Source: Clostridiales bacterium
GTDB lineage: Bacteria > Bacillota > Clostridia > Christensenellales > CAG-138
Reading direction: 5' to 3'
Assembly (NCBI GenBank): GCA_013824375.1
Contig: PNNR01000051.1
Span: 1-43,014, forward strand
Length of the DNA: 43,014 nucleotides
The position numbers were made by a program, and so were the translations under genes. Positions 1 through 43,014 of this stretch are shown piece after piece; positions within the stretch are counted from its first letter, which is position 1; every line of letters starts with the position of its first letter. The notes beneath the pieces are model-generated. The model ran no database searches. It was not told the origin of the DNA and saw nothing but the letters and a program-made list of their open reading frames with translations.

Positions 1-48
1 AAACAGCAATATCATGCAAGACTTGGGTATATATATCATATACAATTC

Positions 49-77
49 TTGACAATACTCGCGAAAAGGAATATGTT
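49..77 (+). promoter_or_regulatory. sigma-A-type promoter of the EamA gene
   Basis: TTGACA (49-54), 17 bp spacer, TATGTT (72-77). Confidence 0.55.
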
Positions 78-143
78 AATTTGACCGCGGTGACCACCAC
101 GGAATGCCGCGTTTCGCGAAAACAACGTTAGGGGAACACAATC

Positions 144-1079
144 GTGCCACAGAATAAGCAATCCAACGCTTTATCCATAGCCTCCGTTCTCGGCGCACTC
201 ATACTCTGGAGCTCGTCGTTCGTCGCCATTAAGCTTGCTTATACGACATACCCACCGATTACGCTTGCCGTTGTACGTTTTTTTGTTGCAACTCTGATTC
301 TCGGAGCGTTGACACTGCTGCCGAAAAACCGCGCGAAGCTTGAGATGAAAGATATCTTCACGGTTGCCGTCTGCGGGTTGACTGGAATCATGCTCTATGC
401 CGTGCTGCAGAATATAGCGATGCAATGGACGTCCGCCTCCAGCGCTACGCTGATCATCGCGTCCTATCCGATCATAACGCTTTTGCTGGAAAGCTTGATC
501 TACAAGACAAAACTCAACGCAATCCGGATCGTCGCGATCCTGATTGCCATCATCGGTGTAGTTATCCTGTCCTATGTCAAGGCGGAGTCCCGATTGGAGG
601 GCGAGTTACTTGGCATCCTGCTGCTCGTCGCTGCAGGCGTTGTCTGGGCTGTCTATAACTTTATGACAAAGAAGGTAATTAATCGCTACCCGCCGATCAC
701 GCTGCTCTTTTACACGACGCTGTTCGGGACGGTCTTTATGGCGCCTCTTGCGCTGCTCGAACGAGCGCAGTGGCAGGCGCCAACACTGATTTCATTCTCT
801 ATGATGATGTTTCTCGGTGTGTTTTGTTCCGTGCTTGCTTTCCTGCTCTACAATCGGGGATTAAAGACCATGACTCCGAGTGTAGTGACGTCTATGCTTA
901 ACCTCATGCCGATCTTTGGCGTGTTTTTCTCCTGGATTTTGCTGGGAGAACAAGTTACAATGCGCAAGTTTATCGGCGGAGCGATCGTTATCATCGGTGT
1001 TATGTTAAGCGTGCAAAAGAATAAGACTGATCCAGCGGTAGCAACTGCAACGGAAACCGCAGCGGAAATACAACGATGA
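144..1079 (+). CDS. DMT/EamA family transporter
   Basis: 311 aa, about 10 hydrophobic helices in two EamA-like repeats (LILWSSSFVAIK...RFFVA; LLNLMPIFGVFFSWILLGE); GTG start after AGGGG. Confidence 0.85.
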   Translation: MPQNKQSNALSIASVLGALILWSSSFVAIKLAYTTYPPITLAVVRFFVATLILGALTLLPKNRAKLEMKDIFTVAVCGLTGIMLYAVLQNIAMQWTSASSATLIIASYPIITLLLESLIYKTKLNAIRIVAILIAIIGVVILSYVKAESRLEGELLGILLLVAAGVVWAVYNFMTKKVINRYPPITLLFYTTLFGTVFMAPLALLERAQWQAPTLISFSMMMFLGVFCSVLAFLLYNRGLKTMTPSVVTSMLNLMPIFGVFFSWILLGEQVTMRKFIGGAIVIIGVMLSVQKNKTDPAVATATETAAEIQR

Positions 1080-1294
1080 ATAAACTCGGAAGACGCATTG
1101 CAAGAAGAACCAAATACGGGATAGTGAAACACCTGCACGCATAAAGTTGCTTTTTCGGGCACAATGTATATAATAGAAAAAGCTTTAGAAGTTCGGCACG
1201 CATGCAATGAATCTGGAGATCTATACCAAACATCCGGTACGTATAAAAAAACCTTTTGCGAAATGATCGGATAAATTCTCGGGGGTATACTGTT

Positions 1295-2095
1295 ATGCAG
1301 ACAAATCATTCAAAATCTATCCGCAGGCTGACAGCGGCAGGCGTGCTCGCGGCGGCAATCGTGCTGCTCACGACGCTCGTTTCACTACCGATGCCCGGCG
1401 GACTCGGCTATATTAACCTCGGCGATGTGGGCGTACTGCTCGCGGGCATGATGCTCGGCGGCGGTTGGGGTGCGCTCTGCGCGGGCGCGGCATCTGCGCT
1501 GGCAGATGTGCTGCTCGGCTATACCGTCTATGCGCCGGCGACGTTTATCATCAAAGGACTGGTCGCACTGGTGGCGGGGCTGTTGTTTGCAAGAACACAG
1601 AAGAAGATTCGCTTTGCCGCGCTGTATCCCGCCGCGCTGATCGTACCCGTAGGTTATTTCTTCTATGAAGTGATGCTTTATGGCGTGGCAAGCGCGATTC
1701 CGAATATTCTGTTCAACACCATGCAGTGCTTGATCGGCGCGGTGATAGCGACTGTACTGGGATTGATGCTCTCGAAAAGCAAACTGTTTATGAAAGAAAC
1801 AGCAAACACAGCTATTTGCGCTGAGATTCTCCGCGAACCCAAGCATGGACCGGACGTTGTACTGATCGCAACCCGCGCACAGGCAGAGTTGATCAAGAAA
1901 GCAGGGGACATGCTCTCTGTACAGGGAATTATGGCGCGAATCGTGGTAGTCGATGATTTTGCTACATTTGAGCAGCTGCCTGCGATTCAGCGTGAACAGT
2001 TCCTGCCGGAAGGGAAGACGTTCGTTCGCGTTGATGATCCAGACACTACGCCGAAAGCAATTATGCTAGCGGCTGTTGAGGCGAAAGAACAGTAG
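1295..2095 (+). CDS. ECF transporter S component with C-terminal transketolase-C-like domain
   Basis: N-terminal LPMPGGLGYINLGD...ASALADVLLGYTVYAPATFIIKG is typical of ECF S-components; ATG 1295 follows GGGGG; about 90 aa soluble C-terminal extension. Confidence 0.8.
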   Translation: MQTNHSKSIRRLTAAGVLAAAIVLLTTLVSLPMPGGLGYINLGDVGVLLAGMMLGGGWGALCAGAASALADVLLGYTVYAPATFIIKGLVALVAGLLFARTQKKIRFAALYPAALIVPVGYFFYEVMLYGVASAIPNILFNTMQCLIGAVIATVLGLMLSKSKLFMKETANTAICAEILREPKHGPDVVLIATRAQAELIKKAGDMLSVQGIMARIVVVDDFATFEQLPAIQREQFLPEGKTFVRVDDPDTTPKAIMLAAVEAKEQ

Positions 2096-2161
2096 CTCTA
2101 TTTATATGGCTGTTAAATATACGGCTAGTAAATAACTAAAAATTAAGATTGCTTATATTTG

Positions 2162-2203
2162 GCATGCGGAGCGAAAGAGGCTCCGCATGCTTTTTGCTTT
2201 TTT
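2162..2203 (+). terminator. intrinsic terminator
   Basis: GCATGCGGAGC / GCTCCGCATGC stem followed by T-tracts. Confidence 0.85.
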
Positions 2204-2258
2204 TGCCTTGTTCCGTTCATAATCAATGCTCCAATTCTGTAGTCTAGGCGATGGATTA

Positions 2259-2316
2259 ACACCATATGTTGTATGTGTCGGATTAATATTGAACAATGTA
2301 TTACAATATTTAGTTT
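2259..2316. promoter_or_regulatory. tandem NrdR-box-like motifs
   Basis: ACACCATATGTTGTAT (2259-2274) and TTACAATATTTAGTTT (2301-2316) match acaCwAtATaTwGtgt and start 42 bp apart. Confidence 0.4.
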
Positions 2317-2320
2317 GCTA

Positions 2321-2349
2321 TTGCAAATTGCCTGCGCTTTCCATAGAAT
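2321..2349 (+). promoter_or_regulatory. sigma-A-type promoter
   Basis: TTGCAA-17 bp-TAGAAT, then AGGAG RBS before ATG 2369. Confidence 0.6.
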
Positions 2350-2368
2350 TTCTATTTAGGAGAACGCT

Positions 2369-4084
2369 ATGAATACGAACGAATACGGCAACCTCCAAAA
2401 CAAAAAAACATCGGCGGATTCGGGGCTATACGGCAACGGATCCGCTTATCGTACTGTTCCGGCAGCGGGCGGCGCCTACGGCGCGAACAGCTACGTGCAG
2501 CGGAACACAGCGCAGGATTCTTATCGGACGCCTGCACAGCCGCGTGCGGCGTATGATTTCGCGCAGTATGGCAATGCGCCGCGGCAGACCGGGTACGCTC
2601 CCGCAAACAATGCTTATCAGCAGCGGACGAGTCAGTCGACTTTGCAGAACGGCCGCGTTCACGCGCCTGGCAGTCACAGCCACCGCATCAACCACAATCC
2701 GTCTACACAAAACGGCAACGGCGCAAAGACCCCAGTCAACGGAAACAGAGTGAAAGCCAACGGCAACGGCGGCTCCGGCAACGGCGGAAACGGAAACGGC
2801 GGTAGAGGCACCGGAAACGGCAATGGTTATGGCAACGGAAACGGGAACGGCAATGGAAACGGCAAGAAGCCGATCAAGAAGAAGACGCTGAAACAACGAA
2901 TAATTACTTGGCTCAAAAAAGCACTGCGTTCCGTCTATCTGTTTGGCAAGACTGTCTCCGCCTGGTTTAAGAAGACGTTTGCGAAGTTCAACAAACTGGA
3001 AAAACCGATCCGCATCTTCCTTGCAAGCGCGGCTGGTTTCGTTTTCGTTTCAATGGTAGTCATCATCGCTGTCTCCGGCACACGGCATCAGCGCGAAGAG
3101 GCCATTCAGGCAGAGCTCTCGATGGCGACACCCATGCCGACCATCGCACCGACGGCAACCCCGGAACCCACGCCGAGCCCAACGCCGGAAATCCGGATTG
3201 AGAAGGGCGCGGAGGGCGAGGACGTCATGGCGCTGCAAAAGCGGCTCATGGAGCTTGGCTATCTCGCGATTGACGAACCGACCAGCTACTTCGGCCATGC
3301 AACCAAAGAAGCTGTGAAGCTCTTCCAGCGGCAGCATGAGCTGCAACAGGACGGCATTTGCGGCAATGAAACGATCACGATGATCTATGCGGAAGACGCG
3401 AAACCATACGTCATGACGGAGGGAGCGGAAGGCGACGATATCAAGTCCTTCCAGGAGCAGCTCGTCGAACTTGGGTATCTGGAAGACAATCAGGTTACCG
3501 GCTATTACGGTACGGACACCGTGGAAGCGGTCACCAAATTCCAGAACCGCAACCACCTGACCAAAGACGGAAAAGCGGGTGAACAGACGCTCGAAGCAAT
3601 CAACTCGCCGGATGCGCGCGTTTCCTACACTAGAGAGCAGGAGATCATTAAAGAAAAGAAAAAACAGGCGGCTCTCGCGAGGGCTTCTTCCGCGGAAGGC
3701 CGTATCGATAAGCTCATCAACGCCGCGAGAAAACAGCTCGGAGACACCTATATTCTCGGCAAGAGCGGTCCGGATTCGTTCGACTGTTCGGGTCTCGTAG
3801 TTTATTGCCTGAGACAGGCAAACGTATACACCCGCCGCCTCAACGCCGCAGGCTTAAGCAAGACGACAAGCTGGACCAAGGTGTCCGATCTGGACAATGT
3901 CAAACGCGGCGACCTGCTGTTCTTTAAGTCGGACGACAGCAGCACCATCGGTCACGTCGGCATCTATATCGGCGGCGGCGAAATGATCGACGCATCGTCG
4001 GCAAACGGCAAGGTTGTGCGTAGAAGCGCAAAGAGCAGCTACTGGCGCAGAAACTTCGTCGTCGCAAGGCGGCCCATCGAGTAA
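2369..4084 (+). CDS. membrane-anchored peptidoglycan-binding NlpC/P60 (C40) endopeptidase
   Basis: Low-complexity N-terminus, one TM helix, Pro/Thr linker, two PG_binding_1-like repeats (GEDVMALQKRLMELGY...FQRQHELQQDG), C-terminal FDCSGLV and GHVGIY motifs. Confidence 0.88.
   Translation: MNTNEYGNLQNKKTSADSGLYGNGSAYRTVPAAGGAYGANSYVQRNTAQDSYRTPAQPRAAYDFAQYGNAPRQTGYAPANNAYQQRTSQSTLQNGRVHAPGSHSHRINHNPSTQNGNGAKTPVNGNRVKANGNGGSGNGGNGNGGRGTGNGNGYGNGNGNGNGNGKKPIKKKTLKQRIITWLKKALRSVYLFGKTVSAWFKKTFAKFNKLEKPIRIFLASAAGFVFVSMVVIIAVSGTRHQREEAIQAELSMATPMPTIAPTATPEPTPSPTPEIRIEKGAEGEDVMALQKRLMELGYLAIDEPTSYFGHATKEAVKLFQRQHELQQDGICGNETITMIYAEDAKPYVMTEGAEGDDIKSFQEQLVELGYLEDNQVTGYYGTDTVEAVTKFQNRNHLTKDGKAGEQTLEAINSPDARVSYTREQEIIKEKKKQAALARASSAEGRIDKLINAARKQLGDTYILGKSGPDSFDCSGLVVYCLRQANVYTRRLNAAGLSKTTSWTKVSDLDNVKRGDLLFFKSDDSSTIGHVGIYIGGGEMIDASSANGKVVRRSAKSSYWRRNFVVARRPIE
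2759..2863 (+). repeat. Asn-Gly coding tandem repeat
   Basis: Degenerate AACGGN units encoding NGNGGSGNGGNGNGG...NGNGNGNGNG. Confidence 0.85.
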
Positions 4085-4100
4085 TCAGGATTGCACGCAG

Positions 4101-4130
4101 ACGGCGGCGCGGGAACGCGCCGCCGTTTTC
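4101..4130 (+). terminator. intrinsic terminator
   Basis: ACGGCGGCGCG-GGAA-CGCGCCGCCGT then TTT. Confidence 0.75.
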
Positions 4131-4166
4131 GCGCGGACGTGTAACGAGCGTGACAGAGGTTCATTC

Positions 4167-4195
4167 TTGCAATCCGCATCAGGATACAGTATGAT
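4167..4195 (+). promoter_or_regulatory. sigma-A-type promoter of lepA-hemW
   Basis: TTGCAA-17 bp-TATGAT. Confidence 0.6.
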
Positions 4196-4222
4196 GAAAC
4201 CCGAAATATGGGAGGGAACCAC

Positions 4223-6025
4223 ATGGCATACCCCAATGAACTGATCAGGAATTTTTCCATCATAGCGCACATCGACCACGGCAAATCGACGCTGGCCGAC
4301 CGCATGATAGAGCAGACGGACACCGTCGCCATGAGAGACATGTCAGAGCAGCTGCTCGACTCGATGGATATCGAGCGCGAGCGCGGCATCACAATCAAGT
4401 CCTCTGCGGTGCGGATGTTTTATACGCATACCGACGGCAAGCGCTACATGTTCAACCTCATCGACACGCCCGGGCACGTGGACTTCAACTACGAAGTCAG
4501 CCGCGCGTTGGCGGCCTGTGAGGGCGCGGTGCTGGTTGTTGACGCGACGCAGGGCATCGAAGCGCAAACGCTAGCGAACGTCTATCTCGCCGTGGACAAC
4601 GGCCTGGAGGTCGTGCCGGTCATCAACAAGATCGACCTTCCAAGCGCGGAGCCGGAGAGAACCGCGCAGGAGATCGAGGACGTCATCGGCATCGAAGCGC
4701 ATAGCGCGCCGAAGATCTCCGCAAAGAGCGGACTCAACGTCGATCAGGTGCTGGCAGCAGTTGTCAAGACGGTTCCGCCGCCTGTCGGTGATCCGGACGC
4801 GCCGTTGACTGCGCTGGTGTTCGATTGCTTCTATGACAACTACAAAGGCGCGCTCTCGTATGTGCGCGTGTTTGACGGTACCGTTCGTCCGGGAAACCGT
4901 ATTCGCTCGATGGCGACCGGGCACGAGTTTGAGGTTACGGAAGTCGGCGTATTCACGCCCGCTCCCATGTCAGTAGATGAACTAACCGCAGGCGAGGTTG
5001 GCTATATTGCGGCCTCGATTAAGAGCGTTGCGGAAACCAAGGTCGGCGACACGATTACCTCCGCTGATCGTCCGGCGAGCAAACCGCTGCCCGGCTATAA
5101 GCAGGCGAACCCGATGGTCTTCTGCGGCATCTATCCAGCAGACGGCGCGCAGTACGGCGATCTCAGAGACGCGCTCGACAAGCTCAGGCTCAACGACGCC
5201 TCGCTTTCCTATGAACAGGAAACGAGCAACGCGCTAGGTTACGGCTTCCGCTGCGGGTTCCTCGGACTTCTGCACATGGAGATCGTTCAGGAACGGCTCG
5301 AGCGCGAATTCGACCTCGATCTGGTGACCACCGCGCCAAGCGTTATCTACAAGATCGTACTTACGACGGGCGAAGAAGAGATGATCGACAACCCGTCCAA
5401 CCTGCCGCCGGTCACTGAGATCGAGCACCTCGAAGAGCCGGTTGTCAACGCGACGATCATGACGCCTTCGGAGTATGTCGGCGCGCTCATGGAGCTCTGT
5501 CAGGAGCGGCGCGGCATATTTATGGACATGAATTACATCGAGGAATCGCGCGTGCGCATTCATTATGTTCTGCCGCTCAACGAGATCATCTACGACTTCT
5601 TCGATCAGCTCAAAAGCCGCAGCAGGGGATATGCGTCGTTTGATTACGAGCTTAAGGGCTACGAAAAAAGTGACCTCGTGAAGCTCGACTTCCTGCTCAA
5701 CGGAGATGTGTGCGATGCGCTGAGCACGATCGTACACAGAGACCGCGCCTATGCAAAAGGCCGCGCCGTGGCGGAGAAGCTCTGTGAAGTCATTCCGCGC
5801 CAGCAGTTTGAAATCCCCGTGCAGGCCGCCATCGGCGGAAAGATCATCGCACGCGAAACCGTACGCGCCGTGCGCAAGGACGTTCTTGCCAAGTGCTACG
5901 GCGGCGACATCACGCGTAAGAAGAAGCTACTCGAAAAGCAGAAGGAAGGCAAAAAGCGCATGCGCCAGGTTGGAACCGTGTCCTTGCCGAGCGACGCTTT
6001 CATGAGCGTGCTCCGCATCAACTGA
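4223..6025 (+). CDS. lepA: elongation factor 4
   Basis: [29 protein letters not shown]-terminal [21 protein letters not shown]; ATG 4223 after GGAGG. Confidence 0.98.
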
Positions 6026-6027
6026 CG

Positions 6028-7161
6028 ATGGCGGGCATCTATCTACATATACCGTTCTGTGTGAAAAAGTGCGCCTATTGCGACTTCGTGAGCTTTCCCG
6101 AAGGTAGCGTACCCCAAAGCTATGTGGACGCGTTACTCACCGAACTGGAGCTTGTTGCGCGCAGCGGGAGTTATCCCGCCGCGTTTAACACGGTGTTTTT
6201 CGGCGGCGGCACGCCTTCGCTTCTCACGGGCGAGCAGATGCAGAGCATCTTGGCTTCACTGACTGCGCATTTCGATATCCGCGAAAGCGCAGAGATTTCG
6301 ATGGAATGCAACCCCGGCACAGTCACACCGGAAAAGCTCGCGGCATACCGCACGGCGGGCATCAACCGCCTCTCTATTGGATTACAGAGCACGCACGACG
6401 CGCTGCTGAAATCCATCGGACGCATCCATACGTATCAGCAATTTCGGGAGACGCTCCAAAGCGCGCGAGAAGCTGGATTTACCAACATCAACGCAGATTT
6501 GATGCACGGGCTGTCGAATCAGACGGAGCAGTATCTCGAATCTCTCAACGCTGTCTGCGATCTCGGCGTGCAGCACATCTCCGCGTATTCGCTGATTCTC
6601 GAGGAGCACACGCCGTTGTTTGACTGCGTGGAGCGCGGCGAGATTACGCCGCCGGATGAGGATCGCGTGGCGGACATGCAGGACGCGGGCATCGATCTTC
6701 TCGAAACGCGTGGCTATTACCGCTATGAGATCAGCAACTTTGCACAGGAAGGCTACGAATGCCGACATAATCTCAACTACTGGCACAACGGCGAATATCT
6801 TGGCTTTGGCGTTGCCGCGCACGCGGTGGTGCGGGAGAAAAAGTGGACGCGCTATGCCAATGTCAGCTCGCTTGAGGAATATTACCGCCTGCTCACACGT
6901 GGGAAGCGTCCGCTCGCGGAGACCATCCGGCTTGCGCCACGGGATGAGATGTTTGAGTGCATCATGCTGGGGCTTCGGCTTGTGCGCGGGGTAGACCGCG
7001 CGGCGTTCGCGGCACGGTTCGGGTTTGATGTCGCAGACGCGTATCCTTATGCCATGGAACAGCTCAGAAAGCGCGCTTGGATCGTTGAAACCGAGCAGTC
7101 GATTGCGCTGAATCGAAAAGGGCTCGATCTGCAGAACGAATCGCTGGGTTTTTTCATGTAG
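6028..7161 (+). CDS. hemW: radical SAM heme chaperone HemW (HemN-like)
   Basis: YLHIPFCVKKCAYCDF (CxxxCxxC), GGGTPS, YEISNF, HNLNYW; lies between lepA and hrcA. Confidence 0.92.
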   Translation: MAGIYLHIPFCVKKCAYCDFVSFPEGSVPQSYVDALLTELELVARSGSYPAAFNTVFFGGGTPSLLTGEQMQSILASLTAHFDIRESAEISMECNPGTVTPEKLAAYRTAGINRLSIGLQSTHDALLKSIGRIHTYQQFRETLQSAREAGFTNINADLMHGLSNQTEQYLESLNAVCDLGVQHISAYSLILEEHTPLFDCVERGEITPPDEDRVADMQDAGIDLLETRGYYRYEISNFAQEGYECRHNLNYWHNGEYLGFGVAAHAVVREKKWTRYANVSSLEEYYRLLTRGKRPLAETIRLAPRDEMFECIMLGLRLVRGVDRAAFAARFGFDVADAYPYAMEQLRKRAWIVETEQSIALNRKGLDLQNESLGFFM

Positions 7162-7277
7162 AAGCTATCTGTCGTCGTTTTGCAGTGTTGGGAGAACCAA
7201 ATCTATACAATTATTTTCCACATACAACCCTTCGGGGTGTTTTCACTGGAATGTCACATTTTTGATACAGCACTTAC

Positions 7278-7306
7278 TTGACATCAAATCCTGTAAGTGC
7301 TAAATT
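7278..7306 (+). promoter_or_regulatory. sigma-A promoter of the heat-shock operon
   Basis: TTGACA-17 bp-TAAATT with TGn extended -10. Confidence 0.75.
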
Positions 7307-7317
7307 TTTCTCATGGG

Positions 7318-7344
7318 TTAGCACTCAACAAAATAGAGTGCTAA
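7318..7344. promoter_or_regulatory. CIRCE element (HrcA operator)
   Basis: Perfect TTAGCACTC-N9-GAGTGCTAA upstream of hrcA. Confidence 0.97.
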
Positions 7345-7420
7345 TAACAAAAAATATCATTGCAATGCTGAACTGCCGCGCATCGCGAGCAGGACTTTTT
7401 TCGAAAGGAGGCGGCGGGCC

Positions 7421-8455
7421 TTGGATCTGGACGCGAGAAAACTCGGCATATTGAAGGCGATTATCGATGAATATATCATGTCCGCGTCTCCGGTCGGCTC
7501 CCGCGCGATCAGCAAGCACGAGGAGTTCAATCTATCGAGCGCGACCATCCGCAACGAGATGGCGGATCTGGAAGAGCTCGGATACTTAGAACAGCCGCAT
7601 ACCTCCGCAGGACGCGTTCCTTCAGATAAGGCTTATCGGCTCTATGTCGATCAAATGATGCAGCGCGCGGCGCTCTCGGACGACGAGATCAAACTCATCC
7701 GTGCGCACATGAGCGCGCGGCTGGACGAAGTCGAGTCCGTGATGAAGCAGACGGCGCAGGCGCTCTCCGCGGTGACGAACTATACCGCGATGGTGATGCC
7801 ACCGATGCTTGCCGCCAATCGCCTCAGACACATTCAACTGGTTCCCTTGCGCGAAGGACGCGCTCTTGTGGTCATCGTGACCACGACAGGATTTGCAAGA
7901 GACGCGATCATCCGCGTGCCGGAAGATATCCGCACCGGCGAACTGGAGCGCATCTCGCGCCTGTTAACCGAGCGGTATTATGACTGCCGCATGGATCACA
8001 TCGGCGAGATGATCGCCAAGGAGATGAGCGGCGAACTCTATGAGCGGCGCGCGTTCCTCTGCTCCGTGATGGAAGCCGTCGAGCGCAAGATGGCACCGGA
8101 TTCGCCGAACGTGCAGCTTTCGGGCACAACCAACATGCTGCACTATCCCGAATACAGCGACGTGAACAAGGCAAAGACCTTCCTCGCCGCAGTTGAGGGG
8201 AGGAACATGCTCTACGAAATGCTCAAGCGTGCCAGCAAGCTGGAGTTTACCATTACGATCGGCAACGAGAACGAAGACGAGATGTTCAAGGATTGCAGCA
8301 TCGTGACCGCTACCTATCAAGTGGGCGATGAGCCGTTGGGTTCCTTCGGTATCATCGGTCCCACGCGAATGAATTACGGCAAGGTGATCTCCGTTCTGGA
8401 ATATATGCGCAGGAGCCTCTCCGAGATGCTCAGCGCGGATCAGGACGACGATTAA
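7421..8455 (+). CDS. hrcA: heat-inducible transcription repressor
   Basis: PVGSRAI...SSATIRNEMADLEELGYLEQPHTSAGRVPSDKAYRLYVD, IIGPTRMNY; TTG start after AGGAGG. Confidence 0.97.
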   Translation: MDLDARKLGILKAIIDEYIMSASPVGSRAISKHEEFNLSSATIRNEMADLEELGYLEQPHTSAGRVPSDKAYRLYVDQMMQRAALSDDEIKLIRAHMSARLDEVESVMKQTAQALSAVTNYTAMVMPPMLAANRLRHIQLVPLREGRALVVIVTTTGFARDAIIRVPEDIRTGELERISRLLTERYYDCRMDHIGEMIAKEMSGELYERRAFLCSVMEAVERKMAPDSPNVQLSGTTNMLHYPEYSDVNKAKTFLAAVEGRNMLYEMLKRASKLEFTITIGNENEDEMFKDCSIVTATYQVGDEPLGSFGIIGPTRMNYGKVISVLEYMRRSLSEMLSADQDDD

Positions 8456-8497
8456 AGTTAATCATCAGAAGAGCCTTGCGGTTTACGTGGGGCGAGA

Positions 8498-9100
8498 ATG
8501 GACAAGGAGACTGGAACATTGACCAAGAAGACTGACAAACATGAACCCGTAGAAGAAACGATCCAGACGGAAGAAACCAGAAGCGAAGCAAATGTCTTAG
8601 CGGAGTCCGCTTCCGAGCAGGAATCCTATACGCTGACGGCGGAGGAATTCGCAGCCGCCAAGGCGCACATTGAAGCCATCACCAAGGAAAAGGACGAGAC
8701 GGTCAACCTCCTGCAGCGCATTCAGGCGGATTTTGACAACTTCCGTCGCAGGAACGCCAGCATCCGGCTGGATAGCTACGAAGAAGGCAAACGTGACACC
8801 GTAAAAGAGCTACTGCCCGCGCTGGACAATCTCGATCGTGCGTTGGACAGCATCCCCTCTGAGAACGCGAACCTGCGCGAGGGAATCGCGATGGTGCAGC
8901 GGCAGATGTTAGATTCGCTAAAGAAGCTTGGACTGGAAGAAGTCGAAAGCGACTGTATCTTTGACCCCGTCAAACACGAGGCTGTTATGCGCGAAAAAGT
9001 TGACGGCAGAGAGAGCGGAGAGATCGTTGTGGTATTCCAGAAGGGTTATCGCATGGGCGGACGCATCATTCGTCACTGCATGGTGAAAGTCGCGGAATAA
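8498..9100 (+). CDS. grpE: nucleotide exchange factor GrpE
   Basis: RIQADFDNFRRR, FDPVKHEAV, VFQKGY...MVKVA; alternative TTG start at 8519 after AAGGAG. Confidence 0.96.
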   Translation: MDKETGTLTKKTDKHEPVEETIQTEETRSEANVLAESASEQESYTLTAEEFAAAKAHIEAITKEKDETVNLLQRIQADFDNFRRRNASIRLDSYEEGKRDTVKELLPALDNLDRALDSIPSENANLREGIAMVQRQMLDSLKKLGLEEVESDCIFDPVKHEAVMREKVDGRESGEIVVVFQKGYRMGGRIIRHCMVKVAE

Positions 9101-9191
9101 AAAATTTTCGTTTCACATCAGAACGGAAGGAGCACAAGCTCCCGTAAGATTTGAGATAAATTATTGATAGAATACTTGGAGGATATTATTC

Positions 9192-11024
9192 ATGGGCAAA
9201 ATTATCGGCATCGACCTCGGCACGACGAACTCTTGCGTCGCTTTCCTCGAAGGCGGCGAACCCGTCGTTATTCCCAACTCCGAAGGCATGCGCACCACGC
9301 CTTCCGTGGTAGCGTTTAAAGACGGCGAGCGCATGGTCGGCAACATCGCCAAGCGCCAGGCAATCACCAACCCCGACCGCACCATCGCGTCGATCAAGCG
9401 CGACATGGGCTCTTCCCGCAAGGTGCACATCGAGGGCAAAGATTACACCCCGCAGGAAATCTCCGCGATGATCCTACAAAAGCTTAAGACCGATGCGGAA
9501 GCATACCTCGGTGAAACCGTCACGCAGGCGGTCATCACTGTCCCGGCATACTTCACGGACAGCCAGCGGCAGGCGACCAAGGATGCAGGACGCATCGCAG
9601 GCCTTGAAGTGCTACGCATCATCAACGAGCCGACGGCGGCAGCACTCGCTTACGGCATGGATAAAGATAATAATCAGAAAATCCTGGTTTACGATCTCGG
9701 CGGCGGTACGTTTGACGTTTCGATCCTCGAGATCGGCGACGGTGTATTCCAGGTTCTCGCAACCGCGGGCAACAACCGCCTCGGCGGCGATGACTTTGAC
9801 CAATTGATCATGGACTATATCGCAGACGACTTCAAGAAGAACAACGGCATCGACCTAAGACAGGACAAGATGGCGCTTCAGCGCTTGAAGGAAGCTGCGG
9901 AAAAGGCGAAGATCGACCTTTCGGGCGTTGCACAGACCACGATTAATCTGCCGTTCATCACGATGGATAAGTCGGGGCCGAAGCACCTCGATATCACCAT
10001 AACGCGAGCGAAATTCAACGAGCTGATCAACGACTATGTAGAACAGACCAGAACCCTCGTGCAGAAGTGTATGAGTGATGCGAGCCTCTCCGCCTCTCAG
10101 GTGGATAAAGTAATCCTCGTCGGCGGTTCGTCCCGTATACCGGTTGTGCAGGAGATGGTCAAGAAGATCACCGGCAAAGACCCGTTCAAGGGCATCAACC
10201 CCGATGAATGCGTCGCCATCGGCGCGGCGATTCAGGGCGGCGTGCTCGGCGGCGAAGTCAAGGATATTTTGCTTCTGGACGTTACTCCGCTTTCTCTCGG
10301 CATCGAGACCGTCGGTGGTGTGTTTACCAAACTCATAGAGCGAAACACAACCATCCCCACGAAGAAGAGCCAGATTTTCTCTACCGCTGCGGACGGGCAG
10401 ACCAGCGTAGAAGTCCATGTGCTCCAGGGCGAACGCGGCATGGTGCAGGGCAACAAAACCCTCGGACGCTTCCAGCTCACCGGCATCGCGCCGGCGCCCC
10501 GCGGCGTGCCGCAGATCGAGGTCTCGTTTGACATCGACGCCAACGGCATCGTGCATGTTTCGGCAAAAGATCTCGGCACCGGCAACCAGCAGAACGTGAC
10601 CATCACCGCATCGACCAACCTCAACGAAGACGAGATCAAGCGCGCGGTCAATGATGCGGAGAAGTTCGCGGACGAAGACAAGAAGCGCAAGGAAGAGGTC
10701 GAGACGAGGAATCACGCCGACCAGCTGATCTATACCACCGAGCGCAGCCTCAAAGAGATGGGCGACAAGATCGACGCTTCCGGCAAGGAGCAGATCGAAA
10801 AATCGATCGCCGATCTGAAGAAAACCCTCGAAGGCGACGACATCGAGATGATCAAAACCGCGACTGAGAGCCTCACCGAAGTCAGCTACAGCGTGTTCGG
10901 CAAAGTTTACGAGCAGGCACAGCAGCAGGCGGGCGGTGCAGGCGATCAGGGCGGCTACACCGATCCGAACGCGGGCGGCGACAACGTTGTTGACGCGGAT
11001 TACGAAGTCGTTGACGACAAGTAA
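9192..11024 (+). CDS. dnaK: chaperone DnaK (Hsp70)
   Basis: [31 protein letters not shown] signatures. Confidence 0.99.
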
Positions 11025-11059
11025 TTGACGCTTAAACACAAATAAACAAATAGCATCAG

Positions 11060-11090
11060 GGAGGCGCAACAAAGGCTTGCGCCTCCTTGT
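11060..11090 (+). terminator. stem-loop after dnaK (partial terminator or mRNA stabiliser)
   Basis: GGAGGCGCAA / TTGCGCCTCC stem with a weak U-tract. Confidence 0.6.
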
Positions 11091-11169
11091 CGGAATCATT
11101 CGCAAGCATTTGATTGGAAACGGGAGAGCGATGCGATATAATCGCTTTCTGACAGAGAGGTGACGGGCG

Positions 11170-12321
11170 TTGGCAGATAAACGCGATTATTACGAAATAT
11201 TGGGTGTGAGTAAAACCGCAACGGAGAGCGAAATAAAAAGCGCGTTCCGCAAGAAAGCGAAGGAGTGCCACCCCGACCTGCATCCCGGCGACAAAGCCAA
11301 GGAAGCGCAATTTAAAGAACTCAACGAAGCAGCGGAGATTCTCTCCGATGCGGACAAGCGCGCGAAATATGACCAGTTCGGTCATGCCGCGTTCGACCCC
11401 AGCATGGGTGGGCAGGATCCGTTCGCTGGCGGTGGGTTTGGTGGATTTGGTGATTTTGGCGATATACTGGGACAGATGTTCGGCGGCGGATTCGGCGGTT
11501 TTGGCGGCGGTCAATCACGCAATGGCCCCGTTTCCGGCGACGATCTGCGTTACAATTTGACAATATCGTTTGAAGAAGCGGCGTTTGGCGTAGAGAAAGA
11601 GATCACGATCCCGCGCGAAGAGACCTGCGCAACCTGCCACGGATCCGGCGCAAAGCCGGGTACCGAGCCGGTCACCTGCAAAACCTGCAGCGGAACGGGC
11701 CAGGTGCGCACACAGCAGAGCACGATTCTGGGTTCGTTCACTTCCACACGTCCCTGCACCAACTGTAAAGGCACGGGCAAAGTCATCGCCGATCCCTGCG
11801 CTGACTGCCGCGGTTCGGGACGAGTCCGCAAGAACCTGAAAAAGTCGGTCAAAATTCCCGCAGGCATCGACAACGGACAAAGCCTCTGCCTGCGCGGCTT
11901 GGGAAACGCGGGGCATCGCGGTGGACCCGCCGGCGACCTTTATGTTTCGATCAACGTGCGCCCGCACAGGCAGTTCACGCGGAAGGGCTTCGATCTCTAT
12001 CTAGAAATGCCGATTTCATACACCATAGCAGCACTCGGAGGCAGTCTGACAGTTCCGACGCTCAAAGAAAGCGTCAAGTACCAGATTCCCGCAGGAACGC
12101 AGACAGGCTCGACCTATCGCCTCAGAGAGCAGGGCGTTCAGCGGCTCAATGCGAGCGGCAAAGGCGACCTGTTGGTCACCGTAACCGTCGAGGTACCAAA
12201 GCACCTGACGGACGAGCAGAAGCGGATTCTGGAGCAATTCGCCGAGACGCTAGGTGAAGGCGTAGACTCGCGTGGAAGTAAAAAAGGCTTCAACCGAGCG
12301 AACGGTTCAAAAAAATACTAA
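11170..12321 (+). CDS. dnaJ: chaperone DnaJ
   Basis: J-domain HPD, G/F-rich region, four CxxCxGxG repeats; TTG start after GAGGTG. Confidence 0.98.
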   Translation: MADKRDYYEILGVSKTATESEIKSAFRKKAKECHPDLHPGDKAKEAQFKELNEAAEILSDADKRAKYDQFGHAAFDPSMGGQDPFAGGGFGGFGDFGDILGQMFGGGFGGFGGGQSRNGPVSGDDLRYNLTISFEEAAFGVEKEITIPREETCATCHGSGAKPGTEPVTCKTCSGTGQVRTQQSTILGSFTSTRPCTNCKGTGKVIADPCADCRGSGRVRKNLKKSVKIPAGIDNGQSLCLRGLGNAGHRGGPAGDLYVSINVRPHRQFTRKGFDLYLEMPISYTIAALGGSLTVPTLKESVKYQIPAGTQTGSTYRLREQGVQRLNASGKGDLLVTVTVEVPKHLTDEQKRILEQFAETLGEGVDSRGSKKGFNRANGSKKY

Positions 12322-12333
12322 CGTACAAGGCGC

Positions 12334-12363
12334 CCTCCCGGATTATTTTCGGGAGGCTTTTTT
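12334..12363 (+). terminator. intrinsic terminator
   Basis: CCTCCCG / CGGGAGG stem followed by a T-run. Confidence 0.8.
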
Positions 12364-12496
12364 ATTGAAATACGCTTGATCCTATAGAAAAAAACTTGTA
12401 CATCCCTCTTGTTTTATGAATCGGGCAGATGTAATATTAGCACAATGCGAAGATCAACAGATCAGATTCATATGTTGAATATAGGAGGGGATTATC

Positions 12497-12808
12497 ATGC
12501 ATGGACCGTCGTCCGAGTGGAAAAAAGACAACGCAATTTCGCTCAAAGTGATCATCGGCAAATGGTTCTTTATACTCTATGCAATCGTTTATGCGGGATT
12601 CATCTTAATCAACGTTGCAAGCCCGAAGTTTATGAGTATTGACATCGGCAGCCTCAACATGGCTATCATCTATGGATTTGGACTGATTTTGTTCGCGATC
12701 CTGCTAGCGTTTGCCTATAACCATATCAGCACACACGCCGAGTCAGTGATGAATCAGGAACAGGAAGATGACATGAAGACGGAGAGAAAGGACGGAGACG
12801 AAGCATGA
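12497..12808 (+). CDS. DUF485 (YjcH-like) small membrane protein
   Basis: Two TM helices; overlaps the start of a cation/acetate symporter, the usual pairing. Confidence 0.8.
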   Translation: MHGPSSEWKKDNAISLKVIIGKWFFILYAIVYAGFILINVASPKFMSIDIGSLNMAIIYGFGLILFAILLAFAYNHISTHAESVMNQEQEDDMKTERKDGDEA

Positions 12809-14745
12809 ATTATCAGGCATCGCCTTGGGCAATCGTCATCTTTGCGATGATCGTTGCGGCCGTTCTCGGCATTTCGTTCCATTTCTCAAAGAAATCAAAA
12901 TCCGCTTCCAGCTACATGGCAGCGGGCGGACAGATTCACTGGTCGGTCAACGGCATCGCGTTTGCCGGCGACTACCTTTCCGCCGCTTCGTTTTTGGGCA
13001 TTTGCGGCATGATTGCGCTGTCCGGATATGACGGTTTTCTTTATTCGATCGGGTATCTGGCCGGATGGATTGTCGCCCTGTTCGTGATTGCGGAACCCAT
13101 GAAACGCATGGGGAAATATACGTTTACGGATGCCATCGATCAGAAGTTTCAATCGAAAGGCATTCAGTTCTGGGCAGCCATCAGCACGCTGCTGGTGTCC
13201 ATGTTTTATCTGATTCCGCAGATGGTCGGCGCGGGCGCACTCGTCACCCCGCTGCTCGGCCTGCCGTATTGGGTCGGCGTCGTGATGGTCGGCGTGATCG
13301 TTATCGTCATCGTCACGCTGGCGGGCATGACGTCCACCACCTATGTTCAGTTTTTAAAAGGCACCATGCTGATCGTTTTTTCGCTGGTGCTGGTTTTCCT
13401 CGTGATGTCGCGCGGTATCATGAAAGCCCCCGACCAGGGCGGCGAGAAACCGTATCATAAATTCATCACCCTGGAAGCGACGGATACGGCGGCAGGAAGC
13501 GTTAAAATCAAAGACACGACTTATACCGTCGTGAAGGATTTTCTCGACGGGAAAGGGCTGCACTTCGTAAAGCTGTCTAAAGATGGCGTCGAATCTGTCT
13601 GGAAGATCAACGACGAGACTAAACAGCTCACAGAAACGCAGGTTATCTCCGTGTCGAAGGACGGTACGACTCTTTATAACGGACTGCCGAAAGAAGCCGG
13701 CGCATTCTATTCTGTCGGCAACATGAGCGAAATTATCGAGGACGGCGTACCGGTAGAGAAGACCAAGACGCTGGATCCTTTCTCATTCATCGAGACCATT
13801 AAAAACGGTACTGTTATACGATGGGCAAAGACCATGGTATCCGACGAGACCGGGAAGATGACCATCTATCACCAGTTGCCGACTTCCGGCCGCGATGTCG
13901 TCAGCCCAGGGCTGAAATACAAGGTAGACGCATCCAAAGGCGCAACGACGATGCAGCGACTCGATTTTATTTCGCTGATGCTCGCGTTGTTTTGCGGTAC
14001 GGCAGCGCTTCCTCATATCCTAATCCGGTATTATACGGTGCCCAACGCAGCTTCGGCGAGAAAATCTACCATCGTCGCGATCGCCGTCATCGGGCTGTTC
14101 TATGTGCTCACACTGTATATGGGGCTGGGAGCGATGGTCAACGGGGTGATTGACCTGACGAACGACAACATGTCTGCGCCATTGCTTGCCAAGTCGTTCG
14201 GCATATTCATATTCGCCATCATTTCGGCGCTGGCGTTTGCAACGGTGCTCGGTACGGTCAGCGGTTTGATTATCGCCGCATCCGGTGCGGTCTCGCACGA
14301 TTTGATGGACCGTTACGCGGGCAGAAACATGAGCGACAAGACGAAGATCCGCGCCACGCGAATCGCCGCCATCGTAATCGGCGGGATTGCGATTCTCCTC
14401 GGACTTTTGTTTGAAGGCATGAATGTTTCCTATCTTGTGGGGTGGGCATTCGCGATTGCGGCTTCGGCGAATCTTCCGGCGATCATCATGATTCTGTTCT
14501 GGAAGAGGACGACAAAAGAAGGCGTTATCGCGGGAATCATTGTTGGCCTGATTCTCTCGCTGGGGCTGATCCTGCTCTCGCAGGAAACGTTTGACAACGT
14601 CTACAAGCTCGTCAACGTAAAAGCGCCCGTGCCGATTAATAATCCGGCGATCATCTCCGTTCCGCTGAGTTTCCTGTCACTTGTCTTTGTTTCTTTGTTC
14701 ACACAGAAGAAGAAACAGCCAAGTTTGGAAAAGACCAACGGTTAA
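12805..14745 (+). CDS. actP: cation/acetate symporter (SSS family, ActP-like)
   Basis: NGIAFAGDYLSAASFLGI, YLIPQMVGAG, GTAALPHILIRYYTV, AFAIAASANLP; contains a large soluble insertion. Confidence 0.88.
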   Translation: MNYQASPWAIVIFAMIVAAVLGISFHFSKKSKSASSYMAAGGQIHWSVNGIAFAGDYLSAASFLGICGMIALSGYDGFLYSIGYLAGWIVALFVIAEPMKRMGKYTFTDAIDQKFQSKGIQFWAAISTLLVSMFYLIPQMVGAGALVTPLLGLPYWVGVVMVGVIVIVIVTLAGMTSTTYVQFLKGTMLIVFSLVLVFLVMSRGIMKAPDQGGEKPYHKFITLEATDTAAGSVKIKDTTYTVVKDFLDGKGLHFVKLSKDGVESVWKINDETKQLTETQVISVSKDGTTLYNGLPKEAGAFYSVGNMSEIIEDGVPVEKTKTLDPFSFIETIKNGTVIRWAKTMVSDETGKMTIYHQLPTSGRDVVSPGLKYKVDASKGATTMQRLDFISLMLALFCGTAALPHILIRYYTVPNAASARKSTIVAIAVIGLFYVLTLYMGLGAMVNGVIDLTNDNMSAPLLAKSFGIFIFAIISALAFATVLGTVSGLIIAASGAVSHDLMDRYAGRNMSDKTKIRATRIAAIVIGGIAILLGLLFEGMNVSYLVGWAFAIAASANLPAIIMILFWKRTTKEGVIAGIIVGLILSLGLILLSQETFDNVYKLVNVKAPVPINNPAIISVPLSFLSLVFVSLFTQKKKQPSLEKTNG

Positions 14746-14781
14746 TCACCGTAACCAAATAATCAATCTTTTCTAAATGTG

Positions 14782-14818
14782 AAAGGCCTCCTGTCGTTCA
14801 GCACGGCAGGAGGTCTTT
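14782..14818. terminator. likely bidirectional terminator
   Basis: AAAGGCCTCCTGTCGT / ACGGCAGGAGGTCTTT between convergent genes. Confidence 0.75.
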
Positions 14819-14839
14819 GTATAGACCGTATTGGATTGG

Positions 14840-15958
14840 CTATTCAGATTTTGCCATCATTTGTTTTATGCGCTGTCTTTTGTTTAGAACAAGATGCATC
14901 GCGAGCGAGACCACTCCGCTGAAAATCAGGATAAAATAGAAGCTCGCAACGCGAGAGAGCAGCATCGCCGGCACAATAAGCGCACTCTGAAACAGCACGC
15001 GGAAGATTTGAACAAATCCGCTTTCGCTCGCGCCCGCCGATCCTGGGATCGGGAGGAAGCAGATCGCGAGATACAGCACCGACTGCAGCGCGATGAAATC
15101 GATCATGCCAAACGCCGTGAGGTGGAACGCGCGATAAACGAAGTAGGGAATCACAAACTGCGCGCCAAGCAGCAGAACATAAGAGATCAGTTCGCCGATC
15201 AGGAGACATTTATGTGCGCGGAATACCTCCGCGCCTTTTTGATACAGCGCAATCTGGTCATTCACACGTTTTTCGATGCGCTCCGGATGCTTCACGATGC
15301 GAAGCTTGGTGAGCAGCGCGATCACCTTGTGTACGATTCTGCCCGCAAAGTCCTTGGAAAACATCGCAAACAGCAGAAACAGGATCAGCGCGATGTTGAT
15401 CAGCGAACCTAAGATAAACAGCCACAGAAACGCACCAAGGTTATCGAGAATCAACGCCGATCGGAAAGGAAGCAAAACTGCCGGAATCAATAGCACAACG
15501 ACCTGATGCGCCGCATTGACGAGCAATAACGAAAGGGAAGCGTAAGAGACCTCCACGCCGAAAGCAATCATGTAGTACAGCTGCATCGGCTGGCCCGCAA
15601 TTCCGGCGGGCGTGACAGACGTATAATACTGTCCGATAAAGCCGAAACCGAGGTTACGCAGCAGCGAGATGGGCTTGCCGTAGAGTACCCGCAGCGCAAG
15701 ATGCAGTGCTACGCCGAACATCAACGCGGCGAACAGAGCGGCGCCGAGCGACGCAAGCAGCCACCATGGATCGGACGACTGCACAGCCGACCAGAATTCG
15801 CCAAGCGTGATATCGCGGAAAATTACATAGAGTGTTACTGCGATCAACGCAAGCATGATCAAAGTGCTGACCATACGGAGGCGCTTGTTGTTCTTCGGGT
15901 TCTTACCCGTTTCGGGAGTTGCGCTCTGAGGCGCAGTTTTACTCATTATTTCATTCAT
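14840..15958 (-). CDS. lysylphosphatidylglycerol synthase TM / UPF0104 flippase-like protein
   Basis: Polytopic membrane protein with VTPAGIAGQPMQ, PIPGSAGASE and LLSRVASFY motifs. Confidence 0.8.
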   Translation of the reverse strand: MNEIMSKTAPQSATPETGKNPKNNKRLRMVSTLIMLALIAVTLYVIFRDITLGEFWSAVQSSDPWWLLASLGAALFAALMFGVALHLALRVLYGKPISLLRNLGFGFIGQYYTSVTPAGIAGQPMQLYYMIAFGVEVSYASLSLLLVNAAHQVVVLLIPAVLLPFRSALILDNLGAFLWLFILGSLINIALILFLLFAMFSKDFAGRIVHKVIALLTKLRIVKHPERIEKRVNDQIALYQKGAEVFRAHKCLLIGELISYVLLLGAQFVIPYFVYRAFHLTAFGMIDFIALQSVLYLAICFLPIPGSAGASESGFVQIFRVLFQSALIVPAMLLSRVASFYFILIFSGVVSLAMHLVLNKRQRIKQMMAKSE

Positions 15959-16114
15959 CGTTCAAATGATACTAAATATGGTAAACATTTGCCATCATAC
16001 ACACGGACGGAAACGTGAACTTATCATGAAGCACGATTGAATTTTGCTTGATCGGGCTAATGAGATGCAGACAATAGCGCGTTATGCTGGTAAACGGTCA
16101 AATACACATCAAAC

Positions 16115-16135
16115 AAAAAGCGCCCTTGCGGGCGC
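16115..16135 (-). terminator. intrinsic terminator after MmcQ/YjbR
   Basis: Minus strand GCGCCC-GCAA-GGGCGC-TTTTT. Confidence 0.7.
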
Positions 16136-16150
16136 ATGGGATCGCGAGTC

Positions 16151-16510
16151 TTATATGGATCGAATTTCCGCCTGTGCTTTTTTGCTGAGCGTTGAGAGCG
16201 TGGTCTCATAAGCGTTGTCCAGCATCGCGCAGGCGACGTCGTCCGGTACGCTGCTATCCAGAAAGAGGGAACTCCAGTGATTCTTGTCCGTATAATAGCC
16301 CGGGATGATGTCGCCGGGATATTGCGCGCGGAGAATCTCGGAAAACGCAGGTTCAAGCTTGACCGTTAAAAGTGGTCTGCCGTCCTTGTATTCACCGAGC
16401 ATGGCGAATATCTTGCCGCCAATGAGAAGAACCGTCGCGTTCCAGGCGGGTTTAAACTCCTGTGTTTCTCCTTGTTTTTGCTGGCAATACGCGCTGATCC
16501 AATCTCTCAT
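16151..16510 (-). CDS. MmcQ/YjbR family DNA-binding protein
   Basis: IGGKIFA...TVKLEP...LRAQYPGDIIPGYYTDKNHW...DNAYE pattern. Confidence 0.85.
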   Translation of the reverse strand: MRDWISAYCQQKQGETQEFKPAWNATVLLIGGKIFAMLGEYKDGRPLLTVKLEPAFSEILRAQYPGDIIPGYYTDKNHWSSLFLDSSVPDDVACAMLDNAYETTLSTLSKKAQAEIRSI

Positions 16511-16531
16511 GCTGATCTCCTGATGATGCGT

Positions 16532-17728
16532 TTATTCGTCAACTTCAAAAAACGCCGTGTGTCCAAGAGCGTCGGTGATTTGTAATACGGGTCGTTCGAT
16601 CGTGCCGATTGGGAGCGAAAGCGGCAGCATCGGCCGGCAGTCGGTGGAAACGGGTCGGAATTCGTCGCCTTTCACCGTACCTGCCGCGGCATAGACGATC
16701 GGATAGGCGGGAGAGAAGACGGCTTCGTCCAGCGCGAGCATTCTTCTGCCGCGTGTGGTCACGATCTTTGCCGAAACCTGTGCGGGTGTATCATCCGCGG
16801 GATAGCGCAGCACAAGCTCGCTTTCGCCTTCCAGTAAGGAATGTGCGCTTGCGGCCTTTAAAAGCCGCGCGCGGAGTGTGTACAGCGCGAGCGGAGAAGC
16901 GTCCAGCGCGAGGAACCGTCTGCCGAGCTTCATGGCGGCGGTCGCCGTCGTTCCGCTGCCGGAAAAGAGGTCGCAAACCAGATCGCCGGGCTTACTGGAG
17001 GCGAGAATCACGCGGTTTAACAGCGCTTCCGGCTTCTGCGTGGCGTAACCAAGACGCTCGGTATCTTTTTGCTGGAGGTGCTCGATGTCATCCCAAACGT
17101 CGCTGGGATAGACAGGGGTATCCTCATAGTACGTATAGATTTTACCTGCGGAACGAATTGTGAAACAGATACGCCCGCTTTCGTCGATAAAGCGCTTCAT
17201 GTGGTTGCGCTTTTCCGGCCCGCGCGGGTGACCGACCGCGTTGATATCGAAAAACACCTTCGCGCTCTTGCGGTAGAAGAGGATTGTGTCGTGCTTGCGC
17301 GGATAATATCGCGTTGCCCTGCCGCCGGATTTGTAGCACCAGACGATCTCGTTCATGAAGTTCGCGGCTCCGAAGATTTCGTCGAGCATCAGCCGCAGTT
17401 TCGCGCTCATGCGAAAATCGATGTGCAGATACAGCGAACCGGTGGGTGAGAGCAGATCGCGCGCGCCGGTGAGTATGCGTCGCATCCACAAAAGATATGC
17501 GCTTTCCTCCAAGTCGTCCGCGTAAGTCGGTAACGTGAGTTTGCTCTGCCCCGCGTTGAGCTTGCTGTGGAAGATGTCTCCCGTGCCGAAGGGCGGGTCG
17601 AGATAGATCACCTGCACGCGCTCGCGATAGGAAAGAAGAAGCGAATCAAGTGCTTCTTCCGCGCGCGATAGAATAAACTCGCCAGGGCCTCCGTTTGCGT
17701 GCCGCTCGCTGGTGCAGGTAATGCGCAT
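16532..17728 (-). CDS. site-specific N6/N4 DNA methyltransferase (beta class), orphan
   Basis: IYLDPPF (motif IV) precedes YATQKPEALL and DLFSGSGTT (motif I); GGAGG RBS. Confidence 0.88.
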   Translation of the reverse strand: MRITCTSERHANGGPGEFILSRAEEALDSLLLSYRERVQVIYLDPPFGTGDIFHSKLNAGQSKLTLPTYADDLEESAYLLWMRRILTGARDLLSPTGSLYLHIDFRMSAKLRLMLDEIFGAANFMNEIVWCYKSGGRATRYYPRKHDTILFYRKSAKVFFDINAVGHPRGPEKRNHMKRFIDESGRICFTIRSAGKIYTYYEDTPVYPSDVWDDIEHLQQKDTERLGYATQKPEALLNRVILASSKPGDLVCDLFSGSGTTATAAMKLGRRFLALDASPLALYTLRARLLKAASAHSLLEGESELVLRYPADDTPAQVSAKIVTTRGRRMLALDEAVFSPAYPIVYAAAGTVKGDEFRPVSTDCRPMLPLSLPIGTIERPVLQITDALGHTAFFEVDE

Positions 17729-17769
17729 GCGTATTTCCTCCCGCCGTCTGTTGAAACTGTTTGAGTAAG

Positions 17770-17814
17770 AAAAAAGCGGGATCCGGAATGTTATTCGCTC
17801 ATTCGGTTTCCCGC
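17770..17814 (-). terminator. possible terminator overlapping the GntR stop codon
   Basis: Minus strand imperfect GCGGGA...TCCCGC stem followed by TTTTTT. Confidence 0.45.
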
Positions 17815-18444
17815 CGCGATGGCGACGTGTGCTTCCATATGTTCTTTTGCGGCCTGCGCATCCCGCCGTTCGATTGCCTGAAAGATGCTCAGGTGTTCGG
17901 CGAGCGAATTTGGCGCGCGGTCGGGCAGGGTCAGCGAGCTCTGTCTGGCTTTGCGGATGTTGTGGTGCAGCGAGGCAAGTATATGCCGAATCGTTCGGCT
18001 GCCGCTTGCTTCGTAAATCAGCTCGTGAAAACGAGTATCGAGCGCGACGAGGTGAGAGATGTCGTTCTTCGCGGTGTAGAACTCCATGAGCTCTACAACC
18101 TCACGCAGCTCTTTGAGCTGCTCGTCGGTGACGCGCTGCGCCGCCCAAAATGCAGCCTGCCCTTCCAAAAGATGACGGATGGTGGAAACGTCCTGCAAAT
18201 CTTCAATCGAAAAACCTTTTACCACGACACCGCGATTTGGGTGTGAGGTGACAAGATCCTCCAGTTCCAGCTGCTTGAGCGCTTCACGTACAGGCGTGCG
18301 GCTCACGCCGAGTTCCTCTGCAATCTTCATTTCGACCAGGCAATCGCCTGTCTGATAGCGGCCCTCGGCAATCGCGTTTCTTAAAAAACGGTACACTTTA
18401 TCGGATAGCGAGCCGTAGTCTTTATGTTCATATAATCCGTTCAT
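17791..18444 (-). CDS. GntR family (FadR/FCD) transcriptional regulator
   Basis: EMKIAEELGVSRTPVREAL HTH; FCD-type RFHELIYEASG...EHLSIFQAI...MEAH; ATG 18444 preferred over 18564. Confidence 0.9.
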   Translation of the reverse strand: MNGLYEHKDYGSLSDKVYRFLRNAIAEGRYQTGDCLVEMKIAEELGVSRTPVREALKQLELEDLVTSHPNRGVVVKGFSIEDLQDVSTIRHLLEGQAAFWAAQRVTDEQLKELREVVELMEFYTAKNDISHLVALDTRFHELIYEASGSRTIRHILASLHHNIRKARQSSLTLPDRAPNSLAEHLSIFQAIERRDAQAAKEHMEAHVAIAAGNRMSE

Positions 18445-18553
18445 ATTTCTCTCTTTCGTGGCGCGAAATGCGCACGTATCACGATGGAAAACTGGAATTG
18501 TTGCTTTCAATTCTTGATGACAGTTTATCGTTTTTGATTTCAAAACACAAGTG

Positions 18554-18572
18554 TTTGTATACAAATATACAA
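18554..18572. promoter_or_regulatory. putative GntR autoregulatory operator
   Basis: Perfect palindrome TTTGTATACAAA (18554-18565) plus an adjacent TATACAA half-site, upstream of the GntR gene. Confidence 0.5.
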
Positions 18573-18649
18573 TGAAACAAAAGGTTTATCAGGATTTGCA
18601 GCAAAAGAGGCGCATGATTGAGAAAAAACAGAAACTTAACCTAAAGAGG

Positions 18650-18850
18650 TTGCTATTATGCAAATTTCTGCGTATACTTGCAAAGCGCACGCGCATTGAT
18701 ACGCGTCGCCCGGCTTGAAGTGCATGAAGTGTTTATGCCCTGATGCCTACAAGCGGACGAAAATGCCACTAATAAGCCGCAAAGCTTTCACGCGCGGGTA
18801 ACATGCTGGGTTCATTGTATATTTACATAACTCTGTGCATGCGATATAAT
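18650..18850 (+). promoter_or_regulatory. two tandem sigma-A-type promoters of the asp23 operon
   Basis: TTGCTA-17-TATACT (18650-18678) and TTTACA-17-TATAAT (18822-18850). Confidence 0.55.
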
Positions 18851-18879
18851 TTTTGTTAATCAAGAATGGAGGTGTGCAT

Positions 18880-19380
18880 ATGTCTGAAGAGAAAAAGGCC
18901 AGCACCGAAGTTTCCAAAAACGAAGTCTCGAAGGTAGAAGCAGAGGGCGGGCGCATCATATTTGCGGACGAAGTCGTTGCAACAATTGCTTCCCTTGCGG
19001 TTTCCGATGTGGATGGCGTTTCCTCCTTAACCGGCGGAATGGTAGAGGGCATTTCTGAAATGCTTGGCAAAAAGAGCATGACAAAAGGCGTAAAAGTTGA
19101 GGTCGGCCAGGAAGAGGCCGCCATTGACGTTTCCGTCAACATCCGTTATGGATACAAAATCAAGGAAGTATGCCAAAAGATTCAAGCGGCTGTCAAGAGC
19201 GCAATTGAGAACATGACGGGTTTGCGCGTTGTGGAAATCAACGTGTTTGTCCAGAGCGTTGTGTTTGAAGCAGGCGAAGGCAGCACACGCGCGACAAAGC
19301 ATAAAGAGCAACCAAAACAAAAAGATGCGGTTACGGTCACGGCGGAAGCGGTAGAACCCGAGCCGCCGCGCGTAAAGTAA
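18880..19380 (+). CDS. Asp23/Gls24 family protein
   Basis: GRIIFADEVVATIA...KGVKVEVG...IENMTGLRVVEINVFV; ATG 18880 after GGAGG. Confidence 0.92.
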   Translation: MSEEKKASTEVSKNEVSKVEAEGGRIIFADEVVATIASLAVSDVDGVSSLTGGMVEGISEMLGKKSMTKGVKVEVGQEEAAIDVSVNIRYGYKIKEVCQKIQAAVKSAIENMTGLRVVEINVFVQSVVFEAGEGSTRATKHKEQPKQKDAVTVTAEAVEPEPPRVK

Positions 19381-19403
19381 GTTCAATCAGAATCAACACG
19401 TTG

Positions 19404-19430
19404 ACGGGCGGATTCGTTCCGCTCGTTTTC
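19404..19430 (+). terminator. stem-loop/terminator after asp23
   Basis: ACGGGCGGA-TTCG-TTCCGCTCGT then TTT. Confidence 0.55.
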
Positions 19431-19518
19431 GAAGTGTCTTCGAAGATTTTTTGTATTCCAGGTTGATCCGTCCGCCGCAAAAAAAGCGTGCTGAGAACAA
19501 GAAGGGGTTTAGGATTTT

Positions 19519-20091
19519 ATGAAACTCAAGTTTTTTGACCGGTTTTTGTTGGGAATTCTATTGATTGCTGCTATTCTCGTATCGTTTGTTTTGTTCGGCA
19601 TAGCGGCGAACATCATTCGGGAAGACATGGTTGTAGACTTTGTCTCGCTGTTCTATATGTTCCGTGAGAATGCCATGATCCTCGCGGGCAGCGGACTGTT
19701 GCTGCTACTGATCTGTATCAAGCTGCTTTTTGCTGGCAGAGGCAAAAAAACGGATACAAGACCCGCGTCTGCGTTGATGAAACAGACGGAGTTCGGCGGC
19801 ACCTACATTTCGTTGGAAGCCATCGACAGCATGGTGCAGAAGCACTGCCGCGCAGTACCCCGCGTTAAGGACGTGCACACCACGCTGCAATCGACAGAGA
19901 CCGGCATCACCCTCGGCATTCGCCTGTGCGTACTGCCGGATACGGATGTAGTCACGCTATCTGGCGAGCTGCAGAAATCTGTGAAAGAGAACGTGGAAGC
20001 ACTGACAGGCATCCATGTCAATGAAATAGGTGTACTGGTGGAAAGCGCGACTCCAGCCGCGACGGCGACCGCCGTCAGCCGTGCAGAGTGA
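19519..20091 (+). CDS. amaP: alkaline shock response membrane anchor AmaP-like
   Basis: Two N-terminal TM helices plus an Asp23-like domain; lies in the asp23-DUF2273-nusB context. Confidence 0.8.
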   Translation: MKLKFFDRFLLGILLIAAILVSFVLFGIAANIIREDMVVDFVSLFYMFRENAMILAGSGLLLLLICIKLLFAGRGKKTDTRPASALMKQTEFGGTYISLEAIDSMVQKHCRAVPRVKDVHTTLQSTETGITLGIRLCVLPDTDVVTLSGELQKSVKENVEALTGIHVNEIGVLVESATPAATATAVSRAE

Positions 20092-20101
20092 GGGAAAAAC
20101 A

Positions 20102-20323
20102 ATGAACGCATTTTTGGAGTTTGTAAAAACCCATAAGTTTACCGTGCTTCTTGTGCTCGTTGGTCTGGTGCTGTCAATTCTGTTCTTCACCATCGGCTTC
20201 TGGCGCACGATCCTGCTGTTCGTCATCCTCGCGATCTGCTTCCTGTTCGGTTATCTGCTCGACCAGAGCGGACCGGAGGGAATCAAGGATTTTTTCAATA
20301 AGCTCTTTGGCAAAAAAGCATAA
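20102..20323 (+). CDS. DUF2273 small membrane protein
   Basis: LFFTIGFWRTILLFV...FGYLLD; conserved position before nusB. Confidence 0.8.
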   Translation: MNAFLEFVKTHKFTVLLVLVGLVLSILFFTIGFWRTILLFVILAICFLFGYLLDQSGPEGIKDFFNKLFGKKA

Positions 20324-20384
20324 AGCCCTGCATCCACTGAGGAAGCAAACCAAGAAATCTACATAGACTGGAATTCGATCGACC

Positions 20385-20798
20385 ATGAGCAGAACCACCG
20401 CGCGCGAAGTCGCAATGATGATGCACTTTTCCAATCTGTTGGGCGGAGAGGATACTCCCGAACACGTCTGCGAGAAAGCCGAGTTGCTCGGCACGCTGGA
20501 TGAGGAGGATCTTCTCTACGTCAGCCAGATGCTCGAAGGCGTGCAGGTGCATACGGAAGAGATCGACGAATACGTCAGCCGCTATTCCAAGGACTGGATG
20601 ATCGATCGCATCGCGCGAGTGGATTTGAGTATTCTTCGTGTTGCGATCTATGAAATGCTATATCGAAAAGAAGACGTGCCGACCGGCGCCGCGATCAACG
20701 AAGCGGTGGAGCTCGCGAAACGCTATGGCGGAGAGCGCTCCTACGCGTTTGTCAACGGCATTCTCGGCAGCGTCGCAAAGGAGCTCGTTTCCCCGTGA
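20385..20798 (+). CDS. nusB: transcription antitermination factor NusB
   Basis: RIARVDLSILRVAIYE, AINEAVELAKRY, FVNGILG. Confidence 0.96.
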   Translation: MSRTTAREVAMMMHFSNLLGGEDTPEHVCEKAELLGTLDEEDLLYVSQMLEGVQVHTEEIDEYVSRYSKDWMIDRIARVDLSILRVAIYEMLYRKEDVPTGAAINEAVELAKRYGGERSYAFVNGILGSVAKELVSP

Positions 20799-21748
20799 AC
20801 GGGCTGTTTCTCGGCGTCGATACCAGCAACTATACGACGTCTGTATCCTGTGTTTCAAACGAAGGCATCGTTTTCGAGCGGAGAACGATGCTTTCTGTGC
20901 CGTTGGGCAATCGGGGTCTTCGGCAGAGCGACGCCGTGTTTCAACACGTTCGCAACCTGCCGCCGTTGATAGAGGCAATATTATCTTCCGTTGACCGCAA
21001 TACGATTCAAGCCGTTGCAGTCAGCGCGAAACCGACCGCCGCGGAAGAGTCCTATATGCCAGTGTTTCTCGCGGGAAAACTCGCGGCGGTTTCGATCGCA
21101 TCTTCGTTCGATATTCCAATATTCGAAACCACACATCAGGCGGGACATGTCCGCGCCGCGCTGCTAGGTCAGGAGGAACAGTTTTCCGAAGGCTTGTTTC
21201 TTGCGATGCATCTTTCCGGCGGAACAACGGATCTTCTGCTCGTGCGGCGGGAGAATGGTTTACTCGGGGATATCACGCGCATCGGCGGCTGTGACGATCT
21301 GCACGCGGGACAGTTTGTCGACCGCGTCGGCGTTCGCCTCGGGCTGCCGTTCCCAAGCGGCGTTTCGCTCGAATTGCTTGCGAATGCCGCGCAAGATCGT
21401 TCGATCAAGCTGCCCGCAAACGTCCGCGGACTCAACTGCTCGTTCTCCGGGCAGGAGTCGCAATGCCAGCGGTTGATCGACAGCGGTGCGGATCGGGAAG
21501 CCGTTGCCTATGCCGTCTATGACTGCATGGCGCGCACGTTTACAAAGCTTCTCACCAACGCGTTTGCCGAAACAGGTGTGAAGAAGGCACTGCTCTCCGG
21601 CGGCGTATCGGGCAGCCTTTTGTTGCGCACACTGTTGCGCGAGAGGTTGGAGCAGGAACTTTTTTACGCGCAAAACGGACTTTCTTCGGACAACGCCGTC
21701 GGAACCGCGCTGCTTGCACGGGACTTTTATCAAAAACAATCGCGCTGA
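20795..21748 (+). CDS. TsaD/Kae1-like (O-sialoglycoprotein endopeptidase-like) paralogue
   Basis: GVDTSNYTTS, HQAGH, HLSGGTT, AGQFVDRVG, SDNAVG. Confidence 0.8.
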   Translation: MNGLFLGVDTSNYTTSVSCVSNEGIVFERRTMLSVPLGNRGLRQSDAVFQHVRNLPPLIEAILSSVDRNTIQAVAVSAKPTAAEESYMPVFLAGKLAAVSIASSFDIPIFETTHQAGHVRAALLGQEEQFSEGLFLAMHLSGGTTDLLLVRRENGLLGDITRIGGCDDLHAGQFVDRVGVRLGLPFPSGVSLELLANAAQDRSIKLPANVRGLNCSFSGQESQCQRLIDSGADREAVAYAVYDCMARTFTKLLTNAFAETGVKKALLSGGVSGSLLLRTLLRERLEQELFYAQNGLSSDNAVGTALLARDFYQKQSR

Positions 21749-21780
21749 GCGGGGTGCGAGGATTACGGGAGGTGAACGGC

Positions 21781-23013
21781 ATGGAGCAGGCTTTAACGCC
21801 TGTGTTTCGCGTGAGCGAACTAAACGAATACGTCTCACTCGTGCTCTCCAACGACCCGAACCTATGTGGCCTCAGGGTCAGCGGCGAGATCACCGGCTTC
21901 AAACGGCACTCGTCGGGGCACCTGTATTTCTCGCTCAAGGATGAAAACGCGCTTGTGCGCTGCGTGATGTTTCGTCAGCAGGCGATACGCCTCAACTTTC
22001 AACCGCAGGACGGTATGCAGGTGCTGCTCTACGGCAAAGCTTCGCTATACGAAAAGGACGGCTCGTTCCAGCTCTATGCCAATTACCTCAAGAAGAGCGG
22101 CGAGGGCGAGCTGTATTTAAAGTTTCTCGCACTGAAAAGAGAACTGGAAGAGCACGGTTGGTTTGATGAAACGCGCAAGCGTTTGATTCCGTTTTTACCG
22201 CGTCGTGTCGGCGTCGTGACCAGCGGAACGGGCGCTGCTGTGCAGGATATCCTCAATATCATCCACCGCAGGTTTCCCCGCATGCCGGTCGTCGTCGCGA
22301 GCGTTCGCGTGCAGGGCGCAGGCGCCGCGGAAGAGATCGCCAAAGCGATTGCGGAGCTAAACCGCAAACACGCGGCGGATGTGATGATCGTCGGTCGCGG
22401 CGGCGGCAGCATGGAAGACCTCTGGGCATTCAACGAGCCGGTAGTAGTGGAGGCAATCTTCAACAGCGAAATTCCCGTCATCAGCGCGGTCGGGCACGAG
22501 ACGGACTTCACGATTGCGGACTTCGTCGCGGATCTTCGCGCTCCGACACCTTCCGCAGCGGCGGAATTATGCGTGCCGGAGATGGAAGCTTGCTATGAAG
22601 CCGTGCGGCTGCAAAGCGAAAGGATGCGCCGCGCGTTGAACGCAAAGCTGGAGCGTATGCGATCGAATATCAGACTTTTCGCCTCTGCAAAAGCGTTTCG
22701 TTTACTGGAAAACAGGCTCATGAACGAACGGCAGACACTTGACGGCATCCGAGAACGCGCATTTCGCGGCGCGCGGGAAAAAATTAGCGATACGCGGTCA
22801 GAACTTGCCCGCATACGCGCGCAGTTAACGGCGCTCGATCCTTCCGCCGTGCTGGAGCGCGGCTATGCGATTTTGACCAATTTGGGCGGTCACGCGCTCG
22901 GCGGAGTAACCGCCATGCATCCCGGCGACGCGGTCAATATCCGCATGCGCGACGGCGTTGCGGGCGCACGGATTGAAACGGTGACGGGAACGGATAACAC
23001 AAAAGGAGAATGA
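21781..23013 (+). CDS. xseA: exodeoxyribonuclease VII large subunit
   Basis: SGHLYFSLKD, GRGGGSMEDLWAFN, SAVGHETD, APTPSAAAE. Confidence 0.97.
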   Translation: MEQALTPVFRVSELNEYVSLVLSNDPNLCGLRVSGEITGFKRHSSGHLYFSLKDENALVRCVMFRQQAIRLNFQPQDGMQVLLYGKASLYEKDGSFQLYANYLKKSGEGELYLKFLALKRELEEHGWFDETRKRLIPFLPRRVGVVTSGTGAAVQDILNIIHRRFPRMPVVVASVRVQGAGAAEEIAKAIAELNRKHAADVMIVGRGGGSMEDLWAFNEPVVVEAIFNSEIPVISAVGHETDFTIADFVADLRAPTPSAAAELCVPEMEACYEAVRLQSERMRRALNAKLERMRSNIRLFASAKAFRLLENRLMNERQTLDGIRERAFRGAREKISDTRSELARIRAQLTALDPSAVLERGYAILTNLGGHALGGVTAMHPGDAVNIRMRDGVAGARIETVTGTDNTKGE

Positions 23014-23016
23014 AAG

Positions 23017-23229
23017 ATGGAGCAATCGGTACGGTTTGAAGAAGCCATGCAGAAGCTTTCGGATATTGTCAGCAAACTTGAAAGCGCGGAAGGTTCGCTC
23101 GACGAGATGATTCATCTATACGAACAGGGCATGACACTCGTACAATCCTGCGAGCGGCAGCTCGACGCGTATGAGGCGACCATCACACGGCTTAACGAGA
23201 CAGCGGAGGCGAAGAGCGATGCTGAGTGA
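23017..23229 (+). CDS. xseB: exodeoxyribonuclease VII small subunit
   Basis: FEEAMQKLSDIVSKLE...LYEQGMTL. Confidence 0.93.
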   Translation: MEQSVRFEEAMQKLSDIVSKLESAEGSLDEMIHLYEQGMTLVQSCERQLDAYEATITRLNETAEAKSDAE

Positions 23230-24060
23230 ACGGTTGACGCAGTACTCCGTCTGACGGAGGAGAAGCTCGCTGAGTTGCTCAGCGAAGGTGATCGCGCACC
23301 GATTTTGCAGGAAAGCATGGCTTACAGCGTGTTTTCCGGTGGAAAACGTATACGTCCCGCGCTTTGTATGGCGGCCTGTGAACTCTGCGGCGGCAAACCG
23401 GAAGACGCGCTGCTTGCCGCATGTGCATTGGAGATGATTCACACATATTCGCTGATTCACGACGATTTGCCCGCGATGGACAACGACGATATGCGCCGCG
23501 GCAAACCAAGCAATCATAAAGCATTCGGCGAGGCAAACGCGATTCTTGCCGGAGACGGTCTGTTGTCCCTCGCATTTTATGCTCTTTCACTCTGCCCGCA
23601 TATAGATGCGCTTACAGCCATTTCTAAAAGTTCGTTTGAGATGGTCATGGGTCAGAGCCTCGACGTCAACAGTGGTGGGGATGAGTCGCTTCTGCGCCAG
23701 TTGCAGGATTATAAAACGGGCGCGTTGTTTCGCGCGTCGGTTGCCGCGGGAGCTGCCTGTGCGGGCGCAAGCAAAGAACAGCGCGAAGCCTTGATTCGTT
23801 TTGCGGATGCATATGGCATGCTGTTTCAAATCACGGATGACATACTTGACACCGAAGGCGAAGCCACAGTGCTCGGAAAGACGGTCGGCAAAGATGCGGA
23901 AGAAGGCAAAACGACGTTTGTGACCGTTTATGGATTGGAGCGCGCAAAAGAATATTCTAAGATTTATGCTCGCGAAGCGCGGGATGCTGTGCTCGAGGTC
24001 GGCGAAAACACCGCGTTCTTCACAGAGCTGATCAGCTTTACGTTAACGCGGAAATCCTGA
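23219..24060 (+). CDS. ispA: farnesyl diphosphate synthase / geranyltranstransferase (apparent frameshift near 23248)
   Basis: GGKRIRP, LIHDDLPAMDNDDMRRG, FQITDDILD; best RBS and ATG at 23219 are out of frame with the main ORF 23275-24060. Confidence 0.9.
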
Positions 24061-24098
24061 TCTAACCATATTACATTTATAAGAAAGAATATTACACA

Positions 24099-25925
24099 AT
24101 GAATCGTTACCCTGTACTCGATAAAGTCAACTCGCTGGAAGACTTTAAAATGCTAAAGGAAAGCGAACTGCCCGTTCTCGCGGCGCAGATGCGCCAATTT
24201 ATGATTGAACACATCGCACGCTGCGGAGGGCATCTCGCCTCCAGCCTCGGCGTAGTGGAGTTGACCATCGCCATGCACCGCGCGTTCAACAGCCCGACAG
24301 ATCGCATCATCTTCGACGTCGGGCATCAAGCGTATGCACATAAAATTATTACAGGACGCAGAGAAGCATTCTGTACATTGCGGCAGACAGATGGCCTCTC
24401 CGGGTTTCCCAAGCGTGAGGAAAGCGCGCATGACCATTTCAATACGGGACATGCATCAACGGCGATTTCCGCGGCGCTCGGCATGGCACGCGCGATGAAG
24501 TTGCGCGAGGAAGATGGCGTCGCCATCGCGCTCGTCGGTGACGGCGCGCTCACGGGCGGGCTTGCGTTCGAGGGGCTAAATGACGCGGGTCAGGCTGATG
24601 TTCCAATGATTGTGATTCTCAACGACAACGAAATGTCGATTTCGCCGAACGTCGGAGCCGTGCATAGAATGCTTGTAAATATGCGCTCCAGCAGATGGTA
24701 CGTACGTTTCAAGAGAAGGTTGGTTCGCTCGCTGGATTCTGGTATATTCGGCCGTTGGCTCTCGCGCCATATGGAGAACTTGAAAAACCGCATCAAAAGC
24801 TTTTTGATGCCTGTTCGCTTGTTTGAGGACATGGGGTTTCTATATCTCGGGCCGATCGACGGACATAATATTGATGAACTTATAAGAATGTTCCGACGCG
24901 CAAAGGAATTGCATGTCCCTGTGATCGTCCACTGTATTACACAAAAAGGCAAGGGATATACCTTTTCAGAACGTAATCCGGAAAAATTCCATGGCGTCGC
25001 TCCGTTTTCCATCGATACGGGAGATGTTGAAACCACGCTGAAAAAGAGCAACAGCAGTGTTTTTGGCGATACGATAGTATCGCTTGCCCAAAAAGATCCG
25101 GCGATCGTGGCGATATCCGCAGCGATGCCGATCGGTACGGGGTTGAGCGAGTTTGCAAGCCGCTTCCCAAACCGTTTCTTTGACGTAGGCATCGCGGAAG
25201 AACACGCGCTGACTATGGCGGCCGGCATGGCGGCAGGCGGACTCAAGCCCGTTGTCGCGATCTATTCAACATTCTTGCAACGCGGCTATGATCAGATTCT
25301 GCATGACATCTGTTTACAAAAATTGCCGGTTGTCCTAGCGGTTGACCGTGCGGGCCTCGTCGGTGACGACGGCGAGACACATCAGGGCGTATATGACATC
25401 GCGTTTCTTTCGACCATGCCGAACATGACGATCTACTCGCCTGCTACACAACAGGAGCTAGTCCATATGCTCGAGCTCGCGATTTCGCGCGGTGAACCCG
25501 CAGCTGTACGCTATCCGCGCGGGAGCCTGATGCAAGCTGTTTCTGCCCAGCCGGTAGAAAAAGGCGTTTGGGAAGAGCTGCTGCCAATCAATGATCGAGT
25601 TGTCATCGCAACCGGCGCGATGGTCGCCGTCGCAATCCACGTATGCCGTAAACTCGGTGCCGGACTCATCAACGCGCGAACGGTTCAGCCGATGGATGAA
25701 GCGATGCTGGCGAGAGTCAAATATGTAGCAAAACGCGTTATCGTTATGGAAGAAGGCGTAGATTGTCTCGGTTTGCGCGTAAACGCAGCTCTCTCACCGG
25801 TTCCGGTCGTTCGGATGTGCGTGCCGAACGATCCTGTTTCGCAGGCCTGCGTGAATCATCAGAGGCAGTTCTGCGGACTCACCGCTGAAGCGCTGGAAGA
25901 GAAACTGACGGAGGAACATTCATGA
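24099..25925 (+). CDS. dxs: 1-deoxy-D-xylulose-5-phosphate synthase
   Basis: GGHLASSLGVVELT, DVGHQAYAHK, GDGALTGG, DVGIAEEHA, DRAGLVGDDGETHQG. Confidence 0.97.
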   Translation: MNRYPVLDKVNSLEDFKMLKESELPVLAAQMRQFMIEHIARCGGHLASSLGVVELTIAMHRAFNSPTDRIIFDVGHQAYAHKIITGRREAFCTLRQTDGLSGFPKREESAHDHFNTGHASTAISAALGMARAMKLREEDGVAIALVGDGALTGGLAFEGLNDAGQADVPMIVILNDNEMSISPNVGAVHRMLVNMRSSRWYVRFKRRLVRSLDSGIFGRWLSRHMENLKNRIKSFLMPVRLFEDMGFLYLGPIDGHNIDELIRMFRRAKELHVPVIVHCITQKGKGYTFSERNPEKFHGVAPFSIDTGDVETTLKKSNSSVFGDTIVSLAQKDPAIVAISAAMPIGTGLSEFASRFPNRFFDVGIAEEHALTMAAGMAAGGLKPVVAIYSTFLQRGYDQILHDICLQKLPVVLAVDRAGLVGDDGETHQGVYDIAFLSTMPNMTIYSPATQQELVHMLELAISRGEPAAVRYPRGSLMQAVSAQPVEKGVWEELLPINDRVVIATGAMVAVAIHVCRKLGAGLINARTVQPMDEAMLARVKYVAKRVIVMEEGVDCLGLRVNAALSPVPVVRMCVPNDPVSQACVNHQRQFCGLTAEALEEKLTEEHS

Positions 25926-26734
25926 AGACGCGCCTTGATGTCGCGCTGTTTGAGCGCGGGCTTGCCAAAAGCCGCGAGGAGGCGCACGCCCTCGTGCTCG
26001 CAGGACAGGTTTATCTAGGCGAGGTAAAGGCGGAAAAAGCGGGACAATTTGTCACAGAAGACGCGCAGATCAACGTGCGCGGGGATACCTGTCCGTTTGT
26101 CAGCCGCGGCGGATACAAACTGAAAAAGGCTTTGGACACGTTTCCGATCACGCTAACGGATAAAACTTGTGCGGATATCGGCGCCTCAACGGGAGGCTTT
26201 ACGGACTGCATGCTGCAGCATGGTGCGAAAAAAGTATATGCCATAGACGTGGGTTACGGACAACTCGATTGGAAATTGCGTAGCGACGAACGTGTTGTCA
26301 CGCTGGAACGTACCAACGCACGATTTATGGAACAAGCGTGGTTTGAAGGCGGTTTGGATTTCGCGTCCATTGACGTTTCCTTTATTTCACTCGATAAGAT
26401 ATTGCCGCCGCTGATTTCTTGTCTCACGGAAGGCGGGCAGGTGGTCGCTCTCATCAAACCGCAGTTTGAGGCGGGCAGGAATAAAGTTGGCAAACATGGT
26501 GTCGTCTCGGAAGAGAGCACGCATGTTGAGGTAATCGACCGTGTGCTTGATGTCGCTCATAATTCGGGATATTGTGTAAGGGGGCTGACATATTCACCCA
26601 TTCGCGGTCCGAAAGGCAATATCGAGTTTCTCTTATATCTGGAAAAATGCATACATAACAAACAATTTGCAACTGAAATCGACCATAACACAGCCATTTC
26701 TGTTGTTGATGACGCACACAATTCGTGCATATAA
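25922..26734 (+). CDS. tlyA: TlyA family rRNA 2'-O-methyltransferase
   Basis: S4 domain, FVSRGGYKL, DIGASTGGFTD, DVSFIS, KPQFEAG, GNIEF. Confidence 0.95.
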   Translation: MKTRLDVALFERGLAKSREEAHALVLAGQVYLGEVKAEKAGQFVTEDAQINVRGDTCPFVSRGGYKLKKALDTFPITLTDKTCADIGASTGGFTDCMLQHGAKKVYAIDVGYGQLDWKLRSDERVVTLERTNARFMEQAWFEGGLDFASIDVSFISLDKILPPLISCLTEGGQVVALIKPQFEAGRNKVGKHGVVSEESTHVEVIDRVLDVAHNSGYCVRGLTYSPIRGPKGNIEFLLYLEKCIHNKQFATEIDHNTAISVVDDAHNSCI

Positions 26735-26786
26735 AGCATACATATTCATAATTTCTCTTGTATTTTTATAAGTGACGCCATATAAT
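26733..26786 (+). promoter_or_regulatory. internal promoter with ARG-box-like site upstream of nadK-argR
   Basis: AAAGCATACATATTCATA (26733-26750) adjacent to TTGTAT-17-TATAAT (26758-26786). Confidence 0.55.
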
Positions 26787-26818
26787 ATGTACATATTATC
26801 TTTTTGGGAGCGAAAACG

Positions 26819-27610
26819 ATGAAAATCGGCTTTGCTGGGAATCTCGATAAGGAAGGCATCGCCGAATTTCGTGCCCGCTTGATGGAGCAGGCAACTGGCC
26901 TTGGCGAAGAAGCGATCGCGATCGACAGCGTTGAAGCGTTGCGTCTTGAGCAATATGCGCCACAGCTTCTTGTCGTGATCGGCGGGGACGGGACATTGCT
27001 TCGCTTTGCCTCGGAAGCTGCCCAAAGGAATATTCCGCTATTGGGCGTCAACCTCGGAAGAATCGGGTTTTTAAGCGAAATCGCAATGAACGAGTTCTCA
27101 AGCGCGATCGAGCGGATTCAACGGAAAGACTATCGCATCGAGGAGCGCATGACGCTTCTATGCAGCATCAACGAAGTGCCATTTGCTAGTTGCCTCAACG
27201 ATATCATGATCGCGAAGCAGTCATTTTCCGGGACAATCCACATCGACATGTTTTGCGACGGACAATCCGTAGGATCCGTTTTTTCGGACGGCATTATTGC
27301 AAGCACGCCAACCGGCAGCACGGCATATAATCTTTCCGCGGGCGGCCCTGTTGTGACGCAGTCGCTCGACAGCATCATCGTGACGGCAGTATGCTCGCAT
27401 ACGCTGCACATCCGTCCCATCGTCAGTGCGCCGGACGCAGTCTGGACGTTCCGCGTCAACGGTGAAGGATTTGTAGCGGGTGACGGCATCAAGCTCCGCA
27501 ACGTCAATCCTGATGATCGCATCATTGTGACACGTTCCAACCTACGCGTCCGATTCATACGATTTCAGGAACACAATGTATTCGAACTCATCAGACAGAA
27601 ACTTACCTGA
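26819..27610 (+). CDS. nadK: NAD kinase
   Basis: GGDGTLL, GVNLGRIGFL, ND, DGIIASTPTGSTAYNLSAGGP. Confidence 0.96.
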   Translation: MKIGFAGNLDKEGIAEFRARLMEQATGLGEEAIAIDSVEALRLEQYAPQLLVVIGGDGTLLRFASEAAQRNIPLLGVNLGRIGFLSEIAMNEFSSAIERIQRKDYRIEERMTLLCSINEVPFASCLNDIMIAKQSFSGTIHIDMFCDGQSVGSVFSDGIIASTPTGSTAYNLSAGGPVVTQSLDSIIVTAVCSHTLHIRPIVSAPDAVWTFRVNGEGFVAGDGIKLRNVNPDDRIIVTRSNLRVRFIRFQEHNVFELIRQKLT

Positions 27611-27755
27611 GCACAGTCGATCTTCGGATTCTTTGCCGAAAAGGGTTTCGGCATCCAAATAAACAACACGACTCCAAGCCCCGACGAATCGTTCCTCGAC
27701 AGTTCAGCATCTGTAAGAAGCACTCATTATTAATTTAGTATTGGGGATTTGAAAC

Positions 27756-28205
27756 ATGAAGGCAAAAAGGCATGACATGATTTCCAAACTCATCGCTTCG
27801 GAGAACATCGAAACGCAGGAGGAACTTGCCGGAAAACTGCGTGATCATGGGTTTTCCGTCACCCAGGCGACCGTCTCCCGCGACATCAAGGAGCTGCGCT
27901 TGATCAAGGTGCTTACGCCGGAAGGGCGCTATCGCTACGCGACGGTGGAAAAAGCGGAAGCAGACCTACAGGAACGCTTTATCCGCATGTTCAGCAACTG
28001 CGTGCTCTCTGTGACTAGCGCGGGCAACATGATTGTCATCAAGACCATCGCGGGCAGCGCAAACGCCGCTGCGGAAGCGGTGGACACCCTCAAGTGGCCG
28101 GACATCCTCGGCTCTATCGCGGGCGACAATACTATTTTTATTGCAGTTCGTGACGCGAAGAGCGTCGGCGACGTCATCAAGAAGTTCCAGAAAATGCTGA
28201 AATAA
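27756..28205 (+). CDS. argR: arginine repressor
   Basis: TQEEL, TQATVSRDIKEL, GSIAGDNT. Confidence 0.96.
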   Translation: MKAKRHDMISKLIASENIETQEELAGKLRDHGFSVTQATVSRDIKELRLIKVLTPEGRYRYATVEKAEADLQERFIRMFSNCVLSVTSAGNMIVIKTIAGSANAAAEAVDTLKWPDILGSIAGDNTIFIAVRDAKSVGDVIKKFQKMLK

Positions 28206-28337
28206 CTTGGCCCTTCTTGCGGATATTGCGCGCTTTCCTGTCAGCCTCCGAACGGGAGGCTCTCATGATGAGCGCGCATTGCTGTATTTCAAAACAATAA
28301 TATCGTAGATGCTCATAAAAACAGGAGGGCGTCGAAA

Positions 28338-30044
28338 TTGCTCAAAGAGTTAACTATCCATAATGTGGCGCTGATCGACCAACAGGCGATTACGTTCTTC
28401 GGTGGGTTTTCCGTGTTGACGGGTGAAACCGGCGCAGGAAAATCCATTATTATTGAAGCGCTCAATTTTGTACTGGGTGAACGCGCAAGCCGCGAACTTG
28501 TCAAATCCGGCGAAGAGAAGGCGAGCGTCGAAGCGACGTTTGTGCTTCAGGCAGGAGAGCCTGTTTTTGAGGTGCTTGCCGAGCAGGGCATCGACTGCGA
28601 GGAGAACGAGCTGACTCTCTATCGTGAGTTTTCGCTCAGCGGGAAAAACGTCTGTCGCGCAAACGGCACGCTTATCAACGCGAGTGTACTAAAGCTCGTC
28701 GGCGATGTGCTGGTAGATATTCACGGACAACATGCGCACCAATCATTGCTAGACGAAAAAAGACACATCAACCTGCTGGATCGGTTTGCGGGAAAGGATG
28801 CACTGGAAGTTAAAACGCGCGTGCAGGAAGTATATTTAAAAGCTATAGAAGCAAGAAGACTGCTGCACGCCGCGCAGTTCAACGAACAGGAACGCGCGAG
28901 ACGGGTCGACTTATTGACCTACCAAATTAAAGAAATCGACGCGGCAAATCTCGCCGTCGGAGAAGAAGAACAGCTTGAGGAACAGCGTGGGCTGCTGCAA
29001 AACGCGCAGGCCGTGATGGAAGGGCTGGAGGGCGCGAACGCAGCTCTAAGCGGAGATGAATTGGAAAACGGTGGTACGCTGGCATCGTTTAGCATCGCGC
29101 TTCATATGCTAGACGGCATCGCGCGGCTCAGTGTTGACTATCAGCAGCTCTCGGAAAAACTTCATGCGCTATACTATGATCTCGAAGACGCAAGCTACAC
29201 ACTCCGGGACTATCGAACTGATTTTTCGTTTGAACCCGGCATGCTGGATGAAATTGAGTCGCGTCTGGAACTGATCTGCACACTTAAGCGCAAATATGGC
29301 GCAGACATCAAGGAGATACTTGCCTACCGTGAAAAGAGCGCGGAAGAATTGGACCTCATCGACAACGCGGAAGAACGCAGAGAGCAGCTCGCGGCAGAGT
29401 ATTCCGCGGCGAAAACGGAATATGACGAGCTGAGCGCGGAGATGTCTCTTTTACGCAAACAGGCTGCGGAGCGTTTGAGTGCACACCTATTGCCGGAGCT
29501 AAGCGATCTCGGGATGCCGCACGCGGCGTTTTCTGCAAAATTTGAAGTGCTAACTGGTGAAATCCCTTCCGCAATCGGCATGGACAGTGTGGAGTTTTTG
29601 CTCTCAACCAACCGTGGAGAACCAGTCAAACCTCTTAGCAAAGTCGCGTCAGGCGGCGAGTTATCGCGCATCATGCTATCGTTTAAGAGTATTCTTGCGG
29701 ATATTGACGGTATTCCAACGATGGTGTTCGACGAGATCGACAGCGGAATCAGCGGGCAGATCGGCACAGCGGTCGCAGTCAAGATGCGTCAGATCGCGAA
29801 GAACCATCAGGTACTCTGCATTACGCACCTGCCACAGATCGCGGCTTATGCGAATCAACAATATCTCGTATACAAAGTGGAAACCGGGGAGCATACGCGC
29901 TCTAACGCCGTGAAACTCACCGAAGAGCAGCGTGCTCGTGAAATTGCTCGCATCATGGGCAGCGGGGAAGACGATGCTGTTGCGCTTGTACATGCACAGC
30001 AACTCATAGACGCTGCGGAGTCGGCGATGAAGCGCATATTTTAG
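28338..30044 (+). CDS. recN: DNA repair protein RecN
   Basis: GETGAGKS, VASGGELSR, FDEIDSG, ITHLPQIA; TTG start after AGGAGG. Confidence 0.97.
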   Translation: MLKELTIHNVALIDQQAITFFGGFSVLTGETGAGKSIIIEALNFVLGERASRELVKSGEEKASVEATFVLQAGEPVFEVLAEQGIDCEENELTLYREFSLSGKNVCRANGTLINASVLKLVGDVLVDIHGQHAHQSLLDEKRHINLLDRFAGKDALEVKTRVQEVYLKAIEARRLLHAAQFNEQERARRVDLLTYQIKEIDAANLAVGEEEQLEEQRGLLQNAQAVMEGLEGANAALSGDELENGGTLASFSIALHMLDGIARLSVDYQQLSEKLHALYYDLEDASYTLRDYRTDFSFEPGMLDEIESRLELICTLKRKYGADIKEILAYREKSAEELDLIDNAEERREQLAAEYSAAKTEYDELSAEMSLLRKQAAERLSAHLLPELSDLGMPHAAFSAKFEVLTGEIPSAIGMDSVEFLLSTNRGEPVKPLSKVASGGELSRIMLSFKSILADIDGIPTMVFDEIDSGISGQIGTAVAVKMRQIAKNHQVLCITHLPQIAAYANQQYLVYKVETGEHTRSNAVKLTEEQRAREIARIMGSGEDDAVALVHAQQLIDAAESAMKRIF

Positions 30045-30278
30045 CAGAATAACGGTATCATTTGTCGAAGTTGTCACTGAAACAGCGGTGAAATTGTTTT
30101 AATTAATAGAATCATCGCGAAGAAAAGGGTTATTTTGGCATATCGGCGGAGATTTCGGCGCCTGTTCGTTTTGACGGTTGAAATACTGTCTTACCGCGAG
30201 CCGAAGACATGTCGGAGCAATAATACCCATCAATGACTGAAACGATGATTACTTGAAGCACTTGACATTGGAGAATAC

Positions 30279-31037
30279 ATGAAAAAGAACCTGTTGATCG
30301 CAAGCAACAACGTCTTGGACGCAAGAGGAATTGAAGCCGGGTTTCAATCGCTGAATGAGATCCGTCTCCTTCCAAGCGTTTTCACGGGAAGGGAAGCGAT
30401 CGAAACCATATTGGCGCGTGATGTAAATATACTGATTCTTGATTTGTTTCTAAATGACCTAGATGGCATCAGTGTGCTGGATTTCATCGGTAAGCTTGGT
30501 GAAGACAGACGCCCGCTTGTATTTGTGACTACCGCTCTGGCAGACGATCGTCTGCTTCATATCATAAAAGACCGCGTAATCTATTGTTTCACCAAGCCGC
30601 TGAAATATGATCTCGTACAGCTTCGCGTGCTGGAGTTTATGCGCCTCTATGAGCGCGAAACAGAAAAGGCGGACGAAGTTGTGGACATCCTCGAAAGCCA
30701 GATCGCGGCGGGCATACGAGCAATCGGCGTACCCGCACATCTGAAAGGTTATTACTATCTGCGGGATGCGATTCGCATCTACGCCATGAGCGAATCACCC
30801 GTGGATTTGAGCATCACCAACGACATCTATCCGACCGTTGCAAAGATCTACAACACGCGCCCTCCGCTTGTTGAACACGCGGTGCGAAACGCGATCGAAA
30901 TCGCATGGACGCGCGGCAACTCGGATACGATCCGTGAGTATTTCGGTTATACGGCCAACGACTACAAAGGAAAACCCAGCAATTTGGAATTTGTCGCTAT
31001 GATGGCACAACGCGCACTGACCTATTTGAAACGGTAA
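30279..31037 (+). CDS. spo0A: Spo0A-like response regulator (divergent)
   Basis: Receiver domain plus Spo0A C-terminal GVPAHLKGYYYLRDAI...AIEIAWTRGN...KPSNLEF; follows recN. Confidence 0.85.
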   Translation: MKKNLLIASNNVLDARGIEAGFQSLNEIRLLPSVFTGREAIETILARDVNILILDLFLNDLDGISVLDFIGKLGEDRRPLVFVTTALADDRLLHIIKDRVIYCFTKPLKYDLVQLRVLEFMRLYERETEKADEVVDILESQIAAGIRAIGVPAHLKGYYYLRDAIRIYAMSESPVDLSITNDIYPTVAKIYNTRPPLVEHAVRNAIEIAWTRGNSDTIREYFGYTANDYKGKPSNLEFVAMMAQRALTYLKR

Positions 31038-31134
31038 ATAGAAATCATTTTGCCGCGCTGAAAGCATGGCTTTTTTTTGCCCATTATTTGAAGCAGTGAA
31101 TCAAAAGGCATAGTGACGGGGTCACGCTGCTTCA

Positions 31135-31163
31135 TTGACGCAGAATGAAAAACGGGCTAAACT
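31135..31163 (+). promoter_or_regulatory. sigma-A-type promoter of deoB-punA
   Basis: TTGACG-17 bp-TAAACT. Confidence 0.55.
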
Positions 31164-31242
31164 AGAATAAAGGTGACTAAAATCATCAAGATCAATCAAA
31201 GCAAAACTCAGAACATACAGCTTTCATCGACAAGGAGAAAAA

Positions 31243-32439
31243 ATGGATACGAGAAAAATAAATCATAAACGTGCGATCGTCATTGTGCTTGACAGTGTCG
31301 GCATAGGAGAACAGCCGGACGCTGCGGAGTTTGGCGACGCCGGTTCCCATACACTCGGAAATATCCGCAAAGTGCGCGGAAAACTCGATATGCCACACAC
31401 GACGGCACTGGGACTTGCCGCCATCGAAAACAGCAGGCTGGATTCGCTCGGTCTCACGCCCAAAGGCGCATACGGTAAACTTGCCGAGTTGACCAAGGCG
31501 AAGGATACGACCTGCGGACATTGGGAAATGGCGGGACTGCCGCTCAAGCAGGCATTCAAAACCTATCCCAACGGTTTCCCCGAAGATTTTTTGCGCGCAT
31601 TTGAAGCAAAGATCGGACGTGGCACCATTGGTAATGAAGTTGCCAGCGGAACGGAGATCATTTCCCGCCTGGGTGATGAACATGTGAAGACCGGCAAACC
31701 CATCGTCTACACGTCCGCCGACAGCGTGTTCCAGATCGCGGCGCACGAGGGTGTGATTCCGCTGGCGGAGCAATACCGCATCTGCGAGATCGCGCGCGAA
31801 CTGCTCAACGACGACAATTTCCTCGTCGGCCGCGTGATCGCGCGCCCGTTTGAGGGAACCAGCGGCGCATATAAGCGCACCGAAAACCGCAAAGATTACG
31901 CGGTGGAGCCGTTTACGGACACCGTACTCGACGCACTGGTCAAGCATGGCAAAGACGTCGTCGGCGTCGGCAAAATCGAAGATATCTTCTGTCACCGCGG
32001 CGTGACGACGGTCGACCACACAAAGAACAACCACGCGGGTATCGAGGCGACCATTCGGTTCCTCGAAGAGGGAAAGGGTGACTTCATCTTCACCAACCTG
32101 GTCGATTTTGATATGCTCTACGGACACCGCAACGACGTGGAAGGCTATGCCTCCGCGCTGGAATATTTTGACGCAGCGCTCCCGCGCATCATGAGCGCGA
32201 TGGCGGAGGATGATATTCTCATGATCACCGCCGACCACGGCTGCGATCCGACGACAGACAGCACGGATCATTCTCGTGAATATATCCCGCTCGTCGTCGG
32301 CGGCAAACACGTGAAAGCCAACGTCAACCTCGGCACGCGAAATACGTTTGCCGATATTGGCGCTACGGTGTTGGATTATCTAACTGGCGAGAAGTGGAAC
32401 GCCGGCACATCTTTCCTTGGCGAAATTTATGAGGCATAA
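31243..32439 (+). CDS. deoB: phosphopentomutase
   Basis: VLDSVGIG, KDTTCGHWE, YTSADSVFQIAAHE, DFDMLYGHR, TADHGCDP, DHSRE. Confidence 0.97.
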   Translation: MDTRKINHKRAIVIVLDSVGIGEQPDAAEFGDAGSHTLGNIRKVRGKLDMPHTTALGLAAIENSRLDSLGLTPKGAYGKLAELTKAKDTTCGHWEMAGLPLKQAFKTYPNGFPEDFLRAFEAKIGRGTIGNEVASGTEIISRLGDEHVKTGKPIVYTSADSVFQIAAHEGVIPLAEQYRICEIARELLNDDNFLVGRVIARPFEGTSGAYKRTENRKDYAVEPFTDTVLDALVKHGKDVVGVGKIEDIFCHRGVTTVDHTKNNHAGIEATIRFLEEGKGDFIFTNLVDFDMLYGHRNDVEGYASALEYFDAALPRIMSAMAEDDILMITADHGCDPTTDSTDHSREYIPLVVGGKHVKANVNLGTRNTFADIGATVLDYLTGEKWNAGTSFLGEIYEA

Positions 32440-32442
32440 CGC

Positions 32443-33258
32443 ATGAACGACGTAATCAAGAACGCTGTAGACATTCTTTCCCCGCTCTGCGGCGGAAATT
32501 GCAAGATCGGTTTGATACTCGGTTCCGGGCTCGGCGGCTATGCGGAAAAGATTGAGAACAAACGATTTGTGAATTACAACGAACTGCCCGGATTTCCGCA
32601 ATCCCGCGTGGAAGGACACAAAGGCAGATTCGTCATCGGCGAATTATTCGGCAAAACAGTGATCTGCATGCAAGGTAGGTTTCATTATTATGAAGGCTAT
32701 TCACAGTCTCAGATCGCGCTTCCGGTCCGGGTGATGAAGCGGCTCGGCGTAGAGAAAATTCTGCTCACAAACGCTGCCGGCGGTGTGAACCCCGATTTTT
32801 CGCCGGGAGACTTGATGTTGATTTCCGACCACATCAACTTCTCCGGTTCGCATCCACTGATCGGGGAAAACGATGAGAGTTTCGGCCCGCGCTTTCCGGA
32901 TCAAAGCAACGTGTACGATCGCGACTTACGAGCGGGCATACGAGAAGCGGCAAAAGTGGCGGGGGTAAAGTTGCAGGAAGGTGTATACATGATGTTCTCC
33001 GGTCCAACATTCGAGACACCCGCGGAAATCGTCTTTGCGCGCACCGTAGGCGCGTCCGCGGTCGGTATGTCCACCGTGCCGGAAGCGATTGCCGCCGCGC
33101 ATTGCGGAATTAAAACCATCGGCATTTCGCTGATTACGAACATGGCGGCGGGGATACTCGATCAGACACTGAGCCACGACGAGGTGCAGGAAACGGCCGC
33201 AACATCCTCCGTAAAGTTCATGAAACTAGTCGATCAGATCATAAAAACAGTATTGTAA
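32443..33258 (+). CDS. punA: purine-nucleoside phosphorylase (trimeric type)
   Basis: LILGSGLG, QGRFHYYEG, TNAAGG, GPTFETPAE, VGMSTVPE. Confidence 0.95.
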   Translation: MNDVIKNAVDILSPLCGGNCKIGLILGSGLGGYAEKIENKRFVNYNELPGFPQSRVEGHKGRFVIGELFGKTVICMQGRFHYYEGYSQSQIALPVRVMKRLGVEKILLTNAAGGVNPDFSPGDLMLISDHINFSGSHPLIGENDESFGPRFPDQSNVYDRDLRAGIREAAKVAGVKLQEGVYMMFSGPTFETPAEIVFARTVGASAVGMSTVPEAIAAAHCGIKTIGISLITNMAAGILDQTLSHDEVQETAATSSVKFMKLVDQIIKTVL

Positions 33259-33274
33259 AAAAGATTCCGCAACG

Positions 33275-33305
33275 CACCCGCGCATTTCACTGCGCGGGTG
33301 TTTTT
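33275..33305 (+). terminator. intrinsic terminator
   Basis: CACCCGCGCA / TGCGCGGGTG then TTTTT. Confidence 0.85.
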
Positions 33306-33435
33306 CGTTGGAAAGTCGTTTAATTGTGGTCGTTATTTGACGAATTTCTATATATAGGTGAAACTTGACCGAATCGCTTGCACACGCAACCATCTAAGGC
33401 TTATAATGAAAAAAAGCACAAGGAGGGCCACGGCT

Positions 33436-33846
33436 TTGATTGGAGTCATCTTCGGCGAAAAGGGCACAGGAAAGACAAAGCAGATTCTCGAAATGGCAAA
33501 CAAGTCTGTCCTGACGGCAAAAGGCAACACAATCTTCATTGACAACGACACAAGTTATATCTTTGACCTCTCCAGAAAAGCTCGCTTCATTAACGCAACG
33601 GAATATGGCATTCAAACCCCGAAAATGCTTTATGGTTTCCTTTGCGGTCTTGCGGCGAGCGATTTTGATTTAGAGACCGTCTATATCGACGGGCTTCTGA
33701 ACATCATCGGCCACGAACTCGACTCTCTCGAGGGGCTTTTCGACGATCTGAAAAAGTTTGCCGAAAAAAACAACCTCAGCGTGATTATGAGCATAACCGG
33801 CAGCAAAGAAACCGTCCCTTCGTATATGAAGGAGTATGTGCTGTAA
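33436..33846 (+). CDS. small P-loop NTPase-like protein of unknown function
   Basis: GEKGTGKT Walker A, VYIDG Walker-B-like; TTG 33436 after AGGAGG; TTGCAC-18-TATAAT upstream. Confidence 0.8.
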   Translation: MIGVIFGEKGTGKTKQILEMANKSVLTAKGNTIFIDNDTSYIFDLSRKARFINATEYGIQTPKMLYGFLCGLAASDFDLETVYIDGLLNIIGHELDSLEGLFDDLKKFAEKNNLSVIMSITGSKETVPSYMKEYVL

Positions 33847-33978
33847 GCAACGAGACCGTTCAATTTACATAGCGGTAAAACCGTTTTTTACACTCGTCTT
33901 TTTTGAAGGCTACGGCAGGAAAGCTGCGATCTACATAAAGCAAACAGAATACTCAGCAGAAAAGGAACCGGAAACACC

Positions 33979-35454
33979 ATGCGTTACCTGAGCACGCGAG
34001 GCGGTGAGCCAGTAATCGCTGCGGAAGCGATTGTTCGCGGCATCAGCCCCTCCGGCGGACTGTATGTACCCGAGTCGTATCCCACAATTGATTGGAACAA
34101 CGGCGTGCGCGGCGGCTATCTAGCAACCGCGCACCGCGTCATGCAGGCGTATCTGCCCGAGACCGACTCCACCGATCTTTCGCGTATGATCGCCGCGGCT
34201 TACGGTAGTTTTGACCACGCGGACGTCACACCTGTTGTCAAACTCACGGAACGCGAGCACGTATTGGAACTCTGGCACGGGCCGACGATGGCGTTTAAAG
34301 ACGTCGCGCTCCAGATACTGCCGCATCTGATGCGCAGTTCATTGCGTCAGACAGGTGAGACGAAGCAAGTCTATATTCTTGTCGCCACATCCGGCGATAC
34401 GGGCAAGGCAGCGCTCGAAGGTTTTCGGGATGTCGAAGGTACGCGCGTGTTGGTGTTCTATCCGCACGGCGGCGTCAGCGAGGCGCAGCGCCTCCAGATG
34501 GTCACACAGGAAGGCGAAAACGTCGATGTCTGCGCCGTCTACGGCAACTTTGACGACGCGCAGACGGGCGTGAAGCAAATATTCGCCAACGCTGAGATTG
34601 CGCAGCAGATTGACGAAAAGGGTTGGCGGCTTTCCAGCGCGAACTCGATCAACTTCGGCAGGCTTCTGCCGCAGATCGTGTACTATTTCACGAGCTACCA
34701 GACGCTTGTTGCGCGCGGAGAGATCCAGCCGGGCGAAAAGGTCAACTTCTGCGTGCCGACAGGCAACTTCGGCGATATCCTCGCGGGTGAATATGCGCGC
34801 AGGATGGGGTTGCCTGTGCACAAACTCATCTGCGCTTCCAATCGCAACAACGTACTGACGGACTTCTTCGAGAGCGGTGTCTACGACGAAAACCGCCCGT
34901 TCTATCAGAGCATGAGCTGCTCGATCGATATCCTGATTTCCTCCAACCTCGAACGCCTGCTCTTCGAGCTCGCGAACCGGGACGACGCGCTGGTGCGCGA
35001 ATGGATGCAGGGGTTGAAAGAGAAGGGCATGTATGCCCTGCCGCAGCGTGCGCTGGACGAGCTGAAGCAGACGTTCTCCGCGGGCTGGTGCACGGAAGAG
35101 GACACGCTGGAGACGATCAAGCGCGTTTTTGACGAGACGGGCTACCTCATGGATCCGCATACGGCGGTTGCGCAGTGCGTCTATGAACGCTATGCGGAAA
35201 AGACTGGGGACACGACTAGGACGGTGCTGCTCTCTACCGCGAATCCGTATAAGTTCGCAAGCGACGTGCTTGGCGCGTTTGAACAGGCGGGCGAGGATGA
35301 TTTTGTGAATGCGGATCGGCTCAACGCGCTGACAAACGCTCCGATTCCCAGAGGCATGAGCGAGCTTCTTGGCAAGCCGGAACGTCATCATGATGTTTGC
35401 ACGCTTGAAGACATGCCAAATCGAGTGTTAGGTCCGATTCTCAACGGGAAGTAA
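33979..35454 (+). CDS. thrC: threonine synthase
   Basis: YLSTRG, LELWHGPTMAFKD (PLP lysine), ATSGDTG, SANSINFGRL, VPTGNFGD. Confidence 0.96.
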   Translation: MRYLSTRGGEPVIAAEAIVRGISPSGGLYVPESYPTIDWNNGVRGGYLATAHRVMQAYLPETDSTDLSRMIAAAYGSFDHADVTPVVKLTEREHVLELWHGPTMAFKDVALQILPHLMRSSLRQTGETKQVYILVATSGDTGKAALEGFRDVEGTRVLVFYPHGGVSEAQRLQMVTQEGENVDVCAVYGNFDDAQTGVKQIFANAEIAQQIDEKGWRLSSANSINFGRLLPQIVYYFTSYQTLVARGEIQPGEKVNFCVPTGNFGDILAGEYARRMGLPVHKLICASNRNNVLTDFFESGVYDENRPFYQSMSCSIDILISSNLERLLFELANRDDALVREWMQGLKEKGMYALPQRALDELKQTFSAGWCTEEDTLETIKRVFDETGYLMDPHTAVAQCVYERYAEKTGDTTRTVLLSTANPYKFASDVLGAFEQAGEDDFVNADRLNALTNAPIPRGMSELLGKPERHHDVCTLEDMPNRVLGPILNGK

Positions 35455-35507
35455 TGTTATTCAAGATGTTTCGACAGGGGATTGACTTTCATACAAAGAA
35501 AGAAGCG

Positions 35508-36735
35508 ATGATTACGAACTACAGGAAGCCTGATCTTTCAACCATCACCATCATACTCTGCTTAGTCATCGTCGTAGTGCTTTCGCTGTTCATGGTGTTC
35601 ACAACCGGGCAGCGCGAGAAGACGGACAAGCTTGATACCGGCGCGCTGCAGGAGCTTGCCGATACAATCCACTCGCAATATTTCTTCTATGAAGACAAAG
35701 AGCTAGATAGACAAGCTGCTGGATGCTGCGATGCGCGGCATGATCAGCAAGCTTGACGATCCTTATGCACAGTATTTCACAGAGGAAGAGTATCAGGAGC
35801 TATTGACCAATAACGCGGGTGATTATGTCGGCATCGGCATTACCATTCAGGCGCCGGACGATATGGGAGCTCTTGTACAGAACGTCTACAGCGGCGCTCC
35901 GGCAGATCAGGCGGGCATCCGCAAAGGCGATATCATCACGCAAGTCAATGGAAAGGCAACCGCTGGAAAGAGCCTTGACGAGGTAATCACGTATTTTTCG
36001 GACGATTCTGCCGTTCCCGATGAGCTTGTATATCTGCGTGATGGATCGTTGACGACGGTCAGTGTGCTGCGAGCGGAAATTCATATCATTCGCGTCAGTT
36101 CAAACGTGCTCAATGGAAGCATTGGTTATTTACGCATTACGGAATTCAATGGCAGTGTAGCGACAGATTTTTCCAATGCGGTTGCCGAATTCCAGGAGCA
36201 GGGTATTGAGAATATGATCGTCGACCTTCGAGATAATCCCGGCGGTGGGTTGAACGAAGTGCTCAACGTCGCGTATACGATGATCCCCGAAGACAAGGTC
36301 ATCGTGAGCATCCGTTCCAAGAACGGCGATGAGGATATCTACCGATCCGAGGGGGGAGAAAAGCTTACGATGCGCATCGTGGTACTTGTCAACGGCAATT
36401 CCGCATCGGCAAGCGAGCTTCTTGCCGGCGCGCTGCAGGATTATGATCTAGCAACCATCGTTGGCACGCAAACGTTCGGAAAAGGTATTGTGCAGAGTTA
36501 CTTCCACCTGAGCGGACAAAACGGTTGGGCAAAGATGACAACAGACGCATACTATACGCCGAACGGCGTGTGTATTCAAGGTATCGGAATCACGCCGGAT
36601 ATCGTGATCGACTTGCCGGAAGATCTGAAAAATTCGGCGATCGAATTGCTTGATCCGGCCAAGGATGCGCAACTTCAGGCAGCTATTAATGTGTTTTCTC
36701 AACAAGCATATTTTCCGAAGACTACCATTCGCTGA
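35508..36735 (+). CDS. S41 C-terminal processing protease (apparent frameshift near 35709)
   Basis: N-terminal TM ORF joins DKLLDAAMRGMISKLDDPY in another frame; PDZ domain, DLRDNPGG, SASASE, TFGKG. Confidence 0.88.
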
Positions 36736-36772
36736 AATACATCCATCTTATTCAATTTAAGGAGAAATCAAT

Positions 36773-38016
36773 ATGTTTCGAATTCGTGACATTTCCTTGG
36801 CAAAACAGGGCGAACAGAAGATAGAGTGGGTACGCCGCAATATGCCGATTTTAAACGGCATTCGCTCGACTTTTGAAAAGGATTTGCCGTTCAAGGGGTT
36901 AAAAGTTGCTCTTTCGATCCATTTGGAGGCGAAAACCGCCTATCTTTGCCGCGTGCTTGCGGCAGGCGGCGCAGAGATGTTCGTCACCGGCAGCAACCCG
37001 CTCTCTACGCAGGACGACATCGTTGCGGCGCTGGCTGCTGGCGGCATCAACGTCTTTGCCCTGCACGGCGCGACGAAGCAGGAGTACGAAGAGTGCATCG
37101 AGAGCGTTTTGATGGCGAACCGGACATCATCATCGACGATGGCGGCGATCTGGTACATGCGATACACACGAAATTTCCTCATTTAATCGGTAAGATTCTT
37201 GGCGGATGCGAAGAGACTACTACAGGCATTGTGCGTCTTGTCGCGATGGATAAGTCCAAAGAACTGCGCTTTCCGATGTTCGCGGTCAACAACGCGGACT
37301 GCAAGCATCTCTTCGACAATCGCTATGGTACGGGCCAGAGCGTCTTTGACAGCATCGACAGTACGACCAATCTCGTTATCGCGGGTAAAACTGTCGTTGT
37401 TGCGGGCTATGGATGGTGCGGCAAGGGCGTAGCAATGCGCGCAAAAGGTCTCGGCGCCGCCGTGATCGTCACGGAAGTCGATCCCATCAAAGCGATCGAG
37501 GCTGTCATGGACGGCTTTGCCGTGATGCCGATGATTGAGGCAGCTAAACTCGGCGACGTGTTTGTCACCGTAACGGGAGATATCAAGGTCATCGACGAAC
37601 CAGAGTTTATGGTTATGAAAGATGGAGCGATCCTGACCAACGCGGGCCACTTTGATGTGGAAGTCAACGTACACCGGCTTGCCGAGATCGCGATCGACAA
37701 ACAGGAGATGCGAAAGAACATCGTAGGCTTTGAGCTGCCGAACGGCCGTTGGCTGAACGTGATCGGCGAAGGCCGACTGGTCAATCTTGCTGCGGGCGAC
37801 GGACATCCTGCTGAGATCATGGACATGAGCTTCGGAATTCAGGCGCTCTGCGCGCGCTATGTCGCGGATCAACGCGGACAGCTCGAACCGAAACTCTACG
37901 CGGTTCCGCAGGAGATCGATCGAGAAGTAGCGATGCGCAAACTCACAGCGCTCGGCGTAAAAATCGACACGCTCACGAATGAGCAGGAAGCGTATCTGGC
38001 GAGCTGGAATGTCTGA
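36773..38016 (+). CDS. ahcY: adenosylhomocysteinase (apparent frameshift near 37106-37121)
   Basis: HLEAKTA and SNPLSTQD in ORF 36773; IIDDGGD, EETTTG, KHLFDNRYGT, GYGWCGKG, EGRLVNL in the next frame. Confidence 0.93.
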
Positions 38017-38205
38017 TCGATACGCCGAAAGAGCCCAAATTTGTGGTTTACAAGGCGTTTTGAAGCTGTTAAAATAATATGTGGCGCGATATTTTTCCCG
38101 GACGCTGCAAATCAAAACTTCTCCTGATTCTTGGAACTGCATCCGTACCAAGCGGATTCGAAATAAGCGTATTATACGCTCAAATCATCTACAGGGGGAA
38201 CCGAA

Positions 38206-40278
38206 ATGAAGGAATTCACCGCGAAAGACATTCGTAATATCGGCGTTTTCGGGCATGGCGGCGAGGGTAAAACCACGCTGAGCGAGGCTATGCTGTTCAA
38301 TGCAGGGCTGATTGACCGCCTTGGCAAAGTTGAAAACGGCACAACCACCACCGACTTTGATCCCGAGGAGATCGCCCGCGGCATTTCCATCAACGTCGCC
38401 CTTGCTCCGCTGGAGTGGAAGAACACAAAGATCAACGTCATCGACGCACCAGGCTTCTTCGACTTTTACGGCGAAGTGACGGCTGCGATAACGTTTGCCG
38501 ACAGCGCGCTGATCGTCATCAGCGCTGTCTCCGGTCCGGTCGTCGGCGCGGAGAAGGCCATGTCCATGTGCGAGAAAGCGCATAAGGCGCGCATGATCGT
38601 CATCAATCAGCTCGATCGCGAAAACGCGAACTTCGAGAAGGTCATGGGCGAAATCAACGCAAAATTCGGACCCAGTGTGGTTCCGATTCAGCTGCCGATC
38701 ATTGAAGGCGGCGTGTTCAAGGGCTATGTGGACGTCGTCAACATGACCGGCAAACTCTTTGACGGCAAAGGCGAGAAGGAAGTTGCCATTCCCGCCGCCA
38801 TGGAGAGCCAGGCGCAGTCCTACTTCGAGAAGCTCACCGAAGCCGCTGCGGAAGCGGACGAAGAGCTAATGGAGAAATACCTCGACACATTTGAGCTTAG
38901 CCGCGAAGAGATGCTCAAGGGCCTCTCCGTTGGCGTGCAGACCGGCGTGATCACACCCGTGACTTGCGTTTCCGCAGCACAGAACATCGGCGTCGCGACG
39001 CTGCTCGACACAATCGTGAACTACCTGCCCTCCGCGGACATGGCAAAAGCACCGAACGCGAAGAGCGTTAAAACTGGTGCGGACGTCGCCGTCAAGCAGG
39101 ACGGCAAATTCGCAGCTCAGGTCATCAAGACCACGTTCGACCAGTTTGGTAAATACTCGATCGTAAAAGTCTACCGCGGCACGCTGGATATCAGTGTTGC
39201 GCTCTACAACGCCAACGCAGAGAAGGCGGAAAAGCCCACAGCTCCGGCTCTGATGCGCGGCAAGAAGACCTACCCGATGGAAAAACTGCATGCTGGCGAC
39301 ATTGGCGTTGTGCCGAAGCTTCAATACACCGCAACGGGCGACACGCTCTGCGACGCAGCCGATCCCATCGTGTTTGATGAGATCGAGTTCCCGAAACCCG
39401 CGATCTCCCTCGCGGTCACCGCGAAGAAGCAGGGCGAGGACGACAAGGTCATTTCCGGCCTCAATCGCATCAAGGAAGAAGACCCGACCATCCAGATCGA
39501 GAAGAACGCGGAAACAGGCGATGTTCTGATTCTGGGTCTTGGCGAAATGCATATCGAGGTCGTTTGCGGCAAGCTCAAGAACAAGAACAACGTGGAAGCA
39601 CAGCTCTCCGATCCGCGTATTCCGTATCGTGAAACCATCCACACCATGGCAGAAGCAGAAGGTAAGCATAAGAAGCAGTCTGGCGGCAGCGGCCAGTACG
39701 GCGTCGTTCAGATGCGCTTTGAGCCGGCTCCCGAAGGCGTGGAATACGAGTTCGTCAACGCCATCGTCGGCGGTGTTGTTCCCAAGGAGTTCATCCCTGC
39801 CGTTGAAAAAGGCCTCAAGGAAGCGCTCGTGCGCGGCGTGCTCGCAGGCTACCCGATGGTCGGCATCAAGGCAACGCTTTACGACGGAAAATATCACCCC
39901 GTCGATTCCAAGGAAGTCGCGTTCAAATCCGCCGCCCGTCTTTCCTACAAAGCGGCTTGCGTGAAGGCGAACCCGACGCTCATCGAGCCAATCTACCGCT
40001 ACGAAATCTTCGTGCCGAGCGACTACGTCGGCGCGATCAGCGGAGATCTCTCATCCCGCCGCGGACGCATGCTGGGCATGAACCCCGTGGACGGCGGTAC
40101 CGTCGTCGTTGCGGAAGCGCCTCTCTCCGAAATGTTCAAGTACGCGACGGACCTGCGCAGCATGACGCAGTCCCGCGGCTCCTTCACGAGCGAGTTTGTC
40201 CGCTATGAGGACGTCCCCGCTAACATCGCAAAGAAGATCATCGAGTCGGCGAAGAAGGAAGAAGAAGAGGAAGAGTAA
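38206..40278 (+). CDS. elongation factor G paralogue (EF-G2-like)
   Basis: IRNIG...GHGGEGKTT, RGISI, DAPG, GLGEMHIE, YRETI, KKQSGGSGQYG, DLRSMTQ; not in the str operon. Confidence 0.9.
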   Translation: MKEFTAKDIRNIGVFGHGGEGKTTLSEAMLFNAGLIDRLGKVENGTTTTDFDPEEIARGISINVALAPLEWKNTKINVIDAPGFFDFYGEVTAAITFADSALIVISAVSGPVVGAEKAMSMCEKAHKARMIVINQLDRENANFEKVMGEINAKFGPSVVPIQLPIIEGGVFKGYVDVVNMTGKLFDGKGEKEVAIPAAMESQAQSYFEKLTEAAAEADEELMEKYLDTFELSREEMLKGLSVGVQTGVITPVTCVSAAQNIGVATLLDTIVNYLPSADMAKAPNAKSVKTGADVAVKQDGKFAAQVIKTTFDQFGKYSIVKVYRGTLDISVALYNANAEKAEKPTAPALMRGKKTYPMEKLHAGDIGVVPKLQYTATGDTLCDAADPIVFDEIEFPKPAISLAVTAKKQGEDDKVISGLNRIKEEDPTIQIEKNAETGDVLILGLGEMHIEVVCGKLKNKNNVEAQLSDPRIPYRETIHTMAEAEGKHKKQSGGSGQYGVVQMRFEPAPEGVEYEFVNAIVGGVVPKEFIPAVEKGLKEALVRGVLAGYPMVGIKATLYDGKYHPVDSKEVAFKSAARLSYKAACVKANPTLIEPIYRYEIFVPSDYVGAISGDLSSRRGRMLGMNPVDGGTVVVAEAPLSEMFKYATDLRSMTQSRGSFTSEFVRYEDVPANIAKKIIESAKKEEEEEE

Positions 40279-40291
40279 GCAGTATTTTCAT

Positions 40292-40321
40292 ACAGGGGGC
40301 GGGGATACCCGCCCTCTGTTT
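40292..40321 (+). terminator. intrinsic terminator
   Basis: ACAGGGGGCGGG / CCCGCCCTCTGT then TT. Confidence 0.75.
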
Positions 40322-40353
40322 GCGTCAATCAATATGAAACGGGGTACTGCCGT

Positions 40354-40860
40354 ATGCAGAAGATTACCGTAAGGGCGGATCGTCAGGTGACGAGCCTGTT
40401 GGATTTTGCGTTCTGGAGCAATGTAGTCGTCGTTCTTGCCGTTATCACGATCAATATCATCAATTTCCTTCGCATGAGCAGCGGGCAACCTGCTTTCGTG
40501 ACCGCCGTCGCACCGGAGATGTTCGTGATGATCAGCTTCGCTTTGGCGTTGTACTTGGGGTTTAAATGCCTGACAACGCGTGCTACAAAGAAACGGTTGA
40601 GCGCCGTATTCGTCACACTGGACGACGCTGGGATTTCAGGCTTATGTTTGCCGAACCCGACTTCGAGTAAAGAAGGCGAAACATTCATGGTAACGTATGG
40701 CGAGATCCGCACTGTAAGTGTCGAAGATGTTGCGGTGACAAAGAAGCATGTTGCGCCATCGCTAAAACTTGAGACGGCGGAACGCACCTATATTGTTCCT
40801 GCCCCGGAAGGTATAAATGAGCTAATTCGTTTGATTGCAGATCAAATGACGGCAAATTAA
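40354..40860 (+). CDS. hypothetical membrane protein (two TM helices plus soluble domain)
   Basis: 168 aa ORF with GGGG RBS and two hydrophobic segments. Confidence 0.65.
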   Translation: MQKITVRADRQVTSLLDFAFWSNVVVVLAVITINIINFLRMSSGQPAFVTAVAPEMFVMISFALALYLGFKCLTTRATKKRLSAVFVTLDDAGISGLCLPNPTSSKEGETFMVTYGEIRTVSVEDVAVTKKHVAPSLKLETAERTYIVPAPEGINELIRLIADQMTAN

Positions 40861-40891
40861 CAACATATACGTGATAAAGTCACACGGAAAT

Positions 40892-40925
40892 CACAAGAAT
40901 CGGTTGAGCGCAACCGATTCTTGTG
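40892..40925. repeat. perfect 15-bp inverted repeat
   Basis: CACAAGAATCGGTTG-AGCG-CAACCGATTCTTGTG. Confidence 0.85.
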
Positions 40926-41015
40926 CTATTTTCTGGTTAAATGATATAAACATGATTTGAAGATTTGATTTTTTAAAACGAATCAAACATGATATACATG
41001 ATTAGGAGATAATGT

Positions 41016-41507
41016 ATGCGAAAGGAAGTTTTTCATATGAAACGAATCGCAGCAATAGCTGTGAGTATAATCGTATTTGTGTTCCTCGTACAAGGTTGCG
41101 CAAATACTCCAGTGGAAGTTTCTGCCGCGACCCCGGATCTGATTGAGGTTGTTGTGCTTGAGATAGAAGCGCCAAATTTTACGCCAACACCGAAGTTAAC
41201 GCCGACTGTCCCGCCGCCCACTGTAGCACCGACCGCTACGCCTGCGACCACACCTTCCGCTGCAAATGGCACACTGCAGCTCACATTGGAACAACTGAAA
41301 CAGTACAACGGTAAGAACGGAAATCCGATTTATATTGCGGTGGACGGCGTGATTTACGACGTTACCAACGATCACCACTGGAAAACTGGCACACACGAAG
41401 GCTATTCCGGCGGGAAAGACCTAACGGATGCCATCATGAATAAATCTCCACATGGTATCAGTGTACTGGAAGGCGTACCCATCGTTGGTAAGCTGGTTAC
41501 CGGATGA
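41016..41507 (+). CDS. cytochrome b5-like heme/steroid-binding domain lipoprotein
   Basis: Lipobox VQG-C, Pro/Thr linker, LTLEQLKQYNG...YIAVDGVIYDVT...H...GKDLT...SPHG; alternative start 41037. Confidence 0.82.
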   Translation: MRKEVFHMKRIAAIAVSIIVFVFLVQGCANTPVEVSAATPDLIEVVVLEIEAPNFTPTPKLTPTVPPPTVAPTATPATTPSAANGTLQLTLEQLKQYNGKNGNPIYIAVDGVIYDVTNDHHWKTGTHEGYSGGKDLTDAIMNKSPHGISVLEGVPIVGKLVTG

Positions 41508-41556
41508 TTCAAGTCAAAGCTTTTGCGTTATACCAATGAATGAGCAAACGATAGTC

Positions 41557-41582
41557 AAAAAGCGCCTGTGAAGGGCGCTTTT
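41557..41582. terminator. bidirectional terminator
   Basis: AAAAAGCGCC...GGCGCTTTT between convergent genes. Confidence 0.8.
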
Positions 41583-41583
41583 G

Positions 41584-43014
41584 TTATGCTTCTGGTCTGT
41601 TTGGTTGTTCCGGCTTCAATGCGGTTTCTTCAGAATGAAAAAAGCGGTAGATCGAGTCTGCCGTGCGGGAGTCGATGAGCGGTATTGCCGCAAGATCCTC
41701 CTGAGAAGCAGACTTAATCGCCTCGATTGTTAAAAACGCGTCAAACAGCGCGCGCTTCCGCTTGTCGCCAACGCCGGGGATGCTGTCCAGCACCGAATAC
41801 AGCGCGTTTCGGTTGTGTACGTTGCGGTGGTAGCTGATCGCGAAGCGGTGCGCCTCGTCACGCAGACGCTCGATGAGGTGCTGCGGCGCGGAATTGCGCG
41901 GCAGCTGAATCGGCATCTCCTCGCCAGGGATATAGATGGTCTCACTGAGCTCCGCGAGGCCGACGGTCGGGATAAAGTCGAGAGAAAACTCTTCCAAAAC
42001 TTCCAGCGCGACCTTCAGCTGCGCGGGTCCGCCGTCCATGACGAGCAGATCAGGCACCGGCAGGAATCCCGCGTCGTTGTCGCATGCCTTTTGGAACCGC
42101 CGTGTGAGTGCCTCCCGCATGGCGATGAGGTCGTTGCCGCCCGCGTCCGCGCGGATTCGGAACCTGCGGTATGCGCTTTTGTCCGGTTGCCCGTCGGTGA
42201 AGACGACCATGGACGACACAGTGTCTCTGCCCTGAATGTGCGAGTTATCGAAGCATTCGATGCGCGTCGGCACTGTCTCCAGTCCGAGTATCGCGGAGAG
42301 TTGCGTCAGCGCGCCTTCACCGCGTTCCCATGCGCGCTTTTGCAGCGACGCGTCTTTCTCCAGCATGTCGAGGCAGTTGCGATATGCCATCTCGGTGAGT
42401 TTGCGTTTTTCTCCGCGCTGCGGGCGATGCACCTCAACCTTGCGCTTGGCAAGCCCTGTGAGCCAGCCGGAGATGGTCTCCATGTCCGTTGCGTCCTGAT
42501 AGAGCAATACCTCCGGCACGAAAGTTACTGCCTCGGCATAGTACTGCGAGAGGAAGGCGGAGAGGATGTCCGCGTTGCTCTCCTCAGTGTCCGCATCCAT
42601 GCGGAATTTCTCAGTGCCGATCACCTTGCCGTTGCGCACAAACAGCGCGAACACGACCGCGTTGGTGTCGAGCCTGCCGAGGGCGAACACGTCCAACATG
42701 GTGTTGGTGGTCGCAATGACTGCCTGTTTTTCATTCAGGCTCTCAATCGCGCGAATGCGGTCGCGGAGGATTGCGGCTTTTTCAAAATCCATCGTCTCCG
42801 CGGCTTCGTTCATCTGCTGGTTGAGCGAGCGGAGGATATCTGTCGTGTTGCCGGAGAGGAACGAGATCACCTCGTCAACGAGTTTGTGGTATTCCTCGCG
42901 CGTGACATCGCCGGAGCAGGGCGCGCAGCATTTGCCGATGTGATACATCAGGCACGGCCGTTCCCGCCGCGCGATCATGCGCGCGATGTCCTTCTTGCAC
43001 TGACGGATGGGGTA
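41584..43014 (-). CDS. uvrC: excinuclease ABC subunit C (5' end outside the window)
   Basis: RPCLMYHIGKCCAPC, FEKAAILRD, RIECFDNSH, DGG, RDEAHRFAI, HhH IPGVG; frame stays open to the window edge. Confidence 0.96.
   Translation of the reverse strand, partial: YPIRQCKKDIARMIARRERPCLMYHIGKCCAPCSGDVTREEYHKLVDEVISFLSGNTTDILRSLNQQMNEAAETMDFEKAAILRDRIRAIESLNEKQAVIATTNTMLDVFALGRLDTNAVVFALFVRNGKVIGTEKFRMDADTEESNADILSAFLSQYYAEAVTFVPEVLLYQDATDMETISGWLTGLAKRKVEVHRPQRGEKRKLTEMAYRNCLDMLEKDASLQKRAWERGEGALTQLSAILGLETVPTRIECFDNSHIQGRDTVSSMVVFTDGQPDKSAYRRFRIRADAGGNDLIAMREALTRRFQKACDNDAGFLPVPDLLVMDGGPAQLKVALEVLEEFSLDFIPTVGLAELSETIYIPGEEMPIQLPRNSAPQHLIERLRDEAHRFAISYHRNVHNRNALYSVLDSIPGVGDKRKRALFDAFLTIEAIKSASQEDLAAIPLIDSRTADSIYRFFHSEETALKPEQPNRPEA

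Follow-up and report, generated by a model that had tools for sequence, protein, structure and literature searches.

An ECF transporter S component fused to a truncated, transketolase-derived domain in uncultured Clostridia

The window, by which we mean the whole stretch of 43,014 nucleotides analyzed here, contains a gene in which a complete ECF transporter S component continues in frame into a short soluble domain related to the C-terminal domain of transketolase (TKC). The observation is real and the fusion is not an assembly artefact, and the tail is under purifying selection. New here are the architecture of an S component joined to a TKC-derived domain, the capture of this tail from the lineage's own transketolase gene (tkt), and the existence of the domain as an autonomous module. 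Our preferred reading, to which we assign a probability of about 0.45, is that the tail is a noncatalytic docking or regulatory module that would act on the transporter or bring a soluble partner to it, in cis where it is fused and in trans where it is encoded separately.

The gene is a single open frame on the forward strand that runs from a TTG at 1256 or an ATG at 1295 to the stop codon at 2093–2095, and the start methionine of its relatives corresponds in an alignment to the ATG at 1295. Its parts and flanking elements are as follows:

1281..1286, + strand: purine-rich run GGGGGT resembling a ribosome-binding site, 8 nt before the ATG, proposed from reading the sequence
1295..2095, + strand: fusion gene, encoding 266 aa and a stop codon, with its likely start at the ATG at 1295
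1316..1774, + strand: ECF S-component domain, residues 8–160, with six predicted membrane helices (PF07155, 4hzu_S)
1775..1819, + strand: flexible linker, residues 161–175, after the last membrane helix, with low pLDDT and low conservation
1820..2092, + strand: truncated TKC-like domain ("mini-TKC"), residues 176–266, 91 residues (PF22613, transketolase structures)
2161..2201, + strand: terminator-like hairpin (2161–2191) of 12 pairs, 8 of them G-C, with a T run, 66 nt past the stop

Downstream of the gene one terminator-like site was found against a mean of 1.4 in shuffled sequences, and the hairpin is, therefore, a consensus match only. The gene looks monocistronic within the window, with an EamA transporter gene upstream and a gene for an NlpC/P60 peptidoglycan hydrolase downstream that is followed by lepA, hemW, and hrcA-grpE-dnaK-dnaJ. 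The earlier note on this DNA had remarked that neither a riboswitch nor ecfAA'T genes adjoin the fusion gene, and we find the same: a scan of positions 1–5000 at E values up to 1 returned no Rfam match except a chance one to AsrC, there are no ecfAA'T genes at the locus, and an ecfA-ecfA'-ecfT-truA module is encoded elsewhere in the same genome (contig C4).

The membrane part of the protein is a group II ECF S component of the HmpT/PdxU2 type. Residues 8–160 match the PF07155 domain model (ECF-ribofla_trS) with an E value of 2.2e-24 and 86.8 bits (cut-off 26.7), and the nearest solved chain is 4hzu_S, which is HmpT/PdxU2 from Lactobacillus brevis (4HZU chain S; phmmer E value 6.3e-15). The S domain of an AlphaFold2 model superposes on this chain with a VIA Z score of 21.4 and an rmsd of 2.2 over 158 aligned residues with 30% identity, and it scores Z 14–16 against RibU, BioY, PanT, FolT, and ThiT, as an S component with the six-helix fold does; its score against TIGR04002 (52 bits) lies below the cut-off of that model (120). 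In S components, a small-xxx-small (AxxxA-type) motif in helix 1 serves for docking on EcfT, and in helix 1 of the fusion protein G16 (at least 90% conserved) and the invariant A20 align with A13 and A17 of 4hzu_S, and A15 and A19 are likewise conserved. To our knowledge, S components are textbook examples of minimal membrane proteins that carry no soluble domains. HmpT/PdxU2 resembles the fusion protein in its six-helix fold and in several pocket residues, and it depends on a shared EcfAA'T module, of the kind that this genome encodes; however, it ends after helix 6 at 164–166 residues, whereas the fusion protein adds a linker and a 91-residue soluble domain. Four residues of the pocket, D44, Y121, N141, and Q144, are invariant in an alignment of relatives and align with Glu41, Tyr120, Asn140, and Gln143 of HmpT, three of them being identical and the Glu replaced by Asp. 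The pocket residues of HmpT are conserved among different S components (PMC4860826).

With regard to the substrate, the similarity to HmpT/PdxU2, and only this similarity, suggests a small aromatic vitamin-like compound, for which forms of vitamin B6 are the best guess. Behind the guess stand an identity of 30% and a set of pocket residues common to differing S components. The window contains no B6 salvage genes and no B6 regulator. Among ten loci encoding plain S homologs, one homolog is encoded beside a MocR-type GntR-aminotransferase regulator, one is near a PLP enzyme, and eight have unrelated neighbors, so that these ten loci show no consistent neighbor from which a substrate could be deduced; a riboswitch search made for the same purpose found none at gathering score at 20 related loci. 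The HmpT/PdxU2 group was formerly ascribed to hydroxymethylpyrimidine (PMC4860826).

Beyond the membrane part, the tail is homologous to the transketolase C-terminal domain. Taken alone, it matches PF22613 (Transketolase_C_1) with 29.6 bits and an E value of 8.7e-7 (cut-off 27) over positions 4–74 of the 113 in the profile, and the whole fusion protein scores 26.4 bits against the same cut-off of 27. The older model PF02780, which the earlier note had named, gives 15.2 bits and thus remains below its cut-off of 25.9. A phmmer search of solved structures matched residues 552–616 of yeast transketolase (E value 8.5e-5), and the matches to the yeast and E. coli transketolases range from 8.5e-5 to 2.4e-4. 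In the AlphaFold2 model of the fusion protein (pLDDT 86), the tail is a beta-alpha-beta-type domain with pLDDT 81–93 at residues 176–266. Residues 173–266 of this model superpose on residues 537–665 of E. coli 2r8o_B, the whole TKC, with Z 12.0 and an rmsd of 2.1 over 94 aligned residues; more than 30 transketolase entries score Z 11–13 when model residues 168–266 are compared with the whole C-terminal domain, and Foldseek matches the tail to transketolase with probability 1.0 and an E value of 4.4e-4. The description of a complete S component and a soluble tail of about 90 residues in one open reading frame, the tail starting at nucleotide 1820, is thus borne out by PF07155, by PF22613 for the tail taken alone, and by the fold matches. 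The segment between the two parts has pLDDT below 50 at residues 166–173, and its mean pairwise identity among relatives is 0.49, lower than that of the tail (0.67) and of the S domain (0.79); some relatives have an insertion of about 19 residues in the linker. The pTM of the model is 0.60, at which it gives no confident arrangement of the two domains.

The tail is a trimmed version of the transketolase domain. We compared 45 fused tails and 20 free-standing forms with 24 transketolases of the same family column by column and found that about 38 transketolase columns are deleted internally in the module, including the FGAS segment, whose absence the earlier note had recognized as a missing FGxS segment. 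The SGSEVE and SMP(S/C) loops, at least 92% conserved in the 24 family transketolases, are variable in both the fused and the free-standing forms. What the module keeps is the signature REPKxGPD...LSVQGxxAR in the hairpin and helix-end region, and among 41 sequences with 50–87% identity R180, E181, P182, K183, G185, A203, L207, S208, V209, G211, A214, and R215 are invariant. No PP and Pyr domains precede the tail; the module follows an S component or nothing. Because the domain is incomplete, stands outside the PP/Pyr context, and has lost the conserved loops, we refer to it as TKC-derived and not as a TKC domain proper. Compared with the TKC of E. coli TktA (residues 537–665; PF22613/PF02780), to which it is homologous in sequence and similar in its alpha/beta fold, the mini-TKC has neither PP nor Pyr in front of it, is shorter by about 38 residues, and has lost the SGSEVE, SMP, and FGAS loops, and it is either membrane-attached or free. 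In transketolase-like enzymes, TKC always follows PP and Pyr, split-gene transketolases included (PMC7661550).

Several lines of evidence establish that the two parts belong to one gene. The tail lies in an open frame of 255–348 aa in 37 of the 40 species-representative genomes of the genus; of the other three, one (G418) encodes the tail without an S domain, and in two, with completeness of 87% and 73%, the transketolase is all that appears. When 30 loci of the genus were fetched, the S domain directly preceded the tail in 29 of them (tblastn). A word-index search yielded 145 proteins, and more than 110 clusters are full length at 52–87% identity, carrying, where they are named, no source names other than "ECF transporter S component" or "uncharacterized membrane protein"; the architecture, for which the earlier note had proposed a search in related genomes, is thus widespread among the close relatives. 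Metagenome contigs from three runs of two studies (groundwater/aquatic), spanning nucleotides 1606–1959, 1694–1867, and 1729–1944, bridge the junction at about 1780–1830 without an indel in the frame, with the qualification that the best metagenome holder of the junction may be the source sample. Because the tail has significant profile and structural matches and because relatives and metagenome contigs alike carry the junction as one gene, the original observation is confirmed. The S domain has a median dN/dS of 0.12 and the tail one of 0.17 (Nei-Gojobori; 246 of 325 pairs usable); when only the 131 pairs whose dS is below 1.5 are taken, the values are 0.13 and 0.20, respectively. The set of loci comprises 26 of the 30 genus loci, leaving out L035, L038, L049, which is cut at its 5' end, and L055, which has no S domain.

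Within the order at large the fusion is rare. A sample of 201 of its genomes contained just 2 with the fusion, and plain S homologs without a tail are the rule. One apparent split form (G087) was rejected because its S component has an unrelated tail. In keeping with the remark in the earlier note that no account of such a fusion was known to it, we found no description of an S component joined to a TKC-type domain in the full-text literature, the coverage of which leaves out most subscription journals. A phmmer search with the tail alone against 1.84 billion representatives gave 20 matches, from which the representative of the main fused family was absent apart from P0121; the search missed this family and is, therefore, uninformative on other architectures.

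The module itself is an independent evolutionary unit that occurs fused to an S component, adjacent to one as a separate gene, or free-standing. In a profile search of 240 genomes, in which a module was counted if the match reached the end of the profile in a frame shorter than 350 aa, 39 of the 40 genus genomes had it, as did 22 of the 200 from elsewhere in the family. Among these 22, the module is fused to an S gene in three (G197, G213, and G216), is a separate gene 2–30 nt after the S gene in four (G220, G206, G207, and G223), and has no S gene beside it in 15. The separate genes that follow an S gene in related genera encode roughly 100–130 aa. The module stands directly before NlpC/P60 in G057, after a glutamine synthetase type III gene in five genomes of one genus (g2), in six genomes of another (g8), being last in a GntR / ABC ATPase / ABC-2 permease operon at the four loci examined there, between MatE and tadA in G254, and in a further context in G208, and the S gene has been deleted between GGGtGRT and the module in G212. 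At the four g8 loci, the start of the module abuts the stop of the ABC-2 permease gene. This operon is a second case in which a transporter membrane subunit lies immediately upstream of the module. Public data additionally contain about 40 clusters of free-standing forms of 95–160 aa, named "hypothetical protein" where they are named at all, and free-standing forms match PF22613 over positions 1–77 with 46.9, 38.4, and 28.3 bits. Finally, two loci (L019 and L055) have lost the S domain and kept the tail together with cysK; these losses imply that the module can work without the transporter and that the fusion could be incidental.

The module was recruited from the tkt gene of its own lineage, specifically from the 3' end of that gene. 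Scanning 185,579 species genomes with the pattern [VFL]REPK[GK]G[PA]D gave ten loci, namely four mini-domains and six full-length transketolases, which are ordinary enzymes from Clostridia MAGs and read GGYILREPKGGPDVILIASGSEVELAFKAADMLSVQGYTARIVSMPS; the pattern does not fit the REPKHGPD of the window itself, and the scan, therefore, undercounts the family. Using alignment-guided frame choice to extract the transketolase C-terminal domains of the family, we find that those of most of its genera read GGYILREPKG[GT]PDVIL..AADILSVQGYTAR and are 45–53% identical to the tail, whereas those of the genus to which the window belongs have YILKD.K.GKPDVIL..AADQLEAEGIK.R instead and share 36–41% identity with it. 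The latter keep a complete C-terminal domain. Every conserved column of the module is in the transketolase consensus of the family, from which it follows that the module is a shortened copy of the 3'-terminal part of this lineage's tkt. In a maximum likelihood tree of 89 rows and 92 columns (quick search), all 65 tails and free-standing forms make up one clade with an SH-aLRT value of 96 among transketolases of the REPK type. Free-standing forms of about 130 aa, which retain part of the linker between Pyr and TKC, are unresolved at the base of this clade, and the fused forms are nested within it. As the root was set arbitrarily on the genus's own transketolases and 47 of the 86 inner branches are unresolved, the tree at most suggests an order in which the free-standing form came first and the fusion later.

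A further recurrent neighbor of the module is cysK. At 12 of the 30 genus loci, the start of a cysK gene overlaps the stop of the module, and the same holds for G197, G213, G212, G220, G216, and G417; the gene is a TIGR01139 cysK equivalog (409 bits, cut-off 351). We consider NifU-like, GGGtGRT, S, mini-TKC, cysK, NlpC/P60 the likely ancestral order, and where cysK is not adjacent, as at 18 of the 30 genus loci, this window included, we count a loss. Genomes of the genus without the adjacent gene keep another cysK elsewhere that is 58–61% identical; a search of the window's own assembly, which is 59.6% complete, found no other cysK. Predictions of a complex between an adjacent CysK and its cognate tail (residues 172–266) scored 0.00 in both runs, in a trial for which controls were not folded and which speaks neither for nor against the pairing.

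Turning to what the tail does, a cytoplasmic docking or sensor role, as the earlier note had proposed, is plausible. The C terminus of the S component is probably cytoplasmic, judging from S-component structures and from the Lys/Arg-rich stretches that flank the membrane part on either side, and the tail would, if so, hang on a flexible tether beside the EcfT/EcfA interface. From this position, it could modulate how the S component engages EcfT/EcfA/EcfA' or bring in a soluble protein as partner; the fused form would do so in cis and the separately encoded form in trans, and it would neither bind TPP nor catalyze a reaction. We prefer the docking or regulatory reading because fused and adjacent forms recur, because two operon types that are not related to each other both have a transporter membrane subunit immediately upstream, and because of the flexibility of the tether. 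The S-less contexts in 15 of 22 genomes, the two S losses, the rarity of the fusion (2 of 201 genomes), and the pTM of 0.60 were counted against it. A broader version, in which the mini-TKC is a transferable docking or regulatory subunit that serves membrane transport subunits in cis or in trans, the ECF S component and the ABC-2 permease among them, strikes us as unlikely.

The main rival, which the many S-less contexts favor and which we rate as somewhat unlikely, is that the fusion is incidental: the module would be an autonomous small cytosolic protein, for example, an adaptor or regulator of assimilation enzymes, that in one lineage was joined to the S component when the upstream S gene lost its stop codon, a fusion that has been tolerated since. 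An autonomous protein would explain why 15 of the 22 genomes outside the genus have it without an adjoining S gene in at least four contexts, why there are some 40 clusters of free-standing forms, why L019 and L055 lost the S domain and retained the tail, and why the linker is long and unconserved. However, the fused form persists in 37 of the 40 species-level genus genomes and also occurs in three or more further genera, no re-splitting is seen apart from the two S losses, the fused tail is under purifying selection, and a second transporter membrane subunit is found immediately upstream of the module in g8. Moreover, the proteins brought together by a lasting gene fusion are usually linked in function. 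A narrower proposal makes the module the partner of the second CysK, the tether placing CysK at the transporter or coupling uptake to cysteine synthesis. The overlap of module and cysK in 12 of 30 genus loci and in the six genomes named above, the equivalog status of the gene, and the retention of tail plus cysK in both S-loss variants speak for such a partnership; we nevertheless consider it improbable, because the tail remains under selection in the 18 of 30 loci without an adjacent cysK, many free-standing forms have no cysK nearby, and the tail does not end in an isoleucine, whereas known CysK partners insert a C-terminal isoleucine into the CysK active site.

The earlier note had gone further and suggested that the domain is a sensor or docking module through which TPP-dependent enzymes are linked to the uptake of a vitamin, be it B6 or a thiamine precursor. 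The domain is indeed homologous to part of a TPP enzyme, its surface signature is shared with the transketolases of the family, and its S domain falls in a group once ascribed to hydroxymethylpyrimidine; yet this link is unsupported and appears very improbable to us. No TPP riboswitch was found here or at the 20 related loci, the loops conserved in transketolases have been lost from the tail, and the contexts of the module (cysK, glutamine synthetase III, ABC-2 permease, and tadA) are not thiamine-related. The genus's own transketolases are complete and have diverged at exactly the signature that the tail retained (YILKD..QLEAEG, 36–41% identity). In addition, TKC is not the cofactor-binding part of the enzyme (PMC7661550). 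That the tail is a nonfunctional relic of a transketolase gene or the product of a chimeric assembly, as its truncation and lost loops might be taken to indicate, is scarcely credible given dN/dS values of 0.17–0.20, residues invariant across 41 sequences, a frame that is intact in 37 of 40 species, and independent contigs that bridge the junction.

The docking or regulatory reading has parallels in ABC importers, in which MetN (C2), ModC, and MalK carry cytoplasmic regulatory domains of other folds, with known effectors, on the ATPase. The likeness is a functional analogy only and consists in an appended noncatalytic cytoplasmic domain; here, the domain belongs to the ECF subunit that captures the substrate and not to the ATPase. 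If the mini-TKC were a transferable subunit, it would be the first cytoplasmic regulatory domain known on an S component. The transketolase TKC would then be a protein-interaction module with the REPKxGPD/LSVQGxxAR surface as its binding face. E. coli transketolase stays active without its TKC, and the E1-beta domain that is related to TKC binds the E2 subunit. We know of no function assigned to the transketolase C-terminal domain, and a literature search on its function gave nothing useful. A TKC that has been excised, trimmed, and kept under selection outside TPP enzymes isolates what the fold does alone. Split-gene transketolases, for example, that of Carboxydothermus hydrogenoformans, resemble the present case in that there, too, a transketolase gene has come apart into pieces with separate reading frames. 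Their TKC, however, is still attached to Pyr, and the pieces reassemble into an active enzyme (PMC7661550), whereas here TKC alone has been freed and truncated and an intact transketolase is retained in the genomes.

Since a gene of its own also encodes the domain in some relatives, comparisons of the protein in its presence and absence are possible, both in cis and in trans, and an S component that occurs genus-wide with a selected tail offers a handle on competition and regulation at the shared ECF module. The host genus consists of uncultured groundwater Clostridia, and the module-bearing organisms altogether are uncultured groundwater and gut Clostridia; as these organisms are uncultured, the practical impact is limited for now. 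Contig C15 of the same genome encodes a second CbiQ together with a fused ATPase. A look-up in the ESM Atlas, which we take as a source of leads only, returned unnamed Bacillota clusters of 118 aa with scores of 0.90–0.92 and TKC clusters with scores below 0.9.

The C-terminal domain of the transketolase encoded in the window's own genus carries the signature YILKD.K.GKPDVIL..QLEAEGIK.R (G000 contig C64:9401-9688; also loci L086-L088, L091, and L092), unlike that in most other genera of the family, where it reads YILREPKG.PDVIL..ILSVQGYTAR. Because of this difference, the captured tail retains the older signature of the family better than the enzyme of the genus does; replacement or rapid divergence of the genus transketolase is possible. 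At one locus (L070, G222 contig C57, 471-2452), the transketolase gene consists of a 547-aa and a 114-aa frame separated by a frame change just ahead of the SGSEVE loop, which may reflect either an error in sequencing or a break that arose recently.

The tail is also found apart from the S component. In two independent cases, the S-component part is absent and the tail is retained together with the overlapping cysK:

L055 (G418), 1504-1755: tail lacking the S component, between EamA and cysK
L019 (G212), 1108-1404: tail lacking the S component, between GGGtGRT and cysK

Free-standing genes for the transketolase-derived module (mini-TKC) occur in other genera of the family. In five species of genus g2, a mini-TKC of approximately 122 aa is encoded 14-24 nt 3' of the gene for a type III glutamine synthetase (L064, L067, L094, L100, and L101). 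In genus g8, the module is divergent, with a length of 107 aa and a signature that has decayed to REVHEG, and its gene is the last of an operon, starting directly at the stop of the permease gene:

L098, 2980-3933 (likewise L099, L102, and L103): GntR, ABC ATPase, ABC2_membrane_5, mini-TKC

A tadA-like deaminase gene adjoins the g8 mini-TKC, and the same neighbor is present in L065.

In most genera, the S gene directly follows a pair of overlapping genes, one NifU-like and one of the GGGtGRT family (PF14057, 643 bits); in the window's genus, this pair is mostly replaced by an EamA transporter gene. Throughout the family, a hydrolase gene accompanies the fusion locus in conserved synteny, and the N-terminus of its product in the window contains a long segment of low complexity with abundant Asn and Gly (NGNGNG repeats):

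L017, 3177-4878 (also L018, L027, L061, L071, L072, L096, and L104): NifU-like and GGGtGRT pair
Window 2369-4084: NlpC/P60 hydrolase with two PG_binding_1 domains

In contigs from other runs, the sequence 5' of the fusion start codon lacks 1 nt at 1245 and has a T>A change at 1279 relative to the window; these differences are strain variation in the leader, outside the ORF. A weak Rfam match to AsrC inside lepA (window 4248-4301, minus strand; 21 bits vs. a gathering score of 111) is almost certainly due to chance.
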